64,000 nucleotides of DNA from Ylistrum balloti. Taxonomy: Eukaryota. The position numbers were made by a program, and so were the translations under genes. Positions within the stretch are counted from its first letter, which is position 1. The number at the start of each line of letters is the position of its first letter. Of this stretch, positions 1-64,000 are shown piece by piece. The stretch lies in contig NW_026781945.1 of NCBI RefSeq assembly GCF_031769215.1, positions 744,001 through 808,000 of the forward strand. Direction: 5' to 3'. Below the pieces are notes generated by a model. That model had not been told where the DNA came from and did no database searches. It saw only the letters and a program-made list of their open reading frames with translations.

Positions 1-3000
1 TTAACCTGTAAAACATCTACATCTGGTCCGAGACCACCAAAATCAATTGTATCTCAGTCAAAATGTCAACAAATATTGTATCATTGCCATGTAATAAGCC
101 CGCCTCTTTTATTAGAAGTCTTGTTTTGAATACCTGGGTTCTTTACAGTATAAATGCAGTAATATTTATTCTTCAATGTTTGTTCAGAAATAGGTTGTAC
201 AGATCATCAGAATGTGATGTTGTATGTCGACATCAAACCAACACGCATTAAAATCAGTCCATACCAAGGTTTCTAGGGTTTTATTTTCATTATTTTATCA
301 ACTTAGGTGATATATTTGTGTAAATTTTTCAGTACGTTTGTAGAGTGCAGTATTTAAGAAGTGGTAGCAACACCTAAGTTTATGTAAATGAATTTACAGC
401 TCTGTCACTGCTACAAACGTCTTTCATTGTACATGTTTTGTATGAGAACCCTGCCATAAATGTTTACCCTGCCATGTAATGACCTATACATTTTAGACTA
501 GTTAGGAACTGGACAAGAGTTCGTAATATGCAGGTTTATGGTATACACAGGTTTGAGTTAGGGAGAAATGTAAATATTTGCTGTTGGTGAAGCTGATGAA
601 TGTGATATTAATTTTTTTAAAATGAATAATTAATTGTTGCCTTTGTGTATTAATTGATGACTTCGTATGTTAAATTCATAAATTTCACATGTATCACATG
701 AAATCTGCTGACTTGTTTTGCTTAAATGTTTTGTTCTTTGTCTTTAGATTATTACCTGTACAAGGACTCTCTGAATTAATGATTTTTTTCTGAAGATGCT
801 AAATGACTTTTTTACACTAATACAAGTGTATTTTTCCCCCAAAAATAGCACTTTAGCATCATTTAAGTAGTAATATAAATTGTTATAAATTGTAAACACG
901 TCTTAAAAATATCAAATATCATTTAAAAATCATACTCCAATACCACTGTGCATACTATAATGAATATCTGGTAGTTTTAACCAGTAGATGTGTTACTGTA
1001 TAAAGTGCTTATTTACATCTAAACATTGTTTATTTTAGTTAAAAACTATTCAATGTTTTTGTTTTATTTCCATTCTACTCAGGAAATGAGTGTTTTGTAG
1101 TATTTTTCCTCATTACTTGTTAATTGTGTTTACATTTGAGGCTACAGGTATACCGGGCGGTAAATGAATTTCACACCTAATGGAGATTATATTTATACGA
1201 GAGTGCATGAAGTGCTTTTTATCAAAAAGTTTCATGTGGAAAGTAATTGGTGATAATTTTGTGGATTACTAATGAATGTTAAATCTACAGTATGATATAT
1301 AATAAAATTACTTTGGTTTGTTCAAAATTCAGAATTGAACCTTGTTATGTATTATAAAGTCTTGAAGTGTTGTAATGATAGCACTTCTATAGTTTTTGTG
1401 TGTCAGAGTAATCTCTGTCAAGGATATTTTATTTAGAAACAGGGACAGGGAATTTGTTGAGCACAGTCACTAAACATTTCCCTAGGCTACTTGAACATCT
1501 CACTTAAAGTCTGATGAAAATACAGGCTTTATCAGTAAAGGGTAAAATATTTTTGTAAAAGTTACAGATATCTGTTTAAACTTTGACTTTTTGTAATATT
1601 TCTTAATGGGATTAGAAAGTAATCTTCAATAAATACAATTAAATGAAGTCATATTTTAATGAAATGCATGAAATTTGAAGACATTTTTAGAACAACTTAC
1701 TCAATCAAAGCAAATGACTTGAAGATCGATTTTTTTATGAAGCTCGATTTTTGTGGTTTTTCAAAATAAATGAAAATGAAACATCCTCAAAAGTTAATAA
1801 TTTCACACCATAGTAAAATGTTGAAATTTTGTGATGAAGACCTTGTAGAAATATTTTGTAGGTGGAGTAGTCAGAACAGAAGGGTAAAGTCTTGTTGACC
1901 TTCAGTTATTAGTACTTGTTATAGAGAAGCTCACATTCATTTCTGGAGCTTAGGTCCAGTCTAACATAGGAAATGGTCATCTTGTTGAAGTTCAGCCTGA
2001 TGGGTGAATAGTCTAGTTATCAAACCAGGAATTTGTTTTTAAGATTTGTAATCTTTGTTCTTGAAGTGTTAACTATAAACATTAGCTTTAGGCTACTTAA
2101 AGATTAACATCCGTAATTTTAGTGTATTCATCTCTGACTTTATCAACACTTAACACTAACATTTTGTCATAGATTCCACTTCGTATAAAAATAATAAAAA
2201 ACAAACTTAAATGAAATCACATCAGTCATTTTAACTAGTCACTGTAATATTGCTTTAGTGGGAATACTGTGATACCAACATCAACAATCTGTTTCAATTT
2301 TTAAATCCTTTTGAACATAAATTACACTTTAAACTTGATGTCAGTTGCAACTTGTTGCCTAGGATGATGTCAGTTGCCACTTGATGCCTAGAATGATTGC
2401 ATCTTTTTGTTGAAAAGGTCACTCTGACTGGGACTCCTACTTATTGATATTTCTGCTTAATACTACCTTTTTTAAATTGGATATTGATATTGTCACTATT
2501 GAAAAATATTCTTTTTTGTTGTTGTTTTATCAGCAAATGACTTGGTATTATATATCTTTCCCTAAAAAGTGTGTTGGTAGCTACAATTGAAACCATACTT
2601 TCATGTCTACTTCCACCTTATATTTCATTGTAACTCTGCGCCTTATCATTAACATGGATAATTGTTCAGTGGGAATTTTAAAAGGGATTGGGTTATTGTT
2701 AATAGATGTTGTGATAATACATCATATTTCATCTGTAACATTATGTAAATCAGACACTCCAAGGGGATGATTTCATATGAGAGAACTGCATGCTTAGGTT
2801 GTCCTAGGTTCCTCTCTCACTAGGTTTTGTTCAGATGTCTCACAAATTGGTGTTGGTTAAGATGCTGTATTTCGAGAAATTCATATCCATATAGGATGAA
2901 TGAAGAAACTGTGCAATAGTGTTTGATGAAAAACATATTCATATATTCACAATAAATCCTACAATGTATTAAAAAGGTTTTGTTTTTCTTTTTATCCTTT

Positions 3001-3927
3001 ATATCGATATAGATATATGTAATGTTTACTACTAGTCTTCAAAACAAGAACATATACCTTAAATGCTGCATATCATGTCTAGCAAATTCTCATCAATGAT
3101 CAAGATTAATTCTCTAATACCCTTTCTCTGCATCCGGCTATGTTTTAGAACACACGGTTTTCAACAAAAACAAGATGAATTATAAATGTCTTGCGTTCCT
3201 TCTCTGTTTGATAGTGTTAGATTAAAAACAAGGAATATCCTTTCTGAGTATTTTAGGATACAATGATTGTATAAAACACACCAACGTTAATAGCACCTGA
3301 CGATACCAATTATAGACACAGCATGTTGACCGAATTTAATTGTATCAGACAGTTGTATAGTCCTTCTAGAACTCCTCATTCTTAAACTCATGGGCACGAC
3401 TGAGAAAAATCCAAATTGGTCAAATAAAATACCAAAATCGATCTGCTGAGGTGCACTCTTACCTTAAAACTACAATTGGACGAATTTGATTATTTTCAAT
3501 ATTGAACATTTTAAAAAGATTATCGATTCTGAACAGCCCTATACTAGTCAAATAAGTGACATGTTGGGTTAACAAACAAGAACACAGGTAAATCGTATAT
3601 AAGTTATTTTACATACTAGTGTTGTGTCCATGTCCCAACCTAAACTTATAACATGCTCTAGCGACACGGCAGTAATCATGTAACGTTTGTCGTTTACCTT
3701 TAGATCTGCCAGGGATCACACCTTGGACCTCTGACTTCAGAGAGGTTCTTTCTAACCGAATCGCTAGAAAGCAGCAAGTATACATCACTTAACATCTTAC
3801 ACAAATAATGTTTCTTGTATCATGTATGGTTCTACTGTTCAGTAACAATCATCAAATGCGGGAATTATTTCTGTCCATTTCTGGTCTAATTCGAAACGAA
3901 TGCCTGAAGGTACAAATCATTTGTATA

Positions 3928-5210
3928 TCCTAGAGGGAAGACATACCTGTATGATGTAGGTCCTTAGTATCACTAACGAGTCCTAGAGAGAAGACACACT
4001 TGTATGGTGTAGGAGCTTAGTATCACTAACGAGTCCTAGAGAGAAGACACACTTGTATGGTGTAGGACCTTAGTATCACTAACGAGTCCTAGAGAGAAGA
4101 CACACTTGTATGGTGTAGGACCTTAGTATCACTAACGAGTCCTAGAGAGAAGACACACTTGTATGGTGTAGGACCTTAGTATCACTAACGAGTCCTAGAG
4201 AGAAGACACACTTGTATGGTGTAGGACCTTAGTATCACTAACGAGTCCTAGAGAGAAGACACACCTGTATGATGTAGGTCCTAAGTATCACTAACGAGCC
4301 CTAGAGAGAAGACACACTTGTATGGTGTAGGACCTTAGTATCACTAACGAGTCCTAGAGAGAAGACACACCTGTATGATGTAGGTCCTAAGTATCACTAA
4401 CGAGCCCTAGAGAGAAGACACACCTGTATGGTGTAACATCACTAACTAGCCCTAGAGAGAAGACACGACTGTATCGTGTAGCATCTCTAACGAGTCCTAG
4501 AGAGAAGACACACCTGTATGGTGTAGGTACTTAGCATCACTAACGAGCCCTAGAGAGAAGACACACCTGTATGATATAGGTCCTTAGCATCACAAACGAG
4601 TCCTACAGAGAAGACACACCGGTATGTGTAGATCATTAGCATCACTAACGAGCCCTAGAGAGAAGACACACCTGTTTGATATAGGTACTTAACATCACTA
4701 ACGAGCCCTAGAGAGAAGACACACCTGTATGGTGTAGGTCCTAATCATCACTAACGAGCCCTAGAGAGAAGACACACCTGTATGGTGCAGGTCCTTAGTA
4801 TCACTAACGAGTCCTAGAGAGAAGACACGACTGTATGGTGTAGCATCTCTAACGAGTCCTAGAGAGAAGACACGACCGTATGGTGTAGTATCACTAACAA
4901 GTCCTAGAGGGAAGGCACACCTGTATAATGTAGCATCACTAACGATTCCTAGAGGGAAGGCACAGCTTTATAATGTAGCATCACTAACGAGTCCTAGAGA
5001 GAAGACACACCTGTATGGTGCAGTTCCTTAGTATCACTAACGAGTCCTAGTGAGAAGACACACCTGTATGGTGTAGCATTTCTAACGAGTCCTAGAGAGA
5101 AGACACGACCGTATGGTGTAGTACACTAACGAGTCCTAGAGAGAAGACACGACCGTATGGTGTAGTACACTAACGAGTCCTAGAGAGAAGGCACGGCTGT
5201 ATGATGCAGT
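3928..5210 (+). repeat. Minisatellite of ~26 units (44/45/53 bp) derived from a minimal hammerhead ribozyme, catalytic core inactivated (array A)
   Basis: The 45-bp unit CATCA-CTAACGA-GTCC-TAGAGAGAAGACACGACTG-TA-TGGTG-TAG aligns without gaps to the hammerhead monomer at 42175-42216. CUGANGA is CUAACGA and GAAA is GACA. The 53-bp units carry an extra ~8 nt (GACCTTAG). Confidence 0.85.
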
Positions 5211-5553
5211 TCATATTAACGTTTGCTATACAACTGTATCTAATTCTGACTTTGTGTTGAACATTTGCTTTATGTACTCTCTTCACCACTCCTTACCTAT
5301 GTGAGAAGTTTTACTCCGCACCAAACATTTCTGGTTCCATACCTAATTTGTTATATGAAATAATAAGAACAGTTTCTAAATATAATATTTTATTTGAAAC
5401 AAACATCAACATTAGGACAAGTAGCAAAAACAATGCATGATATTAAAAATTCAGTTCAATATAATTTTCAATGTATCAAATTTATATCTCAATACATCTT
5501 TATCAATCCACTTTTTAAGTAAATACCAAAGTGAAACAATGTATGTACCCATT

Positions 5554-7505
5554 TCATTCCTCCATACATTCACCGGAAATGACGATATAGTCCCTTTCTA
5601 CACGCCTGTGTTGTCGTGTGCCTTTCTGAAGGCTCCAAGCGTAACTATATTTGTTTAACGTGTCCACTTCACTCATCGCTTTCTTGTCTAAAACTGCTCT
5701 CCTCACAAATACTTTGCAGCCTTGCTCTACAACACTTTGTATTTGTCTGTGAAGTCGGAGTTTGGCTCCAAATAGAAGGTTGTATTCCCATTCACGGTTA
5801 TCAATGGTACCAGAAATTACTTTGGAAAACATAACGTGCCGTTTTCCTCGCCTTTTCGTTTGTACTGCTATCTCATAAAGAGCAGATTTGCATTTGTCTC
5901 TGAAAAGTTGGATACGTTTGTGGCACGTTCCTTTGAATTTTCTTCTGAAGCCATTTTTGGTTTTAGGTTCATTGACGTCTGTTGGGATATATGCGAGTCG
6001 CCACGACGACCAATCAAGACAGTTGCACGTGAATACTGTTTCCGCTGTTTTCTCTCTTGGAATCATTTTAGCATCATCATTGCAGATGAGTTTGTCCTGG
6101 AATAATAAATTACATGTCATTAATATTTTTATATAACGGTCTACTTGACCTTCGGTTTTCACGAAAACTAATTTTATTTTTAGTAAAATGGAATTCATCT
6201 AACAGAAAAATGACCAATGATAGAAATATGATATGTACCTTGATATTCTTGACTGTCACGTTTCTACGCTTTGGATTGACCTTTGACCTAGACGGGTCGA
6301 CTTTTGTCCTTCTTGGAACGCCCTTCAAAGGTTGTGGCGCTGGAGAAGTCGTGGTTGGGGTTGACAATGGTGAAATAATTGGCGGGGCTGGGTGTATGCC
6401 ACTTGTACCCGAACCAGTCTTTCTCAGAGTTCCAAATAATCCCTCCAGGTCTCTGTTGATACCACATGGTCCATATCGTCCTCGGACCTCGGCTTCATAG
6501 CCCTGAAGTAAACAGATAACAACATTATTATTGAATGCATTCGTGTAACACATAAAAGTCAGTGTAAATTAAACTTCAGAATTTTATTTCAAGAAGAAAA
6601 AAGGAAAAATAAATCGTTTTAAACTCAATGTATTTAGTACTTACAGAGAAGAGGTCATCGCCCCTTTCCCGATAACAGATGGCCATGAGGAAGTCACAGA
6701 TGTTGGAGAATTCATTGAGCTTGAGGTAATGTCCTTCAGTGTTTGCTGATATTGTCTTGTAGAAGTCGTCAATGCCTTCATTTTCAAACACTTGTACGCC
6801 ATATATCTTAACACCCTGAAATAATCCAAATTTAACGATGTTTATTATACAATCAATACATAATTAATCGATTGTTGTATTTCAATGTAAGTACTAATTA
6901 TTGTAAAATACGTCAAGTTGTCAACTTATATCAAATAATCATTTGACAACAAACTTACCATATTGTATTTCAATGTAAGTACTAATTATTGTAAAATACG
7001 TCAAGTTGTCAACTTATATCAAATAATCATTTGACAACAAACTTACCATATTGTGAAGATCAGCGACTTCAGCTCTCCAGTCAATGTTGTCCACATTCAG
7101 CTCATACTCGGGTTCGTGTGGTTTGGCGTCTCCAATCATGACCAGAATTTTTTGTGATGCTGGAGTCCATGAGAAGTTTTGTCGGACCATGCGGAGAATA
7201 AGCTCGTAACATTCATCTTCGTCGCCGCCACCAGTACCCTCTACACCTTTCACAAAGTTACAAAGTTCTACGACATCGCTACAAAGGTCCAGTTGCTTTG
7301 TAAGATAGAAGACCTTTTCATCACAGTAGTCCCCGTGGGCTATGACACCGATTCTAATGCCTGGAATGTCCGCCTGGAGGCGCTGTATCATGTCCTGTAA
7401 CCGTCCCTGGACCTCCTCAAGTATAGAGGACATCGATCCAGTAGTGTCAAAGGAGAAGACGATTTCGAGGAGTCCTCCTGGAGGAAGCATGGATGGTGCT
7501 GCCAT
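5554..7505 (-). CDS. vWA (MIDAS) + ET/HRT-like GIY-YIG-fold protein, copy 1 (478 aa, 4 coding exons)
   Basis: Exons 7505-7047, 6815-6645, 6502-6239, 6096-5554; all GT-AG, all phase 0, frame open throughout. vWA motifs FDTTGSM, GGGDEDE, IGDA. C-terminal WSSW..ALYEIAV..KYSYAW. Confidence 0.9.
6875..7050. repeat. 88-bp direct tandem duplication in intron 1 of copy 1, duplicating the 5' splice site
   Basis: 6875-6962 = 6963-7050. The intron is 231 nt here versus 143 nt in copies 2 and 3. TTGT microhomology at the junction. Confidence 0.95.
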
Positions 7506-7948
7506 AGTTGTCAGAATCTGAAATAAGTTTAAATTGTCATTAATTTATTGATTGATTTACATCTTTGTCTTATATTTTGTATAACGTCGCTGTTAGAATT
7601 AAGATACTTTAGAGTAATATTATCTCCTTACAATAGCTCGTTTTTATTGATAACTGACGTTTATACAGTGACTAATTAACAAAAATGCTTAGATTTTAAA
7701 TTGTTCATCTAGTTATTAATGTATCAAATTGTGGTTTTAATTATCATTTTTTAAAACCTTTCATACGATTTGTTAATATTTAAAATTACCTTTGACATAT
7801 ATCAGTAGGTAAATATAATGTAGATACTATTAGTTTATCGGTGGAGCGATTTTTCGCTGCCTGCTCTGAATAGCTGTATACTAGTAAGTATAGTGTGTTC
7901 ACCTTGCCGATCCAATACACACTGCTGTCTGCCGTCTGCTCACAGCCC

Positions 7949-7956
7949 TATTTATA
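7949..7956 (-). promoter_or_regulatory. TATA box (TATAAATA) upstream of vWA copy 1
   Basis: TATAAATA followed ~30 nt later by a CAGT initiator-like motif; conserved in all three copies; AG acceptor 12 nt before the ATG implies a 5' UTR intron. Confidence 0.55.
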
Positions 7957-8792
7957 CTGTTTCCCCGGGACAGGCTGAGACTTGTTCGCTAAAAATACGC
8001 CACTACATGTTTGATCGATGAACACGATACAATGAAAATATAAAAGGTGTATCGAATTAAACAAACTGCGTCACTGTCTTCTCGGACTTTATCATAGAAG
8101 CCCTTTATTTTGAATATTGCTATGTTCGCACATTCGAAAGGGACACTGAATGCAAATAGTAATATATGATATACAACTCTATACACGAAACGATTACGTT
8201 CATATCTTGTAACTAGTGAACAAAATTGTAATAGAAACAATATTTGGCATATTCTTGTACCAGTCCATTGTAAAATGTGCAACCTGACTTGGAATAAAAT
8301 TGTCGTGATGTGTCAAACATTTCCAAGTGATATCCTAACAGAGCTAATGGTGCGGTTTAATTTATCTAAGTATATTCTATATACATGTAGTTCCAACGCT
8401 TTACTCTTGATATAAAACCTATTGATGTTTTGGTTCCTGTTGTCCATTTCCCTGAAATTGGCTGAGCAATTTACAAACACGTATTATTTGTTCGTTTATT
8501 GTTCTTTCCATATATTGAATCATATCTTGACAGCATATTACATTTTTAAAATATCTTCTCAATAATACTTTCATTTACAAGTTTTTATCATTTCATTTGA
8601 AATTGTTTCTTGACATCATACATTACATACAGAAAATTTGTCAAAGTAAGTAAAAATCTCTATTTAAAATCAGTGCTTGACTATAGTGAACAAAAGTTTA
8701 TTTTACCTTACACTTAGTATTTCTATGTGGAATTCTACATTAAAAAGAGCAAATAACTGTTTTTATACTTCCTGTAATATTGTCATTTTAAT

Positions 8793-9551
8793 AACATGAC
8801 TGATATCTCCTGTATTATTGGTATACCAGAAACATGGCTGATATCTCCTGTATTATTGATATACCAGAAACATGGCTGATGTCTCTTGTATTATTGATAT
8901 ACCAGAAACATGGCTGATGTCTCTTGTATTATTGGTATACCAGAAACATGGCTGATATCTCCTGTATTATTGATATACCAGAAACATGGCTGATGTCTCT
9001 TGTATTATTGATATACCAGAAACATGGCTGATGTCTCTTGTATTATTGATATACCAGAAACATGACTGATATCTCCTGTATTATTGGTATACCAGAAACA
9101 TGGCTGATATCTCCTGTATTGTTGGTATACTAGATACCTAGATGATATCTCCTGTATTATTGATATACCAGAAACATGGCTGATGTCTCTTGTATTATTG
9201 ATATACCAGAAACATGGCTGATATCTCCTGTATTATTGATATACCAGAAACATGGCTGATATCTCCTGTATTATTGGTATACCAGAAACATGCCTGATAT
9301 CTCCTGTATTATTGGTATACCAGAAGCATAGCTGATATCTCCTGTATTATTGATATACCAGAAACATGGCTGATATCTCCTCTCCTGTATTATTGATATA
9401 CCAGAAACATGGCTGACGTCTCATGTATTATTGATATACCAGAAACATTAGTGATATCTCCTGTATTATTGTTATACCAGAAACATGGCTGATATCTCCT
9501 GTATTATTGGTATACCAGAAACATGGCTGATATCTCCTGTATTACTGGTAT
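8793..9551. repeat. 38-bp minisatellite, ~20 units
   Basis: Unit GATATCTCCTGTATTATTGATATACCAGAAACATGGCT. Confidence 0.97.
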
Positions 9552-10320
9552 GACAGTACATTGTCACTCGTTCCGTTATTCAAAGTTTACAACACACGCT
9601 ATCGATCGTTGAATGAGTTCTGATGAACAGTAACATCGTTGTCAATCATTGAAAATATACGCTTTAGTTGACTAAATCATCATTTTTATCAATAAACAAT
9701 ATCATTATGTTATTGCGAATGTATATAACGTATTATGTCAACAGCATAAACCTTAAAGTTATGAAATCAATAATGATATAATTATTTTATCCGTTGCGGA
9801 TGTAGATCAATGTCGATAACCAAATCACAATATCATCTGTATGTTTGTGACGGATACGTTTTCTTTGTCTTAACTAATGCTTCTTTCTGATATAGAGAAA
9901 TAATCCAATCTGTTTGTTATTACATTTTCTACAGTGTGAAATATGGTTTGTTTATTTTCTATTAGTCACGGTATCGTTGGTGTCAGCTTATACAACTAAC
10001 TCATATTTCTGGAAATAAGTGATTTCTTATTGAAAACAAAGACGGTGTTATCAGAATATGTCATAACTTAACAATTATTTGACATTATAGACAAAACAAA
10101 ACATTGGAACATATTCATTTTTATTTAAAACTATACAAATTAAACAATATGAAAATGGACCATGAAATGTACATCAAATGGCAAGTGTTATAACAAAATG
10201 TCAAATAAAATATCGTTCTACAGTAAAATAAAAATCATAAAGCGGACTACATGGAATTTACTTTATAATTAACGGAAACATCCAAGTAAAACGACATTGT
10301 TCATGTCAGTCATCAAATAT

Positions 10321-12174
10321 TCATTCCTCCATACATTCACCGGAAATGACGATATAGTTCCTTTCTACACGCCTGTGTTGTCGTGTGTCTTTCTGGATGC
10401 TCCAAGCATAACTATATTTGTTTAACGTGTCAACTTCACTCATTGCTTTCTTGTCTAAAACTGCTCTCCTCACAAATACTTTGCAGCCTTGCTCTACAAC
10501 ACTTTGTATTTGTCTGCGAAGTCGGAGTTTGGCTCCAAATAGAAGGTTGTATTCCCATTCACGGTTATCAATGGTACCAGAAATTACTTTGGAAAACATA
10601 ACGTGCCGTTTTCCTCGCCTTTTCGTTTGTACTGCTATCTCATAAAGAGCAGATTTGCTTTTGTCTCTGAAAAGTTGAATACGTTTGTGGCACGTTCCTT
10701 TGAATTTTCTTCTGAAGCCATTTTTGGTTTTAGGTTCATTGACGTCTGTTGGGATATATGCGAGTCGCCACGATGACCAATCAAGACAGTTGCACGTGAA
10801 TACGGTTTCCGCTGTTTTCTCTCTTGGAATCATTTTAGCATCATCATTGCAGATGAGTTTGTCCTGGAATAATAAATTACATGTCATTAATATTTTTATA
10901 TAACAGCCTACTTGACATTCCGTTTTCACGAAAACTAATTTTATTTTTAGTAAAATGGAATTCATTTAACAGAAAAATGACCAATGATAGAAATATGATA
11001 TGTACCTTGATATTCTTGACTGTCACGTTTCTACGCTTTGGATTGACCTTTGACCTAGACGGGTCGACTTTTGTCCTTCTTGGAACGCCCTTCAAAGGTT
11101 GTGGCGCTGGAGAAGTCGTGGTTGGGGTTGACAATGGTGAAATAATTGGCGGCGCTGGGTGTATGCCACTTGTACCTGAATCAGTCTTTCTCAGAGTTCC
11201 GAATAATCCCTCCAGATCTCTGTGAATACCACCCGGTCCATATCGTCCGCGGACCTCGGCTTCATAGCCCTGAAGTAGACAGATAACAATATTATTGAAT
11301 GTTTTCATATAACACATGAAGGTCAGTGTAAATCAAACTACAAAATTTTAAGATAAAAGAATAAATCAAATCGTTTTAAACTTGATGAATTTAGTACTTA
11401 CAGAGAAGAGGTCATCGCCCCTTTCCCGATAACAGATGGCCATGAGGAAGTCACAGATGTTGGAGAATTCGTTGAGCTTGAGGTAATGTCCTTCAGTATT
11501 TGTTGATATTGTCTTGTAGAAGTCGTCAATGCCTTCATTTTCAAACACTTGTACGCCATATATCTTAACACCCTGAAATAATCCAAATTTAACGATGTTT
11601 ATTATACAATCAATACATAATTAATTAATTGTTGTATTTCAATGTAAGTACTAATTATTGTAAAATACGTCAAGTTGTCAACTTATATCAAATAATCATT
11701 TGACAACAAACTTACCATATTGTGAAGATCAGCGACTTCAGCTCTCCAGTCAATGTTGTCCACATTCAGCTCATACTCGGGTTCGTGTGGTTTGGCGTCT
11801 CCAATCATGACCAGAATTTTTTGTGATGCTGGAGTCCATGAGAAGTTTTGTCGGACCATGCGGAGAATAAGCTCGTAACATTCATCTTCGTCGCCGCCAC
11901 CAGTACCCTCTACACCTTTCACAAAGTTACAAAGTTCTACGACGTCGCTACAAAGGTCCAGTTGCTTTGTAAGATAGAAGACCTTTTCATCACAGTAGTC
12001 CCCGTGGGCTATGACACCGATTCTAATGCCTGGAATGTCCGCCTGAAGGCGTTGTATCATGTCCTGTAACCGTCCCTGGACCTCCTCAAGTATAGAGGAC
12101 ATCGATCCAGTAGTGTCAAAGGAGAATACGATTTCGAGAAGTCCTCCTGGAGGAAGCCTGGATGGTGTTGCCAT
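10321..12174 (-). CDS. vWA (MIDAS) + ET/HRT-like GIY-YIG-fold protein, copy 2 (478 aa)
   Basis: Exons 12174-11716, 11572-11402, 11269-11006, 10863-10321; GT-AG, phase 0, intact frame; near-identical to copies 1 and 3. Confidence 0.9.
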
Positions 12175-12626
12175 AGTTGTCAGAATCTGAAATAAGTTTA
12201 AATTGTCATTAATTTATTGATTGATTTACATCTTTGTCTTATATTTTGTATAATGTCGATAATTGAATTAAGATATTTTAGAATAATATTATCTCCTTAT
12301 CTCCTTACAATAGCTCGTTTTTATTGATAACTAACATTTATACAGTGACTAATTAACAAAAATGCTTAGATTTTAAATTGTTCATCTAGTTATTAATGTA
12401 TCAAATTGTGGTTTTAATTATCCTTTTTAAAAACCTTTCATACGATTTGTTAATATTTAAAATTACCTTTGACATATATCAGTAGGTAAATATAAATGTA
12501 GATACTATTAGTTTATCGGTGGAGCGAGTTTTCGCTGCCTGCTCTGAATAGTTGTTTACTTGTAAGTATAGTGTGTTCACCTTGCCGATCCAATACACAC
12601 TGCTGTCTGTCGTCTGCTCACAGCCC

Positions 12627-12634
12627 TATTTATA
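12627..12634 (-). promoter_or_regulatory. TATA box upstream of vWA copy 2
   Basis: Same TATAAATA context as at 7949-7956. Confidence 0.55.
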
Positions 12635-14447
12635 CTGTTTCCCGGGACAGGCTGAGACTTGTTCGCTAAAAATACGCCACTACATGTTTGATCGATAAAC
12701 ACGATGCAAAGAAAATATGAAAGGTGTATCGAATGAAACGAACTGCGTCATTGTCTTCTCGGACTTTATCATAGAAGCCCTTACATTCGAAAGGGACACT
12801 GAATGCAAATACTGATATCATAGTATATATCTTATTGTTATTATTTATTGTTTTCCACTAAATGAATTTATTTTCCTAGAAATCAAATTAGTTGTCGTGA
12901 AAACTGAATTTTAATTAAATTGTAAAGGTACGACATATTCTGATAAGGCCGTCTCTGTTTTCAATAAAATATCACTTGTTTCCAGAAATATGAGTTAGTT
13001 GTATAAGCTGACACCAACGATACTGACTAATAGAAAATAAACAAACCATATTTCACACTGTAGAAAATGTAATAACAAACAGATTGGATTATTTCTCTAT
13101 ATCAGAAAGAAGCATTAGTTAAGACAAAGAAAACGTATCCGTCACAAACATACAGATGATATTGTGATTTGGAAATCGACGTTGATCTATATCCGTAACG
13201 GATAAAATAATTATATCATTATTGATTTCATAACTCTAAGGTTTATGCTGTTAACATAAGACATTATATATATCTGTAATAATAATTATGATATTGTTTA
13301 TTGATAAAAATGATGATTGAGTCAACTAACGTATATTGTTAATGATGGACAGCGATGTAACAGTTCATCATAACTTCTTAGAAGATAGTTAGCATGTGTT
13401 GTAAACTTTGAAAGGTGTAGCGATGTTTCAGTCATACAAAATATACAGGAGATATGAACAACGCTTCTGGTATATCAATAATACAGGGGATGTCAGCCAT
13501 GTTTGTGGTATATCAATATTACAGGAGATATCACCAATGTTTCTCGTTAAACAATAATACTGGAGATAACAATATCTATAAAATGACAATATTACAGGAA
13601 GCATCAAAGCAGTAATTTGCTCTTTTTAATGTAGAATTCCACATGGAAATACTTTGTGTAAGGTTAAGATATTTTTTTCTTCACTAGAATCAAGCAATAA
13701 TTTAAAATAGAGATTTTTACTGACTTTGACAAATTTTCTGTATGTAATGTATGATGTCAAGAAATAATTTCAACTGAAAAGAAAAATACTTGTAAATGAA
13801 AGTATTATTGAGAAAATATTTTTAAAATGTAATATGCTGTGAAGATATGATTCAATATATGGAAAGTAGAATAAACGAACAAATAATACGTGTTTGTAAA
13901 TTGCTCAGCCAATTTCAGGAAAATGGACAACAGGAACCAGGACATGAATAGGTTTTATATCAAGAGTAAAGCGTTGGAATTACATATATATAATATACTT
14001 TGATAAATTTAGACCGCACCATTCGTTTGGTTCAGAAATCACTTGGAAAAGTTTGATACATCAGTAATAAAATACCTGTACTAATTATTTCCGTTGATCT
14101 TAAATCAGGTTACACATTTTACAAAGCACTTGTACCGGTATATGTCAGATATTGTTTCTATTAACATGTACACAATCAATATTGTTCACTGATTACAAGA
14201 TATGAACGTAATGGTTTCGTGTATAGAGTTGGATGTTATATAAAATATTTGCATTCAGTGTTCCTTTCGAATGTGCAAACATAGCAATATTCAAAATAAA
14301 GGGCTTCTATGATGAAGTCCGAGAAGACCGTGACACAGTTTGTTTAATTCGATACACCTTTTATATTTTCATTGCATCGTGTTCATCGATCAAACATGTA
14401 GCGGCGTATTTTTAGCGAACAAGTCTCGGCTTGTCCCGGGGAAACAG

Positions 14448-14455
14448 TATAAATA
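14448..14455 (+). promoter_or_regulatory. TATA box upstream of vWA copy 3
   Basis: TATAAATA, GCAGTG near 14481, UTR-intron acceptor at 14885-14886, ATG at 14899. Confidence 0.55.
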
Positions 14456-14898
14456 CGGCTGTGAGCAGACGACAGACAGCAGTGTGTATTGGATCGGGAA
14501 AGTGAACACACTATACTTACTAGTATACAGCTATTCAGAGCAGGCAGCGTAAACTCGCTCCATCTATAAATTAATAGTATCTACATATATATTTACCTAC
14601 TGATATATGTCAAAGGTAATTTTAATTATTAACAAATCGTATGAAAGGTTTTAAAAAATGATAATTAAAACCACCATTTGATACATTTATAACTAGATGT
14701 ACACTTTAAAATGTAAGCATTTTTGTTAATTAGTCACTGTATAAATGTTAGTTATCAATAAAAACGAGCTATTGTAAGGAGATAATATTACTCTAAAAAT
14801 CTTAATTCTATTATCGACATTATACAAAATATAAGACAAAGATGTAAATCAATCAATAAATTAATGACAATTTAAACTTATTTCAGATTCTGACAACT

Positions 14899-16757
14899 AT
14901 GGCAACACCATCCATGCTTCCTCCAGGAGGACTCCTCGAAATCGTATTCTCCTTTGACACTACTGGATCGATGTCCTCTATACTTGAGGAGGTCCAGGGA
15001 CGGTTACAGGACATGATACAGCGCCTTCAGGCGGACATTCCAGGCATAAGAATTGGTGTCATAGCCCACGGGGACTACTGTGATGAAAAGGTCTTCTATC
15101 TTACAAAGCAACTGGACCTTTGTAGCGACGTCGTAGAACTTTGTAACTTTGTAAAAGGTGTAGAGGGTACTGGTGGCGGCGACGAAGATGAATGTTACGA
15201 GCTTATTCTCCGCATGGTCCGACAAAACTTCTCATGGACTCCAGCATCACAAAAAATTCTGGTCATGATTGGAGACGCCAAACCACACGAACCCGAGTAT
15301 GAGTTGAATGTGGACAACATTGACTGGAGAGCTGAAGTCGCTGATCTTCACAATATGGTAAGTTTGTTGTCAAATGATTATTTGATATAAGTTGACAACT
15401 TGACGTATTTTACAATAATTAGTACTTACATTGAAATACGACCATTAATTAATTATATATTGATTGTATAATAACCACCGCCAAATTTGGATTATTTCAG
15501 GGTGTTAAGATATATGGCGTACAAGTGTTTGAAAATGAAGGTATTGACGACTTCTACAAGACAATATCAGCAAACACTGAAGGACATTACCTCAAGCTCA
15601 ATGAATTCTCCAACATCTGTGACTTCCTCATGGCCATCTGTTATCGGGAAAGGGGCGACGATCTCTTCTCTGTAAGTACTAAATACATTGAGTTTAAAAC
15701 GATTTATTTTTCCTTTCCTTGAAATAAAATTCTTAAGTTTAATTTACACTGACATTTATGTGTTAAATGAAAACATTTAATAATAATATTGTTATCTGTT
15801 TACTTCAGGGCTATGAAGCCGAAGTCCGCGGACGATATGGACCAGGTGGTATCCACAGAGATCTGGAGGGATTATTCGGAACTCTGAGAAAGGCTGATTC
15901 AGGTACAAGTGGCATTCACTCAGCGCCGCCAGTTATTTCACCATTGTCAACCCCATCAGCGATTTCTTCTGTGCCAAAACCAGTGAAGGGCGTTCCAAGA
16001 AGGACAAAAGTCGACCCGTCTAGGTCAAAGGTCAATCCAAAGCGTAGAAACGTGACAGTCAAGAATATCAAGGTACATATCATATTTCTATCATTGGTCA
16101 TTTTTCTGTTAGATGAATTCCATTTTACTAAAAATAAAATTAGTTTTCGTGAAAACCGAAGGTCAAGTAGACCGTTATATAAAAATATTAATGACATGTA
16201 ATTTATTATTCCAGGACAAACTCATCTGCAATGATGATGCTAAAATGATTCCAAGAGAGAAAACAGCGGAAACCGTATTCACGTGCAACTGTCTTGATTG
16301 GTCATCGTGGCGACTCGCATATATTCCAACAGACGTCAATGAACCTAAAACGAAAAATGGCTTCAGAAGAAAATTCAAAGGAACGTGCCATAAACGTATC
16401 CAACTTTTCAGAGACAAATGCAAATCAGCTCTTTATGAGATAGCAGTACAAACGAAAAGGCGAGGAAAACGGCACGTTATGTTTTCCAAAGTAATTTCTG
16501 GTACCATTGATAACCGTGAATGGGAATACAACCTTCTATTTGGAGCCAAACTCCGACTTCACAGACAAATACAAAGTGTTGTAGAGCAAGGCTGCAAAGT
16601 ATTTGTGAGGAGAGCAGTTTTAGACAAGAAAGCAATGAGTGAAGTGGACACGTTAAACAAATATAGTTACGCTTGGAGCCTTCAGAAAGGCACACGACAA
16701 CACAGGCGTGTAGAAAGGGACTATATCGTCATTTCCGGTGAATGTATGGAGGAATGA
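14899..16757 (+). CDS. vWA (MIDAS) + ET/HRT-like GIY-YIG-fold protein, copy 3 (478 aa), inverted relative to copies 1 and 2
   Basis: Exons 14899-15357, 15501-15671, 15809-16072, 16215-16757 (459+171+264+543 nt); GT-AG, phase 0. Confidence 0.9.
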
Positions 16758-17348
16758 ATATTTGATGACTAACATGAATAACATCTTCTTACTTTGACAT
16801 TTTCTTAAATTATTAAGTAAATAAAGTTTTCGCTTGATGTATTTTATTGTACTGCAGAACTATATTCCATCTCAAATTTTGTATATACTCGCCAGTTGAT
16901 GCACAATACATTGTTTATATTTTATATTGTTTGTTGCCAATAAAAATTGCTATTTCCTTTTGTTTTATTGTATATCTCTCATGTCAAGTGATTGTAAAAG
17001 TACGTCGTAATCTGATAGCATGATATGTGTTTTCAATGAAATACCACTGTTTCGAGAAATGTGAACATATTAAACATATATTATAAATTTAATGTACAAA
17101 GAAAAGCACAAGGAAGCTTCAACATTAAAATAAAACGACATTATCTTATGACAACGAGAGTTAAACAGTTTGTCTAGTATAATACTGAATAACGAAAGGC
17201 GTTAACAATATAACATAAAACATGTGCTTAGACCTTCTCTAAATGTTAAATATGCGCCTATAATTTCTTTAAAGGTAGGAAACGTGACTAGAAGGTCAGT
17301 GAATGTTGAACACATTTCTATCTATTTCTGAACACCTGTCAATAATAT

Positions 17349-17605
17349 CTGTAAATGTTAAACACGTGTTCATTTCATCTGTAAATGTTAAACACGTAAC
17401 TATAACATATGTAAATGTTAAACAAGTGTCTTTAAGATTTGTAAATGTTAACATGTGTTTATCACATCTGTAAATGTTAAACACGTGTCTGTAACATCTG
17501 TAAATGTTAAAGCTGTGCCTATAACTTATGTTAATGTTAACTAACGTGTGTCTACAACTTTTCTTAATGTTAAACACATATCTATGACTTCTGTAAATGT
17601 AAAAT
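17349..17605. repeat. Degenerate 30-bp minisatellite, ~8 units
   Basis: Recurring CTGTAAATGTTAAACACGTG at a 30-bp period. Confidence 0.85.
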
Positions 17606-18794
17606 ATATACATACTTAAAACTTTATTTTGGCGTATTTCGTATAAGATTCATTCTTTTTCTTCTTATATGCTGAAAAAAGATTCCGTTCCGTCCTTTTT
17701 TCAGGCCATCAATTGATTTGAATTAATTAATTCAGTTTTTTCTTAACTTGATACTGCAATCGATCCGACTATTACACATGTAATAGTACATACATAATAT
17801 ACATCTGTACAGATATCTATAATAACAACTCTTGTTTGTTGAATTTATGTTTTGAATTTCAAAACATGCATACAAATGCGGAAAGCGATCTTTTCAAAAC
17901 GTTGGACATCTTTGAATGTATTTTAGGATCAGAATACAAAAAAATCTTTTAGACAAAGCCGCGCACGAATAATACCTTATTTGACCTTGATGCTAAAATT
18001 TCAAAATTAAGAATATTTAAAATTCTTATCTTTGATAAGGAGGAGGAAACCTATAAAATAAGCTTGATGAAAGCTTTCCGTCAAGTTTTATCACAAGCGT
18101 GGTGATTTCAAATTCCAAATTGTGAATTTTCCATTTTGGTATTGCAACAGCCTGTTTTCCCATCCTGTGGTGTTTACATGTCAAAGTTGATTCCTTACTT
18201 AAGGATCTGTCCCCATTAACGTGCATTATTCGCTCAAAAAGTTTTCAACTAACGAACGAACTCGTAACAAAGGTTTTCAAAAGATCGAGATGGCGAAAAA
18301 AATAATGGGAAGGTTTACGGCTGGGCGGGTTTAGTGATGCTCGTTATCTTGTTCTCATTTTGAAACAAAAACGTGACATAACTTATTTGAATTGATCAAG
18401 ATTTCTATGTCGGGTGTCATCGGCTTACTCTTCTTCTATAGCACCTTTTTCTCCTTGTACTTTTGTTTTTTTGTACTTTCTCGCCATGTATATATTTCTT
18501 TTGTTATACCCCAGTTTTATTTTCTTATAAGGAAAATAATGTAGATGTTGACTTAGTGACCGATTTAGGGAGATGTTGGCCGTCATGATAACCTTTATAA
18601 TATTTTTTGACATCTTCGCCATCCTTTTTCATGGCTGAAATACCTAAGTTGTGTACAATATCTGTGTATAAGCTCAAAACCTCATATAATGTAAGTCTAG
18701 AACCAGACTGGACAATACTGGTTATGCTAAACATGATAAAATAACGAATTTATCTTTAATAAATCTTTTGAGATGAGATCAAATTGGTTTCTAA

Positions 18795-19025
18795 ATGGGG
18801 TTTAACAGATTATTTATCTCTTAGTAAAACCTGCCGGTCTCCCAACAACGCCTACCTAAATTAAATAACTATGTTTAATAAACTGTTAGGAATTGAATGG
18901 AGAAGCGTAAAAATTGTTTCAATAACATTACTGACATTTCAGAGGAAAATAATAGCTAAGGGGAGAGTAACCAGAAAAAAACCGATATTTGTTTATCACA
19001 GATAGTGTTAACATCATAACACGTC
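18795..19025 (+). repeat. Dispersed/direct repeat, left copy (partner 22471-22986)
   Basis: Shares GCCGGTCTCCCAAYAACGCCTACCTAAATTA and the block CTGTTAG...GAGGAAAATAATAGCTAAGGGG...ATAACACGTC with the right copy. Confidence 0.85.
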
Positions 19026-19271
19026 ACCCTTCACCCTTATATAAAGATCTGCGGTTTGTCCCCCACAGGTCTGCAGATTATTCGTCGTACTCGTAAGACG
19101 TGTACACGACTGATTTCCACTTTATTACTTATTTATGAATTATCCAAGGCAGCCGTTCCCTGTGAGTTATTTATCCGTTTTAATTGATATAAAACGCCGT
19201 CGCGATTAATAATTATGACATATAATTATAACCTTACCGGTCCGTTGGTATTTCATGTTATCTTGGTTATG

Positions 19272-19298
19272 TGAATGAATGAATGAATGAATGAATGA
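19272..19298. repeat. (TGAA)n microsatellite
   Basis: About 6.5 TGAA units. Confidence 0.9.
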
Positions 19299-19354
19299 GT
19301 GTTCATTCTTTGTATTGTTTTGTAGGTTTTTTCTTCTGTGTAAATAAAACATGA

Positions 19355-19653
19355 ATGGCAATCGCTGTGCCGGGTATTGACTACGACATCCGACCCATCT
19401 AGGCTAAATATGGCACCCAACTAGATGAATACAGCGAACCGGGGATGGAGTGGTCCTAGTTTCATGTACTTTCCTGGAGCGGGCTATAATATAGGCGACC
19501 CAGTTTCGAACCTCCAGCTCACGTGAGGAACTGTTCGAACTTGCCCTTGCCACCCGGCGGAACGGACACGAATGGGGTGGATGGTTTCTAGACTTCTGTG
19601 ACAGCGTGCAATATGTGGTGAACGGAACGTTTGAACTAAGTAATCTGTTATAA
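19355..19653 (+). pseudogene. Decayed ~99-codon ORF of unknown family
   Basis: GC-richer island. Reconstructs as MAIAVPGIDYDIRPI*AKYGTQLDEYSEPGMEW/VSCTFLERAII*ATQFRTSSSREELFELALATRRNGHEWGGWFLDFCDSVQYVVNGTFELSNLL with two TAG stops and one frameshift. Upstream TATATAAAG (19038), donor (19093) and acceptor (19324-19325). Confidence 0.45.
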
Positions 19654-20198
19654 TTGACTGTTTCATTTTATATATGTATTCTCTGTAAAATGTGATATTT
19701 GACCTATGGTATTTTTCTCATGTAAACGTGTGAAAGGGAAGTGTAAGGTTTCGGAATGGTTCAATAAATCGTGCAACGCGTATTAACGTAAGGTATCTGT
19801 CGCGAGTAATATAAAGTAAAAATATTTAATTTAACGTTTCCTTATAAGATTAGGGATAGAACATGATTAATATTGCATATTTCCCCCCAATCCTTTACCA
19901 GCACTTTCAGACATGACGTAACAATGTTGACAATACTGTGTAATTGTTGTGAATGTCATGTGTTATTTGTAAGGGGTGGTTACTTCAGTTTAGCTATTGT
20001 CTAATCCAATCCATTTTTTGATTGATTGATTGACCTTAATTCGACTTCCAGGACAAGTCCAGCTTCCAGGTCAAGTTGTTGTTTGGCAGTCTGGAGACAC
20101 AGTGTAATCTCATAAACAAGTCTAGGGAACAGAAGCTGGTAGCAGTCAGTAGTTAATGTAAGTCTTCATAAACCCAACTTTTGTTTTATTTTCAGGAT

Positions 20199-20912
20199 AT
20201 GACCTTAAGTCAATTAACTAAATTCACAGAGAGTCCTATTGGTAGTGGCTATTGTGATGGAAAACCAATAATATTGAACAGCAGCAAGCTATGCTACTTG
20301 AAATCTCATTTAGATTTAGCTCGTAATTGTGGGATTGACTTTAATATTATATGCAAAGCAGGTGCCCGTTTTGCGGATTACCTCCCTTGGTTAGAAAGGA
20401 ACCTTGAAAATGAATTAAGTCGGTATAGGAAAATAGTACTGTACGTATTATTAGGGAAATGTGACCTTACTGTTAAAGGTGGGAAATTTATAAAACTTAG
20501 CACTGATTACCTTGCTATTTAATATTTGAGAGATTACATTGATAGGTATGTACCTTTGTTAAATCGATATAAAGGGGTAAGTTTAGTTTTTGTAGAAGTC
20601 CCTCAATATTCAATTGAGGAGTGGAACCGGTTTAAAGGTCATAGGGATCCTTCTAGTTTTAGGAATCAGGACAAGATTCTTTGTGAAAGAATTATTCTCA
20701 TTAATGACTATATAAAACTGGTCAATGAGAATGGTACTGTGAGATCGCCTTGTTTGCGGTTTGATCTTTTGAAATATAGGAAATCAAAAGGAGAGAGCAA
20801 AAATAGGACGTCTGTAAATTTCTTACTATACAAGGACGGTATTCATTCTAGCACTGTAATAGCAAGGTGTTGGATGAAAAGATTTGTGTTTAGTGCCTTA
20901 TCTTGCAATTAA
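20199..20912 (+). pseudogene. SGNH/GDSL hydrolase-like ORF with one in-frame stop (TAA 20520-20522)
   Basis: ORFs 20181-20522 and 20526-20912 are in the same frame. Block-like motifs IILNSS (I, degenerate), GAR (II), LGKCDL (III), DGIH (V). Confidence 0.7.
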
Positions 20913-21217
20913 TCATTGTATTGGCAGTCATAGGTGATTCTGTTGTATAGTACAGTTCTTACAGTTGTATATTGCATTATTTTGGTTTCTTCACAGACCA
21001 GGTCAGGTACACCTGTATAATTATCTGAATTGTGTAGTTGTTTACTTTTAGGTTGCTAGGTAACCAGAGTCCACAGATGCATGCCTTGTCGATGGAACTG
21101 CCCAATCGCATGGCTAGCTTGTACAATTCCTTTGGTGATTATACATTTCTTTAATATAACTTGGTTATTTTACATTAATTATAAAATTTTGTATATGTGT
21201 AACATTTACAAGTCAAA

Positions 21218-21990
21218 ATGCCAGCTAAGCAGAAGAGGCAAGCTAAAAAAGAGGCTAAATGGTTAGAAGCACGTAAATCAACGTGGAATTGATATTTCTC
21301 TTAAAAACAAAGATGATCATGAGAATGATTTTGAAGATTTTGATTAAGATGAGGATAATGTGAAATCAAGATTTGAATCTACTCATTCTCCTGCTAGACC
21401 TATGCAAGTACCCAAGGTACCCCGGTTTTCAGGGGAGGATCCACCCCTGAAGGGGGATATTTCATTTCAAGTATAGAAATTTGAGATAGAGTGTATTCAT
21501 CAAGACGACGATGTATCAGGAAATATATTGATCCAGGCTATTAGGAGGTAACTAAAGGGAACAGCAAGACGCATGTTAATGCATTTAGGGGGATCAGCTA
21601 CAGTAGATCAGAAACATTGTTTGGTGATATCTCTACTAATAGCATGATAATGCAGGAATTTTTCAATTCCTATCAGAAACCCGACGAATCTGTTACTTCA
21701 TTTGGCTGCAGGTTAGAAAGTATGCTAAAAATAGCAATTGCCAATATAGGTACTTAGATTGAATTGCTACAAGCGAACTTCTTAGACACAAATTTTGGAC
21801 CTATTTGTCTTCGGATAGACTCAAAAGCCAGACAAGACACAAGTATGATATTATGAAAGATTATGATGAGTTGCTAAGGGAGATAAGATGGGTAGAGAAA
21901 GAGATAAAAATCAATAGCAAAAAAGAAGTACTTCTGTATCTAGTGGTAAGAAATTTGGTCAGTCAGAGAAGAAAATGGATTCTTTAATGA
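21218..21990 (+). pseudogene. PNMA/Ma-type Gypsy gag remnant with stops and frameshifts
   Basis: ATG at 21218; capsid-like motifs as listed for the element; several premature stops. Confidence 0.8.
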
Positions 21991-22041
21991 GTAAATTAGA
22001 AGGACAGGAAAGTTTGAGTCAAAAGTCAGGGTACAACCAAG

Positions 22042-22470
22042 GTGGAAGTAGTGATAGGGGTCAGAGAGGGTCCTGATTTGGTCAAGGTCATAACAGTGGT
22101 CAATTTAGACCTGAGGGCCTTTGTAAACAGTGGAGCAATGGTAATTACAATATCACAAACTAGTTATGAAAAGTTGTCGGATAAGCTAGAGTTGTGGAGT
22201 TTAGATAATTTGGGTTTGGAAATATCTGTTGCAGATGGATCAAAATTAGGTTGTGTTGGCTATATTGAATGTGTAATTACTTTACCATTCTTAACTAATA
22301 TAGAATTTGTAGCTCCAGTGCTTGTGGTACCTGATACTGAGTACAATAGCCATTGTCCAGTGATAGTAGGAACTAATATTATTAGACAGTGTAGGGACAA
22401 ATTGAATGTTGTGGAAGCTGATATTGTGATACCAGAGGTTTGGGAAGTGGCAATTGATAGTCTTTTTAAT
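22042..22470 (+). pseudogene. Retropepsin-like aspartyl protease remnant (catalytic D appears as N)
   Basis: LRAFVNSGAMVITIS; flap ISVADGSKL; C-terminal PVIVGTNIIRQC. Confidence 0.75.
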
Positions 22471-22986
22471 GATGGGTTTAAAAGATTACTTATCTCTTAA
22501 TAAGACATGCCGGTCTCCCAATAACGCCTACCTAAATTACGTAAATATGTTTAATTGTGTTAATTTCAGTTTGAATTTGCATGTGTTAATCCTAAAAAAA
22601 AATAACCCATACTTGTGCTTAGTACTGAGTAAATTAATAAAAAAAAAACTATTTATCGAAACGTTTTCCTTTCGGCTTCCTTTACAAATGATTTTTCCAT
22701 TAAACTGTTTTTAAAGTTTGCACTTTAAAAGAAACAATGGATTTTGTAATTAACATTACAATAAATGTTCTATAACTAACTACTAATGCTTTGTTTCGAG
22801 AGGAGCGCAAACACCGACCTATGAACATCTGAAGAAAAAACTGTTAGCAATTGAAGGGAGAGGCGTAAAAATTGTTTAAATAATATTACTGATATTTCAG
22901 AGGAAAATAATAGCTAAGGGGAGAGCACCCAGCAAAAAGCCGATATTTGTTTATCACAGATGATAGTGTTAACAGCATAACACGTC
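22471..22986 (+). repeat. Dispersed/direct repeat, right copy, with ~290 extra internal bp
   Basis: Homologous to 18795-19025; begins where protease homology ends. Confidence 0.85.
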
Positions 22987-37887: not shown

Positions 37888-39159
37888 TTATAAAGCTATG
37901 ACTTTCTCTCGCTCGATCTGTATTGTTATTATCAACTCGCGGCGATATTGACGGTTTATATCACTGTAAGATGGTGGAGAGACAGTTTGAACGAAACAAA
38001 ATCATTTTCACTATTTCATTATGTTTTAAATATGACAGAGAAAGAGTTGAATCATTCTTTCACTATATCGATATGATATATTAATGCTACATAAAAATAT
38101 TTTCACTGCCATCTGCCTCTGTTAATTTGCCATACAATTTTCCTTTGAAGCTGAAATTTTCATATTTCATATTCATGGGAGCAACATAAGTGATGTTTTC
38201 GTTGAATATAATTTAATTAGTAAGTAATAAGACGTTTTTTTTCCCATGCATTAGATATGGATAACCTGCGTTGACTGTTTTAATGCCAACTACAAATATT
38301 AGACAGCTATTTTTAGAAATGTGTTTGTAACTATGATATACAAATGCAAGAGAGTTAACACGAATATCACTTCAATTAACATATATGTCTTTTTCACTAA
38401 TAGACATCAACGGTCCTGTGCTCTTTTCATGATTTGCGTGTTCAGTGGTACTTGTTTTTACTATCTGTTTTCGTTACTGTTAAAGTTGCTTATCAAAGCT
38501 TTCCAAATACAGATTATAAATCTAGATGCAGTATCATGAAATATAAAATGGGATAATCGTATTATTTTAAGTGATCCTAAAAATCTAGAAATACCAAATA
38601 TGAAGTACTACTGTACTATATATAGCATAACCTTGTGCTTGATGGAATTGCCTATATACAATACATAAACAACCCAGGTTCGACATATATACATGGCTCA
38701 CACTGTACCATCACTACAGTTCAATATATCAGAAACACGATACACATCGCGTGATACAATGAAGAAAGAATTTTATCGCCAGTCACACACTGAAAGTTGG
38801 CATCATACGATAGCAACCATACCATAGCATAGCTGATCATCATAGTTTAGCCCTTCTAATAGAGATAAGGTAATGTTTTGTTGATGTAGCAGTCGAAAGA
38901 GAATCAGGAGTTTTAAAGAATTTCTTATGCTTAAAGGTATATTTATTTATCAAAACATTTGCATATTTCCAATATGTCCCTTGTATTTCGTTTAGTCCTA
39001 CAAGAATGACATATCATGTTTATCTTTCATCGACGTGTCATTCATATGATGAATAGGTTAGCAAGTATGAACCTCCACTTAAGGTTTTTGACTTTTATTT
39101 CGAGCGATTGGATCTTCCTCAATCGTCTCCTAAGTTACAACAGTTTAGGCCCCTTTTAA

Positions 39160-39429
39160 CACCACCGAGTTGTCCTAGAAGGACGCAACAGCTGTATGAT
39201 GTAGTATCACTGACAAGTCCTAGAAGGACGAAACAGCTGTGTGATGCAGCATCACTGACGAGTCCTAGAAGGACAAAACAGCTGTGTGATGCAGCATCAC
39301 TGACAAGTCCTAGCATTACAAAACAGCTGTATGATGTATTCTCACTGACAAGTCCTAGAAGGACGAAACAGCTGTATGATGTAGTATCACTGACAAGTCC
39401 TAGAAGGACGAAACAGCTGTATGGTGCAG
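39160..39429 (+). ncRNA. Tandem array of six 45-bp minimal type I hammerhead-like units (array B), cores mostly mutated
   Basis: Unit TATCA-CTGACAA-GTCC-TAGAA-GGAC-GAAA-CAGCTG-TA-TGATG. Four units have G8->A; the one CTGACGA unit has AAAA instead of GAAA and a GUG site. Confidence 0.85.
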
Positions 39430-41486
39430 TTGAATTCATCACTTGTCTCTGCCTTATCCTTTCCTTAATTTCAATCGAAAGGTGCTGGTAACTTTTGTTT
39501 GTCTTTGTATAATCTCAGAAAGAAAGTGTTCTACGGAATCGGAAGTAGCAGATAACGATCTATACTGGTCAAAAGGAAATTAACAGTGGTGAAACCAACA
39601 ATGCAAGTCATAACTGATTGATTGTCGGATATAGCTTCGCCATAGACTAAGAGACCAGAAAAGAAACATATCCATAGTAACACAAATATTACCAGAGGAA
39701 CTCTTTGATAAAATAAGTGCACATTATCGTCATTAATGATGTATATACCGAATGTCAGTATGTTAAGATCAAAAGGAAAAATAAATAGTGATACAGAACT
39801 AGTAAGTCAATGTAACACAAAGTTTAGAAAATATAATGTCACTTTGATCAAATTAAGTGGACTTCAACAGAAGGTAGACCTAGATACATTTTGTTCTTTC
39901 AAAATTTAGAATAAATCTCAATAAAAAATCGAAGTCGATAAACATATTTTATTGCAATGTGAGATAATTCTGTTAGATTTCTAGTCACCAAGTCCGGCGT
40001 GTATTAACTTGGTTCTCCTTTTTGAGAGAGAGAGATAGATTACTTCTGTGGGCATTACTGGTATCAGCAATATTGCAGAAGACGCTTACACTTCCGGAAC
40101 ACATATCGTCTTTTGGGTTTTTCAATGATATTAATGTAGATCTTTTACTTGTTCAGGTTTGGCTTCCGTTTATCGATTTGGAGAAAGAAAATTCGAAATG
40201 TGAATGTGGAGCTGCAGAATTACGATTTTGGTGACGTGTTGGTATCTTTGACGCATGCTAAAAATTCATATCTAAATACAGCATGTACTGGCACTACTGA
40301 CATAGAAAACATTAACAAAATTGGCACAAAAGAGGAAACATTGTGAACATAAAGTATATACAGATATATAAACCAATAACATCTGAAGAAGAATATAGAC
40401 ACAGGCTTCACAAACTATGACTGAATAGAATTAATCTACTAAGCTAAATTGAAATATGTTGTTATAATGGTTAACCAGTAAGCACATCATAGTCCTACCA
40501 ATAAAATCTACTGGTCCCTTCCCCTCTCTCCTTCTCCGCAAAGTTATATATACTTACATTTTCCATGACCCGCTTCCAAAATGGTCAGTACAACAACAAA
40601 GCTCACAAGTATGTCCATCTCTTGTCATAAGGCGCTCGACATGGTACTACACTATACTACGTACATAAAACACTATGAACATTACATAAGCCTTGCTTCA
40701 TAGGGCCATGTTTAGTGTTCCCAGATCGATAGCAAGTCTTTAGTGAGCGGTGCAGTCCCTCTAGATAGTCAATACATTGATTAGTATCGAGAGCCCCACT
40801 CCATATCCCGTGATGGTGTTACTGTATCGATCCGGAAAACACTGACGCAGCTTCCAGCTTGTGCAGAATCAAAGTCGGCTACTGTTCGCCTAATAATTTT
40901 ATTTGACGCTTTCAATCACATTTAATCATAGATATTTGGTGCATTCTGTATTGATTTTATTTCCTTTTTGTTGGAGGAATGAATTCTGGTGGTTTTCTTT
41001 CCGTTGGTAGAACACATCTTTTGCCTGCCTAGTACTGTTCAGTTATAAGATGATAGTACAAACATCTGTCATCAAGTCTTCTTTCTATCGTTATTTTCAC
41101 GACTTTGGTATAAACTTTGATCATTAGCTAAGTTTGAGATATTTCGTAATATCACTTTTTGATATAAAATGTCGAATTCGAAAGTTTTATTAATTGCAGT
41201 ATCTCGACTCCTTCCGTTTATGGTCCAGATTCAAAACTGATTCTCAAAGTTTTGACAGAATTTTCATTTCATCCCTGAAAACAAGACCCTTCGTGCTCGT
41301 TGAAAACCAACAACAATGATTTCTCTCTATAAGCGTCGCCCAAGTTCGAGAGTCTTGTTTGGTTCCAAGGACTAGTGCTCCTATATTGATTCAAGTCCTG
41401 GTATACTCTGTGAAAGTTGTTTTTTCACGACAGTTCAAATTTTCCAAATTTTGCCATTTAAAAGCAGAATTGATATATTTTTCATT

Positions 41487-41677
41487 NNNNNNNNNNNNNN
41501 NNNNNNNNNNNNNNNNNNNNNNNNNNNNNNNNNNNNNNNNNNNNNNNNNNNNNNNNNNNNNNNNNNNNNNNNNNNNNNNNNNNNNNNNNNNNNNNNNNNN
41601 NNNNNNNNNNNNNNNNNNNNNNNNNNNNNNNNNNNNNNNNNNNNNNNNNNNNNNNNNNNNNNNNNNNNNNNNNNNNN
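41487..41677. other. Assembly gap (191 N)
   Basis: Run of N. Confidence 1.
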
Positions 41678-41705
41678 ACAAATTGTCTTTATTGTGCAAA
41701 AACGG

Positions 41706-41859
41706 CTTGTATAAAATTTTCTCAAGGAACAGGAGGAAGTCAACGGCTAGGATGTCCTGAAATTCCTTGAGGAATTTTCATACAGGATATTTTCGATGAG
41801 ATATTAGCTGAGGAAAATCTCGACTTGAGGAAATCTCAAGTTGAGATGTTTTATACAAG
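41706..41859. mobile_element. Small foldback/MITE-like element
   Basis: Imperfect ~20-bp terminal inverted repeats (CTTGTATAAAATTTTCTCAA / TTGAGATGTTTTATACAAG) and an internal 11-bp hairpin at 41819-41845. Confidence 0.55.
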
Positions 41860-41985
41860 TGGGGCCAGATATATCAAAATTATGAAATTGATTGAATAAT
41901 TTGGCTAGTTCACTATTTAGATTGTGACATCACTTTCGATCAATTTGCCTCAGTTGCCTCCTTGGATTCAAAATGTATGCCCTTA

Positions 41986-42443
41986 GCATCACCGACGCGT
42001 CCCAGAAGGACAAAACAGTTGTATGATGTTTTATCACTGACAAGTCCAAGCAGGACAAAACAGCTGCATGGTGTATATAGCATCACCGACGAGTCCTAGA
42101 AGGATGAAATAGCTGTATGATATATATAGCATCACTGACGAGTCCTAGCAGAACAAAACAGCTGTATGATATGTTATCACTGACGAGTCCTAGCAGGACG
42201 AAACAGCTGTCTGATGTAGTATCATTGACGAGTCCTGGCAGGACGAAACATCTGTATTGAACGACGCTTTTCACTTGTGTGTCTTTTGTACAATCTGACG
42301 AGTCCTAGAAGGACGAAACAGCTGTCTGATGTAGTATCATTGACGAGTCCTGGCAGGACGAAACATCTGTATTGAACGACGCTTTTCACTTGTGTGTTGT
42401 ACAATCTGACGAGTCCTAGAAAGACGAAACAGCTGTATGATGC
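41986..42443 (+). ncRNA. Tandem array of nine minimal type I hammerhead units (array C), including intact cores
   Basis: Same monomer as array B. CTGACGA...GAAA intact at 42180, 42295 and 42406; a ~30-nt non-ribozyme spacer occurs twice. Confidence 0.88.
42175..42216 (+). ncRNA. Canonical minimal type I hammerhead ribozyme (predicted cleavage 3' of C42211)
   Basis: Stem I TATCA/TGATG; core CTGACGA 42180-42186; stem II GTCC-TAGCA-GGAC; GAAA 42200-42203; palindromic stem III ACAGCTGT; GUC triplet. Confidence 0.88.
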
Positions 42444-42880
42444 TGTATAATTCTATCATTTGTCTCTATATATTTTTCTAAATTTGTCATGAACGACGCT
42501 TTTCACTTGTGTGTCTTTTGTACAATCTTTATACAGGTACGGTTGTCTTATTACAACTCTATTTCTACAATGAGGCAATTATTGCAGTTTACAGTAGACG
42601 AAATAAATGCAACAAATCACTACAACTACGGATTCACTTACACGGTATTCAAACTATTTTGAAGCTGGACATGTAGGTCTGTGAAGATTAGGCCTCATTG
42701 TAAATCTACACTTGATTTAACTCTCCACTCGTGACCTATCACGGAAGAAAATTATTCTTACTATTTAGACAGAGCATTATCAGCCAGTCCATCCTTTGGG
42801 TATCAGGTACTCGACACTTTCTAAAACGTACCAAGGAAATCGTATTTCCATGAAAGCCCATGGATACATAAAGGTATGCT

Positions 42881-43622
42881 CTATTATCTTTGTTATGACA
42901 AGAAGATTATCTCATACAGAAAGCCATTATCTTTGTTATGACAAGAAGATTATCTCATACAGAAAACCATTATCTTTGTTATGACAAGAAGATTATCTCA
43001 TACAGAAAGCCATTATCTTTGTTATGACAAGAAGATTATCTCATACAGAAAGCCATTATCTTTGTTATGACAAGAAGATTACTCATACAGAAAGCCATTA
43101 TCTTTGTTATGACAAGAAGATTATCTCATACAGAAAACCATTATCTTTGTTATGACAAGAAGATTATCTCATACAGAAAGACATTATCTTTGTTATGACA
43201 AGAAGATTATCTCATACAGAAAGCCATTATCTTTGTTATGACAAGAAGATTATCTCATACAGAAAGCCATTATCTTTGTTATGACAAGAAGATTATCTCA
43301 TACAGAAAGCCATTATCTTTGTTATGACAAGAAGATTATCTCATACAGAAAACCATTATCTTTGTTATGACAAGAAGATTATCTCATACAGAAAGACATT
43401 ATCTTTGTTATGACAAGAAGATTATCTCATACAGAAAGCCATTATCTTTGTTATGACAAGAAGATTATCTCATACAGAAAGCCATTATCTTTGTTATGAC
43501 AAGAAGATTATCTCATACAGAAAGACATTATCTTTGTTATGACAAGAAGATTATCTCATACAGAAAGCCATTATCTTTGTTATGACAAGAAGATTATCTC
43601 ATACAGAAAACCATTATCTTTG
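42881..43622. repeat. 43-bp minisatellite, ~17 highly homogeneous units
   Basis: Unit CCATTATCTTTGTTATGACAAGAAGATTATCTCATACAGAAAG. Confidence 0.97.
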
Positions 43623-44348
43623 AAAGGGAAATGATCTGATTCCATGCCCGGTCAACGTTTAAAGTTTATGTATATCAACAGTCTTCATTCTAATTCAATT
43701 CCGCGAAACCATAGGAACAAATGGAGACCTTGAAAAAGTACAAGAATAGCAATATAAGGTGTTCCAAAAGGTTAGGCGTTTTCTGCTTCATCGATGAAAC
43801 TAGTCATCTAAATCTTGGTCAATCAAACCACAGGCAGTTGGTTCACTGATCAAAAATAGTACACACATATCTCTTATATTAAACAAACATGCTATTTTTT
43901 CATCAGCCAGCTAAGAGTCAGTGATCCAAGTTAGTAATTTCAAGCCCTCAGATTTAAAACTAACTTAACAACATAGGACTACCAGGAATACTGACGAGCA
44001 TCAAATATGTCAAAATTCATATCACGCAAGGAAATACAGAAAACAGACTAAATGACACGGGACCATAAAAGAGGCTAGCTCATTGTCTCCGAATGTGTTG
44101 ACGCCTCTAGATTCTACACGCAGAAAAGTGCTAGAGCTTTACAAGCTGGGGAACTTCGCAATTGTCATAATATTGTGGAACATCAGTATTTCAACAAACA
44201 TTCAATTTATCAATTTAACACAACACAGATACAGTTTACTTTCTTTCCTTTAATTCTTGATATACTTTACAATTATGTTGTCAGAAATGTCCTTTAGCTG
44301 TTTAACTGATACAAAGTGATACGAAAGGAAGATAGAATATATCTGGTT

Positions 44349-45083
44349 TCATGGAGTCAGTTTTTCAAGTAAATGGCCACGACTAGAGAGAAATTTCAGC
44401 AGGTCAGCAAACGACATCCGGGTAGCATAACGTCGGTCCAAAGGATGGAAACTGAGAAGCTTTTCTTCGCAGCAGACCGAGTGTGTAGCTGCAGCTCTAA
44501 CTTGACCGTCCGTGTCTTTCGGTAACGCTAACGGAGTAACCTCCCCTGAACAAACACCCAGAATCCGCGAAAGCTCAGAAGAGGAAGCAAAGGAAAAGTT
44601 TCTGTATGCTTTTAGTTTTTGTTTTAAAGATTTCAAATCAACGACTTCTTCTTCGTGACAGATTACCAAGTAGAAGCGTCCTTTCCTGTCTTTAAGAAAT
44701 AAGTTCTTGCAATAGACGGTTTCGTCATCTGGCTGTCTATCTTCCTTTGGTACATACTTGACGCTCTCTGTTGAAATCTCTAATTCTTGAAGGGTTTCAA
44801 AAAGTTGCAATGATCTGTTGTTCAGATCCGGTGGCAGTATGTCTGGTTTTGCTAATGGATTAACGTCCGCAGTAACTTTATGTCCGTTTTCCAGAAGAAT
44901 TTGAGAATTTGGAATTGTTTTGAAAACTTGAAAATCTGACCTTGGAAATAAATATGAAAGAAAGAAACCCCCAGCATCTCCCTCCCCGAGCCCCAACCCC
45001 CGGGCCCCATCGCGGGCCCTTTTCTCGTAGGTCGCCATTTTGATGGTTTTGACGTGGCCACCTGCAAACATCTTCACATCCAT
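44349..45083 (-). CDS. PRORSD1: PrdX/ProX (YbaK-superfamily) aminoacyl-tRNA deacylase domain protein, intronless 244-aa ORF
   Basis: KNLFLKDRKG, FASSSEL, GEVTPLAL, FHPL, FLSSRGH match the ProX/PrdX pattern. The start codon is uncertain; there is a ~90-aa N-terminal extension. Confidence 0.82.
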   Translation of the reverse strand: MDVKMFAGGHVKTIKMATYEKRARDGARGLGLGEGDAGGFFLSYLFPRSDFQVFKTIPNSQILLENGHKVTADVNPLAKPDILPPDLNNRSLQLFETLQELEISTESVKYVPKEDRQPDDETVYCKNLFLKDRKGRFYLVICHEEEVVDLKSLKQKLKAYRNFSFASSSELSRILGVCSGEVTPLALPKDTDGQVRAAATHSVCCEEKLLSFHPLDRRYATRMSFADLLKFLSSRGHLLEKLTP

Positions 45084-46645
45084 CTGTACAGCAACTTTTT
45101 GTTGAGATGTTCCTCGCTCTGAAACGGAACCTGGTTTTTTTCAGAAGAGCCACACCTCCGTCTTTTCCGCATGATCTCCCATCACGCGTATCCTATGATC
45201 ATGGTTTCTGGGCACATACATGTATGCACTTGCATTGCCCTTGGCCATGAGCATTGATGAGCGTCCACACTTATCCCATATCTATATCAACTGCAGCAAA
45301 GCAATCGAAATGCACGTGTATTTGAAACACGTGCATTCTAACATGGCTTGCTAGACGTGTATGCATATCATTCATTACTCAGTGGCATCAAATCGATGCC
45401 ACTATTCATCGACATGTTCGTCCTCTGTCATATCGTGCTTCAGGGATCAATCTCCTTGACCCACCATATTAACTTCATATCGTCCATGCGGTCCATTAGT
45501 TTCTCCTTAAAGCATCATTTTCCTTGTCTTCAAACCTTCATGATTCCTGCAGAGAAAAAAAAAGAAATTTCAGTAAGTTCCATTAATGCTACACATGTGT
45601 GCATATATTTGGAAATATTTTGCGCTGATATTTAGATTAAAGGCTGCAAGTCTTTGTTCAATATTGCGGAGTTGCAGCACAATACAGGCAAACACCAATC
45701 GGAGATTGTATACCTAGGTACCATTTCTCTCCCCTCGACCGTGTTGATGAAAGTGTTGTAACATGATTAAATTTTAAAACGGCTTGCCATATAATACACT
45801 TGAGCCGCGTAACCTTACCATTAGACAGGGACACGTGTAGATCTGTAATCTCTCTGTTTATCACGAACAGTTACCGCATTGATGTCCGCATAAAAAACAA
45901 TACAATATCTCCAACTGATTTTATCATACACTTATTCACGGTATTATTTTTGTGTTTGCTGTTTATCCATCATGTGCTATTCGCATTGTTGGTTGTTTAT
46001 ATACATACATATATAAATACACTAGTATCTATAAAATGAAATCGATAAATGTAGTTCAGATTTTAATTAAATATTATTTATATTTCCAACAGAGAGTATA
46101 ATATGTTCCAAAATACATTTTCGTATACAATCTACATTCATAGGAAATCGCTAAATCAGATGCTTGGAGGTTCAGTAAAAAAAAGGTTAAACATGTCTGT
46201 GTCTAATCGGTGAAACTACACAAGTATACGTTACTGTTACAATTTGACAAACCTTTCATTTAGCTCAGAAATCAGTTCAGCACATGATTAACGGTGATAT
46301 GCCCGGTAAGAAATGGCAGTTTGATCACCAACAACAACCTTAAATAGAAACCCAAATTTATTTTTAGCACATTCTGCAATAGAATGTGAGGTATGCTTAT
46401 GTAGTCGATAATAAATCCACAATTACAATTCTTCAAAAAACGAATCATGAACAATTAAGTCATTTTGAATAATCATATCTACTTAATTTATATATTGTTT
46501 TCTTGTTATATGTACTATCTTTTCGTTTTGATATAATTGTTTTGTTTTCTTTTTTATCGACTACATGCTCCTGAGTTGTTTCACTGCATTGCATCACCTT
46601 GAGGAGCCGCATATTTTTAGAGTCCGTAATATATAACAACTCCTT

Positions 46646-46655
46646 ACCGGAAGTG
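46646..46655. promoter_or_regulatory. ETS/GABP-type motif ACCGGAAGTG in the interval between divergent genes
   Basis: Single perfect motif between PRORSD1 (-) and BDP1 (+); overlaps a minus-strand CCG|GTAAGG donor. Confidence 0.3.
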
Positions 46656-48075
46656 AAGCATTTGACCACCATGGACGACACATGAGAAACACGAGATATT
46701 GAAGGATGCCGCAGACTATTTGAAATAATATTCTTGAATCATTTCTGTGGTTTCTATGCTTTTCTTACCATGAAATGGAACCACGTTCTTATCTACACAT
46801 GGTGTATAGATAACACAGCTTTCTAGAACAGTGAGTTAAGCTGGAAACTCTGTGCCATATTGAACTCTGATGCTGTACTGATATACAGTACGGTACAGGT
46901 GTACGATCCAGTGTCAATCTGTTGGTTTTGTCGTTGTCTATTTGAACACAAAACTGGTATATACTTTGTATCAGTTAAATATATGCCACCCAGAGTGTTA
47001 TACAATATTTACAGGACAATTACACGATTACTTTCATAATTCTACTGCAACAATGTTAAAGATTTATAAGGCAATAGACGCACTGTAAGGTAGTCAGCAC
47101 AACAACGTCAGATCATTGATCAGGCATCCTGTGTCATAGAAGTAACTTAATGTCTGATATTAAACCATGTAGATAATGTATTTTGTTCCAAATGTATTAT
47201 CTAGTATAGGCATTTGAGGGGTAGTATTTTGAGTAATCATCTAGTCATATGTATGATCATTTGAAGTAGAAACATTTTAAACATTTGCAACGAAGAAAGG
47301 ATTCTTTTTTTTTACTTGAATGTCCCAATATAAAATGCAACATTGTACATTTATGCACGCCTATGACATTTGTACTAGATGATCTCGATGATTATACACC
47401 GAGAACAAATTCAGTGATATGAATTGTCATTTTAGGACAAAGTTCAGCAATAGAAATCAACATTTCTTGTGCAGATATTTACAGACTTACATTGGCTATT
47501 AGGTCATGTTAAACAGATGCCACCCTTTTTGTTACAGATGTTTTAGAGAATTTAATATGTTTCTATTTCAAGTGATCTGGCTTTTCAGTAACTAACTGAT
47601 TACACCAAGCAGTAACTATCCCTCAAATGCGGGACTATTACCCATATGTGGGGTTCCATCCAGTCTGATAAAAAAATATGCTGGTTCATTAATAAGGTTT
47701 CCAAGTGACCCCAACTGTTCATGATAGTTCTTGTCTACATATAGATGAAGGAAGTCTGTTTGGGTTTTGACAAGGTTATTGATTTGTTGTCCATATCAAA
47801 ACCAAAGGGAACTTAACAATAATTCATTTTAGCACAGGTGTTTGTATGGATGAGTGTAATAGCCTGTTGTCTCCACCAAAAATGTACAGCTTATAAACAA
47901 AAATTAACGCAAAAAAGTTAGATTTGTTGGAAAATGAAAAAAATTGTTTGATTTTTATTTTCATGATTATTTTAAGATGTTACCCACATGATAGGCACTC
48001 TCAGTGTACATGTTACACACATGGTTGTGATTCAAATTTATTTATAATTTCAGAATTGAGGTCTTCGTATTAAAG

Positions 48076-62480: not shown

Positions 62481-64000
62481 CCTTTCACTTCATAATATAT
62501 GACTCTACATGGGTATATATATATATATAAAAACAATAAAACAGATTAGTCTAAACATAGATTTCAATTCCACTACAATATGAGAGTCATTCAGTGAATC
62601 CTTAATGTCGTAAATCTAATGGATAATTGATATTATTTTTTCTGTTACAGTCTCTTATAGTACCCCACCACTCTAATCCATAGAAACAAACACAGTCCCT
62701 CTATCCATGTCCTTAACATTGCACGGTAGTCTCCCTTCAGTATACAGTCGAGACAAGAAATAATCTTCAGCCCTGCAGGATAGTACTTATTCCCAGAGAG
62801 AACTTAGGTCCAGTGAATAGGATGGGTGGTCAGTCTATACTACATGTGCTTTATATTACTCTTGTCGTATGAAAACATAGTGTTGTGAATAAGTTGTATC
62901 AGTATGTCATTCAGTCTGATATTGTTTTCCTGAAAAGGTCTTGGACATTTTATGCAGTTTTGTCTCTAACTCGGAATTTTCTTTCTTTACATAGTATCTG
63001 AATTTCTTCGTGATTTTTTCCTTCAGTAATCACTAGTCTACGAACTACTTCTTCACTCGTGTTTCGCCTTCCTTTAAGTAATGTACCTCAGAAAGCTCAA
63101 AGTCATCAAAAAGTACACAATCTTATTCAGTTTCGGACTACAACACAATCCGCTCCTTTTTCCTATCTATAAACTTGAATAAGAAACCTTATTTGGTTCA
63201 AAAAGACATCCGGGATCGCTGCCGATGTCTGTAGATGGTGAACGAAGAGACAGGTGGTACAGGCCCTAGGGACCTCTACAGCACTGAGATAATGATATGA
63301 CTGATTACATAGCCATACCATGTGATTCTATATATAAATCACTGTTCAAGTTTTGTAAATAGATGAAGTGACGGGCCGAAAATTCGTAACATACCCAGCG
63401 ACCGATTTCTGTAGCAGATTTTGCCTCCATTATCCTCGTGTGTGCACCTATTTGACTCGAATTCAAAATGTGCGTAGTTTTAAGTAGAACGAACACAATT
63501 TACCGTCTTCTCATTCTCATTACACACATTTATCGATTTATGAAAAAGATTGAACTGAAAGCCTACATTTGTATGAAACACGGTAAAATGTAAATAATAC
63601 GAGGCTTGAAAAATACAGAGTCGGCTACACTCTCTGAAGTAGGATTGGGGATGTTTAATATGCCTTCCTGAAATAAAACATTGTTTTACTGAATTAGGAT
63701 TGAGTCAGTAACGATTTATTTATGGAGCCGGTCATCCTATCGTATCGCGGAGATAATGCCCCTTATTAATGGATTGTACAAAAGACAATCGATAATACCT
63801 CTCAATAATACAGAATTAGAAAATCGCCTTCCATATCAAATATCGAATTATTGCTGATGCCGACTAGGGGCTGGGCAGATGGAAACAGGACGAGCTTGAA
63901 ACCCGGACTGGACAGAAGCACTGTAAGCGAAATAAGCTGTATAATTACACTTGTCTACGTCACTTGAAATCTGATGTTATGATTTCTCGTCATTAATTAC

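Follow-up and report, generated by a model that had tools for sequence, protein, structure and literature searches.

Within a 64,000-nt stretch of the Ylistrum balloti genome (contig NW_026781945.1, positions 744,001 to 808,000; hereafter the window), three neighboring genes encode proteins in which an N-terminal vWA domain is joined to a C-terminal domain reminiscent of GIY-YIG nucleases. The locus raises the question of what such a fusion does: whether its C-terminal domain cuts nucleic acid or binds it, and whether the local amplification reflects a role in defence. An earlier note on this DNA had described three intact 478-aa genes at 5554-16757 and proposed for them a dosage-selected, possibly defence-related function. 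We rebuilt the gene models, analyzed both domains with profile and structure searches, and placed the proteins in the history of their family.

Three Intact Copies under Purifying Selection

The rebuilt models confirmed the span, the copy number and all the motifs that the earlier note had quoted (Table 1). Each copy consists of four exons separated by GT/AG introns, all of phase 0, and its coding sequence of 1437 nt translates to 478 aa with no internal stops; intron 1 of copy A is 88 nt longer than in copies B and C. Copies A and B are arranged in tandem, and C lies head to head with B. The quoted motifs were found at aa 20-24 (DTTGS), 90-95 (GTGGGD), 125-127 (GDA), 273-291 (PRRTK..PKRR), 327-330 (WSSW), 370-377 (ALYEIAVQ), 386-390 (VMFSK), 427-431 (VFVRR), 438-443 (AMSEVD) and 448-452 (YSYAW). 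Over its 478 aa, copy C matches P0139, the Ylistrum balloti RefSeq entry "uncharacterized protein LOC132565729", at 100% identity; the corresponding values are 97.1% for copy A and 96.4% for copy B. A tblastn search revealed no copies beyond A, B and C within the window, and no signal peptide was seen in the 478-aa proteins when judged by eye. Minisatellites and retroelement remains surround the locus. The only sequencing run that we found for Y. balloti covers the introns without splice joints and therefore behaves as DNA.

Table 1. Features of the locus, in coordinates of the window
Feature	Position (nt)	Strand	Content	Evidence
Copy A, whole gene	5554-7505	-	Exons 7505-7047, 6815-6645, 6502-6239, 6096-5554; 478 aa, intact	
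Copy B, whole gene	10321-12174	-	Exons 12174-11716, 11572-11402, 11269-11006, 10863-10321; 478 aa, intact	
B/C head-to-head spacer	12175-14898	.	Inverted repeats of the upstream regions, 12249-12646 vs. 14436-14833, 89%	
Copy C, whole gene (ATG to stop)	14899-16757	+	Exons 14899-15357, 15501-15671, 15809-16072, 16215-16757; 478 aa	
Copy C, exons 1-2	14899-15671	+	vWA domain, aa 1-204	Pfam, AF2, Foldseek, alignment
MIDAS D20/T22/S24	14956-14970	+		
MIDAS T91	within 15166-15183	+		
MIDAS D126	within 15268-15282	+		
Copy C, exon 3	15809-16072	+	Two conserved helices, aa 206-242, then disordered linker	
Putative bipartite-NLS-like patch	15995-16051	+	PRRTK...PKRRN, aa 273-291	
Copy C, exon 4	16215-16757	+	PF19239-like ET-type GIY-YIG-fold domain (predicted), aa 299-478; E441 where the canonical Glu is expected	Pfam, AF2, structure searches
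GIY tyrosine	16428-16451	+	Y372, adjoining invariant E373	
Second motif	16476-16490	+	F388 where the YIG Tyr is expected	
Invariant arginine	16599-16613	+	R430	
YSYAW	16662-16679	+	S453 where Asn is expected	
C-terminal tail	16731-16754	+	Acidic	

Pairwise, the copies differ by 11-17 amino acids and have a dS of 0.07-0.09. The 21-27 synonymous changes stand against 11-17 nonsynonymous ones, and dN/dS is 0.14-0.18 (about 0.15): purifying selection acts on the three copies. In exon 4, copies A and C are separated by seven synonymous and no nonsynonymous changes; dN is highest in exon 3, which encodes the linker. At these dN/dS values, neither folded domain gave any indication of diversifying selection.

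A vWA Module with Viral Relatives

Exon 1 alone scored above the cutoff of two Pfam profiles, VWA_4 (PF25106; 29.0 bits, cutoff 27) and VWA (PF00092; 25.7 bits, cutoff 23.8), and vWA profile scores of homologues reached 49 bits. In the AF2 model of the full-length protein, aa 13-204 form alternating strands and helices with pLDDT mostly >90, and Foldseek matched the model to integrin beta-I domains (E about 1e-9, probability 1.00). The MIDAS pattern DxSxS...T...D is present as D20-T21-T22-G23-S24, with the middle Ser replaced by Thr, and the residues D20, T22, S24, T91 and D126 are invariant in 78 homologues (alignment A2). On these three lines of evidence, the domain is a vWA with an intact MIDAS that is predicted to bind metal, in line with the earlier note. 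The two helices encoded by exon 3 extend this module. Beyond them, aa 242-306 have a pLDDT <50 in AF2, indicating a disordered linker of ~65 aa, which is rich in Pro, Ser and Thr, basic (pI 10.7), and includes the NLS-like patch.

The N-terminal 240-aa module, complete with the FDTTGSM and AHGDYCD motifs and the two trailing helices, recurs at 33-47% identity in proteins of crAss-like phages, Rhizobium phage RHph_I1_18 and giant-virus MAGs; Mimivirus R811 is counted among these relatives by annotation transfer. The viral proteins differ in their length of about 360-390 aa and in the unrelated C-terminal phrog_26613 (unknown function) that replaces GIY-YIG, and no relatives of the scallop C-terminal domain were found at the viral loci.

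A C-Terminal Domain of Predicted ET-Type GIY-YIG Fold

The AF2 model of exon 4 has a pLDDT of 89.5 and a pTM of 0.86. Its best six structural matches among 48,161 chains (VIA) were all GIY-YIG enzymes, with Z from 7.3 to 3.2: T4 EndoII (Z 7.3, 111 aa, 3.2 Å), Hpy188I, UvrC-N, PD-T4-3, I-TevI and Eco29kI. In the ESM Atlas, the protein's own mollusc cluster was followed in second rank by a Streptophyta cluster, 100% PF19239, which we take to be the ET family; the match had a TM score of 0.63 by query and covered 153 residues (query 4-172). Foldseek alone, however, gave nothing significant, its best TM score (0.40/0.51) being to EndoII. By profile, the scallop protein itself stayed below the gathering cutoff of PF19239 (18.1 vs. 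21.4 bits; E 0.0023), matching profile positions 110-160 only, but PF19239, and no other family of nucleases, was matched by 34 of 70 homologous domains at E<0.01 (lowest E 6.5e-8), with P0050 (23.0 bits), P0004 (22.2), P0014 (23.0) and P0053 (23.5) exceeding the cutoff. No family member matched PF01541 in hmmscan. The agreement among the top structures, the homologues and the plant cluster supports the prediction that exon 4 has a GIY-YIG fold of the PF19239 type, and the ET/HRT likeness proposed in the earlier note stands.

Variable Catalytic Positions in a Basic Domain

We computed column conservation over 230 homologous domains and mapped residues onto EndoII from motifs and alignment end points, not from superposition; EndoII E118 and N130 were placed by the motif pair PPWN and YAWS and by the point at which the structural alignment stops (model 157 = chain 132). 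The first tyrosine, Y372 within ALYE, is Tyr in 195 of the 230 domains (85%) and Phe in 22. The second motif, VMFSK, has F388 and lacks the Gly, and the column is Tyr in 55% and Phe in 28%. R399 is located 11 residues past F388 (in EndoII, R57 is 10 past Y47); its column is unconserved, with Ser in the M. yessoensis orthologue. E441 is found in all three copies, whereas three of the four closest scallop orthologues have Lys; the column is acidic in 30% of the 230 domains. S453 (YSYAW-S) aligns with EndoII W129-N130, and the position is Asn in 30 of 229 domains (13%). A subset including Lingula and Lineus keeps both Glu and Asn, reading "E..R......YDYAWN".

The domain is also very basic, with a median pI of 10.3 and a pI >9 in 99% of members, and nucleic-acid binding is therefore likelier than canonical cutting. 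The earlier note had suggested from the degenerate second motif that the domain may bind rather than cut; this is plausible on wider grounds, as none of Tyr2, Arg, Glu and Asn is conserved.

A Family Spread across Molluscs

At E<=1e-5, the family comprises 1,350 proteins from molluscs, a brachiopod and a nemertean. None carries a functional name, the annotations of relatives being uniformly "uncharacterized" or "VWFA domain-containing", and our literature search found no published work on a vWA-GIY-YIG family. The description as an uncharacterised animal fusion is thus apt, though the family is already in the databases, is mollusc-wide and seems unstudied. Orthologues in four other scallop genera are 79-84% identical. 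A contig of 2,046 nt, assembled from a public run, carries an oyster homologue as a single unbroken ORF, which is what a spliced mRNA would show. The family tree mostly matches the species tree: it contains at least two old clades, within each of which the branching agrees with that of the bivalve and gastropod species, and superimposed on these are lineage-specific tandem bursts, such as the Y. balloti triplet and a clade with 13 sequences from Haliotis.

Proposed Function and Alternatives

The explanation that we favor, at slightly better than even chances, is that copies A, B and C are recent, species-specific paralogues from an old lophotrochozoan gene family and that each encodes an intracellular, probably nuclear, two-module protein acting as a tether. 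Module 1 (aa 1-242, the vWA and the two helices) would most likely use its metal ion to dock with an acidic residue on a partner protein. Module 2 (aa 307-475, on one exon) keeps the first Tyr and a family-invariant Glu/Arg pair and is strongly basic; it appears to have lost canonical catalysis and most likely binds nucleic acid, probably DNA. The partner held by the vWA would thereby be tethered to nucleic acid.

The C-terminal domain might instead be an active nickase or nuclease, working through Y372, R399 and E441 or through E373/R430, with the MIDAS ligand of the vWA aiming or switching it. The closest structure, T4 EndoII, is a GIY-YIG fold, and Y372, R399 and E441 of Y. balloti map to its Y37, R57 and E118, so that some residual or non-canonical nuclease activity could persist. 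The brachiopod, the nemertean and a further subset retain both Glu and Asn, and ET2 of the plant ET family is reported to nick DNA, its GIY-YIG domain cutting single strands (PMC6585611). Against this, even the closest scallop orthologues vary, with Ser for R399 in one and Lys for E441 in three of four, Asn and Tyr2 have here become Ser and Phe, and only a minority of family members keep an acidic residue (30%) or Asn (13%) at the two canonical positions. We know of no characterised GIY-YIG nuclease that does not require the Glu, and we consider an active enzyme unlikely. Somewhat less probable again is an innate-immune or genome-defence system, in which the vWA would recognize a product of a pathogen or mobile element, the GIY-YIG domain would act as effector, and the triplication would reflect selection for dosage or diversity. 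The size of the family and its tandem bursts would suit such a role, and the identity of the vWA to giant-virus and phage proteins hints at host-virus interplay. PADLOC gave no match, however, and the GIY-YIG transcript of a mussel paper was not identified there as a member of the vWA-GIY-YIG family. The orthogroups are old, mostly follow the species tree and do not show fast gene turnover, which weakens the defence idea, as does a dN/dS of 0.14-0.18 with diversifying selection unseen in the folded domains, and the dosage and defence proposal of the earlier note found no backing here.

A combination of these ideas, which we regard as a long shot, would make the vWA a cross-kingdom target-recognition unit coupled to a conditionally active ET-type nickase, that is, a MIDAS-ligand-switched nuclear surveillance or immune nuclease of molluscs, the conserved acidic C-terminal tail perhaps serving as an intrinsic, auto-inhibitory MIDAS ligand. 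Finally, the copies could be non-functional, either pseudogene-like duplicates or insertions of viral or transposon origin that resemble genes. The repeats and retroelement remains at the locus, the DNA-like behavior of the only Y. balloti run that we found and the viral relatives of the vWA module would be in keeping with this. Yet each of the three ORFs is unbroken, the splice sites are canonical, synonymous changes are in large excess, orthologues occur in four other scallop genera with a species-tree history back to the bivalve-gastropod split, and the viral loci contain no relative of the C-terminal domain; we regard a lack of function as largely refuted and its probability as minimal.

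The interest of the family extends beyond this locus. The ET-type GIY-YIG domain, in the literature a hallmark of plant-specific regulators, is here the constant C-terminal module of >1,000 animal proteins. The members that keep Glu and Asn (Lingula, Lineus and the subset) and the mollusc radiation that has lost them form a natural comparison, making the transition from nuclease fold to binding module directly testable. The vWA is also carried by crAss-like phages and giant viruses, so that working out its role in any of these systems would shed light on the rest. Within scallop biology the result is of modest weight: a single orthogroup has recently triplicated, and its copies evolve under purifying selection.

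Comparison with Known Systems

Integrin beta-I domains have the same fold as the scallop vWA, but integrins are extracellular and heterodimeric. In animal genomes, the GIY-YIG superfamily fold is also found in SLX1, ANKLE1/LEM-3 and the endonuclease of Penelope-like elements, which are of the PF01541 type and have kept their catalytic residues. The scallop genes, with their introns and orthologues, do not have the structure of a Penelope element. The match to T4 endonuclease II (DenA, PDB 2WSH) takes in both the GIY-YIG core and the N-terminal extension and, where the domain ends, aligns W-N with W-S; identity is 14%. EndoII, which nicks and cleaves DNA as a tetramer, has the full Y/Y/R/E/N set, whereas the scallop domain, joined to a vWA, has neither Tyr2 nor Asn.

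The plant ET/HRT proteins are the closest in domain type. ET genes are described as plant-specific (PMC6585611), and the scallop family is animal. We rejected an identification as an ET protein because the scallop protein has no C-terminal Cys/His repeat and stops 6 aa past the GIY-YIG domain; in place of the Cys/His ET repeats it has an N-terminal vWA, with GIY-YIG at the C terminus. In the mollusc clade, unlike in plant ET, the canonical Glu and Asn are unconserved. The domain type alone is common to both: the GIY-YIG subtype is the same, including the ~60-aa N-terminal beta extension with a conserved Trp, strand 1 carries LYE and strand 3 an Arg, and D-Y-A-W recurs. Both also have the GIY-YIG domain on one exon, and in both the nuclease fold is paired with another module, a non-catalytic one, within a protein that shows nuclear features.

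Three Intact Copies and Their Flanks

ORF listing, repeat finding, and tblastn agreed on three copies of a single gene between 5554 and 16757, copies A and B in tandem and copy C head to head with B. A four-exon model was made for copy C from the sequence and carried to A and B by alignment. In all three, the exon borders are GT/AG throughout, the three introns are each in phase 0, and a coding sequence of 1437 nt encodes 478 amino acids with no internal stops. Copy C is identical at 478/478 residues to P0139, the RefSeq "uncharacterized protein LOC132565729 [Ylistrum balloti]" of a scallop, and our four-exon model is therefore the public model; the public record places the gene on contig JAUZWB010000497.1 (assembly GCA_031769215.1). 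The three-copy observation of an earlier note on this DNA is confirmed, and a motif check of the copies found every motif that it quoted where expected.

The copies differ at 11-17 protein positions, with pairwise dS of 0.07-0.09 and dN/dS of 0.14-0.18. Amino-acid changes cluster in the linker encoded by exon 3, and exon 4 of A and C differs by seven synonymous and no nonsynonymous changes. Because dN/dS is low and the changes fall mostly in the linker, all three copies have been held under purifying selection since their origin. Extra inverted repeats lie outside the gene bodies, and the triplication thus involved rearranged flanks rather than three clean units. An 88-nt insertion or deletion separates intron 1 of copy A from that of B and C, and where the introns of A and B align they are 100% identical. 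Each ATG is preceded, 12 nt 5', by a good 3' splice site (ttatttcag), which suggests a candidate untranslated 5' exon.

Coordinates of features in the window and, where an L-number is given, in retrieved loci
Feature	Position	Strand	Remark
Copy A	5554-7505	minus
Copy B	10321-12174	minus
Copy C	14899-16757	plus
Intron 1 of copy A	6816-7046	minus	231 nt; 143 nt in B and C
3' splice site upstream of copy C	14879-14898	plus	equivalents in A and B
Acidic tail of copy C (GECMEE)	16731-16754	plus	matching position in A and B
53-bp minisatellite	3901-4925		directly downstream of copy A
38-bp minisatellite	8651-9677		~27 units, between copies A and B
Inverted repeat	9710-9968 vs 13024-13282		beyond gene bodies
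Inverted repeat	8373-8705 vs 13665-13997		beyond gene bodies
P0012, vWA-less protein	L004:5001-6515		intronless ORF
P0058, vWA-less protein	L003:2847-4055		intronless ORF
Viral vWA-plus-two-helix module	L005:4001-5086		79 other viral loci, L006-L084

A Predicted GIY-YIG Fold at the C Terminus

The domain encoded by exon 4 (residues 299-478) is very probably a GIY-YIG domain of the type found in plant EFFECTOR OF TRANSCRIPTION (ET) proteins. Its AF2 model, made with an alignment of homologues, reached a pLDDT of 89.5 and a pTM of 0.86. Foldseek of this model against the PDB gave no match at E<=0.001; the one solved-structure search with a clear result for this domain was VIA-align, run exhaustively over 48,161 chains, in which ranks 1-6 were all GIY-YIG enzymes: T4 EndoII (Z 7.3, rmsd 3.2 Å, 111 residues aligned), Hpy188I (Z 4.5), the UvrC N-terminal domain (Z 4.0), PD-T4-3 (Z 3.9), I-TevI (Z 3.7), and R.Eco29kI (Z 3.2). 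Each Z is modest, yet for the predicted fold a single superfamily in all six top ranks is not chance. The ESM Atlas ranked the protein's own mollusc family cluster first and a Streptophyta cluster second (532 aa, 100% assigned to PF19239, the Pfam GIY_YIG_domain), with a TM of 0.63 by query and an alignment of 153 residues between query positions 4 and 172; the next ranks went to small GIY-YIG and PF19239 clusters of prokaryotes. We take the plant cluster to be the ET family. Together with the six enzymes, it supports the ET/HRT-like GIY-YIG fold proposed in the earlier note.

The comparison of exon 4 with Pfam profiles, proposed at the same time, gave a divided answer. The scallop domain itself scored 18.1 bits against PF19239, under the 21.4-bit cutoff and over the last third of the profile only, whereas 34 of 70 trimmed homologous domains matched it (best E 6.5e-8), several homologues clearing the curated cutoff and three already carrying a precomputed PF19239 label. 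Other nuclease families had no match among the 70 domains. HMMER, run exhaustively against 1.84 billion representative proteins, returned 115 relatives at E<=1e-3, of which even the closest was just 40% identical; the same vWA module is present in 22 of them. Sequence searches of the PDB, whether the query was exon 4, the domain profile, or the vWA, yielded nothing meaningful, a match to ribosomal L20 being dismissed as a low-complexity artifact. The family profile aligned to the single T4 EndoII sequence by hhalign was uninformative (probability 0.4), as was, on other phyla or plants, a word-indexed search that took the C-domain of Lineus as query and retrieved two Lineus proteins only.

Poorly Conserved Catalytic Positions in a Basic Domain

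The phage record supplied the sequence of T4 EndoII, whose landmarks are VIY37, VY47IG, R57, E118, and W129-N130; the PDB title mentions the mutation E118A. We mapped these residues to the scallop copies solely by motifs and by where the structural alignment ends (model 157 = chain 132), and counted conservation over 230 family domains. Y37 corresponds to Y372 (Tyr in 85%), Y47 to F388 (Tyr 55%, Phe 28%), R57 to ~R399 (unconserved, and Ser in the Mizuhopecten orthologue), E118 to ~E441 (Lys in all but one of the four closest scallop orthologues), and N130 to S453. That the domain is an active nuclease appears unlikely: Tyr, Arg, and Glu are still present at three mapped positions in the scallop copies, but across the 230 domains the Glu position is acidic in 30% and the Asn position is Asn in 13%. 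Invariant in the family instead are E373 (adjoining the Tyr), R430 (strand 3), and W330, with R312, E313, W327, W401, Y448, Y450, W452, R462, and S472 near-invariant.

The C-domain is basic throughout the family, with a median pI of 10.3 and a pI >9 in 99% of members. Since the canonical residues are unconserved and the domain is strongly basic, these sequences favor nucleic-acid binding over canonical cleavage. The earlier suggestion that the domain may bind rather than cut is plausible, and for more reasons than it offered, the second Tyr, Arg, Glu, and Asn all being unconserved in the family; Y. balloti itself retains the first Tyr, Arg, and Glu. Under the binding reading, the protein would act by nuclear tethering through a de-catalyzed ET-type GIY-YIG domain, a mechanism to which we give an even chance. 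A subset of the family, including the brachiopod Lingula and the nemertean Lineus, retains "E..R......Y(D/N/E)YAWN", with both Glu and Asn, plus an insert of ~10 residues after strand 3. On a simple reading, the domain would have begun as a canonical enzyme, and its catalytic residues may have been freed from constraint in the mollusc radiation, to which the scallop triplet belongs.

The same GIY-YIG-type domain also occurs without the vWA in two proteins of 402-504 aa, of which P0058 keeps Glu and Asn and P0012 has three N-terminal repeats of ~60 aa each. Proteins of the family stop 4-6 residues beyond a near-invariant "IS", in a tail that is short and acidic (xEM[D/E]x, SDK[V/L/F]), with Asp or Glu within 4 residues in 120/171; the tail might be a putative intrinsic MIDAS ligand or a C-terminal docking motif.

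A Widely Distributed vWA Module

Exon 1 by itself scores above cutoff for both VWA_4 and VWA in Pfam, and Foldseek placed integrin beta-I domains nearest to the vWA (E ~1e-9). In the full-length AF2 model (alignment of 78 homologues, mean pLDDT 82.9), the vWA fold covers residues 13-204 and two more helices extend to residue 242; a disordered stretch (242-306) leads to the separately folded C-terminal domain, the pTM of 0.58 being consistent with two domains placed independently. The MIDAS residues D20, T22, S24, T91, and D126 and many other vWA positions are invariant in the 78 homologues, and the module is acidic (pI 4.5). A secreted shell-matrix role was rejected on three grounds: inspection by eye showed no signal peptide, the vWA belongs to the intracellular beta-I/VWA_4 type, and both linker and C-domain are basic.

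The most conserved vWA peptides, FDTTGSM and AHGDYC[DT], retrieved 152 IMG/VR relatives, up to 43-47% identical over ~240 residues, on contigs of 100-530 kb, some labeled giant-virus MAGs. GenBank phages with the module (KX853510, MN988519, OQ221536-47) include crAss-like Bacteroides phages and Rhizobium phage RHph_I1_18, and it is also present in "Virus Rctr197k". Over vWA and two helices (~240 aa), the scallop protein is 33-47% identical to proteins of giant-virus MAGs, large uncultured viruses, and these crAss-like and Rhizobium phages. Three viral proteins examined, of ~360-390 aa, have the module complete with its two trailing helices, and in two of the three the C-terminal part matched the unrelated phrog_26613, a domain of unknown function. 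Because viral proteins pair the same module with an unrelated C-terminal domain, the vWA is a widely traveled unit with C-terminal partners differing by lineage. The viral vWA loci contain no neighboring relative of the GIY-YIG C-domain and thus offer no Rosetta-stone link.

Family History and Expression

With the oyster homologue P0003 as query, a word-indexed search matched 1,350 proteins at E<=1e-5. Among the matches listed (120 of 1,350), nearly all have 450-530 aa and the same architecture. The species represented are bivalves, gastropods, and a chiton besides Lingula and Lineus, and every listed protein is labeled "uncharacterized" or "VWFA domain-containing", bar a few Mizuhopecten entries, P0137 and P0140 of Mizuhopecten yessoensis among them, that public records name "Ariadne-like RING finger protein R811". 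These have no RING domain, and we take the name for an annotation transfer from a Mimivirus protein via the common vWA.

A quick maximum-likelihood tree of 81 sequences, with SH-aLRT as the only support, contained at least two ancient clades, each with bivalves and gastropods in broadly species-tree order, and local bursts such as 13 Haliotis sequences. The three Y. balloti copies grouped together without any other species (SH-aLRT 99), and their sister group consisted of one lineage each of Pecten, Argopecten, and Mizuhopecten. With its stable orthogroups and low dN/dS, the family looks unlike a rapidly evolving immune family, and PADLOC gave no match; the dosage-selected, defense-related function once suggested for the copies is unsupported. 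Origin from a Penelope element was rejected, introns and orthologues being present and reverse transcriptase absent.

The sole public run found to contain the Y. balloti locus covers the introns and has no splice joints, and is therefore genomic. Oyster P0003 is one uninterrupted 492-aa ORF on a 2,046-nt contig assembled from SRR18452378, as expected, judging by the contig itself, for a spliced mRNA, and family members are therefore probably expressed.

Relation to Known Proteins

Both kinds of domain are known, and the proteins are already in public databases. The NCBIfam search gave no match and the PHROGs search a weak one only, to a vWA. We found no papers on a vWA-GIY-YIG fusion: literature queries by accession and locus name were empty, and literature combining GIY-YIG, vWA, and mollusc concerned things other than this family. 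The vWA joined to an ET-type GIY-YIG domain is an undescribed architecture made from known domains. ET genes are regarded as plant-specific, their proteins have the GIY-YIG domain encoded on a single exon, and single-strand cutting has been reported for that of ET2 (PMC6585611). A GIY-YIG domain of this type is very probably common to the plant ET and scallop proteins, and in both it occupies one exon, exon 4 in the scallop.

What the first reader, a model, noticed from the sequence alone, without database searches (positions are those of the whole stretch)
39040..42530. Arrays B and C sit inside a shared dispersed element: a ribozyme-satellite family with a life cycle
Seen: about 100 bp on each side of B and C are recognisably homologous (upstream GAATA..CACT..TGAC..TTTCGA..CTCCT; downstream AATTC.ATCA.TTGTCTCT..TGTCTTTGTA.AATCT). 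Array A ends with the same GCAGTT as B. All three are on the + strand. In this window catalytic integrity falls as homogeneous copy number rises (C: some intact; B: G8A; A: dead, ~26 units); n=3, so anecdotal. Inference: a non-autonomous retrozyme/PLE-derived element that seeds minisatellites, with stable expansion only once self-cleavage is lost.
Basis: inference. Interest (0 to 1): 0.82.

Follow-up and report, generated by a model that had tools for sequence, protein, structure and literature searches.

The report
Scallop retrozyme carrying hammerhead minisatellites

Summary
B (39065-39515) and C (41865-42528) share about 100 bp of flank on each side. Their similarity stops at those edges, and the same flanks recur on many other contigs (at least 2021 candidate 3' flanks).

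The element is about 396 bp: a head, one type I hammerhead, and an 85-bp tail ending ..GTACAATCTT. Copies have a fixed 3' end, graded 5' truncation, head-to-tail partial tandems and head-to-head inverted pairs. There is no tRNA head and no terminal inverted repeats. This is the profile of a non-LTR retrozyme or Penelope-like-element (PLE) dependent retroelement, already described in mussels. I could not fetch an autonomous partner.

The 45-bp arrays are in-register amplifications of the hammerhead alone.

The "life cycle" idea fails:
- The genome holds 19,716 near-consensus units, 3,532 of them with a canonical core.
- There are 3,270 intact unit-to-unit junctions but only 278 intact unit-to-tail junctions.
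- The 3' half is intact before 27.6% of array junctions and 9.9% of tail junctions.
- Some arrays of 39 to over 70 units are mostly intact.

Decay looks neutral. G8A and G12A, the changes seen in B, sit on CpG hot spots. Array A's dead unit is private to its locus.

Earlier follow-ups of this scan found the same retrozyme family elsewhere in this genome. Verdict: real, ordinary, a new member of a known kind.

The parts
39065..39171 (+). Element copy B: 5'-truncated head, family-profile positions about 123-211
   Evidence: nhmmer hit 39065-39208, E 1.9e-29. Homologous to heads on other contigs.
39165..39430 (+). Array B: six 45-bp hammerhead units, none intact (G8A in four, G12A in two, H17 to G in two)
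39431..39515 (+). Element copy B: tail, ending ..TGTATAATCT
   Evidence: nhmmer hit reaching profile end 341 at 39515, E 3.6e-31. Tail alignment.
41865..41984 (+). Element copy C: head fragment from profile position 82, abutting an unrelated foldback repeat
   Evidence: nhmmer hit 41865-42029, E 8.3e-38.
41985..42257 (+). Array C, first part: six units of 45-49 bp, one with an intact core (42180-42211)
42258..42442 (+). Array C, second part: a private higher-order repeat of 115 bp (two hammerheads plus the last ~40 nt of the tail), which starts at 42180 in the first part and runs for 2.3 copies. Intact core at 42295-42326.
   Evidence: TRF period 115, 95% matches. Tail-end fragments at 42250-42296 and 42365-42407. 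Unit states.
42443..42528 (+). Element copy C: tail, ending ..GTACAATCT
   Evidence: nhmmer hit to profile end 341, E 6.5e-28.
41698..41868 (.). Unrelated high-copy foldback repeat (MITE-like), not part of the element
   Evidence: 94% identity to L044:3464-3634. Opposite-strand joints and very high depth in public contigs.
41487..41677 (.). Assembly gap, outside both homologous blocks. Left untouched.
3957..5261 (+). Array A in a third copy of the element: 26 dead units (periods 53 and 45) followed by a diverged partial tail
   Evidence: The unit is private to this locus.
3265..3530 (-). Single-ribozyme copy, head-to-head with array A and 427 bp from it
   Evidence: nhmmer profile positions 45-340, E 1e-31.
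27918..28194 (+). Near full-length copy with a decayed ribozyme
   Evidence: nhmmer profile positions 2-326, E 2.1e-37.

Best explanation
B and C are two independent, 5'-truncated insertions of a non-coding retroelement of about 396 bp. It belongs to the non-LTR retrozyme type, most likely copied by the reverse transcriptase of Penelope-like elements.

Anatomy. A unit has a head of about 265 bp, one type I hammerhead, and a tail of about 85 bp that always ends ..GTACAATCTT. The hammerhead has helix I of 6 bp (GCAUCA/UGAUGC), helix II GUCC/GGAC closed by UAGAA, and a helix III of only 2 bp closed by the palindrome AGCU.

How it would work (inferred). With so short a helix III, one ribozyme should be weak. 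Two neighbouring ribozymes can pair through ACAGCUGU into a double hammerhead and cut after GUA or GUC. By analogy with mussel, coral and axolotl retrozymes, longer-than-unit transcripts would be cut to unit length and circularised. Reverse transcription would then start from a fixed 3' end. That would give the observed 5'-truncated copies, partial head-to-tail tandems and inverted pairs.

The arrays. They are a second, nested level of repetition. The 45 bp that make up the ribozyme, bounded by an AG..AG microhomology, were amplified in register between head and tail. Most arrays share one array-type unit with a C-to-T change in loop 1. So arrays appear mostly inherited from array-bearing sources (inferred from one shared junction change) and are then remodelled locally by slippage or unequal exchange.

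Decay. After insertion the units decay neutrally, fastest at the two CpG sites that produce G8A and G12A.

Shown: the anatomy, the dispersal, the truncation pattern and the counts. Inferred: transcription, cleavage, circles, and the identity of the reverse transcriptase.
For: Dispersal:
- 1645, 2021 and 601 first-look candidates for array plus flanks, 3' flank and 5' flank, spread over many contigs.

Copy structure:
- Copies picked by their tail alone mostly carry one hammerhead.
- In 51 copies with a tail, the head starts anywhere from profile position 2 to 269, while the 3' end is constant.
- Tail runs directly into head in L040, L043, L048, L049 and L050.
- Head-to-head inverted pairs less than 500 bp apart occur on C88, C374, C715 and C104.

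The ribozyme:
- Rfam Hammerhead_1 scores 34.1 bits in L040, at the gathering score of 34.
- A fold of three units predicts the 8-bp inter-unit helix III.
- In array copies the ribozyme core is about 95% identical to the family consensus while their tails are about 73% identical. This suggests constraint on the ribozyme in source copies.

The arrays:
- The commonest 45-mer is identical across arrays on at least 8 contigs.
- There are 11,391 array junctions TGATGYAGCATCA genome-wide.

Exclusions: no tRNA or other RNA family in the head.

Literature:
- Mussel retrozymes are 350-390 bp with a type I hammerhead (PMC7229834).
- The architecture of helix I 6 bp, helix II 4 bp and helix III 1-2 bp with a palindromic loop is the usual metazoan form (PMC4209133).
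- 5' truncation, partial tandems and adjacent inverted copies are PLE hallmarks (PMC8557442).
- Retrozyme units of 51-972 bp are related to PLE pseudo-LTRs (bioRxiv 10.64898/2026.07.22.740005).
Against: - No autonomous PLE sharing this tail or hammerhead was examined. PLE-like GIY-YIG reading frames exist in the genome (72 matches), but their DNA could not be fetched.
- No target-site duplications were found.
- No long multimers of the 396-bp unit appeared in the sample, only partial tandems.
- There is no direct evidence of transcription, cleavage or circles. The public runs laid on C are contigs of uncertain kind and show only repeat-derived pieces.
- Within arrays, the catalytic core is no less mutated than the loops. 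So present copies show no sign of selection for catalysis.
Confidence: 0.75

Rival explanations
1. One reading: an active ribozyme blocks stable array growth, so arrays expand only after self-cleavage is lost, and integrity falls as copy number rises.
For: - In the window, A (26 units) is dead, B (6 units) is dead and C is partly intact.
- A's dead unit did expand in place and is found nowhere else.
Against: - Exact genome-wide counts: 3,270 intact unit-to-unit junctions against 278 intact unit-to-tail junctions.
- The 3' half is intact before 27.6% of array junctions and 9.9% of tail junctions, Fisher p = 6e-32.
- Arrays of 39, 53 and 70 units have 23, 35 and 49 intact cores. Single copies have 5 of 29 intact.
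- Caveats: amplified units are not independent, and the array sample favours consensus-like arrays.
Confidence: 0.04
2. B and C are the two halves of a local segmental duplication, not copies of a mobile element.
For: They lie 2.4 kb apart on the same strand.
Against: - Similarity stops at 39117-39515 versus 41948-42528.
- The same flanks occur on many other contigs.
- The two heads start at different profile positions, 123 and 82.
Confidence: 0.01
3. The element is a tandem-repeat-carrying DNA transposon derivative (MITE, or Helitron/Helentron-borne satellite) of the kind described in clams and oysters.
For: - Bivalve genomes hold such elements with a central array between two flanks (PMC3879986).
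- The overall layout of flank, array, flank looks similar.
Against: - Graded 5' truncation with a fixed 3' end.
- Head-to-tail partial tandems.
- No terminal inverted repeats beyond 5 nt.
- The repeated unit is a hammerhead typical of retrozymes.
Confidence: 0.05
4. The element is a SINE-like passenger of a LINE rather than of a PLE, and shares the LINE's 3' tail.
For: - Fixed 3' end and 5' truncation also fit LINE machinery.
- One copy has its last ~20 nt repeated four times, as in some LINE/SINE tails (L047).
- No partner was identified.
Against: - No tRNA, 5S or 7SL head.
- No poly(A) or simple-repeat tail.
- Head-to-tail stubs before full copies and head-to-head pairs are PLE traits (PMC8557442).
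- Type I hammerheads are tied to PLEs and retrozymes (PMC4209133, PMC7229834).
Confidence: 0.1
5. The 45-nt arrays are kept by the host for a function, for example as a source of small RNAs or as ribozyme-processed transcripts.
For: - Identical 45-mers occur at many loci.
- The ribozyme is better conserved than the flanks.
Against: - Variant events per site are no lower at the 11 core positions than in the loops: 7.6 against 9.1, p = 0.65.
- The most frequent changes are CpG transitions that kill the core (G8A, G12A).
- Only 18% of the 19,716 units are canonical.
Confidence: 0.05

Closest known systems
Non-LTR retrozymes of metazoans, especially the 350-390-bp repeats of the mussel Mytilus galloprovincialis (Cervera and de la Pena 2020, PMC7229834)
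   Same: - Non-coding unit of about 396 bp with low G+C (39%).
- One type I hammerhead per unit with a short helix III and a palindromic loop.
- Thousands of copies in a bivalve.
- Head-to-tail arrangement.
- No LTR, primer-binding site or polypurine tract.
   Different: - Here most sampled copies are solo or partial-tandem monomers.
- The ribozyme alone has been amplified inside the unit into 45-bp arrays of 2 to roughly 180 units.
- Expression and circular RNA were not tested.
Hammerheads in the pseudo-LTRs of Penelope-like elements, and retrozymes derived from them (PMC4209133, PMC8557442, bioRxiv 10.64898/2026.07.22.740005)
   Same: - 5' truncation, partial tandems and adjacent inverted copies.
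- A ribozyme built to act as a dimer.
- Retrozyme units as short as 51 bp and arrays of up to 300 units have been reported in other animals.
   Different: - No sequence link to an autonomous PLE of this genome was shown.
- Helix II here is the 4-bp canonical metazoan form, not the long helix II of the minimal PLE hammerheads.
Classical hammerhead satellites (newt satellite 2, Schistosoma SM-alpha, Dolichopoda pDo500; PMC2837043)
   Same: Tandem DNA repeats whose transcripts carry a hammerhead that works best as a multimer.
   Different: Those units are 330-500 bp with one ribozyme and a long spacer. Here the repeating unit is the ribozyme itself, with no spacer.
Tandem-repeat-containing MITEs and Helentron-borne satellites of bivalves (for example DTC84, PMC3879986)
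   Same: Short arrays embedded between two conserved flanks of a dispersed element in a bivalve genome.
   Different: Those are DNA transposon derivatives with both ends intact. This element shows retroelement-type truncation, and its repeat is a ribozyme.

Membership tests
Hammerhead ribozyme, type I (Rfam RF00163) | Conserved core C3 U4 G5 A6 N7 G8 A9, G12 A13 A14, pair A15.1-U16.1, and H17 not G | tested here: met
   All present in the family's commonest unit and in C at 42180-42211 and 42295-42326. The genome holds 3,532 exact canonical cores against 0 for the reversed control.
Hammerhead ribozyme, type I (Rfam RF00163) | Score at or above the curated gathering score of 34 bits | tested here: inconclusive
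   34.1 bits in L040, 33.3 bits in the window, and no hit in gathering mode on the window. Borderline because the motif is so short.
Hammerhead ribozyme, type I (Rfam RF00163) | Self-cleavage | not testable with these tools
   Needs in vitro transcription. The folds only predict helices I and II and an inter-unit helix III.
Non-LTR retrozyme (PMC7229834) | Short non-coding unit (150-450 bp), low G+C, carrying a type I hammerhead, without LTR, primer-binding site or polypurine tract | tested here: met
   Unit of 396 bp with 38.9% G+C. One hammerhead per unit. No terminal repeats seen in the copies printed.
Non-LTR retrozyme (PMC7229834) | Head-to-tail tandem organisation of the unit | tested here: inconclusive
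   Partial tandems (tail running into head) in 5 of 20 tail-selected loci. No multimers of the 396-bp unit in the sample.
Non-LTR retrozyme (PMC7229834) | Expression as unit-length linear and circular RNA | tested here: inconclusive
   Contigs of runs only guessed to be RNA hold consensus-like units, but the unique flanks have zero depth and no ends can be read.
PLE-derived non-autonomous element | Graded 5' truncation, fixed 3' end, partial tandems, adjacent inverted 5'-truncated copies | tested here: met
   Head starts spread over profile positions 2-269 in 51 copies, and four head-to-head pairs.
PLE-derived non-autonomous element | Sequence similarity of its end to the pseudo-LTR or 3' end of an autonomous PLE in the same genome | not tested
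   72 GIY-YIG matches exist, including 755-aa open frames in a 5.36-kb tandem on C422.
tRNA-derived SINE | tRNA-like, 5S or 7SL head | tested here: not met
   ARAGORN finds nothing in five loci, and Rfam finds only the hammerhead.
MITE or Helitron-borne bivalve satellite | Both ends always present, terminal inverted repeats or Helitron ends, short fixed target duplication | tested here: not met
   5' ends are graded. There is no TIR beyond AAGAT/ATCTT, and no target duplication adjacent to the ends.

The most novel reading that the evidence does not exclude
The 45-nt array unit is itself a minimal retrozyme. Array transcripts would cut themselves into 45-nt RNAs that are circularised and copied by rolling-circle reverse transcription. 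On this reading the identical unit is found at hundreds of loci because a source made only of ribozyme is still active. That would make it the smallest natural self-processing mobile RNA known in an animal.
Probability: 0.1. Interest if true: 0.7.

Novelty: new member of a known kind. Interest (0 to 1): 0.3.

Why it matters
The result assigns about 0.9 Mb of this genome (19,716 ribozyme units, 0.14%) to one retrozyme family. It explains arrays A, B and C together, and it removes an attractive but wrong selection story.

It has a practical side for annotation. The unit is 45 bp, which is 15 codons, so the arrays stay open in several frames and can be miscalled as genes of up to 619 aa.

For ribozyme biology it offers a natural series of 1 to roughly 180 directly abutting hammerheads, with recurrent natural G8A and G12A knock-outs. 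That series could be used to test how dimer-dependent hammerheads behave in multimers. The underlying kind of element, however, is already described in other bivalves and in vertebrates.

Tried and rejected
- Rfam in gathering mode found nothing in the window. The motif only appears in E-value mode.
- A fuzzy regular expression for units was too insensitive. I replaced it with an iterated nhmmer profile.
- A search for target-site duplications, using the longest common word between the 46 nt on either side of each copy, gave only chance-sized matches.
For the same reason the GIY-YIG loci could not be cut out, so the autonomous partner could not be examined.
- Ten non-array open reading frames in the held loci gave no reverse transcriptase of PLE type. 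They matched only RNase H, PLAT, tRNA_edit and DUF3659.
- Public runs were Logan contigs of uncertain kind. They show repeat-derived pieces only, with no read ends, so they say nothing about cleavage.
- The search of earlier findings by sequence was blank.
- A test for selection on the core within arrays was negative.
- A tail alignment did not separate array-bearing copies from single copies. So the order of events, whether the array was gained or collapsed, stays open.
Full report
What is at the coordinates.

Tandem Repeats Finder reports array B at 39172-39430 (period 45, 5.8 copies), array C at 41984-42442 (periods 45, 94 and 115) and array A at 3928-5210 (periods 53 and 45). The sequence was read.

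The 45-nt unit is a complete hammerhead:
- core CUGAnGA;
- helix II GUCC/GGAC closed by UAGAA;
- GAA;
- a 2-bp helix III (AC/GU) closed by the palindrome AGCU;
- the cleavage triplet GUA or GUC;
- helix I UGAUG(C)/(G)CAUCA.

Rfam's curated threshold is just missed in the window, with Hammerhead_1 at 33.3 bits against 34. This is why the default scan is blank. A single copy on another contig reaches 34.1 bits. This architecture is the one described as usual for metazoan type I hammerheads (PMC4209133).

The observation.

The flanks of B and C align at about 70% identity over roughly 100 bp on each side. A direct comparison of 37000-41486 with 41678-45000 finds similarity only between 39117-39515 and 41948-42528. 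A long local duplication is therefore excluded.

The assembly gap at 41487-41677 lies outside both blocks. To its right, 41698-41868 is an unrelated foldback repeat that is 94% identical to L044:3464-3634. To its left the sequence is unique. What the gap hides is unknown, and I did not try to find out. It matters only for the B-C distance and for whether C's head continues upstream of the foldback repeat.

The element.

Searches of the window's own genome (648 Mb, 1372 contigs) gave 1645 first-look candidates for B with its flanks, 2021 for a 3' flank and 601 for a 5' flank, on many contigs. Only 40 candidates were scored in each search.

Twenty loci chosen by their 3' flank alone were fetched, so they are unbiased with respect to array length. 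Most of them carry just one hammerhead.

An iterated nhmmer profile was run over 50 loci and the window. It defines a unit of about 396 bp (L036, reverse strand 2703-3098, 38.9% G+C). The unit has a head of about 265 bp, the ribozyme, and a tail of about 85 bp ending ..GTACAATCTT.

Structural hallmarks:
- Among 51 copies with a tail, the head starts anywhere from profile position 2 to 269 (6 essentially full, 13 at positions 6-100, 17 at 101-200, 15 beyond 200). The 3' end is constant.
- Full-length heads are preceded by a stub or a partial copy of the tail, and tails often run directly into a head (L040, L043, L048, L049, L050).
- Four head-to-head inverted pairs lie within 500 bp. One is the copy at 3265-3530 facing array A.
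- No tRNA or other known RNA lies in the head.
- No terminal inverted repeats and no target duplications were found.

Graded 5' truncation, partial tandems and adjacent inverted copies are the published hallmarks of Penelope-like elements and their non-autonomous passengers (PMC8557442). A 350-390-bp non-coding unit with one type I hammerhead is what was described as the mussel retrozyme (PMC7229834). A 2026 preprint relates animal retrozymes, with units of 51-972 bp, to PLE pseudo-LTRs (10.64898/2026.07.22.740005).

The window holds five copies in all: 3265-3530 (-), A 3957-5261, 27918-28194, B 39065-39515 and C 41865-42528.

The arrays.

In every array whose ends are visible, the units sit in register between head and tail. 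The repeated 45 bp run from AGCATCA.. to ..TGATGC and are bounded by AG on both sides. This microhomology fits slippage or unequal exchange.

Most arrays on different contigs share exactly the same commonest 45-mer, which carries a C-to-T change in loop 1 that the boundary unit lacks. The genome holds 11,391 exact array junctions TGATGYAGCATCA. Arrays therefore mostly share ancestry and were not seeded afresh at each locus.

Local remodelling is also clear:
- C has a private 115-bp higher-order repeat that includes the last ~40 nt of the tail.
- L030 has a 90-bp alternation of two unit variants.
- A's unit is private: 23 of 25 genome matches lie inside array A.

The longest array seen spans C48:1207038-1215187, about 8 kb.

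The life-cycle claim.

Exact pattern counts over the whole genome, each with a reversed-pattern control of about zero:
- 19,716 units lie within 3 mismatches of the 32-nt core.
- 3,532 units have a fully canonical core.
- 3,270 intact junctions join one unit to the next.
- 278 intact junctions join a unit to the tail.

Conditioning on an exact junction, the 16-nt 3' half of the ribozyme is intact before 3,141 of 11,391 array junctions (27.6%). It is intact before 76 of 769 tail junctions (9.9%). The odds ratio is 3.5 and Fisher p is 6e-32.

In the sampled loci, single copies have 5 of 29 intact cores. Arrays of 30 or more units have 162 of 339, with individual arrays at 49 of 70, 35 of 53 and 23 of 39.

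Two caveats apply. Amplified units are not independent, and the array sample favours consensus-like arrays.

Within 521 array units, variant events per site are no rarer at the 11 core positions than in the loops (7.6 against 9.1, p = 0.65). The most frequent core changes, at G8, G12 and 11.1, sit on CpG dinucleotides. So the G8A and G12A changes in B are ordinary CpG decay, and nothing indicates selection for or against catalysis in resident copies.

In array-bearing copies the core is about 95% identical to the family consensus while the tails are about 73% identical. This fits constraint on the ribozyme in the source copies that propagate, but the tail consensus is biased toward one subfamily.

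How it probably works.

A fold of three units predicts helices I and II in each unit and an 8-bp helix formed by the ACAGCUGU of neighbouring units. This is the double-hammerhead arrangement expected for ribozymes with a 2-bp helix III (PMC4209133).

By analogy with the studied retrozymes, transcripts longer than one unit would be cut, circularised and reverse transcribed from the fixed 3' end. None of these RNA steps is shown here. The four public runs laid on C are Logan contigs whose kind is only guessed. They contain the foldback repeat and consensus-like ribozyme units, the unique flanks have no depth, and they give no ends.

The autonomous partner was not identified. The genome has 72 GIY-YIG matches, including 755-aa open frames in a 5.36-kb tandem on C422. 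Their DNA could not be fetched. No PLE reading frame lies in the loci I hold.

Earlier notes of this scan.

Follow-ups elsewhere in this genome describe the same situation:
- a hammerhead that is one of more than 3,400 carried by a short retrozyme (s1-262788); my count of canonical cores is 3,532;
- PLE tails whose hammerhead became a minisatellite (s1-254167, s1-240642);
- an autonomous PLE with a terminal hammerhead (s1-240641).

I treated these as leads only. They call the organism a scallop, which I did not re-test.

Verdict.

The reading as a dispersed retrozyme or PLE-type element is supported on structure. The proposed coupling of ribozyme death and array growth is contradicted. The element is a new member of a known kind. 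Its one distinctive trait is the nested amplification of the bare ribozyme into 45-bp arrays.

Noticed in passing
L024:1400-3256 (-), L029:1549-3339 (-), L017:318-1955 (+): The array period is 45 bp, which is 15 codons. The hammerhead arrays therefore stay open in several frames and give spurious ORFs of up to 619 aa (repeats such as RRTKQLYDVASLTSP). Gene predictors may call these as proteins.
   Followed up: partly
window 41698-41868; L044:3392-3634: A high-copy foldback repeat (MITE-like) abuts the 5' edge of copy C, and another copy lies about 30 nt upstream of a retrozyme in L044. In public contigs it has the highest depth of anything in the stretch.
   Followed up: partly
G000:C422:240415-261997 and C129:50248-67783: GIY-YIG matches inside open frames of 755 aa (425 aa at the first C422 copy). 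On C422 they repeat every ~5.36 kb, five times. This is probably a tandem of an autonomous Penelope-like element, and a candidate partner of the retrozyme. The DNA could not be fetched.
   Followed up: no
G000:C85:1471104-1471619; C4:355520-357003; C4:392573-392844; C4:609062-609693: Derived arrays of the same ribozyme with other periods (49, 53, 37 and 44 bp), seen in the match lists.
   Followed up: no
L047 (G000:C369:174780-174959, minus strand) and the ~60 nt after its 3' end: The last ~20 nt of the tail (GTGTCTTTTGTACAATCTTT) are repeated four times after the element's end. This looks like reverse-transcriptase slippage at initiation.
   Followed up: no
L039 (G000:C321:259067-259837): A retrozyme copy is split inside its hammerhead by an unrelated insertion of ~430 bp.
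   Followed up: no
window 44352-45140 (-): An open frame of 263 aa with an aminoacyl-tRNA editing domain (Pfam tRNA_edit, E 2.2e-18) lies 1.8 kb from copy C. Whether B and C lie in this gene's intron, UTR or outside it was not resolved.
   Followed up: partly
window 1-64000: There are five copies of the element in 64 kb, and four copies within 1.4 kb in L031, mostly in one orientation. The genome-wide lower bound is about one tail per 320 kb. Copies appear to cluster, as reported for PLE-type insertions.
   Followed up: no
window 42883-43622: A very homogeneous 43-bp x 17 minisatellite (97% matches), unrelated to the hammerhead, starts 355 bp after copy C. The window holds several more such arrays (8793-9551, 53070-53987, 54846-56118).
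   Followed up: no
tail-to-head junctions in L043, L048, L049, L050: Where a tail runs into the next head, the junction typically reads ..ATCTT-T-AAGAT.., a short palindrome (exact in L043; L048-L050 differ by a base or more). It may be chance or a processing or integration signal.
   Followed up: no

What the first reader, a model, noticed from the sequence alone, without database searches (positions are those of the whole stretch)
41986..42443. Tandem array whose monomer is a whole minimal type I hammerhead ribozyme, with at least one fully canonical unit
Seen: 42175-42216 reads stem I (UAUCA), CUGACGA, stem II (GUCC-UAGCA-GGAC), GAAA, CAGCUG, UC, stem I' (UGAUG), i.e. every conserved hammerhead nucleotide and a GUC site. 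Cores at 42295 and 42406 are also intact. Stem III is the self-complementary octamer ACAGCUGU. Established: minimal type I hammerheads with a palindromic stem III occur in Penelope-like elements, retrozymes and newt/schistosome satellites, and cleave as dimers. Inference: here almost no spacer exists between ribozymes, so neighbouring units can form double hammerheads in cis; the 42180 core can pair with sites at 42211, 42326 and 42437. A + strand transcript would be cut into short 5'-OH/2',3'-cyclic-phosphate RNAs that could be ligated into very small circles.
Basis: partly seen in the sequence, partly recalled or inferred. Interest (0 to 1): 0.9.

Follow-up and report, generated by a model that had tools for sequence, protein, structure and literature searches.

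The report
Decaying 45-bp hammerhead ribozyme minisatellite
This stretch is a short tandem array in which each 45-base repeat is one copy of a hammerhead self-cleaving RNA motif, grown inside a small dispersed repeat element, but only one of its nine copies is still intact, so it looks like a mostly dead relic of a known kind of ribozyme-carrying mobile element rather than a working RNA-cutting machine.

Summary
Window 41986-42443 (+) carries nine 44-45-nt units, each a minimal hammerhead (HHR). Unit C5 (42174-42217) has every conserved core nucleotide, a GUC site, a 5-bp stem I, a 4-bp stem II and the palindrome ACAGCUGU as stem III. It scores 33.3 bits on Rfam RF00163, just under the gathering score of 34.

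The functional reading is only partly supported:
- Six units carry core-killing changes (G8A, G12A, U4C, C3U).
- C7 and C9 keep the core but have lost the 5' arm of stem I.
- Core and non-core positions diverge at the same rate (10.5% against 9.0%), so selection is not visible.
- The best ribozyme is a permuted type III hammerhead across the C4/C5 junction (42159-42209; RF00008 44.1 bits).

The array is the amplified HHR module of a dispersed element of about 180 bp. The window holds four more copies: two single-HHR copies and two dead arrays.

Relatives with the same core and palindrome in host-associated metagenomes show strong stem I/II covariation. They are solitary or about 340 nt apart, never in 45-nt tandem.

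First-stage notes of this scan report many more 45-bp HHR arrays elsewhere in this genome; I did not check them.

Verdict: a real, mostly decayed, cargo-free extreme of the retrozyme / Penelope-type HHR repeats.

The parts
41930..41985 (+). 5' module of element copy C (boundary approximate)
   Evidence: Weak but repeated homology to the 5' flanks of copies B, D and E, centred on CCTCAG..GCCTCCT.
41986..42172 (+). Units C1-C4: hammerhead-derived, all with a changed core (C1 U4C/A9C/G12A; C2 G8A/G12A/U16.1C; C3 U4C, C11.1U; C4 G12A)
   Evidence: Alignment of units; weak RF00163 hits of 23-25 bits.
42174..42217 (+). Unit C5: the only fully canonical type I reading (stem I 5 bp, CUGACGA, stem II GUCC/GGAC, GAAA, palindrome, GUC site before 42212)
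   Evidence: RF00163 33.3 bits, E 2.6e-06; core listed as intact. As an isolated monomer it does not fold as a hammerhead.
42159..42209 (+). Permuted type III hammerhead across the C4/C5 junction. Stem III is the C4 palindrome paired with the C5 palindrome (8 bp). Stem I is a hairpin, UGAUA-UGU-UAUCA. The core and stem II come from C5. Predicted cut after A42166 (GUA|U).
   Evidence: RF00008 44.1 bits (gathering 48.5), E 2.3e-09, no non-standard pairs. Minimum-free-energy fold is the three-way junction, z -2.66. The helix has mean pair probability 0.54 in the ensemble of the whole 471-nt array.
42219..42262 (+). Unit C6: C3U, palindrome broken (ACAUCUGU), 3' arm replaced by the start of the tail
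42259..42296 (+). Spacer 1: an internal copy of the last 38 nt of the element's 3' tail, joined directly to the core of C7
   Evidence: Exact 24-mer found at 42259, 42374 and 42491; repeat family D4.
42289..42443 (+). Units C7 (intact core, GUC, no 5' stem I arm) and C8 (identical to C6), tail spacer 2 (42374-42410), and unit C9 (intact core, GUA, stem II mismatch, no 5' arm). Together with C5 and C6 these form the 115-nt higher-order repeat.
42444..42528 (+). 3' tail module of copy C, ending ...TTTTGTACAATCT
   Evidence: Aligns with 39414-39515 of copy B and with the tails of D, E and A. Homology stops at the same point in each.
39085..39515 (+). Sister copy B of the same element, with array 39159-39430 (6 units, none intact; G8A dominant, G12A, two GUG sites)
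3928..5210 (+). Sister array A: about 25 units of 45/53 nt derived from the same hammerhead, all dead (G5A, a changed 3' half of stem II and a changed GAAA core segment)
28025..28205 (+). Copy D: the same element with a single, decayed hammerhead unit (about 180 bp)
   Evidence: Model R1 hit at 28082-28122; sequence; flank alignments.
3262..3437 (-). Copy E: the same element, single decayed hammerhead unit, opposite strand
   Evidence: Model R1 hit at 3342-3385 on the minus strand; sequence; flank alignments.

Best explanation
The stretch is one copy of a short dispersed element. The element has a 5' module of about 50-70 nt, one minimal hammerhead, and a 3' tail of about 90 nt, roughly 180 bp in all. 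It belongs to the hammerhead-bearing non-autonomous retroelement world (non-LTR retrozymes and Penelope-related repeats).

In this copy the 45-bp hammerhead module was amplified in place into a minisatellite. A further local 115-bp duplication swept in part of the tail. The most likely cause is DNA-level slippage or unequal exchange at microhomologies. The same genome region readily makes unrelated 38-54-bp minisatellites.

The family consensus unit is a fully canonical hammerhead. In a head-to-tail array, each pair of adjacent units can build a complete type III hammerhead in cis. The two neighbouring palindromes form an 8-bp stem III. The 3' arm of one unit and the 5' arm of the next form stem I as a hairpin.

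At this locus the units have since decayed neutrally, partly at the two CpGs inside the core (C7pG8 and C11.1pG12). Only the C4/C5 junction is still predicted to be competent, cutting after A42166.

Shown: motif identity, the repeat anatomy, shared flanks, the fold prediction, lack of core conservation, and covariation in relatives. Inferred: the retroelement nature, the DNA-level expansion, and any cleavage.
For: - Motif identity and significance.
- The consensus of 14 units is a canonical hammerhead with a GUA site.
- Five copies in the window share a 5' module and a 3' tail. Their homology ends at common points, and nothing is shared beyond them. Two of the five carry a single hammerhead.
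- Each array has its own private variants. A has G5A and a 53-nt variant. B has G8A and GUG sites. C has C3U and a 115-nt repeat that includes the tail.
- Core substitution rate is 15/143, non-core 37/411, Fisher p 0.62.
- 11 of 86 differences from the consensus are CpG to TpG/CpA changes at the two core CpGs.
- Unrelated minisatellites lie in the same window: 38 nt x 20, 43 nt x 17, 39 nt x 23.5 and 54 nt x 23.6.
- The type III fold is the minimum-free-energy structure, z -2.66. Its stem III has pair probability 0.54 in the full array.
- Relatives in animal host DNA from metagenomes: at least 120 loci, 95% of cells paired, 137 double-change cells against 46 in shuffles, 0 of 500 shuffles as high.
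- Literature: minimal hammerheads in Penelope pseudo-LTRs and dispersed through genomes (PMC4209133); tandem retrozyme repeats of 150-450 bp (PMC7229834); consensus lengths of 51-972 bp and a Penelope origin (bioRxiv 10.64898/2026.07.22.740005).
Against: - No reverse transcriptase or Penelope ORF was found next to any copy. Nine of the 15 ORFs of 130 aa or more were scanned, and no ORF over 133 aa lies within about 2 kb. The retroelement link therefore rests on the ribozyme type and the literature alone.
- No target-site duplication or exact 5' end could be defined.
- The first units of arrays B and C share U4C. This hints that an array may already have existed in a mobile ancestor, so part of the amplification could predate insertion or happen at the RNA or reverse-transcription level.
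- Units within one array are not independent, so the test for selection is weak.
- Expression and cleavage could not be tested.
Confidence: 0.72

Rival explanations
1. This is a working ribozyme array. A plus-strand transcript is cut at several GUH sites by cis or trans double hammerheads into 45-115-nt RNAs with 5'-OH and cyclic-phosphate ends. Some of these are ligated into very small circles with a biological role.
For: There is one complete hammerhead and two further intact cores. The C5 5' arm is complementary to the 3' arms after 42166, 42211, 42326 and 42437. Palindromic stem III allows the dimeric action documented for such motifs (PMC4209133). Retrozyme repeats elsewhere do yield circular RNAs (PMC7229834).
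Against: - Six of nine units have lethal core changes, and two more lack stem I.
- There is no excess conservation of the core.
- The sister arrays are entirely dead.
- The isolated type I unit misfolds.
- Minimal hammerheads without loop-loop contacts cleave poorly in vitro (PMC4209133).
- The nearest ORF with a recognised domain (44349-45083) is on the opposite strand, so read-through from it would carry the antisense of the ribozyme.
- There is no evidence of transcription.
Confidence: 0.1
2. The arrays arise at the RNA or reverse-transcription level. One route is template switching of a reverse transcriptase between the repeated palindromes. Another is rolling-circle copying of a self-cleaved, religated hammerhead RNA. 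Array-bearing elements would then themselves be the mobile units.
For: - B and C are independent insertions with no shared sequence outside the element, yet both carry arrays whose first unit has U4C.
- The junction of the tail end to the hammerhead core in C looks like a 5'-truncated copy set behind a full 3' end, as in Penelope partial tandems (PMC8557442, PMC11167929).
- Unchecked first-stage notes of this scan report many such arrays across the genome.
Against: - Single-hammerhead copies D and E exist.
- The repeat boundary inferred from the flanks (AG|CATCAC ... TGATGCAG|) lies 8 nt past the cleavage site, not at it.
- The 115-nt repeat copies a locus-specific deletion junction (C6 = C8), so it arose locally.
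- Each array has private variants.
Confidence: 0.15
3. The element is a non-autonomous DNA transposon with a central tandem-repeat core, which merely captured a hammerhead-like sequence. Such transposons are described in some invertebrates; this comparison is from my own knowledge and was not checked here.
For: The architecture is left module, variable number of tandem repeats, right module.
Against: No terminal inverted repeats were found around the arrays (0 inverted pairs of 40 nt or more in 37000-45000). The repeat is a complete, covariation-supported hammerhead class otherwise tied to retroelements.
Confidence: 0.03

Closest known systems
Non-LTR retrozymes (metazoan tandem repeats carrying type I hammerheads; Cervera & de la Pena 2020, PMC7229834; Li et al. 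2026 preprint 10.64898/2026.07.22.740005)
   Same: Head-to-tail genomic repeats, each with one type I hammerhead with a short palindromic stem III. Low GC. Solo and multimeric copies are dispersed in the genome. Metagenomic relatives of this hammerhead sit about 340 nt apart, the classical retrozyme spacing.
   Different: The period here is 45 bp, so the repeat is the ribozyme alone with no cargo sequence. Published monomers are 150-450 bp, and the shortest consensus in the preprint is 51 bp. The array is nested between non-repeated 5' and 3' modules of a dispersed element. Expression as circular RNA is untested, and most units are dead.
Minimal hammerheads of Penelope-like elements (Cervera & de la Pena 2014, PMC4209133; Lunse et al. 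2017, cited in PMC7761336, paper not held)
   Same: No real stem III; a palindrome allows dimeric action. No obvious loop-loop contacts. Massive dispersed occurrence, mostly away from full elements.
   Different: Stem II here is 4 bp without the bulged nucleotide, not the 6-8 bp described for the Penelope type. No RT/GIY-YIG ORF or pseudo-LTR context was found at this locus.
Newt satellite 2 and Schistosoma Sm-alpha hammerhead satellites; the double-hammerhead model (Forster et al. 1988, cited in PMC4209133)
   Same: Satellite DNA whose transcripts carry hammerheads that need two copies to form an extended stem III.
   Different: Those repeats are about 330 bp, so the two copies are far apart. 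Here the partners are adjacent, and one junction is by itself a compact 51-nt type III hammerhead.

Membership tests
Hammerhead ribozyme (Rfam clan CL00010) | Invariant core C3 U4 G5 A6 N7 G8 A9, G12 A13 A14, A15.1-U16.1, and H17 not G | tested here: met
   Met in C5, and in the cores of C7 and C9. Not met in C1-C4, C6, C8, or in any unit of arrays A and B.
Hammerhead ribozyme (Rfam clan CL00010) | Three helices around the core | tested here: met
   In the type III reading at 42159-42209, stem III is 8 bp, stem I is 5 bp and stem II is 4-5 bp, and this is the minimum-free-energy fold. The type I monomer reading has only a 3-bp stem III with a 2-nt loop and misfolds.
Hammerhead ribozyme (Rfam clan CL00010) | Score at or above Rfam's gathering threshold | tested here: not met
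   RF00163 scores 33.3 against 34, and RF00008 scores 44.1 against 48.5. The whole-window scan at gathering thresholds gives no hit. Both are narrow misses with full-length alignments.
Hammerhead ribozyme (Rfam clan CL00010) | Compensatory changes in stems I and II | tested here: inconclusive
   Among the 14 window units there are 0 pairs with changes on both sides; the units are too similar, 87% column identity. Among 80 metagenomic relatives with the same core and stem III, all 6 stem I pairs and 2 of 4 stem II pairs covary, with 0 of 500 shuffles as high.
Hammerhead ribozyme (Rfam clan CL00010) | Mg2+-dependent self-cleavage at H17 | not testable with these tools
   Needs a transcription and cleavage assay.
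Non-LTR retrozyme | Tandem genomic repeats, each with a type I hammerhead | tested here: met
   The period of 45 bp is below the published range.
Non-LTR retrozyme | Monomer has non-ribozyme sequence and is expressed as a self-cleaved linear and circular RNA | tested here: not met
   The unit is 44 nt of hammerhead plus about 1 nt, so there is no cargo. Expression is not testable here.
Penelope-like element hammerhead | Lies in the pseudo-LTR of an element encoding RT and a GIY-YIG endonuclease | tested here: not met
   Apart from a tRNA-editing-domain ORF on the other strand, no ORF of 80 aa or more overlapping 34000-50000 exceeds 176 aa. The ones scanned have no RT domain. A decayed or distant element was not excluded.
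Penelope-like element hammerhead | Long stem II (6-8 bp) with an unpaired 5' nucleotide, and a short stem I (PMC4209133) | tested here: not met
   Stem II is 4 bp with no bulge, and stem I is 5-6 bp.

The most novel reading that the evidence does not exclude
Where arrays of this family are still intact, elsewhere in this genome, their transcripts would fold unit by unit into cis type III hammerheads and chop themselves into 45-nt RNAs, or religate into about 90-nt dimer circles. That would make this the smallest, cargo-free retrozyme-like system. The arrays themselves might then be produced by reverse transcription of such RNAs rather than by DNA slippage.
Probability: 0.1. Interest if true: 0.8.

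Novelty: new variant of a known kind. Interest (0 to 1): 0.4.

Why it matters
Hammerhead-bearing repeats are known in animals as retrozymes of a few hundred bases and as solitary Penelope-type motifs. A repeat that is nothing but the ribozyme shows how far the unit can shrink.

It also shows that a head-to-tail array turns a dimer-dependent type I motif into a self-sufficient type III hammerhead at every junction. If intact arrays elsewhere in this genome are transcribed, they would test two things: whether cargo-free ribozyme RNAs are made in vivo, and whether ribozyme activity has anything to do with the spread of the satellite.

At this locus the answer appears to be no. The core decays like the rest, which is useful negative evidence that amplification does not depend on catalysis.

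Tried and rejected
- The whole-window Rfam scan at gathering thresholds gave nothing. Hits appear only in the permissive scans.
- Covariation among the window's own units was uninformative, with 0 double changes.
- I looked for the element's flanks in 120 metagenomic hammerhead loci. Only the ribozyme itself matches, so these relatives share the ribozyme class, not the element.
- I looked for Penelope ORFs next to the metagenomic relatives. The large ORFs are ordinary animal genes (class C GPCR, ENPP, dsRBD), plus one zf-RVT hit 1.5 kb away on the other strand in L045. There was no direct link.
- I tried to infer the host taxon from the tRNA-editing-domain ORF using the protein atlas. It was uninformative.
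- Lunse et al. 2017 could not be read by DOI or PMC id.
- Cofolding two C5 units gave an extended duplex rather than a double hammerhead, so equilibrium folding does not support the trans-dimer reading.
- Chance resemblance is rejected.
- A ribozyme on the minus strand is rejected: all the Rfam hammerhead hits are on the plus strand.

Full report
**What is there**

Tandem Repeats Finder gives a 45-nt period array at 41984-42257 (5.8 copies, 77% matches). It also gives a 115-nt higher-order repeat at 42180-42442 (2.3 copies, 95%). I cut the stretch into nine 44-nt units, C1 to C9, starting at 41986, 42031, 42080, 42129, 42174, 42219, 42289, 42334 and 42400. I aligned them with five units of a sister array. 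The majority consensus of the 14 units is a fully canonical hammerhead:
- stem I 5' arm GUAUCA
- core CUGACGA
- stem II GUCC, loop UAGAA, GGAC
- GAAA
- palindrome half CAGCUG, then U and A (a GUA site)
- stem I 3' arm UGAUGU

**Is it more than chance**

Rfam at gathering thresholds reports nothing in the 64 kb. A permissive scan of 41800-42700 gives RF00163 (type I) at 42174-42217 with 33.3 bits against a gathering score of 34, E 2.6e-06, over the full model. Weaker hits fall on all the other units. The strict core-plus-stem-II pattern occurs twice against 0.00 expected from shuffles. A version allowing 3 mismatches occurs 15 times against 0.03 expected.

**State of the units**

| Unit | State |
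|---|---|
| C5 | Intact core, GUC site, stem I 5 bp, stem II 4 bp |
| C7 | Intact core, GUC site, but the 5' arm of stem I is replaced by the end of the element's tail (UACAAU) |
| C9 | Intact core, GUA site, same loss of the 5' arm, one mismatch in stem II |
| C1 | U4C, A9C, G12A |
| C2 | G8A, G12A, U16.1C |
| C3 | U4C, C11.1U |
| C4 | G12A |
| C6 = C8 | C3U, broken palindrome, 3' arm replaced by the start of the tail |

G8A, G12A and C11.1U are CpG to CpA/TpG changes at the two CpGs that lie inside the core. For arrays B and C together, core positions differ from the consensus at 15 of 143 cells and non-core positions at 37 of 411, Fisher p 0.62. There is therefore no sign that catalysis is being preserved. 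The caveat is that units within one array are not independent.

**The best ribozyme is a permuted one**

Taken alone, C5 as a type I monomer has a stem III of 3 bp closed by a 2-nt loop. It does not fold as a hammerhead.

In a head-to-tail array three things come together. The palindrome of unit n pairs with that of unit n+1, giving 8 bp. The 3' arm of n and the 5' arm of n+1 form a hairpin. The core and stem II of n+1 complete a type III hammerhead.

For C4/C5 this is the minimum-free-energy structure of 42156-42212 (-16.9 kcal/mol, z -2.66). It scores 44.1 bits on RF00008 (gathering 48.5, E 2.3e-09, all pairs standard). Its stem III has mean pair probability 0.54 in the ensemble of the whole 471-nt array. 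The predicted cut is after A42166.

C6 carries C3U and a mismatched palindrome, and C4 carries G12A. It would need an intermolecular dimer, which equilibrium cofolding does not favour.

**Context: a dispersed element**

The window holds four more members of the family:
- Array B, 39159-39430: six units, none intact, G8A dominant.
- Array A, 3928-5210: about 25 units of 45 or 53 nt, all with G5A and other changes.
- Copy D, about 28025-28205 (+): a single hammerhead.
- Copy E, about 3262-3437 (-): a single hammerhead.

All five share a weakly conserved 5' module and a 3' tail of about 90 nt ending TTTTGTACAATCT. Homology stops there, and nothing beyond it is shared. The basic element is thus about 180 bp with one hammerhead, and the arrays are amplifications of its 45-bp hammerhead module.

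In C, two 38-nt spacers are copies of the end of the tail joined directly to a hammerhead core. The 115-nt repeat reproduces a locus-specific deletion junction (C6 = C8), so it arose locally.

The same window has unrelated minisatellites of 38, 39, 43 and 54 nt with 17-24 copies each. Amplification of units this size is therefore common in this genome, ribozyme or not.

First-stage notes of this scan list many other 45-bp hammerhead arrays in this genome, up to about 105 units, and a dispersed hammerhead repeat of about 230 bp. These are unchecked leads. So the scan has seen this family before, on other DNA.

**Relatives elsewhere**

I scanned metagenome contigs for the core plus the same stem III palindrome, leaving stems I and II free. 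The scan gave at least 120 loci, mostly from a few host-associated data sets. Neighbouring ORFs are animal genes.

The window-derived model finds one hammerhead per locus, or two about 340 nt apart, and never a 45-nt tandem. Across 80 of these hits, 95% of cells pair. All six stem I pairs and two of four stem II pairs show changes on both sides. There are 137 double-change cells against 46 in shuffles (0 of 500 as high), and structures with the 3' partners shifted by 1-3 columns pair at only 23-34%.

The ribozyme class is therefore real and under structural constraint elsewhere. The flanks of the window element have no match in those loci.

**Comparison with what is known**

Minimal type I hammerheads with no stem III, or a palindromic one, occur in Penelope pseudo-LTRs and dispersed in animal genomes. 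They act as dimers with low activity in vitro (PMC4209133; PMC7761336).

[quoted passage not shown] A 2026 preprint extends consensus lengths to 51-972 bp and derives retrozymes from Penelope pseudo-LTRs.

The present array matches the hammerhead definition and the tandem-repeat criterion. It fails the "cargo plus circular RNA" aspect of retrozymes. It also fails the pseudo-LTR context and the long stem II of Penelope-type motifs. It is best called a cargo-free, nested variant of these repeats.

**Mechanism and odds**

- Most likely (0.72): a relic copy of a hammerhead-bearing non-autonomous element whose ribozyme module expanded by DNA-level slippage or unequal exchange and then decayed. One junction may still cleave if it is transcribed.
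- A working multi-ribozyme locus: 0.10.
- Array formation at the RNA or reverse-transcription level: 0.15. The shared U4C in the first unit of B and C keeps this open.
- A DNA transposon with a repeat core: 0.03.

**Not done**

There was no expression data, no cleavage assay, no genome-wide census and no exhaustive search for a decayed Penelope element. Lunse et al. 2017 could not be read.

Noticed in passing
window:42883-43622: A very regular 43-nt x 17 minisatellite (97% matches) lies 355 nt downstream of element C. It has no hammerhead similarity and has no counterpart next to copy B.
   Followed up: partly
window:8793-9551, 53070-53987, 54846-56118: Three more unrelated minisatellites: 38 nt x 20, 39 nt x 23.5 and 54 nt x 23.6. 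This genome region makes 38-54-bp arrays readily, which bears on how the hammerhead arrays grew.
   Followed up: partly
window:5554-7505 (-), 10321-12174 (-), 14899-16757 (+): A triplicated gene-like unit has a vWA-domain ORF and an ORF with a sub-threshold GIY-YIG hit (PF19239, 17.3 bits against a cutoff of 21.4). The first copy abuts the dead hammerhead array A. Penelope endonucleases are GIY-YIG, but no RT was seen and the link is untested.
   Followed up: no
window:44349-45083 (-): A 244-aa ORF with an aminoacyl-tRNA editing domain (PF04073, 67 bits) lies on the strand opposite to the hammerhead arrays. Arrays B and C lie downstream of its stop codon in antisense orientation.
   Followed up: partly
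L039, L095, L099, L108 (metagenome loci): These loci carry pairs of hammerheads of the same class on one strand, about 340 nt apart (713 nt in L099). That is classical retrozyme-like spacing in what looks like animal host DNA within host-associated metagenomes.
   Followed up: partly
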